NCBI GenBank assembly: GCA_963832135.1
Contig: CAWHTD010000016.1
Location: 1,186,445 to 1,250,444, forward strand
Length of the DNA: 64,000 bases
Origin: Vicinamibacteria bacterium
Lineage (GTDB): Bacteria; Acidobacteriota; Vicinamibacteria; Vicinamibacterales; JAENWD01
Reading direction: 5' to 3'
Part shown: one piece after another, positions 1 to 64,000 of the stretch
How positions within the stretch are numbered: the stretch's first letter is position 1
Layout of the letters: every line of letters begins with the position of its first letter
Program-made: the position numbers and the translations under genes
The notes under the pieces: model-generated
Database searches by the model: none
What the model saw: the letters and a program-made list of their open reading frames with translations, nothing else
What the model was told of the DNA's origin: nothing

Positions 1-164
1 GCACGCTCGAGTTCGGCGGCCACCCGCGCACGCGAAAGCGCCAGATCGCTTCGACGCGATTCGGCAGCGACCGCTTCCGGCGACGGCGCCGCCTTTTTCA
101 CGCGATCGGCCGCGGCATCTGCCTGCTGCGACTCGATCGATTTGCTTTCCCATCCCCGTGCCAT
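1..164 (-). CDS. Small hypothetical protein (MARGWESKSIESQQ...), runs off the window edge
   Basis: Manual translation from ATG at 164 with GGAG SD at 171-174; open to position 1; not in the ORF track. Confidence 0.7.
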   Translation of the reverse strand, partial: MARGWESKSIESQQADAAADRVKKAAPSPEAVAAESRRSDLALSRARVAAELER

Positions 165-242
165 TCGTCGCTCCTCCGGGCAAGCGCAGGTAGTGCGCCC
201 CTACAGTCGACGGTGCCATACGCACACAACCGTTCGCAATCC

Positions 243-2288
243 CTACTGTCCGCGCATCTTGCCCCAGAGCTTTCCCAGCAGGCCACCCACGACTTTCTCG
301 ATGATCCGCTCGGCGCGCTGTTGGAAGCTTCCGGAGTGCATCTGGCAGTGTGCGCGAGGCACCGCGTCGCTGGCCTTCAAATACTCGGTGTAAACCGGGC
401 ACCCGTTCACCGGCCGCAGGTACGAGACGGAACAGAGGTCGACCGCCCGCATGCCGGCAGGCGGCGTGAACGGCGCCGGCGGTGCCAATCGACTGGTGCG
501 CCGCATGAACTCCGCCCAGATCGGCAAGGCCACCCGACTGCCGGTCGCATTGGCGCGGATCGTGGCTGGTTCATCGAAGCCGACCCAGACTCCCACGACG
601 AGATGCGCCGAGTACCCGACGAACCAGGCATCCTTGAACTCGTTGGTTGTGCCCGTCTTCCCCGCTACGGGGAAGCGTACGCCCCAATCCCGCAGGCCGA
701 TGCCGGTCCCGCGATCGACGACGTCGGTCATGAGCGATACCACCTGGAATGCCACATCCTCCGGCAGCACCCGGCGGCGTTCGAACGGCTCGTCCAGCAT
801 GACGCTCCCGGTGTCGTCCACAACCCGCAGAATGCCACCCGGTGAGACGGCATAGCCGCCATTCGGGAAGGCCGCGTAGGCCGCCGTCAGTTCGAGCGGT
901 GTGATCAGGCCCGATCCCAGCGCAAGCGAGGGCACGTCCGGTTGACCCGATACGCCCAGCGACGAGGCGAGGCGCAGGATCGGCCGCGAGCCGACGCGCT
1001 GCTGAAGTGCCACGGCGGCCCGATTGTTCGACCGGATGAACGCGTCGCGCAGGGTGAGCTGGTCTTCCACGACGCCTGAAACGTTCCGCGGCGTCCATTC
1101 CTCTCGGCCCTGCGGCGGCAGCGCCTCCAGGCCTCGAAGAACGCTGACCGGGCTGTAGCCGCGTTCGAGAGCTGCCGCATAGACGAAGGGCTTGAACGCG
1201 GAGCCGGGTTGGCGCCGGCTGCGGACCGCGCGGTTGAACGTGGTCGTCGCGAAGTCGCGACCGCCGACAATCGCCAGCACATGACCGGTATCGGCATCGA
1301 TGGCGACGAGAGCGGCCTGCAGCTCTCGACCACCGAGCCGGCGCAGTCCCGACGAGACGGACTGCTCGGCAGCGTCCTGCATCGCGGGCACGAGCGTCGT
1401 GTGCACTTCCCAGTCGGCCGGCCGGTCGCCGCCGAAGTGGTTCCTGAACTGCTGGCGAAGATAGGCCTTTGCGTAGCCGTGGCGTGCCTCGGCCAGCGCC
1501 GGATACGGCCGGATCCGAAACCGCTGCCGTCGCGCCGCGGCCGCCTGCGCCGACGTGATGACGCCGCCCGACTCCATCCGCCGCAGGACCGTGTCGCTCC
1601 GCTGAATGGCGCCCTTGAGGTTCGACCACGGCGAGAGGGCCGAGGGCGCCTGGACGAGCCCCGCAATGAGCGCGGCTTCGGCGAGTGTCACGCCACTGGC
1701 GTGCTTGCCGAAGAGCGCCAGCGACATCGCCTCCACGCCGTACAACCCGCCGCTCAAGTACACCCGATTGAGATACAGCTCGAGGATCTGCGGCTTGGTG
1801 AGCCGCGTTTCGATCATCGTCGCGATCACGGCCTCCTTGGCCTTCCGCCCCGCCGTGCGGACGTTCGACAGGAAAAGCGTCCGTGCAAGCTGTTGCGTGA
1901 TCGTCGAGCCGCCCTCTACGGCCTCGCCGCGCCGGAGATCGACGACGAGGGCTCGCAAAAGCCCGAGGGGATCGATGCCCGGGTGCCACCAGAAGCGGCG
2001 ATCCTCCGTGGCGACCACGGCCTGCTGCAGGTAGGGAGAGATTTGCGCGAGGGGTACGTCGCGGCGGCGATCGTCCAGCCGGAACCAGGGACGTCCGTCA
2101 GCCCCGTAGAACACAACGTCCCCGACGCCTCCCGCCAGCCGATTCACCGCAATTGAGTATCTAACCGCCCAGCCGAACGTCGCGAGCCAGACCGCGATGA
2201 CGAGAACGACCAGCAGGAGCGCCAACCGATCCCACGGACCTCGCATGCGCCGGAGCGCATCCATCACTTCGCGGCCCACCGCGGTCAT
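243..2288 (-). CDS. Class A penicillin-binding protein (PBP1A family, transglycosylase + transpeptidase)
   Basis: EDRRF, GGSTITQQL, RKAKE, SAFK (SxxK), SNN and KTGT motifs; N-terminal TM anchor. Confidence 0.95.
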   Translation of the reverse strand: MTAVGREVMDALRRMRGPWDRLALLLVVLVIAVWLATFGWAVRYSIAVNRLAGGVGDVVFYGADGRPWFRLDDRRRDVPLAQISPYLQQAVVATEDRRFWWHPGIDPLGLLRALVVDLRRGEAVEGGSTITQQLARTLFLSNVRTAGRKAKEAVIATMIETRLTKPQILELYLNRVYLSGGLYGVEAMSLALFGKHASGVTLAEAALIAGLVQAPSALSPWSNLKGAIQRSDTVLRRMESGGVITSAQAAAARRQRFRIRPYPALAEARHGYAKAYLRQQFRNHFGGDRPADWEVHTTLVPAMQDAAEQSVSSGLRRLGGRELQAALVAIDADTGHVLAIVGGRDFATTTFNRAVRSRRQPGSAFKPFVYAAALERGYSPVSVLRGLEALPPQGREEWTPRNVSGVVEDQLTLRDAFIRSNNRAAVALQQRVGSRPILRLASSLGVSGQPDVPSLALGSGLITPLELTAAYAAFPNGGYAVSPGGILRVVDDTGSVMLDEPFERRRVLPEDVAFQVVSLMTDVVDRGTGIGLRDWGVRFPVAGKTGTTNEFKDAWFVGYSAHLVVGVWVGFDEPATIRANATGSRVALPIWAEFMRRTSRLAPPAPFTPPAGMRAVDLCSVSYLRPVNGCPVYTEYLKASDAVPRAHCQMHSGSFQQRAERIIEKVVGGLLGKLWGKMRGQ

Positions 2289-3028
2289 CGGCGTTCGTCT
2301 TTGGTGAGGAGCTCAGTCGCCTGCTCGTCCGTCTGCCCGTCGTCCTGCGCACCCTGGCTGCGAGCGTAGAAATACGACACGGCAAAGATGACGACAATCA
2401 GCGACAACGAGAGCCAGCGAGGAATTTCGAAGTGGATCCACCCGTAGCTGTGCGCCCACTCGACCAGCAGCTTGATGCCCACCCACAGGATGATCACGAA
2501 CGCGCCGTCCACGATCGCCGGGTATCGGCGTACGACCGTGAGGAGCTGCCCGATGACGAGGCGCATGGCGATGATGCCGAGGATCCCGCCCGTCAGGATG
2601 ACCCAGAGCTTCTGGGACATCGCGACGGCTACGAGAATCGAGTCGATGGCGAAGACGATGTCGGTCAACTCCACCTTGACGACGGTCGCCCAGAAGGCCG
2701 AAAGGCCCATCCAGGGTCTCGCCGGAACGGGCGTCCGACGGTCGTCTGCGCCCCCGCCGCGAAAGAAGTGCTGATACGGGAGCCAGATCAGATACAGGCC
2801 GCCGAGCAGCTGCACGCCCCGTAGCTGAATCATGTGGACGGCAAAAACCGTCGCCAGCGTGCGAAAGGCGAAGGCGCCGACGATGCCGTAGCGAAGCGCC
2901 GGCCGCTGCTGGTCTTTGGGCAGCCCCAAAACGAGCACGGCCAGCACCATGGCGTTGTCTGCGCTGAGAAGTCCCTCGAGGAGAACGAGCAGGCCGACGG
3001 TGACGAGGTCTCCAGGCGTTACAGGCAT
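2285..3028 (-). CDS. TerC family membrane protein (YkoY/MeeY-like)
   Basis: LEGLLSADNA and ELTDIVFAIDSI signatures; multiple TM helices. Confidence 0.92.
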   Translation of the reverse strand: MPVTPGDLVTVGLLVLLEGLLSADNAMVLAVLVLGLPKDQQRPALRYGIVGAFAFRTLATVFAVHMIQLRGVQLLGGLYLIWLPYQHFFRGGGADDRRTPVPARPWMGLSAFWATVVKVELTDIVFAIDSILVAVAMSQKLWVILTGGILGIIAMRLVIGQLLTVVRRYPAIVDGAFVIILWVGIKLLVEWAHSYGWIHFEIPRWLSLSLIVVIFAVSYFYARSQGAQDDGQTDEQATELLTKDERR

Positions 3029-3065
3029 CCGTTAGTCGAGTATGCCGCATCCCCTACGGCCAATG

Positions 3066-3113
3066 TTGACACGCAACGTATCAATGCTTACACTTGATCC
3101 GACGCAACTTCAA
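3066..3113 (+). promoter_or_regulatory. Sigma70 promoter of the heat-shock operon overlapped by HAIR-like inverted repeats
   Basis: TTGACA(3066)-N17-TACACT(3089); TTGA-N11-TCAA at 3066-3084 has HAIR geometry; second TTGA-N12-TCAA at 3094-3113. Confidence 0.7.
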
Positions 3114-3183
3114 CTATTGGAGGCGTGACTCAGCGCCCCCAAGTAATCTGTGGAGGGCGGTGCTCGTCGGCCCCGCGGCAAGC

Positions 3184-3528
3184 ATGGCAGCGGTCCAGGA
3201 CTTTTATCTCATCAGCATGGCGGCGCGGCTGCTCGGGATGCATCCGCAGACGCTCCGGAAGTACGAGCGACTCGGCCTGGTTCAACCTGGCCGGACCCTC
3301 GGCAGCATGCGCGTCTATACGCGCGATGAGCTCGACCGCCTCCGGCTGATCAAACACCTCGTCGACGAAGCAGGCGTGAACCTGGCGGGTGTGCAGCGGC
3401 TGTTGTCGGTGGCCGAGATCGTCGAGCGAATGCGACCCCTTCTTGGCGATGATCCGGTCGCGCGGCCCGAGACGCGGCGGCGGCTCGCGGTGGAGCTCGA
3501 GGCGCTCAGCCGAGTGCTGGGACTGTGA
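3184..3528 (+). CDS. hspR: MerR-family heat-shock repressor HspR
   Basis: [25 protein letters not shown]...GVNLAGV; directly upstream of dnaJ/clpB. Confidence 0.85.
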
Positions 3529-3530
3529 CT

Positions 3531-4520
3531 ATGGAATTCAAGGATTACTACGCCACGCTCGGCGTACCGAAGACGGCCACGGACAAAGAGCTCAAGCAGG
3601 CCTACCGCAAGCTCGCCCGGAAGCATCACCCGGACGTGAACCCGGGCGACAAGACGGCCGAAGCAAAATTCAAGGAAATCAACGAGGCCTACGAGGTGCT
3701 CGGTGATGCCGACAAGCGCCGGAAGTACGACGAGCTCGGCGCGAACTGGCGCGCCTACGAACAGGCCGAACGCGCGGGTGGCGCCGGGCCCTTCGAGCAG
3801 GGCGGATGGAGCGTGAACGTCGGAGGCGGGCAGGGCGGCTTCCGAACGATGAGCGAAGAGGAAATGCGTGAGATCTTCGGGACGGACAACCCGTTCTCGG
3901 ATTTCTTCAACACGTTCTTCGGAGGCGGCGAGCCGGAGTCCGGCCGTCGCGCTCGCACGGCGCGGTCTCGCGCCCGGAAGGGACGCGACCTCGAACAGGA
4001 GCTCGAGCTGACGCTCGAGGAGGCCGACCAGGGCGTGACGCGCCGCTTTTCGATCAAGCACGATGGGCACGCGCGAACGGTCGACGTCCGGGTGCCGCCC
4101 GGCGTGGGCGACGGCTCTCGCGTGCGGGTGGGTGGTGAAGGCGAACGAGGAGTCGGCGGCGCCGCCTCGGGCGATCTGTACCTTCGGGTACGGCTCCAGC
4201 CGCATCCTCAGTTCGAGCGGAAGGGCCGCGACCTCTACAGCCGCATTTCCGTGCCGCTCACGACGGCCGTCCTCGGCGGTGAAGTGAGTGTGCCCGCGCT
4301 GGGCGGACGCACGCTGCGGCTGAAAGTGCCGCCCGCGACGCAGAACGGACAAGTATTTCGGCTGCGAGGGCAAGGCATGAGCCTCAGCGGCAAACCCGGA
4401 GAGCGAAGCGACCTGTACGCCACCGTGGATGTCGAGCTGCCAAAACAGCTCACACCGCAGGAGCGCACCCTCTTCGAGGAATTGGCAAAGCTCGAACGCG
4501 ACAAGCACTCCGCTGCGTAA
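3531..4520 (+). CDS. DnaJ-class co-chaperone without zinc finger (CbpA-type)
   Basis: J domain with HPD, G/F-rich region, C-terminal DnaJ domain, no CxxCxGxG repeats. Confidence 0.93.
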
Positions 4521-4559
4521 GAGCCGCATGAGAACGGGCCTTTAGAGGTCGCGGGATTT

Positions 4560-4650
4560 TGGGGCCGGGACCTGACGGTCCGGCCCCATGTGAGGCGGTC
4601 CGGCCCTATGTGTGACCCCCTTCTCATGTAGAGCGGACCTTTAGGTCCGG
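4560..4650. repeat. Cluster of REP-like palindromes (GTAGAGCGGACC-TTTA-GGTCCG and degenerate inverted copies)
   Basis: Palindrome with GTAG foot at 4628-4649; GGTCCGGCCCyATGTG occurs twice upstream. Confidence 0.6.
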
Positions 4651-4679
4651 CAATCATTCGGGTGGAGGCACGAGTCATC

Positions 4680-7280
<2,601 letters not shown>

Positions 7281-7293
7281 CCGAAGGAGTCTT

Positions 7294-9204
7294 GTGGCGA
7301 CGCAGCCGTCAGTGCCCCGACCTCGCGAACGCAAGCCCGGTGAACGCCGGTCCCTGCCCCCGCAGCGTCCGGCGTTCTCGATTTGGTACGTGCTTGGCCT
7401 GTTGTTCCTGCTCGCGGTTGCACAGGCATGGTTCCTGACGCCTTCCGGACGACAGGTCCCGTACAGCGAGTTCAAGGCCGCCGTCCGCAGCGGTCAGGTC
7501 GTCGAGGTGATGGTGGGCGACCAGGCCATCAGCGGCCGCCTCCGCGAGCCGCAGGGCGAGGGACGCCAGCGATCAGATCGATTTGTCACCACGCGCATCG
7601 ACGATCCGAAGTTGGTAGAGGACCTCGAGGCGCATCGCGTGAAATACAGCGGCGAGACCGTGAGCCGTTGGCTTCCGGCAGTCCTGGAATGGGTCATTCC
7701 GCTCGTGCTGCTCATCGCGGTGTGGAGCTTCTTCTTCAAACGCATGGGAGGCGCCGAGGGCGGCGTCATGTCGTTTGCCCGCAGCCGGGCCAAAATCTAC
7801 GCGGAAGACGATGTCAAGGTGAGCTTCTCGGACGTCGCGGGCGTGGACGAGGCGGAGGATGAGCTGCGTGAGATCGTCGAATTCCTGAGGACTCCGAAGA
7901 AATATACGCAGCTCGGAGGGCGCATTCCGAAAGGCGTGCTGCTCGTTGGACCGCCGGGCACCGGCAAGACCCTGCTGGCGCGGGCCGTGGCAGGCGAAGC
8001 GAAAGTCCCCTTCTTCTCGCTCAGCGGCTCGGAGTTCGTGGAGATGTTCGTCGGCGTCGGCGCCGCGCGGGTCCGTGACTTGTTCGGGCAGGCCGAAGCG
8101 AAGGCGCCTTGCATCGTCTTCATCGACGAGCTCGACGCGCTCGGGAAAGTCCGGGTGCAGAGCCCGGTGGGCAGCCACGAAGAGCGCGAGCAGACGCTGA
8201 ACCAGCTGCTGGCGGAAATGGACGGGTTCGATTCGCGAAAGGCGGTCATCATCATGGCCGCCACCAACCGGCCGGAGGTGCTCGACCCGGCACTGCTCCG
8301 TCCCGGCCGCTTCGATCGACAGGTGTTGGTGGATAAGCCCGACATCAACGGGCGCGAGGCCGTGCTGCGCATTCACACGCGGAACGTCAAGATGGCGCCC
8401 GCGGTCGATCTGCGGGTGATTGCTTCACGGACAGCCGGCTTCGCCGGGGCCGATCTCGCGAACCTCGTGAACGAAGCGGCGCTGCTCGCGGCGCGTAAAG
8501 ACAAGGTCGCGGTCGACATGCGCGACTTCGACGAAGCCATCGACCGGCTGATCGCCGGGCTCGAGAAAAAGCGCGTCATGAGCACGCGGGAGCGCGAAAT
8601 CGTCGCGTTCCACGAGGCCGGTCACGCCATCATCGCCTCGGTCCTGCCGGGGCTCGATCCGGTGCACAAGATCTCGATCGTGCAGCGTGGATTCGGTGCG
8701 CTCGGCTACACGATGCAATTGCCGCTGGAAGATCGCTACCTCATGACGCGCACGGATCTGCGTCATCAGCTCGCCGTGCTGCTCGGCGGCCGCACGGCCG
8801 AAGAGCTCGCGCTTGGCGAGATCTCGACCGGCGCCCAGAACGACCTCCAGCGCGCCTCCGACATCGCACGCGCGATGGTCACCGAGTGGGGTATGAGCGA
8901 TGCGATGGGTGCCATCAACTACGCGGGCGAGAAGCGGAATCGCTTCCTCGAGATCGGCATTCCTCAGGAGCGCGGCACCTACGCGGAGGAAACGGCGCAG
9001 CAGATCGACGCCGAAGTGAGGCGAATCATGACCGAGGCGCACGATACGGCACGCGAGCTGCTGAGCGAGCGCCGCGACAGCCTCAACGCCGTGACCAGGC
9101 GGCTGCTCGAAAAGGAAGTCATGGAGGGCGACGAGCTGCGCCAGATTCTCGGCGTTCCGGCCACGCCCGTCGAGCCGACTTCGCCCACGCCCGCCAGCGC
9201 CTAG
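7294..9204 (+). CDS. ftsH: ATP-dependent zinc metalloprotease FtsH
   Basis: Two TM helices, [11 protein letters not shown] ([20 protein letters not shown]), HEAGH. Confidence 0.97.
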
Positions 9205-9302
9205 AGCCGCTTCACCCTTCTTTCAATCCTGCCGGTTCGCTGTTCCATTCCGGGACGCGGGGCCCGCTGTGTCGTCCTGTGCACGACCGCCCGGTCCTTC
9301 GA

Positions 9303-9346
9303 AATCAACAGGTTAGTGGCACCAACTCGACGGGCACATCCTTTGC
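9303..9346 (+). promoter_or_regulatory. Sigma54 promoter with upstream IHF site
   Basis: AATCAA-CAGG-TTA (WATCAANNNNTTR) at 9303-9315; GGGCAC-N5-TTGC (-24/-12) at 9332-9346. Confidence 0.75.
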
Positions 9347-9383
9347 GGATGAGCGGCGCATCCCCAGACGTGGAGAGGCTTCG

Positions 9384-10760
9384 ATGCAGGGACGATGGGC
9401 GCTCACAGGCGGGCTGGCACTGGCCCTAGCGGCCGGCGGCCACATTCTCGTTACGAAGGCGGCGACTCCAGCCATTGCCGTCGAAGATCTCGGACCGTCA
9501 GGCCTCCCGACCTACGCGCGTGCGGTGAGCGCCTCGGGCCGTGCGGCCGGCTTCGGGTACGACGCCGGCACCGTGGGATTCGGCTTCGAGCATTCGGGAG
9601 CGCCTGCGTTTGTTCCCCTGCCGTCGGGAGCCTCCGAGCTGTACGCGTACGGCGTCAACGGCAATGACGTGCTCACGGGCACGTATCGCGGCGCCGACGG
9701 GATCTCGCGCGCGTTTCGCTACGATGCGATGACGGCCGTTCTGACAGACGTCCCGCTCGTCACCGGCGCCACCGCGGCGACGGCGCAAGGCATCAACGAC
9801 GGAGGCGTGGTGGTGGGCTTTACGTTCACGCCGTCCGGCACTCGGGCATTTCGGCACCGGCCAGGGCTCGAGCCCGAGAATCTCGGTGACTTCGGGGGGA
9901 ACTACTCGGCGGCATTTGCCGCCAACGCGTCGGGCATTGTCGTCGGGGAAGCCCGCGAGTCGAGCGGCGCGTTCCGCGCGTTCCGCTTCAACGGCGCGCT
10001 TCATCCGCTTTCGCCGATTGCCGGGGCCTTCTCGCGAGCCGCCGCGATCAATGACGCGGGCGTGATGGTCGGCTACTCGTCCACGGCCACAGGCCAGCTC
10101 CACGCGGCGCGATGGCGATCGGACGCGGTCGTCGACGACCTCGGGACCCTCGGTGGGCCCACGAGCAGCGCGCTCGACATCAACGCCAGGGGTGACGTCG
10201 TGGGCCGCGCCGACGTCGCGCCCAGCCAGCCGCGCGCGTTCCTCGTCCAGGACGACCAGATGATCGACCTGAACAGCCTCATCGACGAGCACTCAGGATG
10301 GCTGCTGCAGGCCGCTTACGGCATCAATGACGCTGGTGTGGTGGTGGGAGAAGGGCTGCTGAAGGGGTCGCCGCGTGCGTTTCGCCTGACGCTGCCGTCC
10401 ACGCAGGATTCGGACGTGACCCCGCCGCTCGTGAGCGCCCTGTCGGCCACTCCAGCGTCGCTTTGGCCGCCAAAGCACCAACTCGTCACCGTGGCGGTGC
10501 ACGTCAGCGCCTCTGACGACTCGGGCGAGACGCCGGCCTGCCGGCTCGCGAGCGTGACGAGCAGCGATCCCGACAACGGCGCGGGCGACGGCGACACCAG
10601 CGGCGACATCGCCATCACGGGTCCGTTTTCCGCCAAGCTGCGCGCCGAACGTTCGGGAGGCCGCGAACGCATCTACACGCTCACGGTGCAGTGCCAGGAC
10701 GGGACCGGGAACGTCGCCACCAACACAACGAAAGTGGTGGTGCCGAAGAACGGCAACTAA
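9384..10760 (+). CDS. Secreted HAF-type repeat (probable beta-propeller) protein with C-terminal LWPPxH domain
   Basis: Signal peptide; repeated DLGTLGG-S-A-xIN-xG-VVG...RAF units; GGAG SD before ATG 9384. Confidence 0.85.
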   Translation: MQGRWALTGGLALALAAGGHILVTKAATPAIAVEDLGPSGLPTYARAVSASGRAAGFGYDAGTVGFGFEHSGAPAFVPLPSGASELYAYGVNGNDVLTGTYRGADGISRAFRYDAMTAVLTDVPLVTGATAATAQGINDGGVVVGFTFTPSGTRAFRHRPGLEPENLGDFGGNYSAAFAANASGIVVGEARESSGAFRAFRFNGALHPLSPIAGAFSRAAAINDAGVMVGYSSTATGQLHAARWRSDAVVDDLGTLGGPTSSALDINARGDVVGRADVAPSQPRAFLVQDDQMIDLNSLIDEHSGWLLQAAYGINDAGVVVGEGLLKGSPRAFRLTLPSTQDSDVTPPLVSALSATPASLWPPKHQLVTVAVHVSASDDSGETPACRLASVTSSDPDNGAGDGDTSGDIAITGPFSAKLRAERSGGRERIYTLTVQCQDGTGNVATNTTKVVVPKNGN

Positions 10761-10764
10761 ACAA

Positions 10765-10943
10765 CGGGTTGATCGGGTTAGGCGGGTTAGGCGGGTTAGG
10801 CGGGTTAGGCGGGTTAGGCGGGTTAGGCAGGTTGGTAGGGTTAGCCGGATCGGTCAAGTTGGTGGTTAGCGAGATTGATCGGGTTGGTCGGGTTGGTGGC
10901 GTTGCCGAACCCGACCAACCTGGCCAACCTGACCAACCCGATT
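10765..10943. repeat. 9-bp tandem repeat (CGGGTTAGG)6 with degenerate copies and a complementary C-rich arm
   Basis: Six perfect units at 10774-10827; ACCAACCyG units at about 10905-10942 are reverse-complementary; lies between convergent genes. Confidence 0.9.
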
Positions 10944-10957
10944 AGCTGCGATGTTCC

Positions 10958-13081
10958 CTATTTTGGAAGGGGGGTCGGAGCCGGCGTCGGCGGGGTGGGC
11001 GCAACGACCGGCTGCGGGCCTTGCCGGCCGCGATGTTCGCCGTCGGCAAGCTGCGACAGCGCGAAGATGGCCTGCTGGCGCACATCGGCGACCGGATCCT
11101 TGACAGCCGCGGTCAGCGCCTCGATGGCCGAGTCGTCGCCGATCTGGCTGAGCGCGAACGCGGCCTGCTCACGAACCGACGGCTCCTTGTCCTTGAGTGC
11201 CGCGATCAAGGCGGGCACGGCGGCGCGATCGCCGATCTGGCTGAGCGCGGCGGCCGCCTGTTCACGGACGTTGGGCTTCGAATCGCTCAAGGCGCCAATC
11301 AGGGCCGGCACCGCACTCACGTCGCGGATTTGCGACAACGCGAAGAGCGCCTGCTCCCGCACATCGTCGTCGACATCCTTCAACGCCGCAACCAGCGCGG
11401 GGACCGCCTTGGCCACGCGAAGCTGGCTCAGCGCGAAGGCCGCTTGCTGCCGGACCTCGGCGTTCTCGTCTTTGAGCGCGCCGATCAGCGCGTCGGTGGC
11501 ACGATCGTCCCGAAGCTGCGACAGCGCGAAAGCGGCCTGCTGGCGGACCTCAGGCTCCTTGTCCTTCAGTCCCACCACGAACGCGTCGAAGGCCGCGGGC
11601 GACCGAAAACGCGACAACGCGTGCATCGCGCTCTTACGCACCTCCACGTCGCTGTCTTTCAGTGCCTCCATGAGGGCCTGGAGCACGCCTGGAGATACAG
11701 CTCGAGGTTCCCCTTCGTTGTCGTCGTTATCCTCGTTATCGTTGTTGCTCTCGTTATCGTTCGAGTTGCCCTTCGTCGACTTGGATTCAGCAGCCTGCCC
11801 CGACGAGAGCGCTGGCGATACCGTCTGCGCTCCATCGCGGCGTGAATCGCCAGCCGCGCGTGCGGTACCGACATCTCCCAGCGGCTTCGCTTTGCCGGCG
11901 GGGACACTCATCGGCGGGCGCTCCGGGACGGAAGCGTCGACGCCGTCTGCGTGACCACCTGGCATCGTCGCGGCGTCGGTGATCGCCGGCGGCACGACCG
12001 CGGGCCTCGCGACGAGCCGAACTGTTGCCACAGGCAGTGCGATGACGGTCGCGAGCACCGCCACCTGCCAAAGGAGGTGATGGGCCGCGCGGGCGCGGCT
12101 GCGTCGTGGATCGAGAATCGCGAGCAGACGGCCCTCGAGCTCCGACGGCCGGGCCATCGCCAACGCGGCGCTGGCCAGCCCGGGGCGCGCGTCAAGAGTG
12201 GCAGCGCGCGCAATGTCGAGGAGGTGCTGCGCATAGTCCGCGCCTGGCGTTCCGCAGGCCAGCACGAGGTCGTCACACGCGCGCTCGCGTTCGGCCCGGA
12301 GATGTCGCGCACCGAGCCATGCGAGCGGGTTGAACCAGTAGAGCGCACAGACGACGTGACTGACCGCCTGGAGCAGACAGTCCCGCCGCGCGACGTGCGC
12401 GAGTTCGTGCAGCAGCACCACATGGATGCGCTCGTCGGTCCACGTGAGCGCCGCCGTCGGTACGACCAGCACAGGCCGGAAGAGTCCGCAGGTGAACGGC
12501 ACCGACACGCGCGTGGAGACGACCAGCTGAGAAGTTCTCGTCAATCCAAGCGTCGCGGTCGCCACGTCCAGCGCGTCACGCCAGCGAGGATCGTCGAGGC
12601 GATCCGCACGTCTCGTCATCCAGCGCACGGCACAAAGGCTGATCAGGTACCTCAGTACCAATGCCGTGGCGATCAGCGCCCAGGCGAGCAGCCCCCACGT
12701 CATCGGTGCGACCGCGCCCACAAGCTGCCCGAGGCGCGTCGATCCCTCAACGGACGGCGAGGCCGGAACACGATCCGTGTGTTTCAGCTGGGGCGCCGGC
12801 TGCAGGGTGGTGTTGCGAATGTTCTCGAGCTGCCGCGCAACGTACGTTGGCGCGGCTGGCGCGGCGGCCGGCAGAAGGGCCAGACGCCATGCCGGCAGTA
12901 CGCCGGCGGCAATCGGCAGGGCAAACGCGGCAATGAATCCCGCCGCCCAGACCGCATACCGCGTCGATGCCGAGCGGCGCAGCGCCACGCGCGCGCCGAG
13001 CCACGCCAGCGCGAGTACCAGGGTCGCTCTTGCCGCCAGTTCCGCGAGCACTAGAAGGGTCGTCCCGTCGGTCGCCATCAT
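10958..13081 (-). CDS. BlaR1-like M56 zinc metallopeptidase with 7 C-terminal HEAT (PBS lyase/alphaRep) repeats
   Basis: HELAH, WFNPLAW, ERERACDDLV, LEGRLLAIL; then a TM helix and 31-aa repeats ALKD...VRQQAAFALSQ. Confidence 0.92.
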   Translation of the reverse strand: MMATDGTTLLVLAELAARATLVLALAWLGARVALRRSASTRYAVWAAGFIAAFALPIAAGVLPAWRLALLPAAAPAAPTYVARQLENIRNTTLQPAPQLKHTDRVPASPSVEGSTRLGQLVGAVAPMTWGLLAWALIATALVLRYLISLCAVRWMTRRADRLDDPRWRDALDVATATLGLTRTSQLVVSTRVSVPFTCGLFRPVLVVPTAALTWTDERIHVVLLHELAHVARRDCLLQAVSHVVCALYWFNPLAWLGARHLRAERERACDDLVLACGTPGADYAQHLLDIARAATLDARPGLASAALAMARPSELEGRLLAILDPRRSRARAAHHLLWQVAVLATVIALPVATVRLVARPAVVPPAITDAATMPGGHADGVDASVPERPPMSVPAGKAKPLGDVGTARAAGDSRRDGAQTVSPALSSGQAAESKSTKGNSNDNESNNDNEDNDDNEGEPRAVSPGVLQALMEALKDSDVEVRKSAMHALSRFRSPAAFDAFVVGLKDKEPEVRQQAAFALSQLRDDRATDALIGALKDENAEVRQQAAFALSQLRVAKAVPALVAALKDVDDDVREQALFALSQIRDVSAVPALIGALSDSKPNVREQAAAALSQIGDRAAVPALIAALKDKEPSVREQAAFALSQIGDDSAIEALTAAVKDPVADVRQQAIFALSQLADGEHRGRQGPQPVVAPTPPTPAPTPLPK

Positions 13082-13464
13082 GCCTCCTCGCGGGCGCGCT
13101 CGAGCAGCGTCGCTAGACGATCCAGTTCCTCGGGCGCCAGGCGCGGTGCCTCCGAGCCGAGGAGCGCCGCGACGGCGTCCCCCGTCGAGCCGTCGAAGAA
13201 CGTCTGCACCAGATGCTTCATCGCGGATTGTCGCGCGCGGTCCCGGTCGACGCGGGGCAGGTAGACATAGCGTGGCCCATCCTGCTCATGCCGCGCGTGG
13301 CCCTTCTCTTCCAGGATTCGCAGCAGCGCGCGCACCGCGGAGTAGCTCGGGGCCTCGGGCAGCCCTTCCTGAACCTCGGCGGCCGTAGCCCGCCCCCGCT
13401 GAAACAGCAGGTCCATGATTTGCCGCTCGCGGCGGCTTAGATTTCCAAACAGGCTCTTTGCCAC
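13078..13464 (-). CDS. BlaI/MecI/CopY family repressor
   Basis: LSRRERQIMD...YSAVRALLRILEEKG...FFDGS; 4-bp overlap with the M56 gene; GAGGAG SD. Confidence 0.93.
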   Translation of the reverse strand: MAKSLFGNLSRRERQIMDLLFQRGRATAAEVQEGLPEAPSYSAVRALLRILEEKGHARHEQDGPRYVYLPRVDRDRARQSAMKHLVQTFFDGSTGDAVAALLGSEAPRLAPEELDRLATLLERAREEA

Positions 13465-13481
13465 GCCAGGTTACTCCTCAC

Positions 13482-13582
13482 GGGCGCACGCAGTGCGCCC
13501 CTACGAGTTCGCGTTGGGCCATGCCGAATTCGCGTTGGGCCGTGCCCTATGCGCCAGCGTAGGCTCGATCTTCAGCTCGGGC
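13482..13582. repeat. Two GTAG-type REP elements in the blaI leader
   Basis: Reverse complement of GTAGGGGCGCACTGCGTGCGCCC at 13482-13504; GTAGGCTCGATCTTCAGCTCGGGC at 13559-13582. Confidence 0.75.
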
Positions 13583-13587
13583 TTGAC

Positions 13588-13603
13588 TGCTAACAAATTA
13601 GCA
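13588..13603. promoter_or_regulatory. Candidate BlaI operator TGCTAA-N4-TTAGCA
   Basis: Perfect 6-bp arms upstream of blaI; recurs at 16058 and 16094. Confidence 0.7.
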
Positions 13604-13626
13604 CGACTCCGACTGCCCCGTCCACC

Positions 13627-14418
13627 TCAGTCGCGGCGGCCGCCATCCACCAGGCGCGACAGCGCGATGGCCGCACTCCGGCGGACATCGGGCACGGCGT
13701 CTTTCAGCGCACCCGTCAGCGGATCTTCGGCGCGAGCGTCCCCCATCTCTCCCAGCGCGGAGGCGGCCTGCGCCCGCACCTCGGCGTTCTGATCCTTGAG
13801 CGCCGTGATAAGCGCGGCGACCGCGGCCGGATCCTTGATCCGCCCGAGCGCAACGCAGGCTTCGCGCCGGACGTCCGCGTCGCTATCGGACAGCGCCGTT
13901 ATCAACGTCGGCACGGCCGACCTGTCGCGCGTCTGCGACAGCGCGTGGATCGCCTGCCGGCGGATATCGGCGTTCTTGTCTTTCAGTGCCGCCGTAAGGA
14001 TCGGCAAGGCTCGCGGATCTTTGGAGCGCGCGAGGAGGGCGATCGCCTGCTGACGGACATCGTCATTGGGATCCTTGGCAATCTCAATGAGGACTTCGGG
14101 AGAAATCGACGCCCGGACACGGCTCAACGCCGCCAGCGCCTGCTGGCGGACGTCGGCATCCTCGTCGTGCAGTGCCTCGATGAGCGCCTTAATCGCTGTT
14201 TCTGGCAGGCTGCCCCTCTCGTCCCCATCCTCATCGCCATCGCCGAAACTGACGTGCGGACTTGGCGTCGGCGTGGGAGTGGGCATCGGAGTCGGCGTCG
14301 GCCTCGGTGTGGGTGTCGGCGTTGGAGTGGGCGTCTGCCGAGCACGGAGCGTCATCGAGGCGCCCGACATGAGCAACCCTGTGAACGTAAGCGCCACGCC
14401 GATCGAACGAGTTTTCAT
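13627..14418 (-). CDS. Exported HEAT-repeat protein (6 repeats) with Pro/Thr linker
   Basis: Signal-peptide-like N-terminus, (TP)n, acidic patch, 31-aa HEAT repeats; start chosen from GGAG spacing (14424 and 14436 also possible). Confidence 0.85.
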   Translation of the reverse strand: MKTRSIGVALTFTGLLMSGASMTLRARQTPTPTPTPTPRPTPTPMPTPTPTPSPHVSFGDGDEDGDERGSLPETAIKALIEALHDEDADVRQQALAALSRVRASISPEVLIEIAKDPNDDVRQQAIALLARSKDPRALPILTAALKDKNADIRRQAIHALSQTRDRSAVPTLITALSDSDADVRREACVALGRIKDPAAVAALITALKDQNAEVRAQAASALGEMGDARAEDPLTGALKDAVPDVRRSAAIALSRLVDGGRRD

Positions 14419-14514
14419 GATCATGATCTCCGTCACTTAGAAAGACTGTTCATCGAACCACGAATGTAAAGCAGCAGGCCGGAGGCGAGGGACGCATAGC
14501 CAGCTTCACATTGG

Positions 14515-14625
14515 AGATCGCAGAGCCGGTTTCAACGCGGAGATCGCTGAGTCCGCCGAGTCCCTAATAGTTGTTTGCGTACTCCGCGTCCTCGGCGTTG
14601 ACATCGTCTCTGCGCGCTCTGCTCC
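14515..14625. repeat. Inverted repeat built from degenerate 9-mers (CGCrGAGrn family)
   Basis: TCAACGCGGAGATCGCTGAG... pairs with ...CTCCGCGTCCTCGGCGTTGA; same family as 19250-19395. Confidence 0.65.
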
Positions 14626-14681
14626 TGTCGTCCGACCCTTCAGACGAACGGAGCGCCGTCCTTTCCAGCTGGCCTCTCCCA

Positions 14682-16022
14682 TCAGTGGTCGGTGACCTCG
14701 GCGAGCGCCCAGGCCGCCATCTTTCGTACTTCTGGATGGGCATCTTTGAGGCTCACGGCCAGTGCGTCCGCCGCGCGCGCGTCTGCAATCTCGCCAATGG
14801 CCCACGCCACCTTGGCGCGCACCTTCCACTCGCGATCTTTGAGCGCCGCGATGAGCGGTTGCAGCGCGTCGGGGCTTTCGATCTCACCGAGCGCCCAGGC
14901 CGCCATCTCGCGCACCCCGATGTCCGCATCGGCAAGCGCTGCGCTCAGGCCGGGTACCGCCTTCGCGTTTTCGATCTCGCCAAGCGCCCAGGCCGCCATC
15001 TCGCGCGTCTTTGCGTGCTCGTCGGCACGCACGGTCGCGACCAATGCCTCGACGCTGTCCACGTCTTCGATTTCGCCGAGAGCCCAGGCCGCTTGTCTGC
15101 GGACGTCGGGCTCACGATCTTTCAGCGCACCTCGCAGCGCAGGCGCGGCGCGCCGATCCTCGATCTCGCCGAGGGCCCACGCGGCCATGTGGCGAACGCG
15201 AGGGTGCTCGTCGTTGGCGAGTCGACCGCCAAGCGCGGTCACGGCTTCGGCGGAATGCAGCTCGCCCAGCGCGTGAGTCACTTCCCGGCGGACGGTCCAC
15301 TCAGAATCGTCCAGCGCGCCGATGAGCGCGGCCACGGCGTGCTGATCTTCGAGCTCGCTCAATCCGTGCGCGGCCATCTCGCGGACACGCGGGTGCGCAT
15401 CTTTGAGCCGAGCCGCGACCGGCTGCACCACGCCCCCTTCGCCCACTTCCCCAAGCGCCCAGACGACGCTCCGGCGGACCTGCCAGTCGCTGTCATCGAG
15501 TGTCGCGAGCAGGCGCACCACCGCGGGGCGCGCGACCTCGCGGTCGTCCAGCATGCCGAGCGCGATCGCCGCAAACCGCCGCATCGTCGCGTGGACGTCG
15601 CCAAGGGCCGTCATCAGCGGCTTGATCGCTTGCGCCCCGATGCGGGACAGGGCGCGCGCCGCCTCGCGCGCAGGTGAAGTAGCGCACTGACGGGGCTCGC
15701 CGCCCACGCTCCAGTCGCGGCCGTCGCCGTCGTGGTCGCCGCAGTCAAGGGCGTCGACGCGTGTATCGTCGGCCAGCAGCGCGATGAGCGCCGGGACCTG
15801 GCCTATCGCGTCGGTGCCACGCAGCCCGAGTTCACAGGCGGCGCGGGCCCGCTCGGCGGGTTCCGCAGCTTGTACCGCCGCAGACAGCGAGCCGACGCCA
15901 CCCGTCTGTTCGGCGGCTCTGGGTGCACTCGAGAGGCTCCAGCCGGGCCGTCGCTCGATGATGGGCGGTAACACGGCCACCAGGCTCAGCGTGATCAGCC
16001 AGGCGTTTGCTCGTCGTGCCAC
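14682..16022 (-). CDS. Exported or membrane-anchored HEAT-repeat protein (about 12 repeats, AAWALGEIE ladder)
   Basis: Hydrophobic N-terminus after basic residues; repeated VREMAAWALGEIE; GGAGGA SD before GTG. Confidence 0.88.
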   Translation of the reverse strand: MARRANAWLITLSLVAVLPPIIERRPGWSLSSAPRAAEQTGGVGSLSAAVQAAEPAERARAACELGLRGTDAIGQVPALIALLADDTRVDALDCGDHDGDGRDWSVGGEPRQCATSPAREAARALSRIGAQAIKPLMTALGDVHATMRRFAAIALGMLDDREVARPAVVRLLATLDDSDWQVRRSVVWALGEVGEGGVVQPVAARLKDAHPRVREMAAHGLSELEDQHAVAALIGALDDSEWTVRREVTHALGELHSAEAVTALGGRLANDEHPRVRHMAAWALGEIEDRRAAPALRGALKDREPDVRRQAAWALGEIEDVDSVEALVATVRADEHAKTREMAAWALGEIENAKAVPGLSAALADADIGVREMAAWALGEIESPDALQPLIAALKDREWKVRAKVAWAIGEIADARAADALAVSLKDAHPEVRKMAAWALAEVTDH

Positions 16023-16057
16023 GATGTCCTCCTGCTCAGTCCTACCGAATTCCGAAG

Positions 16058-16109
16058 TGCTAAAAACATAGCATCGACGATTGGGGAGTGTCCAGCTAAA
16101 TTTTTAGCT
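16058..16109 (-). promoter_or_regulatory. Promoter of the HEAT operon with two candidate BlaI operators
   Basis: TGCTAA-AAAC-ATAGCA (16058-16073) and AGCTAA-ATTT-TTAGCT (16094-16109); minus-strand TGGACA-N18-TATGTT with TGn extension. Confidence 0.7.
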
Positions 16110-16206
16110 TCCAGGATCCAGACGAGAAATCCCGGTCGGTTTGTTCCCTGGACCTCGGCCGCCTCGCACGCTGCTCCGCCGAAAATCGCCAAAGAAATGC
16201 CCCCGC

Positions 16207-16253
16207 TTGCTAATGCCTACATTGTGGGCATATAATGCCTGCATTGCAGACAT
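16207..16253 (+). promoter_or_regulatory. padR promoter with tandem 19-bp palindromic operators
   Basis: TTGCTA-N18-TATAAT; ATGCCTACATTGTGGGCAT (16213-16231) and ATGCCTGCATTGCAGACAT (16235-16253). Confidence 0.72.
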
Positions 16254-16575
16254 GGCCGCATATCTGGGTGAATTCGAATACGCCGTGATGCTCGCCGTCC
16301 TCAGGCTCGCCGACGATGCGTACGCGGTGCCAATCCGGCAGCTCATCGAAACGCGGACCGGCCGCGCCATCGCGCGAGGTGCGCTCTACACCGCGCTCGA
16401 GCGCCTCGAGGTGAAAGGCTGCCTGAAATCGTCCATGAAGCAGGCAGACGCCCCGCGAGCCGGACGCGCCCGGCGCTACTTCGCGCTGACGCCAGGCGGC
16501 GTGACGGCCCTGCGCGCGACCCATGTGGCGCTGCGGCGCATGACCAGCGGCCTTGAAGCCATTCTGGAGCACTGA
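16252..16575 (+). CDS. PadR-family transcriptional regulator (acidobacterial type)
   Basis: YLGEFEYAVMLAVLRL...GALYTALERLE.KG...RARRYF; coupled to the permease. Confidence 0.9.
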   Translation: MAAYLGEFEYAVMLAVLRLADDAYAVPIRQLIETRTGRAIARGALYTALERLEVKGCLKSSMKQADAPRAGRARRYFALTPGGVTALRATHVALRRMTSGLEAILEH

Positions 16576-19245
16576 TGCCGGCCCCTCCCCGCCTCGCCGA
16601 GCGACTGCTGTCGCTCGCCATTCGTGATACGTCCTGGCGCGACGGCATCGTCGGCGACCTGTCGGAGGAGTTCAGCATCATGTCGAAAGACCTCGGAGAG
16701 TCGCAGGCGCGACGTTGGTACTGGCGCGAGGCGCTGAGCGTCGCCGCGCATCGCCTCACTCGACGGCTGGGACGTGACGGTCTGGTCCGCCAGCGACGCC
16801 TTCGGCCCGAGGCCGAAGAACCGCGCGCCGGCCTCGCAGGCGTCCTGTGGCACGACCTCCGTTCCGCGTGGCGCATGGTGCGGCACCAGCCGGCGCTCTC
16901 GATGACGATCGTCGTCGTGCTCGCCGTCGCCCTGGCGGCGAATGCGACGACGTTTTCGATCGCCGACGCGATCGTGCTGCGTCCCTTTCGTTATCCAGGC
17001 GTGGATCGCGCGGTCGTCGTCGCCTCCGACGATCACAAGCGGTTCTTCGACCGCAATTCAGTTGCCGCGGGCGATTTCGTGGACTGGCGCGAGCAGGCGG
17101 GCGACGTGCTGGATCGTCTCGCCGCCATCGAGTGGTGGGAGCCCGCGTATACAAAGGCGGGCCTGCCGCAGCGGCTCTCGGGCTTCCGCGTCTCGCCTTC
17201 CCTGTTCGAGCTGCTTGGCGTCCCGGCGATCCTTGGCCGCGCGCTCGTGCCCGGCGACGAACGGGGCGGGGCGGGGGCCGTCGTCCTGAGTTACGACTTC
17301 TGGCAACGCCAGTTCGCGGGACGGCCGGATGTGCTGAACGTCACGCTCAGGCTGGACGGCGTCTCGCACCGCGTCGTGGGCGTGATGCCGCCGACCTTTC
17401 GTGTTCCGTTCAGCGCTGATCTGTGGGCGCCGTTCGCTCTGTCGCCTCAGGCGCGCAGCCAGCGCGGTCCCGGATCGCTCATGGTCGTTGGACGCCTCGC
17501 GCCCGGCATCAACGTCGAGGCCGTCGAGCAGCGACTCAAAGCGATTCTCGTGCAACAAAAGCGCGCGTTCCCCGAGACGCACGTGCGTCGCGAAGTGAGC
17601 GTGCGCAGCTTCACTGACGGATTCGGCGATCCCGGCGCCGGCCCGTTCCTCGCCGTGTGGCAAATGGCGGCGTTCCTGCTCCTGCTCGTCGCGTGCGCCA
17701 ACGTGGCGAATCTGATGCTCGCCCGCAACGTCGAGCGCGATCGGGAATTTGCCGTGCGACTGGCGCTTGGCGCCAGCACCTTTCGAATCTCCTGGCAGCT
17801 GCTCGTCGAAGGCGTCGTGCTCGCGGGCGCGGCCGCCCTGCTGGCCGTGCCGCTCGTCTGGGCAGCGCTTGGGGCCACGCGAGCCGCCTTTCCGGCGGCG
17901 ATTCTTCGGTTCGTTCCGGGTGTCGAGTATCTCCAGATCGCGCCGGCGACGTTTCTCGCGACCGCGGTCCTGGCGGGTGCCGCCACGGTTCTGTTCGCGA
18001 TGGTTCCCGCGCGCCGGCCGGCAAGGCGTCAGCGCGGGATTGCGGCAGGGCGGCCGGGTCACGGCCGACGGCAAGCGACAATATGGGCGGGCGATTCTGG
18101 CGACCACGCAGATTGCATTGACGCTTGCCTTGCTCGCGGCGGCCGGCGTCAGTCTCGCGGCTCTGTATCGTGTGACCGACGGCCCGCTCGGATTTGATCG
18201 GCACGGAGTGCTCGTGGGTCGTCTCACGCTCTCCGAGGAGCGTTATGGGGACGCCGCGCGGCGGCAGCAGTTCGTCGACCGTATGCTGGCGCGGCTGCTA
18301 TCGCTCCCCGCCGTCGCGGCTGCCGCTGTCGCCAGCCATCCGCCGTATGGGAATTCGGACAGATCCGAAAGCTTCTGGCCGGAGAATGTGCCGCCGCGTG
18401 CCGCAGACGCCACTCAGGTGCAGTGGCGCGCAATCACGCCGACGGCTTCGTCTGTGCTGCGCATCCGACTGGTGAACGGACGCATGTTCGAAGGAACCGA
18501 TCGCCACGACGGGCCTCCGGTTGCCCTGGTCAGTGAGTCCCTTGCGCGACGCTTCTGGCCGAAAACTGATGCCATTGGCCAGCGCTTCAGGCTCGCCGCC
18601 GACGGTCCCCTCGTCACGGTCGTCGGCGTGGTCGGAGACGTCGCGCACTATTGGCTCTTCGGCGAACGGCTGACGGTCTATCGGCCATTCGCCCAGGACC
18701 CGCCTTCCTGGTTCGCGCTGATGGTGCGCACCCCGGCCAACCCGGCCGATCTCGCGGCCGAACTCCGCGCGGCCGTTCAGGCCGAGGACCCCGATCAGCC
18801 GCTCTACGATGTCAGGACGCTTGCGGCGATGGTCGAGGACAACACGTTCGGTCTCCGCTTCGCGGGACAGACACTCGGCATCATCGCGCTCGTCTCGTGC
18901 CTGCTTTCGACGATTGGGCTCTACAGCCTGATGTCGTTCCTGACCAGCCGGAGAACGCGAGAAATTGGCGTACGCATGGCCCTCGGCGCAACACGCTGGG
19001 ACGTCATCAGGCTCATGAGTGCGACGGCGGTCCGTCTGACGGGCGTTGGCCTTGCGGTGGGGCTGCTGCTTACGTATGCGACGGGGCGCCTTCTGCAGGA
19101 AGTCTTGTTCGGTGTGGTCACCAGCAGCCTGCCGCTCGCACTCGGGCTCGCGCTGCTGCTGGGCCTGGTCAGCGCGGCCGCCAGTTACCTACCGGCACGC
19201 CGCGCAGCCGCCGTCGAACCGACGACGGCGCTGCGGGTCGAGTGA
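16575..19245 (+). CDS. Duplicated MacB-like ABC permease (ADOP type), frameshifted near 18010
   Basis: Two MacB/FtsX halves (VACANVANL...REFAVRLALGA; RTREIGVRMALGA) split across ORFs 16575..18197 and 17749..19245. Confidence 0.88.
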
Positions 19246-19249
19246 GAAC

Positions 19250-19395
19250 GGGGAGAACGCTGAGGAAGCGGAGGGCGCCAAGAAATTTAACGCAGAGACC
19301 GCAAGGACCGCAGAGAAAGCACATGACAATCTTTGCGAACTTCGCGGCCTCCGCGTTGAATACCTCGGCGGTCTCTGCCTTCCCGGCGCCCTCTA
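19250..19395. repeat. Nested inverted repeat of 9-mer units between convergent genes (probable bidirectional terminator)
   Basis: 19289-19316 versus the reverse complement of 19330-19357 (21/28 identical) plus outer arms. Confidence 0.65.
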
Positions 19396-20769
19396 CCCCA
19401 TCTTCTGCATCGCCGAAAGGAACTCGGCGTTGCTCTTGGTCTTGCCCATCTTGTCGAGGAGTAGCTCCATCGCCTCGACAGGCGACAACGGGTTGAGCAC
19501 TTTCCTCAGGACCCAGACCCGATTGAGGTCGTCTTTGGGCAGCAGCAGCTCTTCCTTGCGCGTGCCGCTCTTCTGGATATCAATGGCCGGGAACACCCGC
19601 TTGTCCACCAGCTTCCGATCCAGGTGGATCTCCATGTTGCCGGTCCCCTTGAACTCCTCGAAGATCACATCGTCCATGCGCGATCCCGTGTCGATGAGCG
19701 CGGTCGCCATGATCGTGAGCGAGCCGCCCTCTTCGATGTTACGGGCGGCGCCGAAGAACCGCTTCGGCTTCTGCAGGGCGTTGCTGTCGAGGCCGCCCGA
19801 CAGCACTTTGCCGGAGGGCGGGATCACGGTGTTATAGGCGCGCGCCAGCCTGGTAATCGAGTCGAGCAGAATCACGACGTCCTTGCGGTGCTCGACGAGG
19901 CGCTTGGCCTTCTCGATCACCATCTCGGCGACCTGGACGTGCCGCTGCGCGGGCTCGTCGAACGTCGAAGAGATGACTTCCCCCTTCACCGAGCGCCGCA
20001 TGTCGGTGACCTCCTCCGGCCGCTCGTCGATGAGCAGGACGATGAGAAAGACCTCGGGGTGATTCGCGGCGATCGACTGCGCGATGTTCTGCAGCAGCAT
20101 GGTCTTGCCGGTCCGGGGCGCCGCCACGATGAGGCCGCGTTGTCCCTTCCCGATGGGCGCCATCAGGTCCATGACGCGGCCCGAAAGATTTTCGGCCGTC
20201 GTTTCGAGCCGCAGGTGCTCCTGCGGGTACAGCGGCGTGAGGTTCTCGAAGAACAGCTTGTCGCGCGCGGCGTCGGGGGCCTCGAAGTTGACGGCCTCGA
20301 CCTTGATGAGCGCGAAGTAGCGCTCCCCTTCCTTCGGCGGTCGAATCTGTCCCGAGACCGTGTCGCCGGTCTGCAAGTCGAACTTGCGGATCTGTGATGG
20401 CGAGACGTAGATGTCGTCGGGCCCCGGAAGGTAGTTGTAGTCCGGCGCGCGCAGGAAGCCGAACCCGTCGGGCAGGACCTCGAGCACGCCTTCCGAGAAG
20501 ATGAAGCCGCTCTGCTCGGTCTGCGCCTTGAGGATCTGGAAGATCAGATCCTGTTTGCGCATGCCGGTGGCGCCGGTGACGTTCAGGTCCTTGGCGATCT
20601 GAGTGAGCCGCTGAATGCCCATGTCCTTCAGATCGGTGATGTTCAGACCTTCCTGTCTCCGGCCTTCCGCGGCGGGGCTCGGGGTGTCGGCGACAGTGAC
20701 ATCCGCAGGTTCGCCGGCGGCGCTGCTGCCACGGGCTGCGGAGGGATTCCGCTTGTGGTTGGTGGCCAT
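19393..20769 (-). CDS. rho: Transcription termination factor Rho
   Basis: [33 protein letters not shown]. Confidence 0.98.
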
Positions 20770-20871
20770 GATGTACCGAGAAGGAAGTGAGCCGCTCGTG
20801 GGCTTCGCGTGACGGTGGGGACGAAATCTTGGGTGCGCCGGGGACGCACACAACTGCTTGAACTACGGAAA

Positions 20872-20900
20872 AGTATAGGGTCCGCTGGCCAGACTGTCAA
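20872..20900 (-). promoter_or_regulatory. Near-consensus sigma70 promoter of rho
   Basis: TTGACA-N17-TATACT on the minus strand. Confidence 0.8.
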
Positions 20901-20930
20901 GAATTTGCGCCACCTGGTCGCTCGCCGCCG

Positions 20931-21302
20931 TCAGTACCTTCCCGGCGAATCTCCGATGCCCACGATGCTGCAGGCCTCGATCGCCGTCAGGCCGAGGGCC
21001 CTCGCGCGCGCGATCAACGTCGGCGATTCACTCCCCGGGTTGAACCAGACTTCCTTCACGCCTTTCTGCGCGAGATCATCCACCACGGTGAGGCCAATCT
21101 CAGGCGGGACGTACATCGTCGCCATCTCGACGGTCTCCGGCACATCGAGCACCGTGGCATAGGCCGGCAGCCCCTCGACGGATGTCTCGTGCGGGTTGAT
21201 CGGATACACGGTGAAGCCCTGCGCGCGAAACGCGCGTACGGCTTTGTTCCCGTACTTGCGGCGATTGTTCGAAGCGCCGATGACCGCGACGTGGCGTGAC
21301 AT
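20931..21302 (-). CDS. CoA-binding protein (YccU-like)
   Basis: VAVIGAS...VYPINP...VWFNPG. Confidence 0.9.
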   Translation of the reverse strand: MSRHVAVIGASNNRRKYGNKAVRAFRAQGFTVYPINPHETSVEGLPAYATVLDVPETVEMATMYVPPEIGLTVVDDLAQKGVKEVWFNPGSESPTLIARARALGLTAIEACSIVGIGDSPGRY

Positions 21303-21344
21303 GCAGGAAGGAGTCTCCACCCATCAATATACAATCGTCGAACC

Positions 21345-22985
21345 GTGCAACGGCCGACCCTGCTGCTGATCCTGCTCTGCGGCGTGACGTTTCTGGTGGG
21401 ACTCGGACGGCCCGCCATCGGCGATTCGGACGAGGCTTTTTACGCGGAAGCGGGACGCGAGATGGTGGAAAGCGGCGACTGGCTCACGCCCCGCTACAAC
21501 TACGAGCCGCGATTCCAGAAGCCGATTCTCTTCTACTGGTCCGTGGCGGCCACCTACATCGTCGCCGGAATCGGCGAGGCGCAAGCCCGCTTCTGGGCCG
21601 CGCTCTCGGGCGTCGGGCTTTCCCTGGTCGTGCTGGCGGCGGGGCGCCGCTGGTTCGACGCACAGACAGGGCTCGTCGCCGGCTCGATCGTCGCAACGAC
21701 ATTCGGTTACTTCTCGATTGGCCGGCTCGCGCTGCCGGATCTTCCCCTCGCGTTCTTCGTCACCGTCGCGATCGTCTCTGCGCTTGCCGGCACGGTGGAC
21801 GATGATCCGCGCCGTTCGCGATGGCTCGCTCTCGCGGGAGGCGCAGCCGGATGTGCCTTCCTGACGAAAGGACCCGTCGGCGTGCTCGTGCCCGTGATGG
21901 TGCTGTTGCCGATCTGGATCGTGGAGCGTCGGCGCGTGCACATGCCGCGGGCAGGCACCGTCGTCGCCCTGCTCGTCGCCCTCCTCGTGGGAGCGCCGTG
22001 GTACGTCGCCATGGCACTGGCGCATGGACGGGCATACCTCGACAGCTTCTTCGTTGGCGACAACTTCGAGCGGTTCGCCACCAGCCGCTTCAACGATCCT
22101 CGTCCCCTATGGTTCTACCTGCCGATTGTCCTGGGAGGCATGCTGCCGTGGACACCGCTGGTCGTGGTCATGGCACCGATCGTCCGGGTGACGAACAGGT
22201 TGCGCGAGTGGATGACGCCACCAACCGTTCGGCTCATCGTCTGGGCCGTGATGCCGCTCATCTTCTTCACCGCATCCGTCGGCAAGCAGCCGCGCTATAT
22301 CCTGCCGCTCTTGCCGCCGCTGGCACTGCTGCTCGCACACGCCATCACGGATCGCCTGAATCGGCGCGGCGATGGGCGGGATGCTCTGATTCAGGTGCCC
22401 GCGGCCATGGTCGGCATCCTCGTCGCCGCCGTCGCGGTGGTGCTGTACCGTGCCCGGCCACTCATCGTGGGAGTGCCGTCGCTGTTTGTCGTCGCGGCGA
22501 TCGGCGCGATCATCGTGGCCGCGGTGATCGTACTGGGCGTCGCCACCGCGCCGCGGGCGCGCCTGGTTCCGGCCGGTATCGCCATCGCGAGCGCGCTCAC
22601 GCTCGCGGGCCTTCAGTACGGGCTCTCACCGGCCGGACGCGATCCGGTGCAGAACATGGCGACGCTCGTGGTGCGCCATCGCGCGGCGACCGAGCCGATC
22701 GCCACGTTCCGCGTGTTCGTCCGGAACCTGATCTTCTACACGCACCTTCCCCAGGTCGATCTCCGCACCGACCAGGATGTCGTCGACTATCTGCGCTCCG
22801 GCGAACGCGTGTTGTGCGTGATAGGCGCGCGCGAGCTGGCGCGCATTCAGGAGACGAGCGACCTGCAGATTCGGACGCTCGGTGACGTGCTGTTCCTCGA
22901 CGCATCGGCCGTCAAACTGCGCACGATTATCGACCCCGACGAGGAGCGCGATCTCGAACGCGTGTTGCTCGTGACCAATAAGTGA
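21345..22985 (+). CDS. ArnT-like GT-C (PMT/GT39/83) glycosyltransferase
   Basis: DEAFYAEAGREM...DWLTP...FQKP, FLTKGPV, KQPRYILP; many TM helices. Confidence 0.88.
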   Translation: MQRPTLLLILLCGVTFLVGLGRPAIGDSDEAFYAEAGREMVESGDWLTPRYNYEPRFQKPILFYWSVAATYIVAGIGEAQARFWAALSGVGLSLVVLAAGRRWFDAQTGLVAGSIVATTFGYFSIGRLALPDLPLAFFVTVAIVSALAGTVDDDPRRSRWLALAGGAAGCAFLTKGPVGVLVPVMVLLPIWIVERRRVHMPRAGTVVALLVALLVGAPWYVAMALAHGRAYLDSFFVGDNFERFATSRFNDPRPLWFYLPIVLGGMLPWTPLVVVMAPIVRVTNRLREWMTPPTVRLIVWAVMPLIFFTASVGKQPRYILPLLPPLALLLAHAITDRLNRRGDGRDALIQVPAAMVGILVAAVAVVLYRARPLIVGVPSLFVVAAIGAIIVAAVIVLGVATAPRARLVPAGIAIASALTLAGLQYGLSPAGRDPVQNMATLVVRHRAATEPIATFRVFVRNLIFYTHLPQVDLRTDQDVVDYLRSGERVLCVIGARELARIQETSDLQIRTLGDVLFLDASAVKLRTIIDPDEERDLERVLLVTNK

Positions 22986-23020
22986 TTGCAAGGATTCGCG
23001 GCGATTAGGCAGAAAAGTCG

Positions 23021-23253
23021 ATCCACAGATTACACCGATTTCACCGATTCATTCTTGGCAGCGCCAACGCTGTTGCTACAGTCCCGCAAGGCACCGAGGT
23101 CAGGTTCGTTCCTGGATGACCGGCGGCGCGGCGTAGCCGCGCGATCATCGCAAGCGCTTCAAATGCCGGTATGCTGGGAATGCTGTGCAGAGCTCAGCCC
23201 CGACTGCCACGATCTACCCGTTAGAATCGGTGCAATCTGAGTAATCGGTGGAT
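23021..23253. repeat. MITE-like element: 30-bp imperfect terminal inverted repeats of 9-mer units around a 173-bp core
   Basis: 23021-23050 versus 23224-23253 are 26/30 reverse-complementary. Confidence 0.7.
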
Positions 23254-23296
23254 AGCCTTTGTTCTTCGTTCCGTGTAATCCCATCGAATCTGTGAA

Positions 23297-24679
23297 TCAA
23301 GGAGGGAAAATCTTCCCGGGATTCAGAATCCCACGCGGATCGAATGCCGCCTTCACCCGCTTCATCAGCGCAATCACATCGTCGGAAAGCTCGATGCCGA
23401 TGTAGGGGGCTTTCGAGAACCCGATGCCGTGCTCGCCGCTGATCGATCCTTCAAGCGCGACCACGCCCTCGAACAGCTCGCGGACCGCTTGGTGAGCCCG
23501 TGCAACCTCATCGGCGTCGTCGGGCGACACCATGATGTTGACGTGAATGTTGCCGTCCCCGGCATGACCGAAGCAGGGAATGCGCAGACGATGCGTGGCG
23601 CGAAGGCGTTCCACCAGCTCGATGAGCGCCGGCACACGGCCGCGCGGCACGACCACATCGTTATTGAGCTTGAGGGGCGCGATCGTCCGAAGCGCGTACG
23701 ACGTTTCGCGGCGCACGCGCCACAGGGTATCGCGCTCGGCGGGACTCGCGGCGCGAAGAATCTCGATCGCGCCGGCGACGCGGCACGCGTCCTCTAATCG
23801 CCGTGCCTCCGACTCGACTGCTTCGGGCACGCCATCCACCTCCAGCAGCAGCAGCGCGCCGGTGCCTTCCGGCGCCAGCCGCTCGTGCAGATAGTCGGCG
23901 ACCGCCTGCAGCGAATCCGCGTCCATCAGCTCGAGGGTCACGGGCACCACGCCACGCCGCAGGAGCTCCGTGACGGCGCGCGCCGCCGACGGCACATCCG
24001 GGAAGCACGCGCGTAGTGTGGCCACCGCCGGAGGCTTTGGAATCAGCCGCAGCGTGATCTCGGTGATGATGGCGAGGGTGCCTTCCGATCCCACGAGCAA
24101 CTGGGTCAGGTCGTAGCCGACCACGTTCTTCACGGCCTTGGAGCCGGTGCGCACGATCTCGCCAGTCGGCAGCACCGCTTCGAGCGCGAGCACGTACCGC
24201 TTCGTCACGCCGTATTTGAACGCGCGCGGACCGCCGGCGCACTCGGCGACGTTGCCGCCGAGCGAGGACTCCTTGAGGCTCTGGGGGTCGGGCGGATAGA
24301 AGAGGCCGCGCGATTCCACTTCCGCCTGTAGATCGCCGTTGATGACCCCAGGCTGGACGACCGCCAGCAGATTCTCTTCATCGATATCGAGGATGCGGTT
24401 CAAGCGCTCGACGCTGAGGAGAACCCCGCCGGCAGTGGGCACGGCGCCGCCGGTGTACCCGGTGCCCGCGCCCCGCACGACGAGCGGTACGCGCATTTCG
24501 TGACAAAGCCGGGCGATGGCCGAGATTTCCGCCGTAGTGCCGGGAATCACCACCAGATCGGGGGGATGCCCGATCTTCAGCGCGTCGGTGCCGTAGTCGA
24601 CGAGGGATGCCGGATCGCGACGCACGTGCGCCGCCCCGACCATCTGCTCGAGCTCCGCGACGACAGAATGAGAAATCAT
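23297..24679 (-). CDS. glcD: FAD-linked oxidase, glycolate oxidase GlcD-like
   Basis: RGAGTGYTGG, PPDP, GHAGDGNIH, GEHGIG, LNPGK. Confidence 0.85.
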   Translation of the reverse strand: MISHSVVAELEQMVGAAHVRRDPASLVDYGTDALKIGHPPDLVVIPGTTAEISAIARLCHEMRVPLVVRGAGTGYTGGAVPTAGGVLLSVERLNRILDIDEENLLAVVQPGVINGDLQAEVESRGLFYPPDPQSLKESSLGGNVAECAGGPRAFKYGVTKRYVLALEAVLPTGEIVRTGSKAVKNVVGYDLTQLLVGSEGTLAIITEITLRLIPKPPAVATLRACFPDVPSAARAVTELLRRGVVPVTLELMDADSLQAVADYLHERLAPEGTGALLLLEVDGVPEAVESEARRLEDACRVAGAIEILRAASPAERDTLWRVRRETSYALRTIAPLKLNNDVVVPRGRVPALIELVERLRATHRLRIPCFGHAGDGNIHVNIMVSPDDADEVARAHQAVRELFEGVVALEGSISGEHGIGFSKAPYIGIELSDDVIALMKRVKAAFDPRGILNPGKIFPP

Positions 24680-24737
24680 CGCCGCGTCGCTACTCCTGCT
24701 TCGTTCGCCGTTCGCAGCTCGACGCCGCTATTCACGC

Positions 24738-24788
24738 TCGTCGTTCGTCGTTCGTCGTTCAGCGTTCGTCACTCGTCGCTCGTCACTC
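24738..24788. repeat. Heptamer tandem repeat (TCGTCGT)n
   Basis: About 7 degenerate 7-mers immediately after the aminotransferase stop. Confidence 0.8.
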
Positions 24789-26000
24789 CTAGACGCCGGT
24801 GGCGGCGGGCACTTTGCCTTCCTGTTCCAGCTTCTGAATGAACGCGAAGATGCGGTCCGTCCCCTCCCGCAACTGCTCCATCGACGTCGCGTACGAGATA
24901 CGAAGGAAGCCGGGCGCTTCAAACGCTTCACCCGCCGTCAGCGCCACGTGCGCCTCGTGCAGCATGCGTTCCGCGAACTCGGCGGACGTGCGAATCCCGT
25001 CCGGCGAGAGCAGGGCCGAGATGTCGATGAAGAGGTAGAACGCGCCGCTCGGCTTCACGCAGCGTATGCGCGGATCCGCGATGAGCCATGCGTGCAGCTG
25101 ATCCCGCCGGCGGCGATATTCAGCCAGCATCACGCGCACGGTGTCGTCCGGCCCCTGAAGGGCCGCCACGGTCGCCTTCTGCGAGATCGAGCAGACGTTG
25201 GACGTGGAATGGCTTTGCAGCGCGTTGGCCGCGCTGATGACCTCGGCCGGACCGAGTGTCCAGCCGCAGCGCCAGCCGGTCATCGCGTACGACTTCGAGG
25301 CCGACCCGCAGAGAATTGCGCGATCGCGGAGGCGGGACGTCAGCACCTTCGGCAGATTGTGCGGCACAGGCTCGTAAATCAGGTGCTCGTAGCACAGATC
25401 GAGGATCACGTAGATGCGCGAATCGGCGATGCCGTCGATCAGCAGGCCGAGCTCGTCTTCCGTCATCAGCGCACCTGTCGGATTGCAGGGCGAGTTGATG
25501 ATGATCGCGCGCGTCGAGGGCGTCACTGCGTTCAGGAGCGTCTGCGCGCGAATCGCAAACCCGTCCTCCGCGTACGTCTGCACAACGATGGGCTCGGCAT
25601 CGGCAAGCTTCACCTGTTCAACCAGCGTCGGCCAGCACGGCGCGTGCGTGATGACTTCGTCTCCGCGTCCGAAGAGGGCGACCGCGACGTTGTACAGACC
25701 CTGCTTGCCGCCGGCCGTGACGATGACCTCCGATGGAGTGTAGTCGACGCCATAGTCGCTCTTGTAGCGCGCACAAATGGCCTGCTTCAGCTCGGAAGTG
25801 CCCGCGGCGGGGGTGTACTTGGTGAAGTTCGCATCGATCGCGGCGTGCGCGGCGCGCTTCACGTGATCCGGCGTCGGGAAGTCGGGCTCCCCCGCTCCGA
25901 ACTCGACGACGTCGATGCCCTGCTGGCGCAGCTTCTCGGCTTCCACCAGCACCTTGAGCGTCGGCGACGCCGACACCCGCCCCATTCGTTCAGCCAGCAT
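24789..26000 (-). CDS. aspC: PLP-dependent class I/II (aspartate) aminotransferase
   Basis: GEPDF, NSPCNPTG, SKSYAMTGWR, LRISYA. Confidence 0.9.
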   Translation of the reverse strand: MLAERMGRVSASPTLKVLVEAEKLRQQGIDVVEFGAGEPDFPTPDHVKRAAHAAIDANFTKYTPAAGTSELKQAICARYKSDYGVDYTPSEVIVTAGGKQGLYNVAVALFGRGDEVITHAPCWPTLVEQVKLADAEPIVVQTYAEDGFAIRAQTLLNAVTPSTRAIIINSPCNPTGALMTEDELGLLIDGIADSRIYVILDLCYEHLIYEPVPHNLPKVLTSRLRDRAILCGSASKSYAMTGWRCGWTLGPAEVISAANALQSHSTSNVCSISQKATVAALQGPDDTVRVMLAEYRRRRDQLHAWLIADPRIRCVKPSGAFYLFIDISALLSPDGIRTSAEFAERMLHEAHVALTAGEAFEAPGFLRISYATSMEQLREGTDRIFAFIQKLEQEGKVPAATGV

Positions 26001-26613
26001 GCGATTCTCCGCTCCCCCGCGGGGCTGAAGCCCCGCCAGCACAATCTCTCGCGGGGCTAAAGCCCCGCCACCACACAGTGCCCGTCGTGCGCGACCATCG
26101 CGACGGCGCGGCCACGCGCCGTTCGCGCAATCGCGCCTCGACGACCGGCGGCACCAGACCGCTGATGTCGCCGCCGAGGCGCCAGACTTCCTTGACCAGC
26201 CGCGAGCTGATGTGGCTCAGCTCCACCGCCGTCGGCAGGAACACCGCGTCGACGGACGGCCGTAGATACCGGTTCATCAGCGTCATCGGCAGCTCGTAAT
26301 CGGCGTCGGCGGCACTGCGGAGTCCGCGCACCACCGCCACGGCGCCGCGCCGCGTCGCATAGTCCACCAGGAGCCCATCGAAGGTATCGACCTCCACGCC
26401 GGGGAGATCCGCGAATACGTTGCGGGCCAAGTCCACGCGCTCGGCCTGAGCCAGCAGCGGCGTCTTCTGATCGTTGACGAGAATCGCCACCACAACATCA
26501 TCGAACAACTGCGCCGCTCGCCGCACGAGATCGACGTGGCCCAGCGTGATCGGATCGAACGAGCCGGGACAAACCGCGAGCCGTCGATCGGCGTGTGGGG
26601 ATGCTGAGCTCAT
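25990..26613 (-). CDS. coaD: Phosphopantetheine adenylyltransferase; frame continues through two REPs
   Basis: PGSFDPITLGH, VRGLR, ISSRLVKEV. Confidence 0.95.
   Translation of the reverse strand: MSSASPHADRRLAVCPGSFDPITLGHVDLVRRAAQLFDDVVVAILVNDQKTPLLAQAERVDLARNVFADLPGVEVDTFDGLLVDYATRRGAVAVVRGLRSAADADYELPMTLMNRYLRPSVDAVFLPTAVELSHISSRLVKEVWRLGGDISGLVPPVVEARLRERRVAAPSRWSRTTGTVWWRGFSPARDCAGGASAPRGSGESHAG
26019..26075. repeat. REP pair GCGGGGCTnnAGCCCCGC
   Basis: Copies at 26019-26036 and 26051-26068. Confidence 0.85.
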
Positions 26614-27215
26614 GGCTGACCCGCGCTCGCGCCCGGCACATCAGACGGCCGGTAGAAGCTGAGCGCGCTGTCGCCGGCGACGACCTCACGAACTCGCTGC
26701 AGGCCGCCTGCCTCCGCCGGCGCGTCGGTCCGCCTGGCATGCTCGATCACCAGGAGTCCTTGCGGCGCCAGTGCTGGCGCCAAGGCACTCACGGCCGCCG
26801 CCGGATCGGTCTCGTACGGGGGATCGAGAAAGATGAGATCGAACACCGTCGGAAACGCGGGCGGCCCGGATCGGACAAGATCCACGAGATCCATCGGGAT
26901 AATAGCATAGCGCTCCGCGACACCACACCGGGCGAGGTTCCGGGCGATCAGGGCGAGAGCGCGCGGATCGCGCTCGGCGAACGTGACATGGCCTGCCCCG
27001 CGGCTCCATGCCTCCAGCCCGATGGCGCCGGTGCCCGCAAAGGCATCGAGCACCCGGGCACCGCTCGAGGCGGGCCCCAGAATATTGAAAAGCGTTTCAC
27101 GGAGCCGATCGGAGGTCGGTCGCAGTCCTGACCAGGCGGGCGAGTCCAGTCGGCGCCCTTTCAGTACACCCGCCACGATGCGCAGCCCGTGACGGCGTGC
27201 CGCGCGCGCATTCAC
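26610..27215 (-). CDS. rsmD: 16S rRNA m2G966 methyltransferase
   Basis: RIVAG.LKGR, RPTSDRLRETLFN, DAFAGTG, DPPY. Confidence 0.95.
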   Translation of the reverse strand: MNARAARRHGLRIVAGVLKGRRLDSPAWSGLRPTSDRLRETLFNILGPASSGARVLDAFAGTGAIGLEAWSRGAGHVTFAERDPRALALIARNLARCGVAERYAIIPMDLVDLVRSGPPAFPTVFDLIFLDPPYETDPAAAVSALAPALAPQGLLVIEHARRTDAPAEAGGLQRVREVVAGDSALSFYRPSDVPGASAGQP

Positions 27216-29311
27216 TAGCCGACCTCGACGAGTCCGAAGCGTTCGCTCCAGCTGCGTCGCAGATCGTCCAGACGCGCCGCGTCGGGCTCTTCCGCGAGCC
27301 AGCGCGTCGCGGCCTCGCGCGCTTCCACCATCAGCGCGTGGTCGCGGCGCAGGTCGCCGAGCCTCAGCGCCGGCAGACCGGATTGCCGGGTGCCGGAGAG
27401 ATCCCCGAATCCACGCAGCTCGAGATCCTTTTCCGCGATGACGAAGCCGTCAGTCGTCTCCGTCAGCACCTTCAGCCGTTCGCGCGCTTGATCGGTGAGT
27501 GGATACTGATAGACCAGCACGCACGTCGACTGATGCGCGCCCCTGCCGACGCGGCCGCGCAGCTGGTGGAGCTGCGCCAGGCCGAATCGCTCGGCGTGCC
27601 AGACGAGCATGACGGCCGCGTTGGCCACGTCGACGCCCACCTCGACGACGGTCGTCGAGACGAGCACTTGAATGTCGCCGGCGGCGAAGGCGCGCATCAC
27701 GCGATCCTTCGCGTCCTGCTTCATGCGCCCGTGCAGCAGCGCGACGCGAAACGCGGGAAAAACCTCGTGCGCGAGGTGATCCGCCATCTCGGTGGCGGCC
27801 CTGACGTCGATCTTTTCCGACTCCTCGATGATCGGATACACGACGTAGACTTGCCGGCCCGCCTCGAGCTCGGTTCGGACGTACGCGTAGATCTCCTCGC
27901 GCCGCGAGTCGGGCTTGGCGATCGTCCGCACGGGCTGGCGTCCTGGCGGCAAATCGCGAATGCTCGAGACGTCGAGATCGCCGTACGTGGTCAGCGCCAG
28001 TGTGCGCGGAATCGGCGTCGCCGTCATGACGAGCATGTCGGGCTGCAGCCCTTTGGCGCGCAGTGTCGCGCGCTGCAGCACACCGAAGCGATGCTGCTCG
28101 TCCACGACGGTCAGGCCAATCGCCTTGAACTTCACGTCATCCTGGACGATGGCGTGGGTTCCCAGGACGAGATCGATGTGGCCGGCGGCGATCTGTCCGA
28201 TGAGCGCCTTTCGGGACGCACCGGAGTTGGCACCCGTCAACAGCGCGACCTTGAAGCGCGTGGTCGCGAGCAGACGCTCGATCGTGCGGAAATGCTGCTC
28301 GGCGAGGAGCTCCGTGGGCGCCATGAAAGCGACCTGCTGATGGTTCTCCATCGCCAGGAGCGCCGCGAGAACGGCGACGATCGTCTTGCCGGAGCCCACG
28401 TCGCCCTGGAGCAGGCGGTTCATCGGCTTCGACTTCTGCATGTCTTCGCCGATGTCCTTGAGCGCTTGCCGCTGCCCGTGCGTGAGATGAAACGGCAGGA
28501 CGCTGCGCAGCGTGGCGCGGACGCGGTCGTCGACACGCGTCACGAGCGCCTTGCACTCGCGGTCGGCGTCGCGCCGCCGGAGCAGCATGCCCACCTGGAA
28601 GCGAAAGAACTCTTCCAGGATCAGGCGCCGCTGTGCCGGCGACCGGAACGCGTTCAAGACGTCGAGCGACGTGCCTGCAGGCGGGAAATGCGCCTCGGCG
28701 ATCGCCTGAGTCCGCGACAACAGCCCGAGCGTTCCACGCACCGACTCGGGCAGCACATCGTCGAGATCGTCCGGAAGGGCCGCGAGGGCCTCGGCCACCA
28801 GCCGGCGCTGCATCTTCGGAGTGATCGACCGCGCTCTCTCGTACACCGGGACGATGCGCCCGCTGTGGATCGTCTCGACGTCGTCGGCTTCGACGATCTC
28901 GAATTGCGGGTTCGTGATCTGCAGACCGCTCCACTGGTTCCGCTCGAACGTGCCGTAGACGATGAGCCGGACGCCCGGACGGATTTGATCCTTCAGGTAG
29001 GCGGAGTTGAACCACGCGAGCCGCAGCGTGCCGGACGGGTCGCGCAGGAGCGCCTCGAAGATGCGCATCCCGGGGCGCCGGGTGCCCCGCAGGCCGCACG
29101 TGATCACGTCGCCCGTCGTCGACACCGTCTGCCCTTGCCGGAGCGAGGCAATCGACTGCAGGCGGCCGCGATCCTCGTACCGGAGCGGAAACCGGTAGAG
29201 CAGATCTTCGATCGTGTTCACGCCGACACGGGCGAAGTCGGCAGCCTTTCGCGGTCCGACGCCCTTGAGGAACTGAAGGGGCGTCTGCAGGTACTCGGCG
29301 GAGCCCGTCAT
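27215..29311 (-). CDS. recG: ATP-dependent DNA helicase RecG
   Basis: GDVGSGKT, DEQH, MTATPIPR, QLRGRVGRG. Confidence 0.97.
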   Translation of the reverse strand: MTGSAEYLQTPLQFLKGVGPRKAADFARVGVNTIEDLLYRFPLRYEDRGRLQSIASLRQGQTVSTTGDVITCGLRGTRRPGMRIFEALLRDPSGTLRLAWFNSAYLKDQIRPGVRLIVYGTFERNQWSGLQITNPQFEIVEADDVETIHSGRIVPVYERARSITPKMQRRLVAEALAALPDDLDDVLPESVRGTLGLLSRTQAIAEAHFPPAGTSLDVLNAFRSPAQRRLILEEFFRFQVGMLLRRRDADRECKALVTRVDDRVRATLRSVLPFHLTHGQRQALKDIGEDMQKSKPMNRLLQGDVGSGKTIVAVLAALLAMENHQQVAFMAPTELLAEQHFRTIERLLATTRFKVALLTGANSGASRKALIGQIAAGHIDLVLGTHAIVQDDVKFKAIGLTVVDEQHRFGVLQRATLRAKGLQPDMLVMTATPIPRTLALTTYGDLDVSSIRDLPPGRQPVRTIAKPDSRREEIYAYVRTELEAGRQVYVVYPIIEESEKIDVRAATEMADHLAHEVFPAFRVALLHGRMKQDAKDRVMRAFAAGDIQVLVSTTVVEVGVDVANAAVMLVWHAERFGLAQLHQLRGRVGRGAHQSTCVLVYQYPLTDQARERLKVLTETTDGFVIAEKDLELRGFGDLSGTRQSGLPALRLGDLRRDHALMVEAREAATRWLAEEPDAARLDDLRRSWSERFGLVEVG

Positions 29312-29332
29312 CGGCCGTGACCCTGGAGCGGC

Positions 29333-29932
29333 TTACTGCACGATGACCGCCTGTCCGCGAACCGTCTTGATCTCGCGGATCTTGGCGGGCAAGCGGAATG
29401 GCGCTTCGATGTCGACGCCCTGCGGCTGCTCGTTGCTGCGGGAGTAGTACGCGACGAGCTGCTGCAGAACGGTCTTCGGGACAGCCACGCCGCCGACGGT
29501 GACCGATTCGAGCGTGAACGCACCCACGCCTTTGCCGGTGCGCAGAACGCCGGTCGCTTCAACCGGTACCCGCCCAGTCAGCGGAATCAAGCTGCCTATC
29601 GCGCCAGTGTCCTGGGTGGCGCGCACCGTGTCGAGGTCCACCGTCGCGCGACCCGCGATCCGGCCGTCCGGGAGAAAATTGAGGAGCGGATCGATGATGC
29701 CTTCGGGGAGCCCCCCGACGCCCTGCATGCGAATGAACGCGTTGACCTCCTGCTCGGTGACCGGCGTCTCGCGAGCCTGAGGCTTCTGCGCAAGCCCATT
29801 GGTCGCAATCTGAATGAACTTCAATCGGAGAGCGTCGGCATCGGCCTGCGAGCCCGCATCGGGACCGGCCGCCGCCAGGATCGCGGCGCCTCCGAGAGCG
29901 AGCAGGAGACCGAGCGTTGCGCGGTTTCGCAT
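29333..29932 (-). CDS. Exported hypothetical protein (beta-rich)
   Basis: Signal peptide MRNRATLGLLLALGG..., GGAGGT SD, co-directional with recG. Confidence 0.75.
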   Translation of the reverse strand: MRNRATLGLLLALGGAAILAAAGPDAGSQADADALRLKFIQIATNGLAQKPQARETPVTEQEVNAFIRMQGVGGLPEGIIDPLLNFLPDGRIAGRATVDLDTVRATQDTGAIGSLIPLTGRVPVEATGVLRTGKGVGAFTLESVTVGGVAVPKTVLQQLVAYYSRSNEQPQGVDIEAPFRLPAKIREIKTVRGQAVIVQ

Positions 29933-30095
29933 GTTGGTGAACCTCCACGAGACGCGGCACCGCATCCGCCCCATGGTACCACGCCGGCACGGGCATCCCC
30001 ACAGCTCTTCGACTCGACACGCCGGCGGGCAGACTCGTCCCAGCCACGTGGCCGCCAGGCGCCAACCGGACTACAGTGACCCGCAAGGAGCGCTC

Positions 30096-31529
30096 ATGAC
30101 ACGGACACGCCTCAGGCGGCTCGTCGCCGCAGCGACTGCCGGGAGCCTCGCCAGCCTCGTCGCATCCACCGCGCCGGTGACTCGGGCGGCGGCGCCAGCC
30201 GCGTCTCTGGCCACCACCCGCCTCGACGTCGCCGTCGACTACTACAAATTGTCGAACGGGCTGAAGGTCGTGCTGTCGCGCGATACGACGACGCCGACTG
30301 CTGTGGCCGCCGTGTATTACAACATCGGTTTCCGCAACGAGCCCAGGGACCGGACCGGCTTCGCGCACCTGTTCGAGCACATGATGTTCCAGGGCTCGCA
30401 GAATCTCGGGAAGCTGGGGTTCATCCGGCTCGTGGAGTCGAGCGGCGGCCTGCTCAACGGCTCGACGCGGTTCGACTTCACGAACTACTACCAGGTCGTG
30501 CCGGCCCACGTGCTCGAGACCGTTCTCTGGGCGGAGGCCGACCGGATGCGCGGCCTGGACATCACGGGAGAGAACCTGAAGAACCAGCAGGAGGTCGTCA
30601 AGAACGAAGTGAAGGTGGCTGTCCTCAATCAGCCGTACGGCGGCTTTCCCTGGATCGATCTCCCGATGGCCGCCAACCAGAATTGGTACAACGCCCACAA
30701 TTTCTACGGCGACCTCGCCGATCTCGATGCGGCCACCCTCGGCGACGTGTCGCAGTTCTTCAAGACCTTCTACGCGCCGAACAACGCCGTGCTCGTCGTG
30801 AGCGGCGACTTCGCGCCGGCGGAGACGAAGGCCTGGATCGAGAAATATTTCTCGTCGATTCCCTCTGGCACGCTGCCGTCTGCGCCGGATCTGTCCGAGC
30901 CGCGTCAAGAGAAGGAGAAGCGCACCGGGCGTACCGACGCGCTCGCGAACCGGCCGGCCGTTGGGATCGCGTACCACGTCCCCGAGCGCAACACGCCGCA
31001 GTGGTACGCGTTCGCCCTGCTCGATCAGATTCTTGGACAAGGCCACGACGCGCTGCTCTATGACGAGCTCGTGCGCAGGCGCGCTCTGACAGGCGACGTG
31101 GACGCCGGCATCAACTGGGGCCTCGGCAACATGTTCGACTACCGCGGCCCGATGTTGTGGATGGCGCACTTCTACCACGATACGAACACGCCATCTGATC
31201 GCCTCGTCGAGGCGTTCGATGCCGCGGTCGCGCCGCTTCGCGAGAAGCCTGTCGATCAGCCAACGCTCGATCGCGCGCTCGTCAAGATGCGCTCGGCGCT
31301 CTATGGGGAGCTCGAGCAGTTCGCGGGCTTCGGCCGGGCGAACCTGCTCGCCTCGTTCGCGCTTTTCGATGACGACCCGGCGCGCATCAATCGGCTCGAG
31401 GCCGAGTTCGCCAAGGTGACACCAGCGGTGCTCCAGCAGACGGCCCAGGAATATCTGCGGCCGTCGAATCGCACGCTATGCGTGATCACGCCTGGCGCCC
31501 CGAGCAGCGCCGGCGATCGGAAGCCTTGA
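30096..31529 (+). CDS. M16 family zinc peptidase, catalytic subunit
   Basis: TGFAHLFEHMMFQGS (HxxEH), NGST.FD.TNY; AAGGAG SD. Confidence 0.93.
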   Translation: MTRTRLRRLVAAATAGSLASLVASTAPVTRAAAPAASLATTRLDVAVDYYKLSNGLKVVLSRDTTTPTAVAAVYYNIGFRNEPRDRTGFAHLFEHMMFQGSQNLGKLGFIRLVESSGGLLNGSTRFDFTNYYQVVPAHVLETVLWAEADRMRGLDITGENLKNQQEVVKNEVKVAVLNQPYGGFPWIDLPMAANQNWYNAHNFYGDLADLDAATLGDVSQFFKTFYAPNNAVLVVSGDFAPAETKAWIEKYFSSIPSGTLPSAPDLSEPRQEKEKRTGRTDALANRPAVGIAYHVPERNTPQWYAFALLDQILGQGHDALLYDELVRRRALTGDVDAGINWGLGNMFDYRGPMLWMAHFYHDTNTPSDRLVEAFDAAVAPLREKPVDQPTLDRALVKMRSALYGELEQFAGFGRANLLASFALFDDDPARINRLEAEFAKVTPAVLQQTAQEYLRPSNRTLCVITPGAPSSAGDRKP

Positions 31530-31543
31530 GGAGCGCGCACATC

Positions 31544-33040
31544 ATGCGACTTTTTTCCCTTGTCTCGGTCCAATCGGTTCCAAAGCCGGTCCGCTCGTCG
31601 GGCGCGCTCGTCGTCACGCTCTTACTCGTAGGCCCAAGCTTTAGCTTGGGCAATGTTGCCGTCCGTGCTAAAGCTCGGGCCTACTCGGCATTCGGGTCCT
31701 CCGGCGCTGCCGAGCAGAAGCAGTTGCCGCCGACGCCCGGCGCTCCGAAGAACTTTGCGCTGCCCGCGCCCACCCGCTTCACACTACCGAACGGCCTGCC
31801 AGTCACGATGGTCGCCTTCGGCCAGGTGCCGAAGGTGAGCGTGCGCCTGGTGGTGGAAGCCGGCAACGTCTACGAGAGTGCGGACCAGGTCTGGCTCGCG
31901 GACGTCACGGGCCGCATGCTGCAGGAGGGCACCGTCGCGTTGTCTGCCGATGCGCTCGCACGCGAGCTGGCCGGGATGGGGGGCGAGTTGTCGGTGGGGG
32001 TGGGTCCGGACCGGGCGTCAATCGGCACCGATGTGCTGTCGGAACACGGCGCCCGCGCAGTGCAGCTTGTCGCCGACGTTGCACGACAGCCCCAATTGCC
32101 TGGCGATGCGCTTGTTCGAGTGAAGGCGAGCCTGGCGCGCGATCTCGCCATCCAGAAGACGCAACCGCAGTCGGTCGCGCAGGAAAAGTTCAGCGCATTC
32201 GTCTATGGCGACCATCCGTACGGGCGCATCTTTCCGACCGATGCGATGCTCGACAGCTACGCGCTCGACGATGTGCGAGCGTTCCATCGGCAGCACTTTG
32301 GCGCGAATCGCGCGCGTCTCTACATCGCCGGCGTCTTCGATGCGGCAGCGATGGAACAGGCCGTGCGCCAGGCGTTGGGCGACTGGAAGACCGCTGACCG
32401 CACCACCGCGGCCACCGTGACGCGCGCGGCGCAGAAACACTTCGCCATGCTCGACCGCGCCGACGCGCCGCAGTCGACCATCTTTCTTGGCTTGCGCGTG
32501 CCGGACCCATCACAGGCCGACTGGGTGGCGCTTCAAGTGACGGACGCCCTGCTCGGCGGCGCCTTCGCGTCGCGCATCACGTCGAACATCCGCGAGCAGA
32601 AGGGATACACCTATTCGCCGAACAGCAGCGTCAACAGCCATCGGCGCGACGCCAATTGGGTCGAGATCGCCGACGTGACCACCGCCGTCACCGGGTCGGC
32701 ACTGAAAGAGATCTTTGCCGAGATCGATCGCCTGCGGAGCGAAGCGCCGCCTGCCGAGGAGCTGCAGGGGATCAAGAACTCCCTGGCAGGCGTTTTCGTC
32801 GTGCAGAACGCCTCGCGAAGCAGTGTGATCAGCCAGCTCGCATTCGTCGATCTCCACGGGCTCGGCGAAGACTACCTGACGAAGTACGTGGAGCGCGTGA
32901 ACGCCGTCACCGCCGAGGATGTGCGCCGGATTGCGCACGACTATCTGACGCCCGAAAGGATGACGCTCGTCGTCGTGGGCGACACGAAGGCGATCAAAGA
33001 CCAGTTGGCGCCATGGAGCCAGGGCGCGACGGGACAGTAA
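31544..33040 (+). CDS. M16 family peptidase, non-catalytic partner subunit
   Basis: TLPNGL, HPYGR, SRITSNIREQKGYTY; no HxxEH. Confidence 0.9.
   Translation: MRLFSLVSVQSVPKPVRSSGALVVTLLLVGPSFSLGNVAVRAKARAYSAFGSSGAAEQKQLPPTPGAPKNFALPAPTRFTLPNGLPVTMVAFGQVPKVSVRLVVEAGNVYESADQVWLADVTGRMLQEGTVALSADALARELAGMGGELSVGVGPDRASIGTDVLSEHGARAVQLVADVARQPQLPGDALVRVKASLARDLAIQKTQPQSVAQEKFSAFVYGDHPYGRIFPTDAMLDSYALDDVRAFHRQHFGANRARLYIAGVFDAAAMEQAVRQALGDWKTADRTTAATVTRAAQKHFAMLDRADAPQSTIFLGLRVPDPSQADWVALQVTDALLGGAFASRITSNIREQKGYTYSPNSSVNSHRRDANWVEIADVTTAVTGSALKEIFAEIDRLRSEAPPAEELQGIKNSLAGVFVVQNASRSSVISQLAFVDLHGLGEDYLTKYVERVNAVTAEDVRRIAHDYLTPERMTLVVVGDTKAIKDQLAPWSQGATGQ
31628..31684. repeat. Inverted GTAG-REP doublet inside a coding sequence
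   Basis: GTAGGCCCAAGCTTTAGCTTGGGC is identical to 43696-43719; total 57 bp, in frame. Confidence 0.85.
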
Positions 33041-33112
33041 TAGATCGGATGAATGGAATAGATCGGATGAATGGTAGGCCAACCCGCGTCCTACATCCCA
33101 ACCTCAGCCGTT

Positions 33113-33212
33113 CTTAACAGTGCCTGGCACTGTTAAGCACAATTCCGCGCCTTAACAGTGCCAGGCACTGTTAAGAGAAGAATCTGGTCTTAACCGTGCC
33201 TGGCACCATTAG
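33113..33212. repeat. Three palindromes CTTAACAGTGCCwGGCACTGTTAAG at a 38-bp period
   Basis: Starts at 33113, 33151 and 33189 (third degenerate). Confidence 0.9.
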
Positions 33213-34150
33213 CGGCGCAGGAATTGGTCGACATCGGGTGCGCGCGGCAGGCCGTCGCGCGCGCCGAGCGACCGGCACTTGAGCGCTGCGACCGCAGTCG
33301 CGTACGTCAGCACGTCGGCGACGTCGGCCTCCATCCCCGCCTGCAGGTAGCCGCTGATGAACCCGCCGCGGAATGCGTCGCCCGCCCCCGTGCTGTCGAC
33401 CACCGGCACCTCGAAGGCCGGCGTGCGGATTTCACGCCCCTGACAGATCGCCAGACTGCCCGACGCCCCGAGCGTCACGCACGCGACCGCCGGACCATAC
33501 TCGCGCGCCATCGCTGAAAGTGCGGTGCCAGTGTCGTGGTGCCCGGTCAGGCGCTCGGGGAGTCCCTCCGACGCGATGATGACATCGATGTGACGCAGGA
33601 GCGCCGGCACCCCGGGCAACACCGCTTCGACGTCGATCACCGTCAGCGCGCCACTCGCCCGAGCGGCCTTGGCGGCGGTCGTCGCCGCTGGAATGTCCTC
33701 GCAATCGACGTGCAGCACGCGAGCGCAGGTCCAGACCTCCCCCGCGACGTCTCCCGGGCGCAGCGCCAGTGCCGGGTCGCGATCCCACAGGACTGTGCGA
33801 TCGCCCGTGCGGCCGTCGACGATCACCATCGCGAACCGTGTCCGCGCCTGCACGGTTTCCGCCGCCGAGACGTCGACGCCTTCCTGCTCCAGGCTCGTGA
33901 GACCAACATGTCCGAGCTCATCGTTCCCGAACCGGCCCACGTATCGGGAGCGCCAGCCAAGCCTCGCGCAACAAACCATGGCCGAGGCGACTTGCCCACC
34001 CGGGAGCCGGCCGAACTGCTCGATTCGATGCTTCGTGTTGCTGCGCGGAAAGACGCCCACGACGGCCACCAGGTCGACGCTGTTCTGGCCGAGGCCCAGG
34101 ACGTCGAACCGACGATCGGCTGCGTCCAGCAGCGAAAACGGAATCTGCAC
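33209..34150 (-). CDS. PfkB family carbohydrate kinase
   Basis: PGGQVASA, DSTGAGDAF signature. Confidence 0.92.
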   Translation of the reverse strand: MQIPFSLLDAADRRFDVLGLGQNSVDLVAVVGVFPRSNTKHRIEQFGRLPGGQVASAMVCCARLGWRSRYVGRFGNDELGHVGLTSLEQEGVDVSAAETVQARTRFAMVIVDGRTGDRTVLWDRDPALALRPGDVAGEVWTCARVLHVDCEDIPAATTAAKAARASGALTVIDVEAVLPGVPALLRHIDVIIASEGLPERLTGHHDTGTALSAMAREYGPAVACVTLGASGSLAICQGREIRTPAFEVPVVDSTGAGDAFRGGFISGYLQAGMEADVADVLTYATAVAALKCRSLGARDGLPRAPDVDQFLRR

Positions 34151-34320
34151 GGCCGGTGATGCTAGCACGGGGATCGATGACGCCACGGATCCGCGCCGCC
34201 GATGTCCTTGACTGACCACGAGGGGTAGACGCACCCTTTCCCCGGCCAGCGGACGTACCACGGCAATCAAGCGGCGAAGCCGGAGCGCTAAAGACGAAGT
34301 GGAAGGAAGCGGGGGCGGGC

Positions 34321-34375
34321 GAAGAAGGCTAGAAGGGACGACGACCTTGACCTTCGCCTTTCCTTTGCGTAATAT
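34321..34375 (+). promoter_or_regulatory. lexA promoter with candidate LexA boxes
   Basis: TTGACC(34347)-N17-TAATAT(34370); GAAG-N7-GAAG at 34321-34335 and CTTC-N7-CTTT at 34352-34366. Confidence 0.65.
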
Positions 34376-34383
34376 GGCCGTCC

Positions 34384-34989
34384 ATGATGCCGCTCACCAA
34401 GCGCCAACGCGAAATCCTCGACTATCTGAACGAGTTCATCCAGCGTCACGGGTACGCGCCCAGCCTCGAGGAAATCGGAAAGCGGTTCAACCTCTCGTCT
34501 CTCGCTACTGTCCACAAGCACCTGACCAACCTGCAGGAGAAAGGCTTCATCAAGCGGGCCTGGAACCGCAGCCGTTCTGTCGAGCTGATGCCGACGCGCG
34601 CAGGTGGACGCGCCGTCGAGCTGCCTCTGCTCGGCTACGTCGCCGCCGGGATGCCGATTGAAGCCGTCGCTACCAACGAAACGATTTCAGTGCCCGAGGA
34701 TCTGGTGGGCCGGCGCGATAGCTACGTCCTGCGCGTTCGCGGCAACTCGATGATCGACGAGCAAATCCGCGACGGCGACTTCGTCATCGTCGAGGATCGC
34801 AAGACGGCGGATAACGGGGAGATGGTGATTGCGCTGCTCGGCGGCGCCGATGCCACCCTGAAGAAGTTCTATCGCGAGGCGAACGGCGTGCGCCTGCAAC
34901 CCGCGAATCCGACCATGCAGCCCATCATGGTCCCTGCCGACCAGGTACAGATTCAAGGCGTGGTCGTTGGAGTGATGCGGAAGTACTGA
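34384..34989 (+). CDS. lexA: SOS repressor LexA
   Basis: LTKRQREILDY, VAAG cleavage site, GNSM, TLKK. Confidence 0.97.
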   Translation: MMPLTKRQREILDYLNEFIQRHGYAPSLEEIGKRFNLSSLATVHKHLTNLQEKGFIKRAWNRSRSVELMPTRAGGRAVELPLLGYVAAGMPIEAVATNETISVPEDLVGRRDSYVLRVRGNSMIDEQIRDGDFVIVEDRKTADNGEMVIALLGGADATLKKFYREANGVRLQPANPTMQPIMVPADQVQIQGVVVGVMRKY

Positions 34990-35022
34990 CGCGGCGGGCC
35001 GACAACTGCGCGGCTCACACCG

Positions 35023-35154
35023 GCGGGGCTGAAGCCCCGCCTCCACAGCTGACACTTGCACCCGTCGCACCGTTCGCAACCCCACACCGCGCACCGTCGC
35101 ACCAGTCGCACCTGACCCACCCGTCCCGCACCTGACGCGCCCCGTCGCTCCTGA
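35023..35154. repeat. REP plus degenerate 9-mer array (GCACCnGTC)n
   Basis: GCGGGGCTGAAGCCCCGC at 35023-35040; about 10 GCACC units follow. Confidence 0.75.
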
Positions 35155-35167
35155 TCTAAACTCCCCT

Positions 35168-35482
35168 ATGGCCGAACTGAAGCAGATCAACTTCACCATC
35201 GTGCCGGACGATGACGGGCGGAACGAGCGGACGTACGCGAACTTCTGTGCCATTTCGCAGACGCCGTTCGATTGCACGCTGACGTTCTGCGAGGTGCAGC
35301 CGCTCTCCGAGGACGAGATTCGCACGCTGAACAGCTCGACCCCCGGAGCCGAGATGGTCGTCCGTGCGCCCATCCGCGCCAGGCTGGTGGTGCCCTTCCA
35401 GGTCCTGCCCAATCTCGTCGCCGCCCTTCAGGAGCAACTGAGAAACGTCGGCGCGGCCGCGCCTGGCGGTCCCGTGCACTGA
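35168..35482 (+). CDS. DUF3467-like small protein
   Basis: YANF..I..TPFD.TL.F pattern. Confidence 0.75.
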   Translation: MAELKQINFTIVPDDDGRNERTYANFCAISQTPFDCTLTFCEVQPLSEDEIRTLNSSTPGAEMVVRAPIRARLVVPFQVLPNLVAALQEQLRNVGAAAPGGPVH

Positions 35483-35490
35483 GGCGCGCC

Positions 35491-36237
35491 GTGGCCGATC
35501 CCCGACCCCGCTCCGAGACGATTGCCATCCTCAATCAGCTCGAGCGTCAGCATCCGGACGCAGACACGGAGCTCCACTACCGCACGCCGTTCGAACTGCT
35601 GATCGCCACGATTCTTTCGGCGCAATCAACCGACGTGCGGGTCAATCAGGTCACACCCACGCTGTTTGAAAAGTATCCGGACGCTCGTGCGCTTGCCGCG
35701 GCCGCGCCGGAGGCGCTGGAACCGATGATTGTGTCGACCGGATTCTTCAGAAGTAAGGCGCGATCGATCGTCGGTGCGGCGCGCGCGCTCGTGGCGGAGC
35801 ACGGCGGCGAGGTGCCGGCCGACATGGCAGCCCTCACCGCGCTCCCGGGCGTGGGACGCAAAACCGCCAACGTCGTTCTCGGACACGCGCTCGGCGTTCC
35901 CGGGCTGCCGGTCGATCGTCACGTCCTACGCGTCGCCAATCGTCTGGGCATCGCGGCGTCGGACGATCCCGAGATCGTCGAGCGCCAGCTGTGCGCGGCC
36001 CTGCCGCGGAAGCGCTGGACGCGGACCTCCGACACGCTGATTCTTCACGGCAGGCGGGTCTGCCGGCCGAACCCGCTGTGCGATCGCTGCAATGCCCGCG
36101 ATCTGTGCCGGTACTATGCCGCCCTGTCGGCCGTGCCGGCGGCGCGCGCACGCAAGCGTCCGGCTGGCGCCGCGAAGGGTCGGGCGTCTGGCAGCCGCGC
36201 CGCTACACCACGTCGCCGCAAGAGAATCCCGAAGTGA
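35491..36237 (+). CDS. nth: Endonuclease III
   Basis: LSAQSTD, HhH LPGVGRKTANV, VDRH, C-x6-C-x2-C-x5-C. Confidence 0.96.
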   Translation: MADPRPRSETIAILNQLERQHPDADTELHYRTPFELLIATILSAQSTDVRVNQVTPTLFEKYPDARALAAAAPEALEPMIVSTGFFRSKARSIVGAARALVAEHGGEVPADMAALTALPGVGRKTANVVLGHALGVPGLPVDRHVLRVANRLGIAASDDPEIVERQLCAALPRKRWTRTSDTLILHGRRVCRPNPLCDRCNARDLCRYYAALSAVPAARARKRPAGAAKGRASGSRAATPRRRKRIPK

Positions 36238-36671
36238 CGCGCGAGGCATTCGAGGCGCTCGTCCGCGAGGCGCTTGGCGCAATCCCGCGGCAGTTTCGCG
36301 ACCGGATGCGCAACGTCGAGATCGTCGTCGAGGACCGCGCGTCGCGCGAGCTCGAGGCGGAGATGGCGGACGAGCCGGGCGAGACGCTGTTCGGCCTCTA
36401 CCAGGGCACGCCACTCACCGAGCGCGGCTGGGCCCACGGCAACGCGCTTCCCGATCGGATCACGCTCTACCAGCGCGCCATCGAGGAGGCCTCGGAGACC
36501 GAAGACGACGTGTTCGACGAGGTGTGCCTCACGCTGATACACGAGGCCGGGCACTTCTTCGGATTGTCGGAAGACGAGATTGAGGCGATCGAGGACGAGT
36601 TCTGGTACTCGTCTGGCGAATCGGATCGCGAGGGCGACGCCGGAAAGCCGCCCGGCGGCGGCCGAGGGTGA
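36234..36671 (+). CDS. Zinicin-like metallopeptidase (DUF1025 type)
   Basis: LFGLYQG.PL, PDRITLYQ, HEAGHFFG. Confidence 0.88.
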   Translation: MTREAFEALVREALGAIPRQFRDRMRNVEIVVEDRASRELEAEMADEPGETLFGLYQGTPLTERGWAHGNALPDRITLYQRAIEEASETEDDVFDEVCLTLIHEAGHFFGLSEDEIEAIEDEFWYSSGESDREGDAGKPPGGGRG

Positions 36672-37462
36672 GACCCCGCAAGCGCTTCGGGCAGCACTTC
36701 CTCGAGCCGGCGTGGGTGGCGAAACTCGTCGCGGCGATCGACCCCAGGCCTGATCAAACGTTCATCGAGATCGGTCCGGGGCGCGGAGCGCTGACCGAAC
36801 CGCTGTCGGCGCGGGCGAACCGCGTCATCGGGATCGAAGTCGATCGGGATCTGGCGGCCGCGTTGACGCAGCGCGCGATGGCCAATGTCGAGATCGTCGA
36901 AGCCGACATCCTCAGCGTCGATCTCGGGACGCTCGGTCTCGTTCCGGGCACACGCGTTGCCGGCAACCTCCCCTACAACATCTCCTCGCCGATCCTGGCG
37001 CGCCTGGTTGCCTTGCAGCGCTCGACCGGCCTCCTGCGCGACGCCACGCTCATGCTCCAACGCGAGCTCGTCGACCGGATCGTGGCCGCGCCCGGCTCGG
37101 GCGACTACGGGCCGCTCGCGATTCTCATCGGACTGGCGGCGCGGGTCGCGCGCCTCATGACCTTGCCGCCCGGCGCGTTCCGCCCTCTGCCGAGAGTAAC
37201 GTCGGCCGTTGTTCACCTCGAATTTCTGGACGCGGCGGCGCTGGGCGCGTTGCCGGCATCCCTCGATCGGCTGGTTCGACAGGCATTCACCCGCCGGAGA
37301 AAGACGCTCGGCAACGCGCTGGCGGGGACCGACGCCTTCCCGTACCGTGCCGCGTTGTCGTCTCTCCTGGCGGATGCCGGTCTCGACGAGCGGCGGCGGC
37401 CGGAGATGCTCTCGCCGGCCGAATGGGTGGCGCTGGCCCGCCTGGCGGAAAAGACTTCCTGA
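36668..37462 (+). CDS. rsmA: 16S rRNA dimethyladenosine transferase
   Basis: RKRFGQHFL, EIGPGRG, GNLPYNIS. Confidence 0.96.
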   Translation: MRPRKRFGQHFLEPAWVAKLVAAIDPRPDQTFIEIGPGRGALTEPLSARANRVIGIEVDRDLAAALTQRAMANVEIVEADILSVDLGTLGLVPGTRVAGNLPYNISSPILARLVALQRSTGLLRDATLMLQRELVDRIVAAPGSGDYGPLAILIGLAARVARLMTLPPGAFRPLPRVTSAVVHLEFLDAAALGALPASLDRLVRQAFTRRRKTLGNALAGTDAFPYRAALSSLLADAGLDERRRPEMLSPAEWVALARLAEKTS

Positions 37463-37653
37463 AAAACGCTTGCCTTCCGATCGTCTGCAACCGTCGGCTG
37501 TGCTATAGTTTCCGGCGTTCTCTCTCTCCTGTTTTTGGCTTCACAGGCTGTCCCAGCGGCCTGCTGCAACTGACATCCGGGCGCCCGCTCAGATGTTGTT
37601 GCGTTTCCGGTCGGCGCGCGTACGGAGCGCGGCCGGGGCAGGTGTCGGGTCGG

Positions 37654-39324
37654 ATGGCAGTCAGCATACGCGCGCTCGAAATCGTCCCGCTCGGCGGACT
37701 GGGCGAGTTCGGCATGAACATGATGGCGATCTCGTGGGCCGAGACGACCATCGTCGTCGACGCGGGGGCGATGTTCCCCGGGCCCGAACTGCTGGGCGTC
37801 GACCTGATCGTGCCGGACCTCACCTATCTGCAAGGGCGCCGTGTGACGGCGCTCGTGCTGACGCACGGGCACGAAGATCACATTGGCGGCGTGCCTTACG
37901 TGTGGCCGCTCCTCGATGGCCCGGTGTTCGCCACGCCGTTCACGCTCGCGCTCGTCGAGCCAAAGCTCTCGGAGCATCAGATCGAGGCGGGCGATCGACT
38001 GCAGCCCGTGCGGCCCGGCGATCGCCGGCAAGCGGGCGACTTCGAAATCGAGTTCCTGCGCGTCACGCACAGCATTCCGGATTGTGTCGCGCTCGCGATC
38101 CACACGCCGGCGGGCACCATCGTGCACACCGGCGACTTCAAGGTGGATCAGACGCCGCTCGACGGACGGCACTTCGATTTGCACCGCTTCGCGACGCTCG
38201 GATCGGAAGGCGTGCTGGCGCTCTTCGCCGACAGCACGAACATCGACCGCCCGGGATTCACGGGGTCGGAGCTCGAAGTGGTCGGCGCGTTCGAGGAGAT
38301 CTTCACGTCATCGACGGGCATGCTCGTTGTGGCGACGTTTGCCTCGAGCATCTATCGGATGCAGGTGCTCGTCCGCCTGGCCGAGCGTTTCGGCCGCAAG
38401 GTGGCGTTCATCGGCCGGTCGATGGTGCAGAACTCCGAGATCGCGATGCGCCTCGGCTATCTGTCGGTGCCTGCAGGACTGCAGATACGCGACAGCGAGG
38501 TGCCCGCGCATCCGCCAGGTTCGGTTCTGTGCATCACTACTGGCTCGCAGGGCGAGCCGCGCTCGGCCCTCTCGCGGATCGCGATCGACGACCACCGGCA
38601 CGTGAAGATCGGGCCCGGCGATACGGTCGTGCTCTCGGCGCGCGCGATCCCGGGCAACGAAAAGGCGATCGGCCGCGTCGTGAACCACGCGACGCGGCGA
38701 GGCGCCGATATCATCACGGCCGCAACCAAACACGTGCACGTCTCGGGGCACGGCAGCGAGGAGGAGCTGAAACTGGTGCTGTCGCTCGTGCGTCCGCGCT
38801 ACTTCGTGCCGGTCCATGGCGAATACCGCCACCTGGCGCTTCACCGCCGCGTGGCCGAGCGCGTGACGAAAGGATCGGAGCGTCCGGTCGACGTCATGCT
38901 CGTCGAGAACGGCGACATCCTGCAATTCGACGGCGAGGGTGCGTCCGTCGTCGGCAAGGCGCCCACGGGACGCGTCCTCATCGACGACACGCGGGTGGGC
39001 GAAGTCGCCGACGAGGTGCTGCGCGATCGACGCCATCTGGCGGTCGACGGAATCGTGCTCCCGATCGTCGCCATCCGGAAGCAGGATGGCGAGCTGGTGG
39101 GCTCGCCTGAAATCATCACACGCGGCGTCGTCGCCGAGGCGTCGAGTGAAGCGCTGCTCGCAGATGGGTCACGGCTGCTGGAGGATGTCATCGGAGAGCT
39201 GGGGATAGAGGAGCGGACCGATCCTGGTCTCCTGCGCGAGACCATTCGCCTCGAGACGCGGCGGTTCTTCCGCAAACGGACGGCGCGGCGGCCGCTGGTG
39301 CTGCCGGTCGTCATGGAGATCTGA
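37654..39324 (+). CDS. rnj: Ribonuclease J
   Basis: PLGGLGEFGMN, THGHEDHIG, TGSQGEP, HVSGH, PVHGEYRH. Confidence 0.96.
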   Translation: MAVSIRALEIVPLGGLGEFGMNMMAISWAETTIVVDAGAMFPGPELLGVDLIVPDLTYLQGRRVTALVLTHGHEDHIGGVPYVWPLLDGPVFATPFTLALVEPKLSEHQIEAGDRLQPVRPGDRRQAGDFEIEFLRVTHSIPDCVALAIHTPAGTIVHTGDFKVDQTPLDGRHFDLHRFATLGSEGVLALFADSTNIDRPGFTGSELEVVGAFEEIFTSSTGMLVVATFASSIYRMQVLVRLAERFGRKVAFIGRSMVQNSEIAMRLGYLSVPAGLQIRDSEVPAHPPGSVLCITTGSQGEPRSALSRIAIDDHRHVKIGPGDTVVLSARAIPGNEKAIGRVVNHATRRGADIITAATKHVHVSGHGSEEELKLVLSLVRPRYFVPVHGEYRHLALHRRVAERVTKGSERPVDVMLVENGDILQFDGEGASVVGKAPTGRVLIDDTRVGEVADEVLRDRRHLAVDGIVLPIVAIRKQDGELVGSPEIITRGVVAEASSEALLADGSRLLEDVIGELGIEERTDPGLLRETIRLETRRFFRKRTARRPLVLPVVMEI

Positions 39325-39330
39325 TCACAC

Positions 39331-41697
39331 GTGGCCACCATATCCACTTTGTCCCGGCGGGCGAGCGAGTTTGCAGGCGTCGCCCTGTTTGCGGCGGCGC
39401 TCATCTGGCTGATCGCGCTCGTCACGCACGAGCCGACCGACCCCGTGTGGTTCTTCACGGCCGGCGACGCCCACTCGGCGTCCAATTTCGTCGGCCTCGT
39501 CGGCGCGTTTCTCTCGGAGGCGTCCCTGCAGGTGTTTGGGTATGCGTCGTTTCTCGTGCCGGCCCTTCTGGCCATCGGTGGATGGAACTTCTTCTGGTGC
39601 CGGCACCTCGACGCCGCGTACACGAAGGCGATCGGGGCGGGTCTCTTCTTCGGCTGCCTCAGTGCCCTGTTGGCGCTCATCGTCGGCAGGACGGAGTTGA
39701 ACGGGCGCACGTTCCGCGCGGGAGGGTACGTGGGCGAGTGGATCGCCGACATGTCGGCGGCGTATTTGAACCGGCCGGGAGCCATCATCGTCGTCCTGAC
39801 GCTTGCAGTGCTCGCCGTGATTCTGGCGACACAGTTCTCGTTCGGGCGGAGCTTCGCCGCAGGAATTCACGGGACGGTCAGCCTGACGAGCCAGGGGTTC
39901 GCGTCATTCAAGGCGTGGCGCGAGGAGCGGCGGCGAGAGGCGGAGCGGCGCGAGGTCATCGCCAAGCACACGAAGAAGAACGGATCGGAAGTGGGCGCCG
40001 ACGCGAGGGCCGCTGTGACAGCCAGCCGCGTCGCCCGCAGCAAGGAACGCGAGCGCGCGATCGAGGACGCCGACGACGAGCGAGACATTCCGCCCCCCCC
40101 CGTGCCCCCGCGTCGCCGTCAGCCGCAGGAGCCGCCCGCAGTCGCGCCGTCGGGCCGGGAGACGCGCGCGCGGGTCGTGACGCCGGCGCTGCCGCTCGAC
40201 GACGTGGATCCGACGTCGCGGACGCCGGTGGAACGCCGTATGGGCGGATTCACGCTGCCGCCGTTGTCGCTGCTCGATGCCCCGAAGGCGGAGCGAAAAA
40301 TCGACGAGCGCGAGCTGATGGAAGGCGCGCGCCTGCTCGAAGAGAAGTGCCGCGAATTCTCGGTCGAAGGGTCCGTCGTGCAGATCCACCCCGGGCCGGT
40401 CGTCACGACGTTCGAGTTCAAGCCCGACGCGGGCGTGAAATACAGCAAAATCACCGGCCTGGCTGATGATCTCTGTCTCGCCCTTCAGGCCGAGTCGATC
40501 CTGATCGATCGGCTTCCCGGCAAATCCACCGTCGGCATCCAGGTGCCCAACAATCTGCGCGAGCAGATTTCGCTCCGCGACATGCTCGAGTCCGAGACCT
40601 ATCGGCGTTCGCCGTCGAAGCTGACGCTGGCGCTCGGCAAGACCATCCACGGCGAGCCATTCGTAGCCGACATGGCCATGATGCCGCACCTGCTCATTGC
40701 CGGCTCCACGGGCACCGGCAAGTCCGTCGGCTTGAACGCGATGCTCACGAGCATCCTCTATCGCGCAACGCCGGACGACGTGCGCCTGATCATGATCGAT
40801 CCCAAACGGCTCGAGCTCGGGATGTACGAGGACATCCCTCACCTCCTGACACCGGTCGTCGTCGATCCGAAACAGGCGGCCAACGCCTTGCGGTGGGCCG
40901 TGCGCGAGATGGAGGAACGGTACAAGACGCTTGCGGCCGAGGGCGTCCGCAACATCGATCAGTACAACCGGAACATCCGCCACTTGATCGAAGAGCAGCA
41001 GCAGAGCAAGGAAGGTGGCGACGTCCCGAAGCAGCTGCCCTTCATCGTCGTCGTCATCGACGAGCTCGCCGATCTGATGATGGTGGCGGGCAATGAAGTC
41101 GAGGAATCCATCTGCCGGCTGGCCCAGATGGCGCGCGCCGTCGGCATCCACCTGATCCTTGCGACGCAGCGCCCCTCCGTCGACGTCATCACGGGTCTCA
41201 TCAAGGCAAATCTTCCGGCGCGCATCGCGTTCCGCGTTTCGTCGCGCATCGACTCGCGGACCGTACTCGACGGCAACGGCGCCGAGCAGCTCCTCGGCAA
41301 GGGGGACATGCTGTTCCTGCCTCCGGCGTCCTCGCGCTACGTGCGTCTGCACGGCCCATACATTTCCGAGCAGGAGAGCGCCCGGCTGGCGAGCTTTCTG
41401 CGCAAGCAGGGCAAGCCAGTCTTCAACGAGAGCATCACCGCCGAAGAACGCGCGACTCAAGCGATGGAATTCGAGAAAGACGACCTGTACGACGACGCCT
41501 CGCGCATCGTCGTCCAGAGCGGCCAGGCGTCCATTTCGTATCTGCAGCGACGGCTGCGGATCGGGTTCAGCCGCGCCGCCCGGCTCGTCGACATGATGGA
41601 AGCCGATGGTCTCGTCTCGCCCGCGGCGGGCGGCAAGGCCCGTGAGGTTCTCGTGAGCAAGGACTACTTCGATGAGGTCGATGCCCAGATCCGGTAG
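39331..41697 (+). CDS. ftsK: DNA translocase FtsK
   Basis: N-terminal TM domain, AGSTGTGKS, IDELADLMM, gamma domain SISYLQRRLRIG. Confidence 0.96.
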   Translation: MATISTLSRRASEFAGVALFAAALIWLIALVTHEPTDPVWFFTAGDAHSASNFVGLVGAFLSEASLQVFGYASFLVPALLAIGGWNFFWCRHLDAAYTKAIGAGLFFGCLSALLALIVGRTELNGRTFRAGGYVGEWIADMSAAYLNRPGAIIVVLTLAVLAVILATQFSFGRSFAAGIHGTVSLTSQGFASFKAWREERRREAERREVIAKHTKKNGSEVGADARAAVTASRVARSKERERAIEDADDERDIPPPPVPPRRRQPQEPPAVAPSGRETRARVVTPALPLDDVDPTSRTPVERRMGGFTLPPLSLLDAPKAERKIDERELMEGARLLEEKCREFSVEGSVVQIHPGPVVTTFEFKPDAGVKYSKITGLADDLCLALQAESILIDRLPGKSTVGIQVPNNLREQISLRDMLESETYRRSPSKLTLALGKTIHGEPFVADMAMMPHLLIAGSTGTGKSVGLNAMLTSILYRATPDDVRLIMIDPKRLELGMYEDIPHLLTPVVVDPKQAANALRWAVREMEERYKTLAAEGVRNIDQYNRNIRHLIEEQQQSKEGGDVPKQLPFIVVVIDELADLMMVAGNEVEESICRLAQMARAVGIHLILATQRPSVDVITGLIKANLPARIAFRVSSRIDSRTVLDGNGAEQLLGKGDMLFLPPASSRYVRLHGPYISEQESARLASFLRKQGKPVFNESITAEERATQAMEFEKDDLYDDASRIVVQSGQASISYLQRRLRIGFSRAARLVDMMEADGLVSPAAGGKAREVLVSKDYFDEVDAQIR

Positions 41698-41709
41698 GAA
41701 GGCGAATAT

Positions 41710-43699
41710 ATGCGTCAGATAATCGCCCTGACCCTCGCCGGCGCGCTCCTGGTGGCAGCGCCGGCGGCTGCCCAGACGGCGGCGAAGAACCTGTATTCGC
41801 GCTTGAGCTCGCGCGACGCCGTCGCGCGAAAGGCCCTCGCATCCGGTCGGTCCGCGGACGCCGTGCGCAAGGACGTCGCGCGCATCATCGCTGGCTACGA
41901 AGGGCTCGTCTCGCGCTTCCCGGGCAGCCCGTACAGCGATAACGCGCTCTGGCAGGCTGGCATGTTGGCTGCGGAAAGCTACGCGCGCTATCGGACCGAG
42001 ACGGATCGTTCCGCATCGTTGCGCCTGCTGCGCAAGCTCCAGAGCGAGTACCCCTCGAGCTCGCTCGTGCGCCAGGCCAGGCCGGCGATCGCCCGGCTCG
42101 AGGCCGATGGCCGAAGCCCGAGTCCAGCCGCGCCGACGCGGGCGGCGTCTGTCCCGCTCGCGGCGCCGTCGAGCGCATCGGCGGGCACAGGTGTTTCTGC
42201 CCCTCCCCCCCAGCGGGGCGCGCGCGCTACCACTCCTTCGAGCCAGCCAGCCGGCCGTCGTCGCCGAGGCCCCCAACTCCTCATCAACCAAGCCGCAAGG
42301 CACCGCGGAGCTCCGCGCGATTCGCCGTACGCTCTTACCCGACGTGGTACGCATCGCCATCGAGCTCGATCGCGAGGTCGAGTATCGAAGCGACCGCATC
42401 GAGGCGCCCGATCGCGTGTTCGTCGATCTGCATGGCACCGGTGTCGCGGAGGAGACGCCGGGAATTCTGAGTTACGACGACGACCTGGTGCGGGCGGTGA
42501 GGCTTGGGCCCCGGCCCGGTGGGACGACGCGGGTGGTGCTGGACCTCGATCATGCGGGTCAGTACAGCGTGTTCACGCTCTACAATCCCTATCGCGTCGT
42601 GGTCGATCTCGAGCGCCCGGGCGGCCACAACGTGCCTGCCGTGCTCGGCACGACATCGACCGCGGCCCAATCGAAGGATGATCGCGTGGTGCGCGCGCTC
42701 GACACGCGTCCTCGCGCGATGGCGCCACCATCAACCGCGCCCCTGGCGCCGATCACGGAACATGTGGACGTTCCGCGTGACGAAGACGTGAAACCAGCGC
42801 CTCAGGTCGATTCCGTCGCGCCCGGTGCCACGCTCACGCCGGGGCGGTCCACCGTGGCGGCGGCCTCGTCGACGGCTGTCTCACCTCTGCCCTCGAAGAC
42901 ACCGGCTCCCAAGGGTACGGTGGCGGAAGCGCCGGCCCTCGTCGCGCCCGCCCCCCCGGCCGTGAATCTGGAAGGCCGGTTCTCGCTTTCGCGGCAGCTG
43001 GGACTGGGCATTTCACGAATCGTGATCGATCCCGGCCATGGCGGTCACGATCCGGGCGCCCAGAGCCGCGGCTTGAGCGAAGCGGACCTCGTGCTCGACG
43101 TGGCGTTGCGGCTCGAGCAGTTGCTCACGCGCGAGCCGGGCGTAGAGGTGGTATTGACTCGCCGTTCGGATGTGTTCGTCCCGCTCGAGGAGCGAACGGC
43201 GCTCGCCAACCGGCAGAACGCGGATCTGTTTCTTTCGATTCACGCAAACGCGAGCCGCAATCCTAAGGCTCGAGGCGTCGAGACTTATTTTTTGAACTTC
43301 GCGTCCACGCCGGATGCCGAAGCGGTTGCCGCGCGTGAGAACTCCGCGTCGGGCCGCACCATGCACAGCCTTCCCGACATCGTCAAAGCGATTACGCTCA
43401 ACAACAAGCTGGACGAGTCGCGCGACTTCGCCACGCTGGTGCAGCGCGCGATGGTCGGGCATCTTTCGGGGAGCAACAAGGACCTGAGAGATCTCGGCGT
43501 GAAGCAGGCGCCGTTTGTGGTCCTCATCGGGGCCGGCATGCCCAGCGTGCTTGCGGAGATCTCGTTTGTCACGCACAGCCAGGAAGGGAAGCTCCTGAAG
43601 AACAAGGCTTATCGGCAGAAGATCGCCGAGGCCCTCTATCAGGGCCTCGAGCGGTATCAGCGATCGCTGAAGGCCGTGAAGACGGTCGCGAATCAGTAG
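41710..43699 (+). CDS. amiC: TPR-like + AMIN + N-acetylmuramoyl-L-alanine amidase (Amidase_3), frameshifted near 42245
   Basis: Signal peptide and TPR-like part in ORF 41710; AMIN (TRVVLDL...NPYRVVVDL), IDPGHGG, SIHAN in ORF 42107. Confidence 0.85.
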
Positions 43700-43809
43700 G
43701 CCCAAGCTTTAGCTTGGGCATTTCAAGCTTTCGCGTGGGCATTCGTGAAGATCGACAGGCGCAGGTAACGCGCCAACGCTCACTTGCCCCAGCTGAAGCT
43801 CGGGCCTAT
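43696..43809. repeat. Inverted GTAG-REP pair; supplies the amidase TAG stop
   Basis: 43696-43719 and 43786-43809. Confidence 0.85.
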
Positions 43810-43846
43810 GTGCCGATAGGACGCCGGCCTCCCTGCTGATGCGACG

Positions 43847-44077
43847 CTAGTTCAGCCGCAACGACATCTCGTTGCCGGTTTCGCCATTGAACGCGTTGCC
43901 GGGGCGGTGGGTGCGGAGGTAGATGAATAGCACGCCGAGCAGCAGCCCCGAGAGGAGCGCGACGGCGGTGATCACGCCGGTCAGGCCGAGCGCCCGGAGA
44001 ATCACGTCACCGAGCGTGACGACATCGGTCGGCGGGCCGATCACGCGAACGATGATGGGCGACGGTGGGGGCTGCAC
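43847..44077 (-). CDS. Small membrane protein
   Basis: 76 aa, one long hydrophobic helix, follows pepA. Confidence 0.6.
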   Translation of the reverse strand: MQPPPSPIIVRVIGPPTDVVTLGDVILRALGLTGVITAVALLSGLLLGVLFIYLRTHRPGNAFNGETGNEMSLRLN

Positions 44078-44089
44078 GTCTCTTCCAGT

Positions 44090-45637
44090 TTACCGCGAGA
44101 CGTTTCGCCATCCTTCGGGATCCAGCGCCAGTTCGGCCAGCAGCCTGACGGCGACGCCCGTGGCGCCCTTGACCTGCCACGGTCTGACGTCGTCGGCCCA
44201 CGCCGTCCCCGCGATGTCCAGATGCGCCCAGGGAAGCTGGCCGGTGAATTGCTTCAGGAACACGGCCGCCGTCACGGCGCCGCCGGGCCGGCCGCCCGTA
44301 TTGGTCATGTCGGCCACGTCGCTCTTCAACTGTTCGTAGTACTCGTCGGAAACCGGCAGCGGCCAGCAGCAATCGCCCGATAGGGACCCGGCACGGCGCA
44401 CCGCGTCGACGAAGGCGTCCGGTGTCCCGAAGACGCCGGAATGCACACGGCCCAGGGCCACCACACAGGCGCCGGTCAGCGTCGCCACATCCACCAGGTG
44501 CGTGGCGCCCAACTCACGCGCGTACCACAGGCCGTCGCCAAGAATCAGACGGCCTTCGGCGTCCGTGTTCACGACTTCGACTGTGGTACCGCTTGCGCCG
44601 CGCAGCACGTCGCCCGGCTTGACAGCGCGGCCGCCGGGCATGTTTTCAGACGATGGAATGATGCCAATGACGCGAATCGGCGCTCGAAGGAGCGCCGCCG
44701 CGCGAAGGGCGGCAATGACGGCGGCGCCGCCCGCCATGTCGACCTTCATCTTCTCCATGCCGTCTGCGGGCTTGATGGAGATGCCGCCGGTATCGAAAGT
44801 GATGCCCTTGCCGACCAGCGCCAACACCGGCGCGGCGGGCGCGTCGGGAGGATCATGGCGAAGCACGATGACTCGCGGGGGCTCGGCGCTGCCGCGCGCA
44901 ACGCCAAGGAGCAGGCCCATTCGAAGCGCCGCGATTCGATCCTCGTTGAGGATCTCGACGCTCAAGGTCGTGCCCTCGGCGGCGGCGCGGGCGCGATCGG
45001 CAAATATCGTCGGCGTCAGCAGGTTGGCGGGCTCGTTCCCGAGATCGCGCGCGAAGTTTGTGCAGGCGCCGAGGATGGCCCCACGCTCCACGGCGGCCGC
45101 TGCAGCCTGCCGCATCTCGGCCGGCAGTTCAGGAGCCACCAGCCGGACGTCGCTGACGCGCGCCAGCTCCGAAGGGCTGCTCTTGAGGCGCCCGATATCG
45201 TGCTCGGCCAGGACGACGCCTTCCGCGGTGGCCTGCAAGAGGCGAGTCGCCGAGTGCCCGGGGTGGCTTTCGTCGGTCGCCGGCCGAAACAGGACGCCCA
45301 CCCGGGCCACGCGGCGCTGCCTGGCGGCCAACACGCCGGTTGCGGCCACGCGGCGGGCCATCTCGCCGTCGTAGTTGGCGCGATTCCCGGCGCCGACCAG
45401 CGCCACGCGCCGGACCTGCCACTGGTGCGTCACCGTCGCCACGAAAATCTCGCAGGGCTTCCCCGTCAGCTCGCGCGTGTTGAGGGCACGACCCACTTCC
45501 CCGCCCGTCGCGGCGTCGAGCCCGGGAACATCCGCCAGATCGTCGCCTTCAAACGCGGGAACCACGAGCAGGTCCGTGTCGAGGTGGGCCAAGGTCGTCC
45601 AGACCAGCAATGGCGGGGGGGAATTGAAGGTGCCCAT
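44090..45637 (-). CDS. pepA: Leucyl aminopeptidase (M17)
   Basis: GKGITFDTGG, NTDAEGRL, ATLTGA, HLDIAG. Confidence 0.96.
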   Translation of the reverse strand: MGTFNSPPPLLVWTTLAHLDTDLLVVPAFEGDDLADVPGLDAATGGEVGRALNTRELTGKPCEIFVATVTHQWQVRRVALVGAGNRANYDGEMARRVAATGVLAARQRRVARVGVLFRPATDESHPGHSATRLLQATAEGVVLAEHDIGRLKSSPSELARVSDVRLVAPELPAEMRQAAAAAVERGAILGACTNFARDLGNEPANLLTPTIFADRARAAAEGTTLSVEILNEDRIAALRMGLLLGVARGSAEPPRVIVLRHDPPDAPAAPVLALVGKGITFDTGGISIKPADGMEKMKVDMAGGAAVIAALRAAALLRAPIRVIGIIPSSENMPGGRAVKPGDVLRGASGTTVEVVNTDAEGRLILGDGLWYARELGATHLVDVATLTGACVVALGRVHSGVFGTPDAFVDAVRRAGSLSGDCCWPLPVSDEYYEQLKSDVADMTNTGGRPGGAVTAAVFLKQFTGQLPWAHLDIAGTAWADDVRPWQVKGATGVAVRLLAELALDPEGWRNVSR

Positions 45638-45736
45638 CCGAACGATTATGGCCTAACTCCCCGGACTGAATTGCCGAAGCGCGGGAAACACCATTACAAT
45701 GCCGTGCAACCCGATTTCCCCGAAGGAAGGTCTTCA

Positions 45737-46234
45737 ATGACCTCGGAATCTCGCGTCCTACGGACGCCCTTCCGTGCATCCCGCTACCTGCTGGCCCTCC
45801 CCTGCGCGGTACTTCTGTGCGGCAGCGTCGTGGGCCTTCTGGCCCAGGACGACAAGGGCGAGAACAAGGATAAGAAGGACACGAAGCGCGCCTCCCTCTC
45901 GCTGAAGGCGACGCCGCCCATTTCGTTTTCTCCCGCCAAGATCATGGTCACGGCGGAACTTCGCGGTGGGTCTGATTCGAGCGACGAGCTCTATTGTCCG
46001 AGCCTCGAATGGGATTGGGGCGACGGAACGAAATCGGAATCGAATGCCGACTGCGAGCCGTTTGAAGCCGGCAAGAGCACGATCAAGCGTCGGTTCACCG
46101 CGTCGCACACGTACAACATGGCCGACAACTATCGCGTCCTGCTCCGGCTGCGCCGCGGGTCGAAAACCATTGTGGGCGGCAACACGTCCATACAGGTGAA
46201 ACCTGGCTTGAGGGACCCTTCAGAAAACTACTGA
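45737..46234 (+). CDS. Exported protein with a PKD-like domain
   Basis: Signal-like segment, EWDWGDGT...ASHTY; TACAAT upstream at 45695. Confidence 0.75.
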   Translation: MTSESRVLRTPFRASRYLLALPCAVLLCGSVVGLLAQDDKGENKDKKDTKRASLSLKATPPISFSPAKIMVTAELRGGSDSSDELYCPSLEWDWGDGTKSESNADCEPFEAGKSTIKRRFTASHTYNMADNYRVLLRLRRGSKTIVGGNTSIQVKPGLRDPSENY

Positions 46235-46329
46235 CCGACCGCCGACGTTTCGGCGGCGCGCGGCATATAGCGCGGGCTCTCCCGTGCACTGGAGGTGAAT
46301 CAGACCATGCAGCACTCATCAAGGCATTC

Positions 46330-46941
46330 GTGCGCATCCTGATCGCCGAAGACGAGCCCGTCTCGCGCCGGCTGCTGGAGCAATCGCTGATCCGCTGGGG
46401 CTATGAAACCGTGGTGTGCGTCGACGGGCAGGAGGCCTGGGACGCGCTGCGGCAGCAGGGGGCTCCCCGCGTCGCCATTCTCGACTGGATGATGCCGGAG
46501 ATGGACGGCTTGGAGGTCTGCCGCGCCGCGCGCAGCACCGAACTGACGCTCCAGCCGTACCTCATCCTGCTTACCGGACGCTCAAGGCCGGAAGACATCA
46601 TCGCCGGCCTCAAGTCTGGCGCCGACGACTACCTCACCAAGCCTGTCGACCGCGGAGAGCTGGAGGCGCGTCTGCAGGTCGCCTCGCGGGTCGTCGCTCT
46701 CCAGGAACGGTTGTCGGATCGTGTGCTCGAGCTCGAGGACGCGCTCCGCAATGTCCGACAGCTGCAGGGGCTGCTGCCGATCTGCGCGTACTGCAAGCGC
46801 ATCCGCGACGACAAGAACTACTGGAGCCAGGTCGAGACGTATCTTGCGGACCACTCGTCCGTGCAGTTCAGTCACGGCATCTGCCCGACGTGCCTGGAGC
46901 GCGTGATGCAGGAGGACCCGCATCTGCGCCCGAGCAAGTAG
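46330..46941 (+). CDS. Response regulator with a Cys/His-rich C-terminal domain
   Basis: REC (AEDE, LDWMMP, GADDYLTKP) plus LPICAYCK...SHGICPTC. Confidence 0.9.
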   Translation: MRILIAEDEPVSRRLLEQSLIRWGYETVVCVDGQEAWDALRQQGAPRVAILDWMMPEMDGLEVCRAARSTELTLQPYLILLTGRSRPEDIIAGLKSGADDYLTKPVDRGELEARLQVASRVVALQERLSDRVLELEDALRNVRQLQGLLPICAYCKRIRDDKNYWSQVETYLADHSSVQFSHGICPTCLERVMQEDPHLRPSK

Positions 46942-46945
46942 GCGT

Positions 46946-47592
46946 TCACCCAGTTCACGGGCCAGCGGAAGCGGCGCGCGAAGATCGCGCCCGCGAACCC
47001 GGCGGCTGGTCACCTCGGTCGACTCGCTCTGAAAATACTCGGACAGGGCCACGGCCTGACGGAACAGAAACCGTCCGAGCGCGCCGATGCCGCCCGACTC
47101 GTCCTCTCGTCCGAACACCGCGTCATTCACATCGTCAGCCGCATGGTCGCCAATCGTGCCCGCGACGAGTCCAACGCGCAGGTAGTAGCGCACGTCGTCG
47201 TCGAGCCGCGAGAGCGGCGCCAGATCGAGCCGCAACATCAGCGGGTCGGCCCAGAGCGGCTGATCGATGTCCGTGCCTCGCGGGTCGCTCACCGTCAACG
47301 ACGGGCCGCTCACCGATGGCCGGATCCTCCAGGTCCCGACCAGTGCCGGAGCCGCCAGGCGATCCCAGGTTCGGTCCTCCCACAACTCGGCACGTATCCG
47401 GATATGCAGCGTCCCACCGTCCTCGATGAGCCGTCGAAACTTCTCAGCGAACAGGCCGCGCACGGACAGCTCCGCCCGCACCGTGGATCCGCTGGCCCCC
47501 AGACGGGCCACGTCGATTCCCAGCGCGGCGAGCGTGGCGTGCGCGACGAGCGCGACGCCCGCGGTCAGTAGGATGACCGCGGGCGGCTTCAT
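46946..47592 (-). CDS. Exported hypothetical protein (loosely DUF4390-like); 3' end uncertain
   Basis: ATG 47592 overlaps the upstream stop, GGAGG SD, signal peptide; as sequenced the frame runs on into the convergent regulator to 46582. Confidence 0.65.
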
Positions 47593-49006
47593 GCCTCCGT
47601 TGGACCGCCGACGGCGGGCAATGGCGGTGGATAGCCATTTGTCGTGGGCGTCATCGGCCGCGGCCCGCGCGTACCGAAGCGGGTCAGCAACGCTGCACCG
47701 AGGCCCGACCGTCCAGGCGATGTACTCCGCGAGAAACCCGACGACCCCGAGGAACCAGGTAATTGGCCAGAGCGGCGCCGGCACCAGCCCCAGTGTCCGC
47801 GCAACGAGCCCGACAGCAGCGACGACCACCACGCCGACGGCGAGCGCGACAAAGACGGGCCGATCTGTGCCAGCCGCCCATCGGCCGATGCGGAGCACCA
47901 CGCCGGCAAAGCCGATGAACACGGCGAGCAGAAGCGCCACGATGCCAAAGGGCACCAGCACCAGCAGCGGGATGCCGATGATCGACACCGCAAGCACGAC
48001 AACCGTCAGTACCAGCACCGGCACGAATAGCAGTTGCGCCAGCAGTCCGGTGAAGCCGCTGACCCATGGGTCGCGGGCGGCCCGCTCACCAATTCGCTCG
48101 ACGACGTGGGGCGCGACGAGCATCGCGAGGAACACCAGCATCAGGACGATCCCGAGACGCAGCAGCGTGCCAAGGAAACGGAACCACCCCGAGAACATGT
48201 CCCAGCCGGCCAGCGAGCCAAAGAACATGGCCGGGATGAACCTGGAAGTTCGGCGACCCAAACCTGATCTCGTTCACGCTGCCGCGAATCGTCGCCCCTG
48301 GTGACTGCTCGATGCGGCCGCCGACAGACGTCACGTCGCCGCGCACGACGGCACGCGGCCCCAGATGCACGCTGCCGCCAACCGCGACCACATCGTCATC
48401 CACGTGCCCGAGGACGGTGACGCTGCCGCCGACGGCCACGACGGGATCGGACACCCGTTCGTCGGCCTCGACGGTGATGTCGCCACCGATATTCACGCGC
48501 GCGGCGCTACGGCGCCAGTGCTCTTCGTCTCGCTCATCATCATCGTCGTCGCCTTGCGCCGGTGCGGCGGGTGGAGCAGGAGGTGTCGCGACTTCAGGCG
48601 CGGCGGGTTCTTCCGGCGGCGCGGGACTGGCAGCTGGGCTCGGCGGTGTTGGCGGGGGCGACGGCGGTCCGTACCAGCTTGCCAGGGTATCCGCCGGAAG
48701 ATACGACACCTGCAGCACCAGATCCGCGTCGGCACCAAGCTTCTCTCGCAGCAAGGCTCCCGTCGCAGGGACACCGTCGACATCGATGGCGCCGCCACGG
48801 ATCTCGATCACTCGTACCGCCGTGGTCCGTTTCGGCTTGAGCACCGCGCCGCCTTGCACGGGGAGTACGTCGAAGCGGCGTTCCACGCGCTGTTTGAGGA
48901 CCGGGTCTACGGCGCCCGCTCCAGCGGTGCGGGCGGAAACCGATCCCATCGCGAGGGCCACGAATAGCATCGTGGTCAACGCACCCAGACGAATCCACAC
49001 ACGCAT
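47589..49006 (-). CDS. Membrane protein with bactofilin/polymer-forming beta-helix repeats and multi-TM C-terminus; frameshifts near 48244 and 47705
   Basis: Signal peptide, Pro-rich linker, V.GDVVAVGG repeats, then TM helices across three ORFs. Confidence 0.78.
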
Positions 49007-49497
49007 CAGAGCTCTCCCTGTTTGCCTGGCATTACCCGGCTCAGGCCAGCCAGTGCCAGCGACGCCGTAAGGACGCCGCCCAGCAACATGAACGTTCCGA
49101 CGGGGCTGGCCAGCGCGGCCCCGACAATTCGTGCCGTCCGCGCCAGCACATCCCAGATCGACAAGCCCGCGCTCAGCCACTCGACGAGCAGCACGCACGC
49201 TCGGGCCACGCTCCCGACGACGATGTTCGCGTCGAAGACGAAGACAGCCGCGACGACCACGACCGGCACGAGCGTGAGCAGCGCCGCGCCGACGAGGACC
49301 CCGGCCGAAATGGCGAACTCGGATCGTGACGTGCTCCAGAACCGCGTCTCGATGGCCGTCGGCCACGCCAGACGCGTGGCGGCCAGAAGCCGGGGCGAGA
49401 AATCCGTGGACGCCGTTCGCCTCGGCAATGCAGCCATGAGCGCGTCGAGTGCCTGCTCCTCACGGTCCCGATTCGGCGAAAATTCCACGCGATTCAT
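49006..49497 (-). CDS. Probable membrane anti-sigma factor
   Basis: Directly after the ECF sigma; LP...S.DFS.RLL motif then TM helices; no ZAS HxxxCxxC. Confidence 0.65.
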   Translation of the reverse strand: MNRVEFSPNRDREEQALDALMAALPRRTASTDFSPRLLAATRLAWPTAIETRFWSTSRSEFAISAGVLVGAALLTLVPVVVVAAVFVFDANIVVGSVARACVLLVEWLSAGLSIWDVLARTARIVGAALASPVGTFMLLGGVLTASLALAGLSRVMPGKQGEL

Positions 49498-49510
49498 ACT
49501 CTGTTGAGCC

Positions 49511-49538
49511 TTACGCGCCGCCGGTGGACCGGGTTTCA
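49511..49538 (-). promoter_or_regulatory. SigW-type ECF promoter inside the 3' end of the sigma gene
   Basis: TGAAAC-N17-CGTAA on the minus strand, 13 nt before the anti-sigma ATG. Confidence 0.65.
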
Positions 49539-50155
49539 CGGCCGAACCCCGCGGCACCAAGGTGGCGCGCCAGCTCGCGGCGAGCCCGATGGAGGAACGT
49601 CTTCACGGTGCCGAGCGGGAGATCCAGCACATGGGCGATTTCGTCGTACTCGAGCCCCTCCTGGTGGCGCAGCACGATGGCCGACCGATATTCGGGACGC
49701 AATTGGTCGATGGCGGCATCCAATGCGGCGGCCAGCTCGCGGTTGAGCGCCGCCTTTTCGGGCGAAATGCTGGTCAAATCGGCTATGGAGGCGAGCGGGT
49801 CGCGCTCCTCGCCGTCCTCCTCGATCGAAGGCGTCGCCAGGGGGACACGCTTTTGGCGCAGGTAGTCGATCGCGGTGTTGTGCGCGATGCGGAACATCCA
49901 GCTCGAAAATCGCATTCGCGGGTCGAAGGTCCCGAGCGCCCGGAACATCTTGACGAAGCTGTCCTGCGTGAGGTCCTCCGCCATCGCCGGGTCCTGCACG
50001 AGGCGCACAATCAGGTTGTAGACGGGTCGCTCGAAGCGACCGACGAGCGCCTCGCTGGCCTCGGCGGAGCCGCGCAGCGCTTCGACCGCGATCTCGGCGT
50101 CGGTCTTGAGGTCCGTGTGGACTTGACCGGGCGCTCGGCCATCGGGCTCACGCAT
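49511..50155 (-). CDS. ECF RNA polymerase sigma factor (SigW-like)
   Basis: AEDLTQDSF, FSSWMFRIAHN.AID, YDEIA..L.LPLGTVKT.LHRAR. Confidence 0.95.
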   Translation of the reverse strand: MREPDGRAPGQVHTDLKTDAEIAVEALRGSAEASEALVGRFERPVYNLIVRLVQDPAMAEDLTQDSFVKMFRALGTFDPRMRFSSWMFRIAHNTAIDYLRQKRVPLATPSIEEDGEERDPLASIADLTSISPEKAALNRELAAALDAAIDQLRPEYRSAIVLRHQEGLEYDEIAHVLDLPLGTVKTFLHRARRELARHLGAAGFGRETRSTGGA

Positions 50156-50176
50156 CGGACGCGGCTCGCATGCCGC

Positions 50177-51838
50177 TCAAAATGGAGGCGCCAGCCTGAC
50201 GACCACCTGTAATGAGCGCGGAATCGCATCGGCGCGCCAGCCGCACTCGATGCGCAGATCGTCGTTGAACGCCCACCCGACGCCGACCCCGCTCAGCCAC
50301 GAGTCCTTGCTGCCCTCCAGCGGTTCGAAGACGCGGCCAGCATCGGCCAGCGCCAGCAGCCGGCCATGCCGGAACAGCATGACGCCGTATTCGATGTTCA
50401 GAAGCGCCATGTCACGGCCTCGTGCCTCCTTGAACTGATAGCCACGCACGCTGCCGAATCCTCCCAGGGCGAACTCGCGCTGGGGTGGGACATCGCCGTC
50501 AGACCAGCCCCCAATCAGCCGAGCGCCGAGCCGCTGGCGCGGGCCGACAGGCATCCAGCCGCGTGCGCTCAGCAGGTGCCGCGTGTAATCGAAGTCGCTG
50601 CCGAACGACGGGCGCGATATCTCCGAGGACCACTCGATCCGCCAGCCGGATTCGACAACGGCCGCGGTGCCAAACGGCTGGTCGAGCTGATGCCGTGCGT
50701 ACGTCCGCGCGAGCGCTTCGGTCTCGAAGCCGCGAGAGTCCCAGGCATAACCGACGACGACTGCGCGGTGCTCCCCCTCATCGACCGTCGGATTCTGCCG
50801 GAAGAGCTCGTCTCTTTTGAAGGCGCTCACATCGGTCGCGACCGGCAAAGACTCGTGCAATTCGTCGCGCCAGGCCCCCATTATTTCCATTGTCTCAGTC
50901 AGGCGCAGCGCCGTGTGCACCTGATAGCCTCGCCGGCGATAGTAGTCACGATACGAGTTGCGAAACCCGAGCGATACGAGGCTCTGCTCGAGGGGCGAAA
51001 TCCGCCATCCATCGTCGGATGCCGTGAGATCGAAGATCTCTGCGCCGGCAAAGAGGCGTGGTGACGCAAGAAACGGCTGCGACACGCCGATCGCATAGCC
51101 CGGCCGGTCCGGACCAAACTTCCAGCTGGCCATCGCCTCGATGTACGTGTGGTTGAATCGGCGCTGGTCGAAGATCGTACCCGACAGGCCGAGGGCCGGG
51201 GCAAAGCCATCGACCGGGCTGAACCAGTCTTCCCGGCCGGCGGCACCCGTCGACCAGTGCAGGCGACCGGTGCGGCGCCGCAAATGCACACGAAGGACGG
51301 CGCTACCGCCCCGCTCGACGACCTCGAGACCATCCTGCGCCGTCAGGACGTTGCCCTCAATCGGGTCCACCGCCTGCGTCGTTTCAAGGGCGCCGCGAGA
51401 TGGCGCGAGCAGCCTCGTGACAGCGGCTCGGGCCGCAGGAAGATGAAAGAGGTCGCCGGGCTGGACCTCGAATTCACGTTGGAACACGGCCACCCGGTCC
51501 GCATCGACGCCGAGAAATTCGATTGCCGACAGGCGTCCCTCGCGGACGATGACCGTCAAGGCACCGTTCGCGTCGAGTCGAGCGGTCGCTTTCGCGGCGC
51601 GGTAGCCCTCTTCGGCGTAAATCGCCTCGACGTCGCGGGCGATCGCGTCGGGGTCTTTCGGCAGCGGGCGGCCGACTTCGAGCGAGAGCCTGCGGCTCAG
51701 ATCAGCCTGGGGGAAGACGCTGAGACCATCGATATTGAGCGTCTGGAGGACGGCGAGTGGAGTCTTCGAGGATCCCTGCGCCTCCTGGGACGAACCGGCG
51801 CGGGGTGTCACCAGCGCCAGCATCACGGCCAACAACAC
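50177..51838 (-). CDS. Omp85 (BamA/TamA) family outer-membrane protein with POTRA-like N-terminus
   Basis: Signal peptide, POTRA-like segments, LGGFGSVRGY, terminal Phe; true start may be ATG 51860 with a 1-bp indel. Confidence 0.82.
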   Translation of the reverse strand: MLLAVMLALVTPRAGSSQEAQGSSKTPLAVLQTLNIDGLSVFPQADLSRRLSLEVGRPLPKDPDAIARDVEAIYAEEGYRAAKATARLDANGALTVIVREGRLSAIEFLGVDADRVAVFQREFEVQPGDLFHLPAARAAVTRLLAPSRGALETTQAVDPIEGNVLTAQDGLEVVERGGSAVLRVHLRRRTGRLHWSTGAAGREDWFSPVDGFAPALGLSGTIFDQRRFNHTYIEAMASWKFGPDRPGYAIGVSQPFLASPRLFAGAEIFDLTASDDGWRISPLEQSLVSLGFRNSYRDYYRRRGYQVHTALRLTETMEIMGAWRDELHESLPVATDVSAFKRDELFRQNPTVDEGEHRAVVVGYAWDSRGFETEALARTYARHQLDQPFGTAAVVESGWRIEWSSEISRPSFGSDFDYTRHLLSARGWMPVGPRQRLGARLIGGWSDGDVPPQREFALGGFGSVRGYQFKEARGRDMALLNIEYGVMLFRHGRLLALADAGRVFEPLEGSKDSWLSGVGVGWAFNDDLRIECGWRADAIPRSLQVVVRLAPPF

Positions 51839-51859
51839 GCGTGCGCAAGCAGTCGGCCA

Positions 51860-52282
51860 TTACGACACAGGGACGAGCCGCACTTCGCGGAAGTTCCCCC
51901 CGACGAAGCGCCAGCCTCGCAGCTCCGACGCCGTGGGCGCGGCAATGAGGTACAGGAACCCTTCTGCTCCCGCCTCCTCGCGGTCCGTCGGAGAAGGCCG
52001 GGCGGGCCCCGCCGGATGGGAATGATAGACGCCGATCAGGCCGAGCCCGCGCGCCCGGACATGACGCTGCGCGCTGAAGTGATCCTCGGGCGACACGAGG
52101 AACCGCCGTCTGGGATCGACGCTCACGTTCCGCGCGGGCCAGATCTCGAGAATGCGATCCGCATGGCCGACGAGCAGCCCACAGCATTCGTCGGGCAGCG
52201 CCGCCCGCGCGCGATCGTGAATGTCTTCACGCAGGCCGTTCGCGATCTGCACCACGGCGCCGGGTTCGTCGTGCGGCATCAT
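51860..52282 (-). CDS. JAMM/Mov34 (M67) metallopeptidase
   Basis: PDECCGLL...YHSHP...PSPTD. Confidence 0.92.
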   Translation of the reverse strand: MMPHDEPGAVVQIANGLREDIHDRARAALPDECCGLLVGHADRILEIWPARNVSVDPRRRFLVSPEDHFSAQRHVRARGLGLIGVYHSHPAGPARPSPTDREEAGAEGFLYLIAAPTASELRGWRFVGGNFREVRLVPVS

Positions 52283-52291
52283 GACGGCACA

Positions 52292-53476
52292 TCAGACGCG
52301 TTCGACCACCATTGCGACGCCCATGCCGCCCCCGATACAGAGCGAGGCCACGCCGTACCGTGCGTTCCGCTGCTTCAGCACGTACAACAGCGTGGTGAGC
52401 ACGCGCGCACCGCTGGCGCCAATCGGATGACCGAGCGCGATGGCGCCGCCGTGCACGTTCACCCGCGCCGGATCGATGCCGAGCTCGCGGACCACGGCAA
52501 TCGCCTGCACCGCGAACGCTTCATTGAGCTCGAAGACATCGATCTGATCGAGCCGCAGTCCGGCGCGCTCCACAGCTCGTGTCACGGCGGGCACGGGCCC
52601 CATGCCCATGTACTTGGGCTCGACGCCGACCGTCGCGTAGGCGAGCACGCGCGCGAGGGGCGTCAACTGGTGACTGGCAACCCACGTCTCGGTTGCAACG
52701 ACGAGCGCGGCGGCGCCGTCGTTGATTCCCGAGGCGTTGCCGGCAGTCACCGTCCCTTCCTTTTGAAACGCCGGCTTCAGCGCGGCCAGCTTCTCGACCG
52801 TCGTCCCTGCTCGTGGGTACTCGTCGCGATCGACGCGAACGGCGGGTCCCTTCTTCTGCCGTATCTCGACCGGCACGATCTCGTCCACGAACGCTCCGTC
52901 GTTGATGGCGCGTTCCGCGCGTTGCTGGCTCTCGGCCGCGAGCGCGTCCTGTTCTGCCCGGCTGACATCGTACTTGGCGGCGACGGCCTCCGCGGTATTG
53001 CCCATGTGGCAGTGTTCAATGGCGCATGTCAGGCCCTCTGCCAGCATCGAATCGGTCACTTCGCCGTGGCCCATCCGGTAGCCCCAACGCGCGCCTTTCA
53101 GAAGATACGGCGCATTGCTCATCGACTCTGCCCCACCCGCCACAATCACATCGACGAAGCCGGCACGCACGCCCTCGACGGCATGCACGACCGCGGTCAG
53201 GCCAGAGCCACACACGCGGTTAACCGTCTCCGCGGGTACTTCGTGCGACAGTCCCGCCTGAAGCGCCGCCTGACGCGCCACGTTCATGCCGGCGCCTGCC
53301 TGGAGCACGCAGCCGAGAATGACCTCACCCACCGAGCCCGGCGGAACCTTTGCGCGCGCAATCGCCTCCCGGATGACGATCGCGCCGAGCTCAGGAGCGG
53401 TGACGTCTCTGAGCGCCCCGCCGAAGGCGCCAATCGGGGTGCGGCACGCAGAGAGAAGAACGGCTGAAGGATCCAT
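52292..53476 (-). CDS. atoB: Acetyl-CoA C-acetyltransferase (thiolase)
   Basis: [25 protein letters not shown]. Confidence 0.93.
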
Positions 53477-53515
53477 GCAGATATTGTACGGCGGCGCATG
53501 AAACGCCGTATCGTC

Positions 53516-53592
53516 GCGGGGCTAAAGCCCCGCCGCCACAGGCATTGGTCAGGCTGCAGGAGATGTTTGTGGCGGCGGGGCTTCAGCCCCGC
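53516..53592. repeat. Inverted REP pair GCGGGGCTnnAGCCCCGC
   Basis: 53516-53533 and 53575-53592, with GTGG feet facing inward. Confidence 0.85.
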
Positions 53593-53595
53593 GCG

Positions 53596-54243
53596 TTAGA
53601 ACACACCGGGCGTCGTGTCCACGATCAAGGGCGCGCCCGTCGCCGCACGCACGGCCTCCACGGTCGTGTCTGTTGCGATCTCCTTCAGGACGAGGCCGCG
53701 CTCTGCCACTTCGATCACGGCCATCTCGGTGACGATGAGATCGACGACACGCATGCCGGTCAATGGAAGCGAGCACTGCGCGAGAATCTTGTGACCACCA
53801 TCCTTGGTCGTGTGCTCCATCGCGACAATCACCCGTTTGGCGCCGGCGACGAGATCCATGGCGCCGCCCATGCCCTTCACCATTTTGCCGGGAATCATCC
53901 AGTTGGCGAGGTTGCCGGCTGCATCCACCTGGAGGGCGCCGAGCACCGTCACGTCGATGTGGCCGCCGCGCACCATGGCGAACGAATCGGCGGAGCTGAA
54001 ATACGACGAGCCGGGAAGCTCCGACACCGTCTCTTTCCCGGCGTTGATGAGATCGGGGTCGACCTCCGTGTCGAGGGGATAGGGCCCTACGCCAAGCATG
54101 CCGTTTTCCGAGTGCAGCGTGATGTCGATGCCAGGCTGCACGTGATTCGCGACCAGCGTCGGCATGCCGATCCCGAGATTCACGTAGTCGCCATCCTTCA
54201 GCTCGCGCGCGACGCGCGCCACGATTCGATCACGCTTATCCAT
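53596..54243 (-). CDS. scoB: 3-oxoacid CoA-transferase subunit B
   Basis: [20 protein letters not shown]. Confidence 0.93.
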
Positions 54244-54937
54244 CGAGTCTCCGGACGGTGCGTTTCTCGACGCGCCGCTCGTAGGCCGCGCCCTGAAGGA
54301 TGTGGCGCACGAAGATGCCGGGCGTGTGCACGGCGTCTGGCTCGATCGCGCCCGGCTCCACGAGGTGCTCGACTTCGGCAATGGTCGTCGCGGCGGCGGT
54401 CGCCATCATCGGGTTGAAGTTCCGTGCGGTCTTCCGGAAGACCAGATTGCCGAGCCGATCACCCTTGAACGCGCGCACCAGTGCGAAATCGGCCTTGAGC
54501 GGGCGCTCCAGCACATAGTCGCGCCCGTCGATGGTCCGCGTCTCCTTACCCTCGGCGACGATGGTACCGAATCCGGTCGGCGTGAAAAAGCCGCCGATGC
54601 CCGCGCCGCCGGCTCGAATGCGCTCGGAGAATGTCCCCTGCGGCACGAGCTCCACTTCGAGCTCGCCGGCGAGATACTGCCGCTCGAACTCGCGGTTCTC
54701 TCCGACATAGGTCGCCACCATCTTCCGAATCTGCTTCGCCTTGAGCAGCTTCCCCAGTCCGAAGTCGTCGATGCCTGCGTTGTTGCTGATGACGGTCAGA
54801 TTCCGGGTGCCGAGCGCATGCAGGGCCGTGAGCAGGTTCTCGGGATTGCCGCACACGCCGAAGCCCCCGACCATGAGGGTCGCACCTTCCGGAATGAGGG
54901 CCACGGCCTCCACGGCCGAGGCGATCACCTTATTCAT
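54236..54937 (-). CDS. scoA: 3-oxoacid CoA-transferase subunit A
   Basis: GGFGVCG.P, PQGT..ERIRAGG. Confidence 0.93.
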
Positions 54938-54991
54938 GTGGAGAATTATGGATCGGGATTACATGGGATGACTTCAAGGCTTGATTTCATC

Positions 54992-55840
54992 TCACCGGAG
55001 CTTCGCCCTCCACTTCTGCGCCGACTCGAACAGCGGCTCGATCGACCGGCCGTCGGCGAGATCGGCGCGCACCTGCTGCAGTGTGTCGATCAAACGATCG
55101 AGCGCGGGCAGGAGTTCGTCGGCGTTGGTCGCGCAGATATCGGTCCAGATGCGCGCAGGACTTGCGGCCACACGTGTCGTGTCGGCGAGGCCACCACCAG
55201 ACACGTGCAGGCCCGCCTCGCCGACGGTCTGTCCGACCACGTGCATCAGCGCGCTGGCGGTCAACTGAGGCAGATGGCTGGTGAACGCGAGCAGACGATC
55301 GTGCGTGTCGGCGTCGATCTCCAGCGGACGGGCGCCGAGCGCACGGATGAACGCGGACAGCCGATTGACAATGGCCCGCGGTGTGTCGCCATCGGGCGTA
55401 AGAATCCAGGGCCGGCGCTCGAAGAGATCGGCTCGCGACGCCTCGATCCCGCCGCGTGCGGCGCCTGCCAGTGGATGGCCGCCGACGAAATCCGGCCGCG
55501 GGGTCAGACCTGCTGCGCGGCGCACGATCGCGCGCTTGGTGCTGCCGGTATCGGTCACGAGTGTGGACGTCGCGATGAGGTCGGGCAGCGAGGACAGGAT
55601 GTGCAGGTTGGCATGGACGGGCGCGGCGAGGACCACCAGATCCGCGCCGCGTACGGCGGCGAGCTCGGTGCTGGCTTCCGTCAACGCGCCCAACTGCCGC
55701 GCCGCCACCACCACATCGTCGGTATCGATGCCAATTACCGCCGCGTCGGGGAACACGCGGCGGACAGCAAACGCCACGGATCCGCCAACGAGGCCGACAC
55801 CGACGATCGCGATGCGACGAAAGTCGCCGTCAGCGGTCAC
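54992..55840 (-). CDS. tyrA: Prephenate/arogenate dehydrogenase
   Basis: GVGLVGGS, DTGSTK, GGHPLAG, SHLPQ. Confidence 0.92.
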   Translation of the reverse strand: MTADGDFRRIAIVGVGLVGGSVAFAVRRVFPDAAVIGIDTDDVVVAARQLGALTEASTELAAVRGADLVVLAAPVHANLHILSSLPDLIATSTLVTDTGSTKRAIVRRAAGLTPRPDFVGGHPLAGAARGGIEASRADLFERRPWILTPDGDTPRAIVNRLSAFIRALGARPLEIDADTHDRLLAFTSHLPQLTASALMHVVGQTVGEAGLHVSGGGLADTTRVAASPARIWTDICATNADELLPALDRLIDTLQQVRADLADGRSIEPLFESAQKWRAKLR

Positions 55841-55864
55841 AGATCAGGCGCCAATCGCCACCCC

Positions 55865-56911
55865 TCAGCTCCATCCCCTTCTCACCACAGGCTCCAGGCA
55901 AATCGTCCGCCCGATTGCCGGTGCGATGATACGCAATTCGGCCATCAGACGATCGAATTGGTGCGGGAACATCGACTGCGCGCCGTCGCTCAGCGCGTGG
56001 TCGGGGTCGCAGTGCACCTCGATGATGAGACCGTCTGCGCCAGCGGCGACCGAGGCGCGCGCCATCGGGGCGACTTTGTCTCGCCGTCCCGTCGCGTGGC
56101 TGGGGTCGGTGATGATCGGCAGGTGGCTGCGCTTCTTCACGACGGGGATGGCCGAGATGTCGAGGGTGTTCCGCGTGTAGCTTTCGAACGTCCGGATCCC
56201 GCGCTCGCAGAGAATCACCTGCGAGTTGCCGCCTGCGAGGATGTACTCGGCCGAGAGGAGCCATTCCTCGATGGTGGCGGCGATGCCGCGCTTGAGCAGC
56301 ACGGGCTTTCGCGCGCGGCCGAGCTCGCGCAGCAGCGTGAAATTCTGCATGTTGCGCGCGCCGAGCTGAAAGATGTCGCTGTACTTGTCGACAATCTCGA
56401 TCTGGCTGATGTCCATGACCTCCGACACGAGCTTCAGATCGTGCTGGTTCGACGCGGCGCGCAGCATCCGAAGACCGTCCTCGCCGAGGCCCTGGAAGCT
56501 GTACGGCGAGCTGCGCGGCTTGAACGCCCCACCGCGCAGAATCTTGGCGCCGGCCTTCTTCACCGCCGCGGCGGTGGTGTTGACCTGCTCTTCCGTTTCG
56601 GCCGAGCACGGTCCGGCCATCACGATCACCTCGTCGCCGCCGATTCGCACATCGCCGATCGTCACGACCGTGCCCTCGGGCTTGAACGCACGGCTCGCCA
56701 GCTTGTACGGCTCCGTGACCCGCAGCACTTCGGTGACCCCGTCGAGCATCTCGATCAGCCGCGGGTCCATCTGCCGGTCGTCCCCCACGGCGCCGAGAAC
56801 AGTCCGGCTCACGCCCGTCGATCGATGCACATCCATCCCCAGACCGACCAGATGGGCGACGACCTTCTCAATCTGGTCCTCGCTGGCCCGCTCCTGCATA
56901 ACAACCACCAT
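55865..56911 (-). CDS. aroF: DAHP synthase class I-beta with N-terminal ferredoxin-like regulatory domain
   Basis: AGPCS, RGGAFKPRSSPYSFQG, DPSHA. Confidence 0.95.
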   Translation of the reverse strand: MVVVMQERASEDQIEKVVAHLVGLGMDVHRSTGVSRTVLGAVGDDRQMDPRLIEMLDGVTEVLRVTEPYKLASRAFKPEGTVVTIGDVRIGGDEVIVMAGPCSAETEEQVNTTAAAVKKAGAKILRGGAFKPRSSPYSFQGLGEDGLRMLRAASNQHDLKLVSEVMDISQIEIVDKYSDIFQLGARNMQNFTLLRELGRARKPVLLKRGIAATIEEWLLSAEYILAGGNSQVILCERGIRTFESYTRNTLDISAIPVVKKRSHLPIITDPSHATGRRDKVAPMARASVAAGADGLIIEVHCDPDHALSDGAQSMFPHQFDRLMAELRIIAPAIGRTICLEPVVRRGWS

Positions 56912-56987
56912 GCCTCTAACCTCCAGCTCGTGCCGCCTCGCGCCGCTACCTGTCGGCCGCGGGACGTCCGCGCAGTTCTCGCTGCGT

Positions 56988-57314
56988 TCACGTGCCTGTC
57001 TCATCCGATCCTTTGTTCTTTACAGACTTGCTTTGCTCCGACGCCGACTCCCGTTCGAGGCGCCGCGCCTCGTCGATGATGCGCTCGAAGACCCTCGTGA
57101 GCGCCTCGGGCCCAAGCGGCCCGCCCGTCGCCGCGCCATGCGCGCGGACGTGGCCAAGCACCTCCGCCTCGCGATCGGGCTGGTAGACGTCGAGCCCGAG
57201 CCGGCGCTTGATGTCGCCGATGTGCATCGCGCAGGACGCGCGCTCGTTCAGCAGCTCGACGAGCCGCTCGTCTAGTGCGTCGATGCGCTGGCGCAGGTCG
57301 TCGAGCGCCTTCAC
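56988..57314 (-). CDS. Chorismate mutase (AroQ type)
   Basis: LDDLRQRIDALDERLVELLNER...PDRE..V. Confidence 0.9.
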   Translation of the reverse strand: MKALDDLRQRIDALDERLVELLNERASCAMHIGDIKRRLGLDVYQPDREAEVLGHVRAHGAATGGPLGPEALTRVFERIIDEARRLERESASEQSKSVKNKGSDETGT

Positions 57315-58144
57315 GCCACCTGCCCTGCCGCTGCGCCGAGGCGCTCCGGCTGGGGCCCAATGCCCTTCAGCCAGCGCACGTACGCTTCGACCGCCGGAAC
57401 GAGTCTCTCGCTGTCGCCCGCATCGGCAATCACCTGCACCAGTGCGCTTCCGACCACCGCCGCGTCGGCGGCCCGACCCACCTCGCGCACGTGATCCGGG
57501 TGCGAGATGCCGAACCCGAGTGCCACCGGCAACGTCGTCTCTCGCCGAATGCGTTCGGCGAGCTCCGTCGCGCCCGCCGCGACCGCCGCGCGGGCGCCGG
57601 TGACGCCAAGGCGTGAGATGCCATACAGAAAGCCTCGTCCAAGCTGCGCGGCTCGCCGGATGCGCTCTTCTGTTGTCGTCGGGCTCAACAGAAAAATCGT
57701 GTCCAGTCCATGTGCGTCGAACAGGCCGCGGCACTCGTCGGATTCCTCGATCGGCAGATCGAGAATCAGGACGCCATCGACGCCCGCCGCCGACGCACGC
57801 CGGGCGAACGCGGCGAGCCCCATCCGCACGAGAGGGTTTGCATACGTGAAGAGGACCATCGGCACGCTCAGCGACGATCGCACGTCGGCAACCAATCCAA
57901 TCACCGCCTCGAGCGTCGTGCCCTCTGCCAGCGCGCGCTCGGTCGCGCGTTGAATGACTGGACCGTCGGCGAGAGGATCCGAGAATGGCACGCCGAGCTC
58001 GATCAGGTCTGCACCGGCACGCTCGAGCGCGTAAAGGATGTCCTTCGTTCGCGCGAGGGTCGGATCTCCGGCGGTGACATACGCCACGAGGCCAGTTCGC
58101 TTCTCAACTTTCAATCGATCGAACGTCTGTGAGATACGTCCCAC
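57311..58144 (-). CDS. trpA: Tryptophan synthase alpha chain
   Basis: ELGVPFSDPLADGPVIQ, GFGIS. Confidence 0.97.
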   Translation of the reverse strand: MGRISQTFDRLKVEKRTGLVAYVTAGDPTLARTKDILYALERAGADLIELGVPFSDPLADGPVIQRATERALAEGTTLEAVIGLVADVRSSLSVPMVLFTYANPLVRMGLAAFARRASAAGVDGVLILDLPIEESDECRGLFDAHGLDTIFLLSPTTTEERIRRAAQLGRGFLYGISRLGVTGARAAVAAGATELAERIRRETTLPVALGFGISHPDHVREVGRAADAAVVGSALVQVIADAGDSERLVPAVEAYVRWLKGIGPQPERLGAAAGQVA

Positions 58145-58211
58145 GGTGTGCTCATCTTCTCCCGTACGAATTTCTCGGATGGACCCACACGGGACGCATT
58201 GCCATGCGCCC

Positions 58212-59450
58212 CTACAATCGGTGAGGGCTCTTGTGACGTGCGGCCTGCACGGTTGCCAAATCCTTATCGCCGCGACCCGACAGATTGACCAGCACAATGG
58301 CGTCCGCGGCCAGCTCTGCCGAGACGCGGGTCGCGTGTGCGACGGCATGCGAGGACTCGAGCGCCGGCAGAATCCCCTCCAGGCGCGCCAGTCGCCCAAA
58401 CGCTTCCAGCGCGTCATCGTCTGTCGCGTACGCGTATTCGGTCCGGCCCTGCTGGTGCAACCAGGCGTGCTCGGGACCCACGGCAGCATAGTCGAGGCCC
58501 GCCGAAATCGAGTGCGTGGGCTCGATGTTTCCGTGCACGTCTTGCAGTACCCAGGTCTTGGTCCCCTGGAGGATCCCGATGGCGCCGCCGGCGAATCGCG
58601 CCGCGTGGCGCCCCGGCCGAATGCCTTCTCCACCCGCCTCCACGCCGATGAGGCGGACGGCGCGGTCGTCGATGAAGGCGTCGAAGATGCCCATGGCGTT
58701 ACTGCCGCCGCCGACCGACGCGATCACCGCGTCCGGGAGCCGGCCCGTCTGCGCGAGCATCTGTGCGCGCGCCTCTTGTCCGATGACGGCTTGAAATTCG
58801 CGCACCATGAGCGGATACGGGTGTGGGCCGAGCACGCTGCCGAGCAGGTAGTACGTGTCGGCGACGTTGGTGACCCAGTCGCGCATCGCCTCGTTGATCG
58901 CATCTTTCAGTGTGCGGCTGCCGGAATCCACCTGGCGCACGGACGCGCCGAGCAACTCCATGCGGAGAACGTTGGGCGCCTGGCGGGCCATGTCGTCTGC
59001 GCCCATGTAAACGACGCACTCGAGACCAAGCAGCGCACACGCGGTCGCCGACGCGACGCCGTGCTGGCCGGCGCCGGTCTCTGCAACGATGCGGCGCTTG
59101 CCCATCCGGCGGGCGAGGAGCGCCTGGCCGAGCGCGTTGTTGATCTTGTGCGCCCCCGTGTGCGAGAGATCTTCGCGCTTCAGAAACACTCGGGCCCCAC
59201 CACTTGCGGCCGACAGGCGGCGGGCTTCATAGATCGGCGTCGGGCGGCCAACGAACGTCGCGAACAACTGCTCGAGCTCCGCGATGAATTCGTGATCCTG
59301 CCGCACGCCGAGGTAGGCCCGCTCGAGTTCCTCCACCGGGGCGACCAGCGTTTCCGGTACGAAGCGGCCGCCGAACGGGCCGAAGTAACCTCGCGCATCC
59401 GGATCACGCATGCCGAAGACGAGATGCCGCGCCACCTGCTCGACTGCCAC
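58212..59450 (-). CDS. trpB: Tryptophan synthase beta chain
   Basis: [27 protein letters not shown] (ATG 59411 is an alternative start). Confidence 0.97.
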
Positions 59451-60064
59451 TATGCCTCCACGCCGCGAAGCTCTTCGAACAGGGCTCGCAGCTTTTCGTG
59501 GTCCTTCACGCCTGGCGCACGCTCGACACCGGACGACACGTCGATGCCGTGAGGACGTACTCGAGCGATGGCGGCCGCGACGTTGTCGGGCCGCAGGCCA
59601 CCTGCCAGGATCACCTCATGACGGCTTGCCACGATGGCCGCCCGGTCCCAATCGATCGTGCGCCCGGTTCCCCCCTTTCGCACCGGATCGTGCGCATCGA
59701 GCAGGATTGGCATACCCTTCCACTCCGCGAGCGCATCATCGGTTGCGATCTCGGCCAGCGCGAGCGCCTTGATGACTCGCATGTGCAATGCAGAGGCGAA
59801 TGCGCGCGTTTCCCCGCCATGGAGCTGCACGGCGCTCAACCCCACTTCGCCGGCTGCTCGCTCAATCTCTTCCCGCTTCGCATCGACGAACACGCCGACG
59901 CGCCAGACTGCGGCGGGCAACGTCGCCGCAATCGCCGCCGCAGCGGCAGGCGACACCTGACGCGGGCTGCCGGGCCAGAACACGAACCCGATGGCGGTTG
60001 CGCCGAGCGACACGGCCATCGTTGCGTCTTCGGATCGCGTGATGCCGCAGATCTTCACGATCAC
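59450..60064 (-). CDS. trpF: Phosphoribosylanthranilate isomerase
   Basis: VKICGIT, QLHG, LAGGL.P.NV, DVSSGVE. Confidence 0.96.
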
Positions 60065-60864
60065 GTGCGGGCTCCGCTTCCGAGCAGCGCCCGTAGGGCT
60101 GCGGCGGGGTCTGGTGCCGTCATGAAGCGCTCGCCGATAAGAAACGCCCGGTAGCCGGCGGCATGCAGGCGATCGAGATCTTCGGTGCTCTTCAAGCCGC
60201 TTTCGGCTACCGACACGACGTCGCGCGGGATACGCGTCGCAAGTCTTGACGATAGGTCGACATCGACCTCCAGCGTCCGCAGGTTTCTGTTGTTCACACC
60301 GATCAGATTGGCATCGCATTCCAGGGCGACTTCCAGCTCGCGCTCGTCGTGTACCTCGACCAGGACGTCCAACCCCACCGTACGAGCCTGTCCGAGCAGC
60401 CCGGCCAGCTGCTCGCGCTCGAGAGCCGCGACGATGAGCAGGATCGCGTCAGCGCCTGCGGCGCGAGCCTCCAGGACCTGATACGAATCGACGATGAAGT
60501 CCTTGCGCAGAAGCGGCAGGGACACGACCCGCCGGACGTCCTCGAGGTGCGCGAGAGCACCATCGAAAAACGCCGGCTCGGTCAGCACCGAAATCGCGGC
60601 AGCGCCTGCGGCTTCGTATCCCATCGCGATAGCCACTGGATCGTAGGAGCGACGGAGCACTCCGCGAGACGGCGACCGCCGCTTGCACTCGGCGACGACG
60701 TTGCGGCCCGGCGCCGCAAGACGATCACGGAATCCGCGCGCAGGCTGTATGGCCCCGATGGCGTCCTCGAGCGTCCTCTCGGTCACTCGTGCGCGCTGAA
60801 CGGTTACGCGCGCTCTCGTCGCAGAAACGATGGCCTTGAGCAGATCCGGCACCGCGACGCTCAT
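60061..60864 (-). CDS. trpC: Indole-3-glycerol phosphate synthase
   Basis: AECKRRSPS, LRKDFI, GVNNRNL. Confidence 0.96.
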   Translation of the reverse strand: MSVAVPDLLKAIVSATRARVTVQRARVTERTLEDAIGAIQPARGFRDRLAAPGRNVVAECKRRSPSRGVLRRSYDPVAIAMGYEAAGAAAISVLTEPAFFDGALAHLEDVRRVVSLPLLRKDFIVDSYQVLEARAAGADAILLIVAALEREQLAGLLGQARTVGLDVLVEVHDERELEVALECDANLIGVNNRNLRTLEVDVDLSSRLATRIPRDVVSVAESGLKSTEDLDRLHAAGYRAFLIGERFMTAPDPAAALRALLGSGART

Positions 60865-61892
60865 ATGGGCTGCTCCGTCGGCGCAGCCGCCGTGACGGCG
60901 ATAAGGCGTTGCAGGACCTCCCTGGCGCGCCCGCTTTCGATCGCGGTCCGGGCATCCACGATCCCCTGGCGAACGCTCTGCGCTCGACCCGAGACGAACA
61001 GCCCCGCTGCCGCATTGAGCGCCACGATGTCTGCCACCGGGCCGTCCTCACCGTCGAGCAGTCGTCCAATCGTCGACGCGTTGAAGGCGGCGTCGCCGCC
61101 GGCGATCGCCGACAGCGAGCTCTTTCTGATCCCGAAGTCACTCGGGTGCACATGAAACGTCCGAACGACGCCCGCATGCGCTTCGGAGATCTTCGTGTAG
61201 CCGCTCGTGGAAATCTCGTCGAGCCCGTCTGCGCCATGCACGACCCACGCACGCTCGGAGCCGAGAATCAACAGTGCACGGGCGAGCAGTTCGGTCAGCT
61301 CGGGACGCGGCACGCCAACAATCTGTCGACGAGGCTCGACCGGATTGGTCAGCGGTCCCAACAGGTTGAAGGCCGTTCTGAGGCCAAGCTCCCGACGCGT
61401 GGGGGCCGCATGCTTCATCGACGGGTGAAAGGCTGGCGCGAAGAGAAATGCCAGACCGACCTCGTTCAGGCTGCGCTCGGCAACGGCCGGTGACACAGAA
61501 ACGGTTACTCCGAGAGCCTCGAGCACGTCGGCGCTTCCGCAGCGGCTCGACGCCGCGCGGTTGCCGTGCTTTGCGATGGTCACGCCGCACGCCGCCATGA
61601 CGATGGCGGCGGCGGACGAGACGTTGATGGTTCCGGCGCCGTCACCACCGGTGCCGCACGTATCGAACGCGTCCGGGTACGGCCGCGACAGCTTCACCGA
61701 ATGTGCGCGCATCGTCTTTGCGAGGCCCACGATTTCTTCCGGACGCTCTCCTTTCATCGAGAGGCCCACGAGCAGGGCGGCAAGCTGTGCGGGCGTCGCA
61801 TGGCCCGTCATCACGAGCTCCATCGCCGCCGCCGCCTCGTCGGCGGTGAGGTCGGCCTGGCGTGTCAGCTTGCGCAGTAAATCGGTGAGCAC
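60861..61892 (-). CDS. trpD: Anthranilate phosphoribosyltransferase
   Basis: DTCGTGGDG, KHGNR, GLDE. Confidence 0.96.
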   Translation of the reverse strand: MLTDLLRKLTRQADLTADEAAAAMELVMTGHATPAQLAALLVGLSMKGERPEEIVGLAKTMRAHSVKLSRPYPDAFDTCGTGGDGAGTINVSSAAAIVMAACGVTIAKHGNRAASSRCGSADVLEALGVTVSVSPAVAERSLNEVGLAFLFAPAFHPSMKHAAPTRRELGLRTAFNLLGPLTNPVEPRRQIVGVPRPELTELLARALLILGSERAWVVHGADGLDEISTSGYTKISEAHAGVVRTFHVHPSDFGIRKSSLSAIAGGDAAFNASTIGRLLDGEDGPVADIVALNAAAGLFVSGRAQSVRQGIVDARTAIESGRAREVLQRLIAVTAAAPTEQPI

Positions 61893-61910
61893 AGGATCCT
61901 CGTCTGCTCC

Positions 61911-62480
61911 CTATTTCGTGTCCAGGAAGTTGCGGAGCATCGTACGGCCGTCGGCGGTCAGCACCGATTCAGGGTGAAACTGCACGCCGTGAACCGGGTG
62001 TGTGCGATGACGAACGCCCATGATGATGCCGTCGCTGCGCGTGCGAGCGCAGATTTCCAACTCCGCCGGAACGTCCTCATCCGCGACTACCAGCGAGTGA
62101 TACCGCGACGCTTCGAGCGGATTGGCGATTCCCGCAAACACACCACGTCCATCGTGCTCGATGACCGACGTCTTGCCGTGCATGGGCACCGGCGCGCGCA
62201 CGACGCGGCCACCGTAGACCATGCCAATCGCCTGATGTCCAAGACAGACGCCGAGCGTCGGGACCGTGGGCCCGAACCGTCGAATCAGCTCGCCCGTCAC
62301 CCCGGCATCCTCAGGCCGGCCCGGCCCAGGCGAAATGACAATGTGCGAGGGCTTCAGCTGAGCGACATCGTCCATCGTGACCCGATCGTTCCGCCGCACG
62401 ACCATCGTCGCGCCCAGTTCCCCGAGGTACTGGACCAGGTTATAGGTGAACGAATCGTAGTTATCCAGCACGAACACCAT
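61911..62480 (-). CDS. trpG: Anthranilate synthase component II (glutamine amidotransferase)
   Basis: DNYDSFTYNL, SPGPG, GVCLGHQ, QFHPES. Confidence 0.95.
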   Translation of the reverse strand: MVFVLDNYDSFTYNLVQYLGELGATMVVRRNDRVTMDDVAQLKPSHIVISPGPGRPEDAGVTGELIRRFGPTVPTLGVCLGHQAIGMVYGGRVVRAPVPMHGKTSVIEHDGRGVFAGIANPLEASRYHSLVVADEDVPAELEICARTRSDGIIMGVRHRTHPVHGVQFHPESVLTADGRTMLRNFLDTK

Positions 62481-62499
62481 TCGCGTTGCTATCCGTCGC

Positions 62500-62660
62500 G
62501 CGGGGCTAGAGCCCCGCCTCCACAAATGAATCCAGAGTTGCCACGGGCGCACGCAGTGCGCCCCGAGGTTCGCTCACAGTTCCTCGCTCACCGTTCGAAA
62601 TTCGTCGCTCGTCGCTCTATGTTCATCGTTCGTCGTTCATCGTTCGTCATTCGTCGTTCA
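62500..62660. repeat. Composite intergenic repeat: two REP families plus a heptamer array
   Basis: GCGGGGCTAGAGCCCCGC 62500-62517; GGGCGCACGCAGTGCGCCCC 62545-62564; (TTCRTCG)n about 62601-62660. Confidence 0.8.
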
Positions 62661-62661
62661 A

Positions 62662-64000
62662 TCAGAACCCCTCTTCCGCGAGCTCCAAGGCGCGCACCAC
62701 GGCCCGGGCCTTGTCGCGCGTCTCCTGATACTCGGCGGCCGGATTCGAATCGGCAACGATGCCGCCGCCAGCCTGCACATAAGCCTTGCCGCCGGTCATG
62801 ACGACCGTACGAATCGTGATGCAGAAATCGAGATTCCCGGCAAAGTCGAGATAGCCGACGGCGCCGGCGTAAATGCCGCGGCGCGTCGGTTCGAGGGCCG
62901 AGATGATTTCCATCGCGCGCACCTTCGGCGCGCCCGACACCGTGCCGGCCGGGAAGCACGAGGCCAGCGCATCGAGCCGGTCGGCGTCGGCCGACAGTGT
63001 GCCCTCGACGATCGAGACGAGGTGCATGACGTGAGAGAAGCGTTCGAGGGCCATGAACTTCGGCACGCGCACCGAGCCGTATTCGCACACGCGCCCCACG
63101 TCGTTTCTCCCGAGGTCCACCAGCATCACGTGTTCGGCACGCTCTTTCTCGTTCCTCTTCAGCTCCTCGGCCATTCGCATGTCCTCTTCGCCGTTGCGAC
63201 CGCGCGGTCTGGTGCCGGCAATCGGGTGCGTCTCGACCCGGCGGCCTTCCACGCGCACCAGCATCTCCGGGGAAGAGCCGACGATGGCGAGCCCGCCCAG
63301 ACGCATGAAATACATGTACGGAGAGGGATTCACGTAGCGCAGCGCCCGATACACGGTAAACGGATCGGCGCTGACTTCGGCTTCGAAGCGCTGCGACAGC
63401 ACCACCTGATAGATGTCGCCCGCGGCGATGTGCTCCTTCGCGATTCTGACGTTGGCCTCAAAGGCCTCTTTCGTCATGTTGGAGGTGACGGCGATCGAGC
63501 CGTTCGGCGCGGGACGAGACGAGGAGGACAGGCTCCGTTCGAGCTCGCGCTTCCAGAAATTGAATGCGCGCACACGCGAACTGGTAGAGCGCCTCGAGAT
63601 CGTCGTCTGCCGTGATCCGCGCGTTGGCGATGAGCAGGAGCCGATGCTGCGCGTGATCGAAGCCGAGAATCGTGTCGAACAGCATGAAGGTGGCCAGATC
63701 GGACACGGCGGCCGGCCCGTCGGCAGGCCCGGTGGCCGAGGGCACCGGTTCGAACCAGTGCGCGGCGTCGTAGGCGAGATACCCGACCGCTCCTCCGGTG
63801 AAACGCGGGAGGTCCGGAACATACGGCGCGCGGAAGTCGGCCATGAGCTTCCGCACCGTGGCGATGAACCCTTCGGCGATCTCTTCAGTCTGTCCGGCGC
63901 GTTCGATCGTCGTCTTGCCGTCCCGCGCCCTGACGACGAGAAACGGATCCTTGCCGAGGAAGGAGTATCGCCCGACGTGTTCGCCGCCCTCGACACTTTC
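62662..64000 (-). CDS. trpE: Anthranilate synthase component I (5' truncated by the window; frameshift near 63551)
   Basis: GRYSFL, FTGGAVGYLAYD, NPSPYMY, EHVMLVDLGRND, PAGTVSGAPK. Confidence 0.95.
   Translation of the reverse strand, partial: KVSRAANTSGDTPSSARIRFSSSGRGTARRRSNAPDRLKRSPKGSSPRCGSSWPTSARRMFRTSRVSPEERSGISPTTPRTGSNRCPRPPGLPTGRPPCPIWPPSCCSTRFSASITRSIGSCSSPTRGSRQTTISRRSTSSRVRAFNFWKRELERSLSSSSRPAPNGSIAVTSNMTKEAFEANVRIAKEHIAAGDIYQVVLSQRFEAEVSADPFTVYRALRYVNPSPYMYFMRLGGLAIVGSSPEMLVRVEGRRVETHPIAGTRPRGRNGEEDMRMAEELKRNEKERAEHVMLVDLGRNDVGRVCEYGSVRVPKFMALERFSHVMHLVSIVEGTLSADADRLDALASCFPAGTVSGAPKVRAMEIISALEPTRRGIYAGAVGYLDFAGNLDFCITIRTVVMTGGKAYVQAGGGIVADSNPAAEYQETRDKARAVVRALELAEEGF

What the first reader, a model, noticed from the sequence alone, without database searches (positions are those of the whole stretch)
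10958..16109. Candidate new signalling system: BlaI/BlaR1 with a HEAT-repeat sensor controlling exported HEAT-repeat proteins
Seen: four co-directional genes, HEAT(about 12)-HEAT(6)-blaI-M56::HEAT(7). The M56 protein keeps HELAH and has a TM helix before its repeats, so the repeats should face outward. Both free HEAT proteins have export-type N-termini. Known: in BlaR1/MecR1 the outer sensor is a penicillin-binding domain, and cleavage of BlaI induces an exported protein that handles the same ligand. Inference: the same logic built on an alphaRep scaffold. The membrane solenoid detects a periplasmic ligand (peptide, misfolded protein or polymer), BlaI is inactivated, and non-enzymatic HEAT proteins are made as sponges, chaperones or co-receptors. 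No beta-lactamase is present. I know of no characterised system like this, but could not search.
Basis: partly seen in the sequence, partly recalled or inferred. Interest (0 to 1): 0.85.

Follow-up and report, generated by a model that had tools for sequence, protein, structure and literature searches.

The report
BlaR-like switch with HEAT-repeat sensor
A soil bacterium carries a relative of the penicillin-sensing BlaI/BlaR1 switch in which the outward-facing sensor is a HEAT-repeat solenoid, and the genes it appears to control encode exported HEAT-repeat proteins; the arrangement is widespread in two soil phyla and has not been studied.

Summary
Four co-directional minus-strand genes encode HEAT-L (446 aa), HEAT-S (269 aa), a BlaI-family repressor, and an M56 (BlaR1-like) metalloprotease fused to seven HEAT repeats.

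New evidence:
- A 16-bp palindrome, TGCTAA-N4-TTAGCA, lies once upstream of blaI and twice upstream of HEAT-L, where it overlaps a promoter-like -10. Its only two perfect cores in the 7.56-Mb genome are here.
- The same motif sits upstream of blaI in many related loci and upstream of free HEAT genes.
- Gemmatimonadota use a diverged palindrome, TGTTGA-N4-TCAACA, at both kinds of position.
- 32 of 43 M56::HEAT loci have a co-directional free HEAT gene beside them; 0 of 37 M56 loci with other C-termini do.
- Four predicted TM helices, charge distribution and homology to BlaR1 place the HEAT domain in the periplasm. Free HEAT proteins carry N-terminal hydrophobic segments.
- Positions that form the variable concave binding face in alphaRep proteins are here a fixed aromatic ladder.

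Best reading: a BlaI/BlaR-type proteolytic derepression switch with a solenoid sensor and solenoid outputs. The ligand is unknown, and cleavage and induction are untested. No paper describing it was found. It is a new variant of a known kind.

The parts
14682..16022 (-). HEAT-L: 446-aa exported or membrane-anchored HEAT-repeat protein with an N-terminal hydrophobic segment, two invariant Cys (C94, C113), and 9 regular repeats with an x-M-W-E ladder
13627..14436 (-). HEAT-S: 269-aa protein (likely start 14418) with a signal-peptide-like N-terminus, a Pro/Thr-rich linker and 6 HEAT repeats; 51.6% identical over 188 aa to the sensor domain; irregular ladder
13078..13464 (-). blaI: BlaI/MecI-family winged-helix repressor, 128 aa
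10958..13081 (-). M56::HEAT: 707-aa BlaR1-like membrane zinc metalloprotease with a C-terminal HEAT-repeat domain
12395..12409 (-). HELAH zinc-binding motif (residues 225-229) between TM3 and TM4; H, E and H are invariant in 20 homologues
11711..12001 (-). low-complexity linker of about 100 residues (361-457) between TM4 and the repeats, pLDDT below 50
11027..11710 (-). sensor HEAT domain (residues 458-685): seven alphaRep-like repeats with an x-Q-F-Q ladder
13588..13603 (.). operator O-I, TGCTAACAAATTAGCA, about 125 nt upstream of the blaI start
16058..16073 (.). operator O-2, TGCTAAAAACATAGCA (1 mismatch), overlapping the promoter-like -10 of HEAT-L
16094..16109 (.). operator O-1, AGCTAAATTTTTAGCT (perfect 14-bp core), abutting the promoter-like -35 of HEAT-L
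16065..16094 (-). sigma-70-like promoter of HEAT-L: TGGACA, 18 nt, TATGTT, with TG before the -10

Best explanation
This is a BlaI/BlaR1-type regulated-proteolysis switch in which the penicillin-binding sensor is replaced by a periplasmic HEAT (alphaRep-like) solenoid. Its output genes encode exported HEAT solenoids.

Supported by sequence analysis:
- A BlaI-family repressor gene is translationally coupled to an M56 zinc metalloprotease gene.
- The protease has four TM helices, an intact HELAH and a downstream ERERACDD motif. Its C-terminal HEAT domain is predicted to face the periplasm on a linker of about 100 residues.
- One TGCTAA-N4-TTAGCA palindrome lies at the blaI promoter, and two lie over the -35 and -10 region of the HEAT-L promoter.
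- HEAT-S follows HEAT-L with no operator of its own and no terminator-like site between them, so it is probably co-transcribed.

Inferred by analogy with S. aureus and B. licheniformis BlaR1:
- BlaI dimers bind the palindromes and repress both promoters.
- A periplasmic signal acting on the HEAT domain activates the cytoplasm-facing protease, which inactivates BlaI.
- Both promoters are then derepressed. HEAT-L (probably membrane-anchored) and HEAT-S (probably a soluble periplasmic protein) are made, together with more sensor and repressor.

Further inference on the ligand. The positions that form the variable concave binding face in alphaRep proteins are fixed here as a repeat-after-repeat ladder: Q-F-Q in the sensor and M-W-E in HEAT-L. 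I therefore think the ligand is a periodic or extended polymer, such as an unfolded or extended peptide, a cell-wall peptide or a glycan chain. I estimate about 0.3 for this.

By analogy with BlaR1, where an extracellular loop occupies the sensor site until the ligand displaces it, the disordered loop at residues 63-119 could play that role. This is speculation.
For: Domains:
- Pfam M56 at 1.3e-35, HEAT_2 at 8.1e-53, Penicillinase_R at 1.3e-27.
- A profile of 20 homologues hits S. aureus BlaR1 chains 8exs/8exp at 1.7e-8 and alphaRep proteins at up to 3e-136.
- The single sequence aligns its HEAT-side HExxH and E..D motifs with BlaR1 residues 108-252.
- H224, E225, H228 and the ERERACDD block are invariant in 20 of 20 homologues.

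Topology:
- Four TM helices and the charge distribution.
- BlaR1 is N-out, C-out with a cytosolic active site (PMC9834060, passages).
- 35 of 41 free HEAT ORFs over 200 aa in related loci have an N-terminal hydrophobic segment.
- Two Cys are invariant in 11 of 11 HEAT-L orthologues.

Operator:
- 3 matches in the window against 0.20 expected; 0 of 100 shuffles reach 3.
- In the whole 7.56-Mb genome there are 2 perfect cores, both in this locus, and 18 with at most 1 mismatch.
- In 1.03 Mb of 80 related loci there are 68 matches: 54 upstream of blaI, 10 upstream of free HEAT genes, 3 just after an M56 gene and 1 elsewhere. Twenty shuffles gave 7-19 matches.
- The flanking T and A, which were not part of the search pattern, are present in 66 of 68 matches.
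- A matrix trained only on blaI sites scores 11 of 41 free HEAT ORFs above the 99% null. All 11 are the first free HEAT gene of an Acidobacteriota-type locus.
- 14 of 15 relatives fetched have two operators upstream of HEAT-L, and 12 of those 14 also have one upstream of blaI.
- In 18 Gemmatimonadota loci the palindrome is TGTTGA-N4-TCAACA. There are 32 matches in 226,632 bases, in 13 of the 18 loci. All lie upstream of blaI or, in 10 loci, directly after the M56::HEAT stop: in 9 of these at the 5' end of the free HEAT gene, and in L019 shortly before the contig ends with no HEAT gene called.
- A promoter-like site overlaps the HEAT-L operators.
- The same operator precedes a PF00144 beta-lactamase-family gene after M56 in two Acidobacteriota loci.

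Synteny:
- 32 of 43 against 0 of 37.
- 36 of 43 free HEAT proteins are closest to a free HEAT protein of another locus, so they are old, maintained genes.

Ladder:
- alphaRep variable positions 22, 23, 26 and 30 lie on the concave binding face (PMC3754942, passages).
- In 32 of 32 loci scored, the large free HEAT protein has W at position 26 in most repeats. The sensor has F in 19 loci, W in 11 and H in 2.
- The only two other regular-HEAT ORFs in this genome have no such ladder.
Against: - There is no experimental or expression evidence.
- The linker of about 100 residues between TM4 and the HEAT domain is predicted disordered. That makes rigid allosteric coupling of the kind seen in BlaR1 hard to picture.
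- The BlaI scissile pair of S. aureus, Asn101-Phe102 (PMC9834060), aligns with Ala-Leu here, so cleavage at that site is not implied.
- A single-sequence search of this BlaI against solved structures found nothing at E 0.001. Only a profile of 24 sequences did.
- HEAT-S has no operator of its own. In this window it lies 245 nt from HEAT-L, against 0-33 nt in relatives, and its ladder is irregular.
- 11 of 43 M56::HEAT loci show no free HEAT neighbour; 4 of these are on contigs that end nearby. The second M56::HEAT paralogue in this genome was not seen to have one.
- 5 of 18 Gemmatimonadota loci, and 42 of 77 blaI genes at one mismatch or fewer, show no operator match.
- Export signals were judged by a crude hydropathy window, not by a trained predictor.
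- The related loci are kin, so the counts overstate independence.
- ORF starts in the locus scans are the longest-ORF starts, so distances to operators are approximate.
Confidence: 0.65

Rival explanations
1. Partner switch or feedback. The free HEAT proteins are not ligand-handling outputs. Instead they bind the sensor's HEAT domain directly, concave face to concave face, as alphaRep pairs can. They then hold the protease off or on. The real signal acts on the free HEAT proteins, or their induction shuts the system down.
For: alphaRep proteins can bind each other through their concave faces (PMC3754942, passage on A3/bA3-2). The free HEAT genes are tightly and anciently linked to the sensor. 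HEAT-S resembles the sensor's outer part: an N-terminal hydrophobic segment, a Pro/Thr-rich linker, and HEAT repeats 51.6% identical to the sensor's.
Against: Where sensor and free HEAT ladders match, they match with like residues, including like charges. Examples are F-E with W-E in L045, W-E with W-E in L077, and W-r with W-R in L133. This fits a shared ligand better than face-to-face pairing.
Confidence: 0.2
2. Tether, not sensor. The HEAT domain on its long linker only anchors the M56 protein to an envelope structure or partner. The TonB_C domains of paralogous M56 proteins may do the same. The signal that activates the protease arises in the membrane or cytoplasm. The HEAT genes are ordinary regulon members with a structural role in the envelope.
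For: The linker of about 100 residues is disordered. In this genome other M56 paralogues carry TonB_C, or CarboxypepD_reg plus TonB_C. TonB_C is the second most common M56 architecture (PMC13492132, section 12). Some atypical BlaR proteins have no sensor domain at all (bioRxiv 10.64898/2026.08.03.742534, passages).
Against: The strict conservation of the concave-face ladder across repeats and orthologues indicates selection on a binding surface. The sensor-type-specific linkage to HEAT outputs is not explained by a generic tether.
Confidence: 0.1
3. The HEAT domain and free HEAT proteins are cytoplasmic and the cluster is not an envelope-sensing system. For example, the HEAT proteins could be scaffolds or lyase-like factors regulated by a BlaI/CopY-type repressor.
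For: Most characterised bacterial PBS-type HEAT proteins, such as the phycobilin lyases, are cytoplasmic (recalled; YibA is only seen as PDB hit 1oyz, 'hypothetical protein yibA', with no localisation given). NCBIfam gives weak sub-threshold hits to the lyases CpcE/F and to NblB.
Against: All those NCBIfam hits are far below their cut-offs. An even number of TM helices and the BlaR1 homology put the C-terminus outside. N-terminal hydrophobic segments occur in 35 of 41 free HEAT ORFs. A Cys pair is conserved in HEAT-L. The CopY family score is 41.9 against a cut-off of 121.95.
Confidence: 0.03

Closest known systems
BlaR1/BlaI and MecR1/MecI of Staphylococcus aureus and Bacillus licheniformis
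   Same: A BlaI-family repressor gene sits directly upstream of an M56 membrane zinc protease with four TM helices, HExxH between TM3 and TM4, and a C-terminal outward-facing domain. Palindromic operators lie at the regulator promoter and, in a pair, at the output promoter. The output proteins are exported and related in fold class to the sensor domain.
   Different: The sensor is a HEAT solenoid, not a penicillin-binding (transpeptidase-like) domain. No beta-lactamase or PBP gene was found in the cluster. The operator sequence differs (the staphylococcal TACA/TGTA dyads are recalled, not from a call). The Asn-Phe scissile pair of BlaI is Ala-Leu here. A disordered linker of about 100 residues follows TM4.
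Atypical BlaIR-family systems: CenIR of C. difficile, PvmSR of P. aeruginosa, and BlaIR of M. tuberculosis and M. abscessus
   Same: These are BlaI plus M56 pairs that do not sense beta-lactams. Their signals are unknown.
   Different: Those BlaR proteins have short or no recognisable C-terminal domains (PMC13492132, abstract and section 12; bioRxiv 10.64898/2026.08.03.742534, passages). Here there is a large folded repeat domain, and the output genes are of the same domain type.
M56 proteins with a C-terminal TonB_C domain (second most common M56 architecture)
   Same: An M56 module, a low-complexity linker and a periplasmic protein-binding domain. Such paralogues exist in this genome, next to BlaI genes.
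   Different: The C-terminal fold is different. No free TonB_C-type output genes were examined.
alphaRep / PBS-lyase HEAT-like repeat proteins (natural family behind the designed alphaRep binders)
   Same: The 31-residue repeat has the same scaffold. HMMER E-values reach 3e-136. Foldseek gives TM-scores normalised to the target of up to 0.93 among the listed alphaRep chains, at 35-45% identity.
   Different: In alphaRep proteins positions 18, 19, 22, 23, 26 and 30 are hypervariable. In the sensor and HEAT-L, positions 23, 26 and 30 are almost the same in every repeat, and the proteins are predicted to be exported.
Armadillo repeat peptide binders (importin-alpha, designed armadillo repeat proteins)
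   Same: Pfam Arm scores lie above the cut-off for all three proteins (66.6, 63.7 and 80.1 bits against 20.6). The profile hits designed armadillo proteins crystallised with (KR)n or (RR)n peptides. A repeated aromatic-x-x-x-polar pair on one helix face recalls the Trp/Asn ladder that holds extended peptides (that motif is recalled, not from a call).
   Different: The repeat is a two-helix HEAT-type repeat. The polar partner is Gln, Glu or Ala rather than Asn. No peptide binding has been shown.

Membership tests
Peptidase M56 (BlaR1-like signal-transducing metalloprotease) | M56 domain scoring above the Pfam cut-off | tested here: met
   123.5 bits against a cut-off of 31, residues 26-321
Peptidase M56 (BlaR1-like signal-transducing metalloprotease) | HExxH plus a downstream acidic zinc ligand, located between TM3 and TM4 of four TM helices | tested here: met
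   HELAH at 225-229. ERERACDD aligns with the E..D of BlaR1. Both are invariant in 20 of 20 homologues. TM helices.
Peptidase M56 (BlaR1-like signal-transducing metalloprotease) | adjacent BlaI-family repressor gene | tested here: met
   blaI overlaps the M56 start by 4 nt. 78 of the 80 related loci have one.
BlaR1/MecR1 proper (beta-lactam sensor-transducer) | C-terminal penicillin-binding (transpeptidase-like) sensor domain | tested here: not met
   No PF00905 or beta-lactamase hit. NCBIfam blaR1_generic scores 83.9 bits against a cut-off of 400; sensor_BlaR1 scores 18.4 and sensor_MecR1 33.2 against 1200.
BlaR1/MecR1 proper (beta-lactam sensor-transducer) | induction by beta-lactams of a linked beta-lactamase or PBP gene | not testable with these tools
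   No such gene among the 7 neighbours scanned. Induction needs an experiment.
BlaI/MecI/CopY repressor family | Penicillinase_R winged-helix domain above the cut-off | tested here: met
   96.9 bits against 22.6. A profile of 24 sequences hits MecI at 1.4e-15, BlaI at 2e-14 and the M. tuberculosis homologue 2g9w at 1.7e-12.
BlaI/MecI/CopY repressor family | Asn-Phe scissile bond in the dimerisation helix (S. aureus BlaI 101-102) | tested here: not met
   The aligned residues are Ala-Leu. Site taken from PMC9834060.
BlaI/MecI/CopY repressor family | binds a palindromic operator at its own and its target promoters | tested here: inconclusive
   Strong positional and covariation evidence for TGCTAA-N4-TTAGCA. 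Binding itself was not measured.
CopY/TcrY copper repressors | family score above the NCBIfam cut-off | tested here: not met
   41.9 bits against 121.95
alphaRep-type / PBS-lyase HEAT-like repeats | 31-residue two-helix repeats matching HEAT_2 and HEAT_PBS | tested here: met
   HEAT_2 at 177, 140 and 226 bits against 27.7; HEAT_PBS above its cut-off in all three proteins. alphaRep chains are the best PDB matches by sequence and by fold.
Phycobilin lyases and NblB (CpcE/F, CpeY, NblB) | family score above the NCBIfam cut-off | tested here: not met
   Best scores are 105.9 against 300 (NblB) and 97.2 against 330 (CpcE).

The most novel reading that the evidence does not exclude
This would be a natural receptor-and-binder system built entirely from one binder scaffold. 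A membrane protease reads the occupancy of a periplasmic alpha-solenoid whose aromatic/amide ladder grips an extended polymer, such as unfolded envelope proteins, foreign peptides or a glycan chain. It answers by exporting further solenoids. One is a conserved ladder protein (HEAT-L) that handles the same polymer. The other (HEAT-S) has a fast-evolving concave face and would act as a diversifying binder or decoy. That would make it a previously unrecognised envelope-surveillance pathway of Acidobacteriota and Gemmatimonadota, and the first natural use of an alphaRep-type surface as a signalling receptor.
Probability: 0.25. Interest if true: 0.85.

Novelty: new variant of a known kind. Interest (0 to 1): 0.68.

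Why it matters
BlaI/BlaR1 is a textbook one-step transmembrane proteolytic switch, but only its beta-lactam-sensing form is understood. A 2026 survey found that bona fide penicillin-binding BlaR proteins are only about 6% of M56 proteins, and that what the rest sense is unknown (PMC13492132, section 12).

This locus offers an unusually tractable member of that majority:
- The sensor is a well-folded, soluble-type repeat domain that can be made and screened for ligands.
- The operator is defined and conserved.
- The outputs are identified.
- The module recurs across two abundant but poorly studied soil phyla.

It would also be a natural example of the alphaRep scaffold, which is used in protein engineering, working as a receptor. 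That could guide the design of synthetic ligand-gated transcription switches.

Tried and rejected
- Complex prediction of the sensor domain (A1 residues 454-690) with HEAT-L (A2 residues 45-446): no verdict. The pair scored 0.50 and one unrelated control scored 0.57. It is not used as evidence either way.
- Public sequencing runs for window 10958-16140: none was listed, so no RNA holder was listed and read laying was not used.
- I did not try it again.
- A single-sequence search of BlaI against solved structures found nothing at E 0.001. I replaced it with a profile of 24 BlaI sequences.
- Foldseek on the full-length model was dominated by the HEAT part, and BlaR1 did not appear among the listed rows. 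The BlaR1 relationship therefore rests on sequence and on Pfam.
- An atlas search with HEAT-L residues 40-175 returned only HEAT/Arm clusters, so no separate N-terminal domain was identified.
- My first GC3 filter for ORFs in paralogue loci was too strict, and I loosened it.
- The simple terminator scan found no minus-strand terminator-like site in 10700-16300. This is weak support for co-transcription and no more.
- The null distribution for the operator matrix was drawn from windows that can contain true sites. Its 99% threshold is therefore conservative.
- Tat export of HEAT-L was considered because of the twin Arg in MARRAN. I dropped it because the residues after RR do not fit the motif as I recall it.
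- CopY-type metal sensing was considered and rejected on the family score.
- I did not run SignalP or TMHMM-type predictors because none is on hand.
- Supplementary files of the papers were not seen. Table S3 and Fig. 7 of PMC13492132 might list rarer architectures, including HEAT.

Full report
**1. What is there**

Between 10958 and 16109 the minus strand carries four genes.
- HEAT-L, 16022..14682, 446 aa.
- HEAT-S, 14436..13627, 269 aa.
- blaI, 13464..13078, 128 aa.
- A 707-aa gene, 13081..10958, whose start overlaps the blaI stop by 4 nt.

Pfam gives Penicillinase_R for BlaI (96.9 bits against a cut-off of 22.6). For the last protein it gives Peptidase_M56 (123.5 against 31, residues 26-321) plus HEAT_2 (177 bits). 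The two free proteins give HEAT_2 only. NCBIfam scores for BlaR1, MecR1, CopY and the phycobilin lyases are all far below their cut-offs.

The neighbours are FtsH, a secreted DUF3466-like protein, a PadR regulator with an ADOP-family permease, and Rho. None is a beta-lactamase. The ADOP and padR_acidobact models, and the named relatives (Vicinamibacteria MAGs), place the organism in Acidobacteriota.

**2. Anatomy of the M56::HEAT protein**

Hydropathy finds four helices at 8-26, 44-62, 120-138 and 340-358. The 27-43 loop has four K/R. HELAH is at 225-229, in the 201-residue loop between TM3 and TM4.

The sequence aligns with S. aureus BlaR1 residues 108-252, including HExxH and the E..D motif. 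The E-value is 4.5e-5 for the single sequence and 1.7e-8 for a profile of 20 homologues. H224, E225, H228 and ERERACDD are invariant in 20 of 20 homologues.

BlaR1 is N-out, C-out with the active site facing the cytosol (PMC9834060, passages). The same topology here puts residues 359-707 in the periplasm.

The AlphaFold2 model has mean pLDDT 75.7 and pTM 0.46. It shows two confident modules, 4-357 and 458-682. These are joined by a segment with pLDDT below 50 (361-457) that is acidic and Asn-rich here, and Gly- or Pro/Thr-rich in homologues. The 71-124 loop is also of low confidence. The C-terminal module has seven helix pairs. It matches alphaRep proteins by sequence (up to 3e-136) and by fold (Foldseek E 1e-12, 35-45% identity among the listed alphaRep chains).

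**3. A shared operator**

Reading the three intergenic regions showed the palindrome GCTAA-N4-TTAGC once before blaI and twice before HEAT-L.
- In the window there are 3 matches at one mismatch or fewer, against 0.20 expected. None of 100 shuffles reached 3.
- In the whole 7.56-Mb genome there are 2 perfect cores, both in this locus, and 18 with at most one mismatch.
- A promoter-like site on the minus strand (TGGACA, 18 nt, TATGTT, preceded by TG) lies at 16094-16065. The proximal operator therefore covers the -10 and the distal one abuts the -35.
- By eye, the blaI operator also overlaps a TG-n-TAATTT element 18 nt after TGGACG. This is my reading, not a tool call.

In the 80 related loci from public genomes (1.03 Mb) there are 68 matches. 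Of these, 54 lie upstream of blaI, 10 upstream of free HEAT genes, 3 just after an M56 gene and 1 elsewhere. Twenty shuffles gave 7-19. The flanking T and A, which were not part of the pattern, are present in 66 of 68 matches. The full site is therefore TGCTAA-N4-TTAGCA. At this stringency, 35 of 77 blaI genes have a site.

Two of the three sites after an M56 gene precede a PF00144 beta-lactamase-family gene. This shows that the same operator marks output genes in more classical-looking relatives.

A matrix trained only on blaI sites picks out 11 of 41 free HEAT ORFs. Each of the 11 is the first free HEAT gene of its locus.

In 15 relatives from the window's family and order, 14 have two operators upstream of HEAT-L, spaced 35-36 or 42-44 bp apart. 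Twelve of those 14 also have one upstream of blaI. The fifteenth (G028) has two upstream of blaI and its HEAT gene downstream.

In 18 Gemmatimonadota loci the palindrome is different: TGTTGA-N4-TCAACA. There are 32 matches at two mismatches or fewer in 226,632 bases, in 13 of the 18 loci. Every match lies either upstream of blaI (often as a pair 17 bp apart) or, in 10 loci, directly after the M56::HEAT stop. In 9 of those 10 the match is at the 5' end of the free HEAT gene. In L019 the contig ends shortly after the site and no HEAT gene is called. Five loci have none.

The site changes in concert at both kinds of position. This is the strongest available in-silico sign that one co-evolving repressor binds both.

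**4. Synteny**

All 120 best of 5110 database homologues (E at or below 1e-5, among 8000 candidates scored) carry both PF05569 and PF13646. Some are named by one source as 'HEAT repeat protein/beta-lactamase regulating signal transducer with metallopeptidase domain'.

I mapped BlaI, M56 and HEAT on all ORFs of the 80 loci and counted.
- 39 loci have fused M56::HEAT and 4 have it split, apparently by frameshifts.
- 32 of these 43 have one or more co-directional free HEAT genes. Four of the 11 without lie on contigs that end nearby.
- 0 of the 37 loci whose M56 has another C-terminus have one.

By record title, the 43 are 21 Acidobacteriota, 18 Gemmatimonadota and 4 others (Rhodothermales, 'Clostridia', and two unclassified).

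The gene order differs between groups. In the window's family the free HEAT genes come before blaI. Elsewhere they mostly come after M56::HEAT.

36 of 43 free HEAT proteins are most similar to a free HEAT protein of another locus. Two are most similar to their own sensor (70-73% identity in L025 and L077). The partner genes are therefore old and maintained, with occasional recent copying.

Among 40 relatives searched, 15 had an M56 match with HEAT repeats. These were 14 of 18 in the window's family and 1 of 22 outside it. Four family members gave only M56-domain matches with this query.

**5. Export of the free proteins**

The window's HEAT-S begins with K/R, a 16-residue hydrophobic stretch and then TPTPTP.... 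Three of four orthologues shown have A-L-A before R-Q at the end of that stretch, which looks like a cleavable signal peptide.

HEAT-L begins MARRAN plus AWLITLSLVAVLPPII, followed by ERRP. It has no obvious cleavage site and may stay anchored.

In related loci, 35 of 41 free HEAT ORFs over 200 aa have an N-terminal segment with mean hydropathy of 1.8 or more over 12 residues. The six exceptions are mostly fragments of split genes or over-long ORF calls.

HEAT-L orthologues keep two invariant Cys (C94, C113; 11 of 11), which fits an oxidising compartment. These are crude criteria; no trained predictor was available.

**6. The binding face**

In alphaRep proteins, positions 18, 19, 22, 23, 26 and 30 are the variable ones and line the concave face that binds targets (PMC3754942, passages). 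I read positions 22, 23, 26 and 30 from every repeat.
- The window's sensor has KSHR, QQFQ, QQFQ, EQFQ, EQAQ, EQFQ, QQFQ.
- HEAT-L has xMWE or xQWE in six of nine repeats.
- HEAT-S is irregular (QQAR, QQAR, RQHQ, REVR, AQSE, RSIR), and its orthologues differ from one another.

Across the 32 loci where both could be scored, the large free HEAT protein has W at position 26 in most repeats in 32 of 32. The sensor has F in 19, W in 11 and H in 2.

Position 30 matches between sensor and free protein in several lineages: L-L in two Blastocatellia-type loci, E-E in L045 and L077, Q-Q in L129 and L131, and R-R in L133. It does not match in the window's genus (Q against E) or in the L011 group (Q against A).

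The genome's only two other ORFs with regular repeats of this type lack any such ladder (a small control).

A fixed aromatic-x-x-x-polar pair in every repeat is what one expects of a surface that grips a periodic or extended ligand. All three proteins also score above the Pfam Arm cut-off. The profile reaches designed armadillo proteins solved with (KR)n peptides. The comparison with the Trp/Asn ladder of importin-alpha is from memory and was not tested.

**7. How it most likely works**

See Best explanation for the full statement. In short, the parts list, the topology argument, the operator positions and their covariation, and the sensor-specific synteny come from sequence analysis.

The inferred steps are these:
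- BlaI binds the operators.
- The protease inactivates BlaI on a periplasmic signal.
- HEAT-L and HEAT-S are the induced outputs.
- The ligand is an extended polymer.

The points that fit least well are:
- the long disordered linker, which argues against rigid coupling;
- the Ala-Leu at the position of the Asn101-Phe102 scissile bond of S. aureus BlaI;
- the irregular HEAT-S.

In BlaR1 an extracellular loop sits in the sensor site until the antibiotic displaces it (PMC9834060, abstract). A similar self-occupancy of the solenoid groove by the 63-119 loop is conceivable. That loop, however, is poorly conserved and is not docked in the model.

**8. Comparison with the known, and novelty**

The protein is a member of Peptidase M56 and works, by all signs, like BlaR1. 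It is not a BlaR1/MecR1, because the defining penicillin-binding domain was tested for and is absent.

BlaR-like proteins mostly lack that domain. This was published in 2026: about 15,000 M56 entries fall into 254 architectures, and nine of these have 100 or more entries. The named domains are TonB_C, TP, M23, Plug, CarbopepD_reg_2, DUF4825 and Amidase_3. HEAT is not among them. 96% lie near a BlaI (PMC13492132, section 12 read).

The studied atypical systems (CenIR, PvmSR, mycobacterial BlaIR) have no folded sensor domain.

Three full-text searches found no paper that links M56 or BlaR1 with HEAT repeats. Supplements were not available.

I rate this as a new variant of a known kind. The switch is known. 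The sensor type, the operator, the outputs and the sensor-output kinship are new.

**9. Verdict**

The finding is real, well supported as far as sequence can go, and worth experiments. Interest 0.68. Confidence in the general mechanism 0.65. Confidence in the extended-polymer ligand about 0.3.

Noticed in passing
G000:C26:823828-825828 (L002:3828-5828, +), with blaI at L002:2685-3080: There is a second BlaI plus M56::HEAT pair in the same genome (HEAT_2 at 1.2e-40). Its BlaI is only 27% identical to the window's. The ORF list and tblastn did not show a free HEAT gene beside it.
   Followed up: partly
G000:C9:1201598-1201636 (L007 about 3599-3637): Two operator-like sites lie 22 bp apart, TGCTGACTTTTTAGCA and TGCTAAATTCTTAACC. 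They sit directly upstream of a 798-aa ADOP/MacB-type permease gene. This could be a further BlaI-family target. A PadR/ADOP pair also lies divergent to HEAT-L in the window.
   Followed up: partly
window 13465-13587: The blaI leader is about 125 nt here, against roughly 20-56 nt in relatives. It holds a direct repeat GGCCCAACGCGAA(T/C)TCG twice, and a GC-rich hairpin GGGCGCACTGCGTGCGCCC. The hairpin also occurs next to operator-like words at C14:390171 and C16:1641127. It looks like a small inserted repeat element.
   Followed up: partly
window 14437-14681: There is a 245-nt gap between HEAT-L and HEAT-S, against 0-33 nt in relatives. It has no operator and no terminator-like site. Its content is unexplained.
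   Followed up: no
window 16575-19245: The ADOP-family permease is read as two overlapping ORFs, 16575-18197 and 17749-19245. The first matches only positions 1-394 of the 803-position family model. This could be a frameshift, a sequencing error or a pseudogene.
   Followed up: no
window 10864-10942: Long imperfect inverted repeats of GGTTGG/CCAACC-type hexamers (31-nt arms, 77-95% complementary) lie between the convergent ends of the 8886-10760 gene and M56::HEAT. This may be a bidirectional terminator. An ORF across it reads GGLGGLGG.
   Followed up: no
L039:8972-10483 and L057:8813-10318: In two Acidobacteriota MAG loci, blaI and an M56 gene (with no recognised C-terminal domain) are followed by the same operator and a 500-aa PF00144 beta-lactamase-family protein with DUF3471.
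   Followed up: partly
L027:6287-11062: A 1591-aa M56::HEAT protein has 28 regular repeats with a K-R-W-E ladder and no separate free HEAT gene. The output may be fused to the sensor.
   Followed up: no
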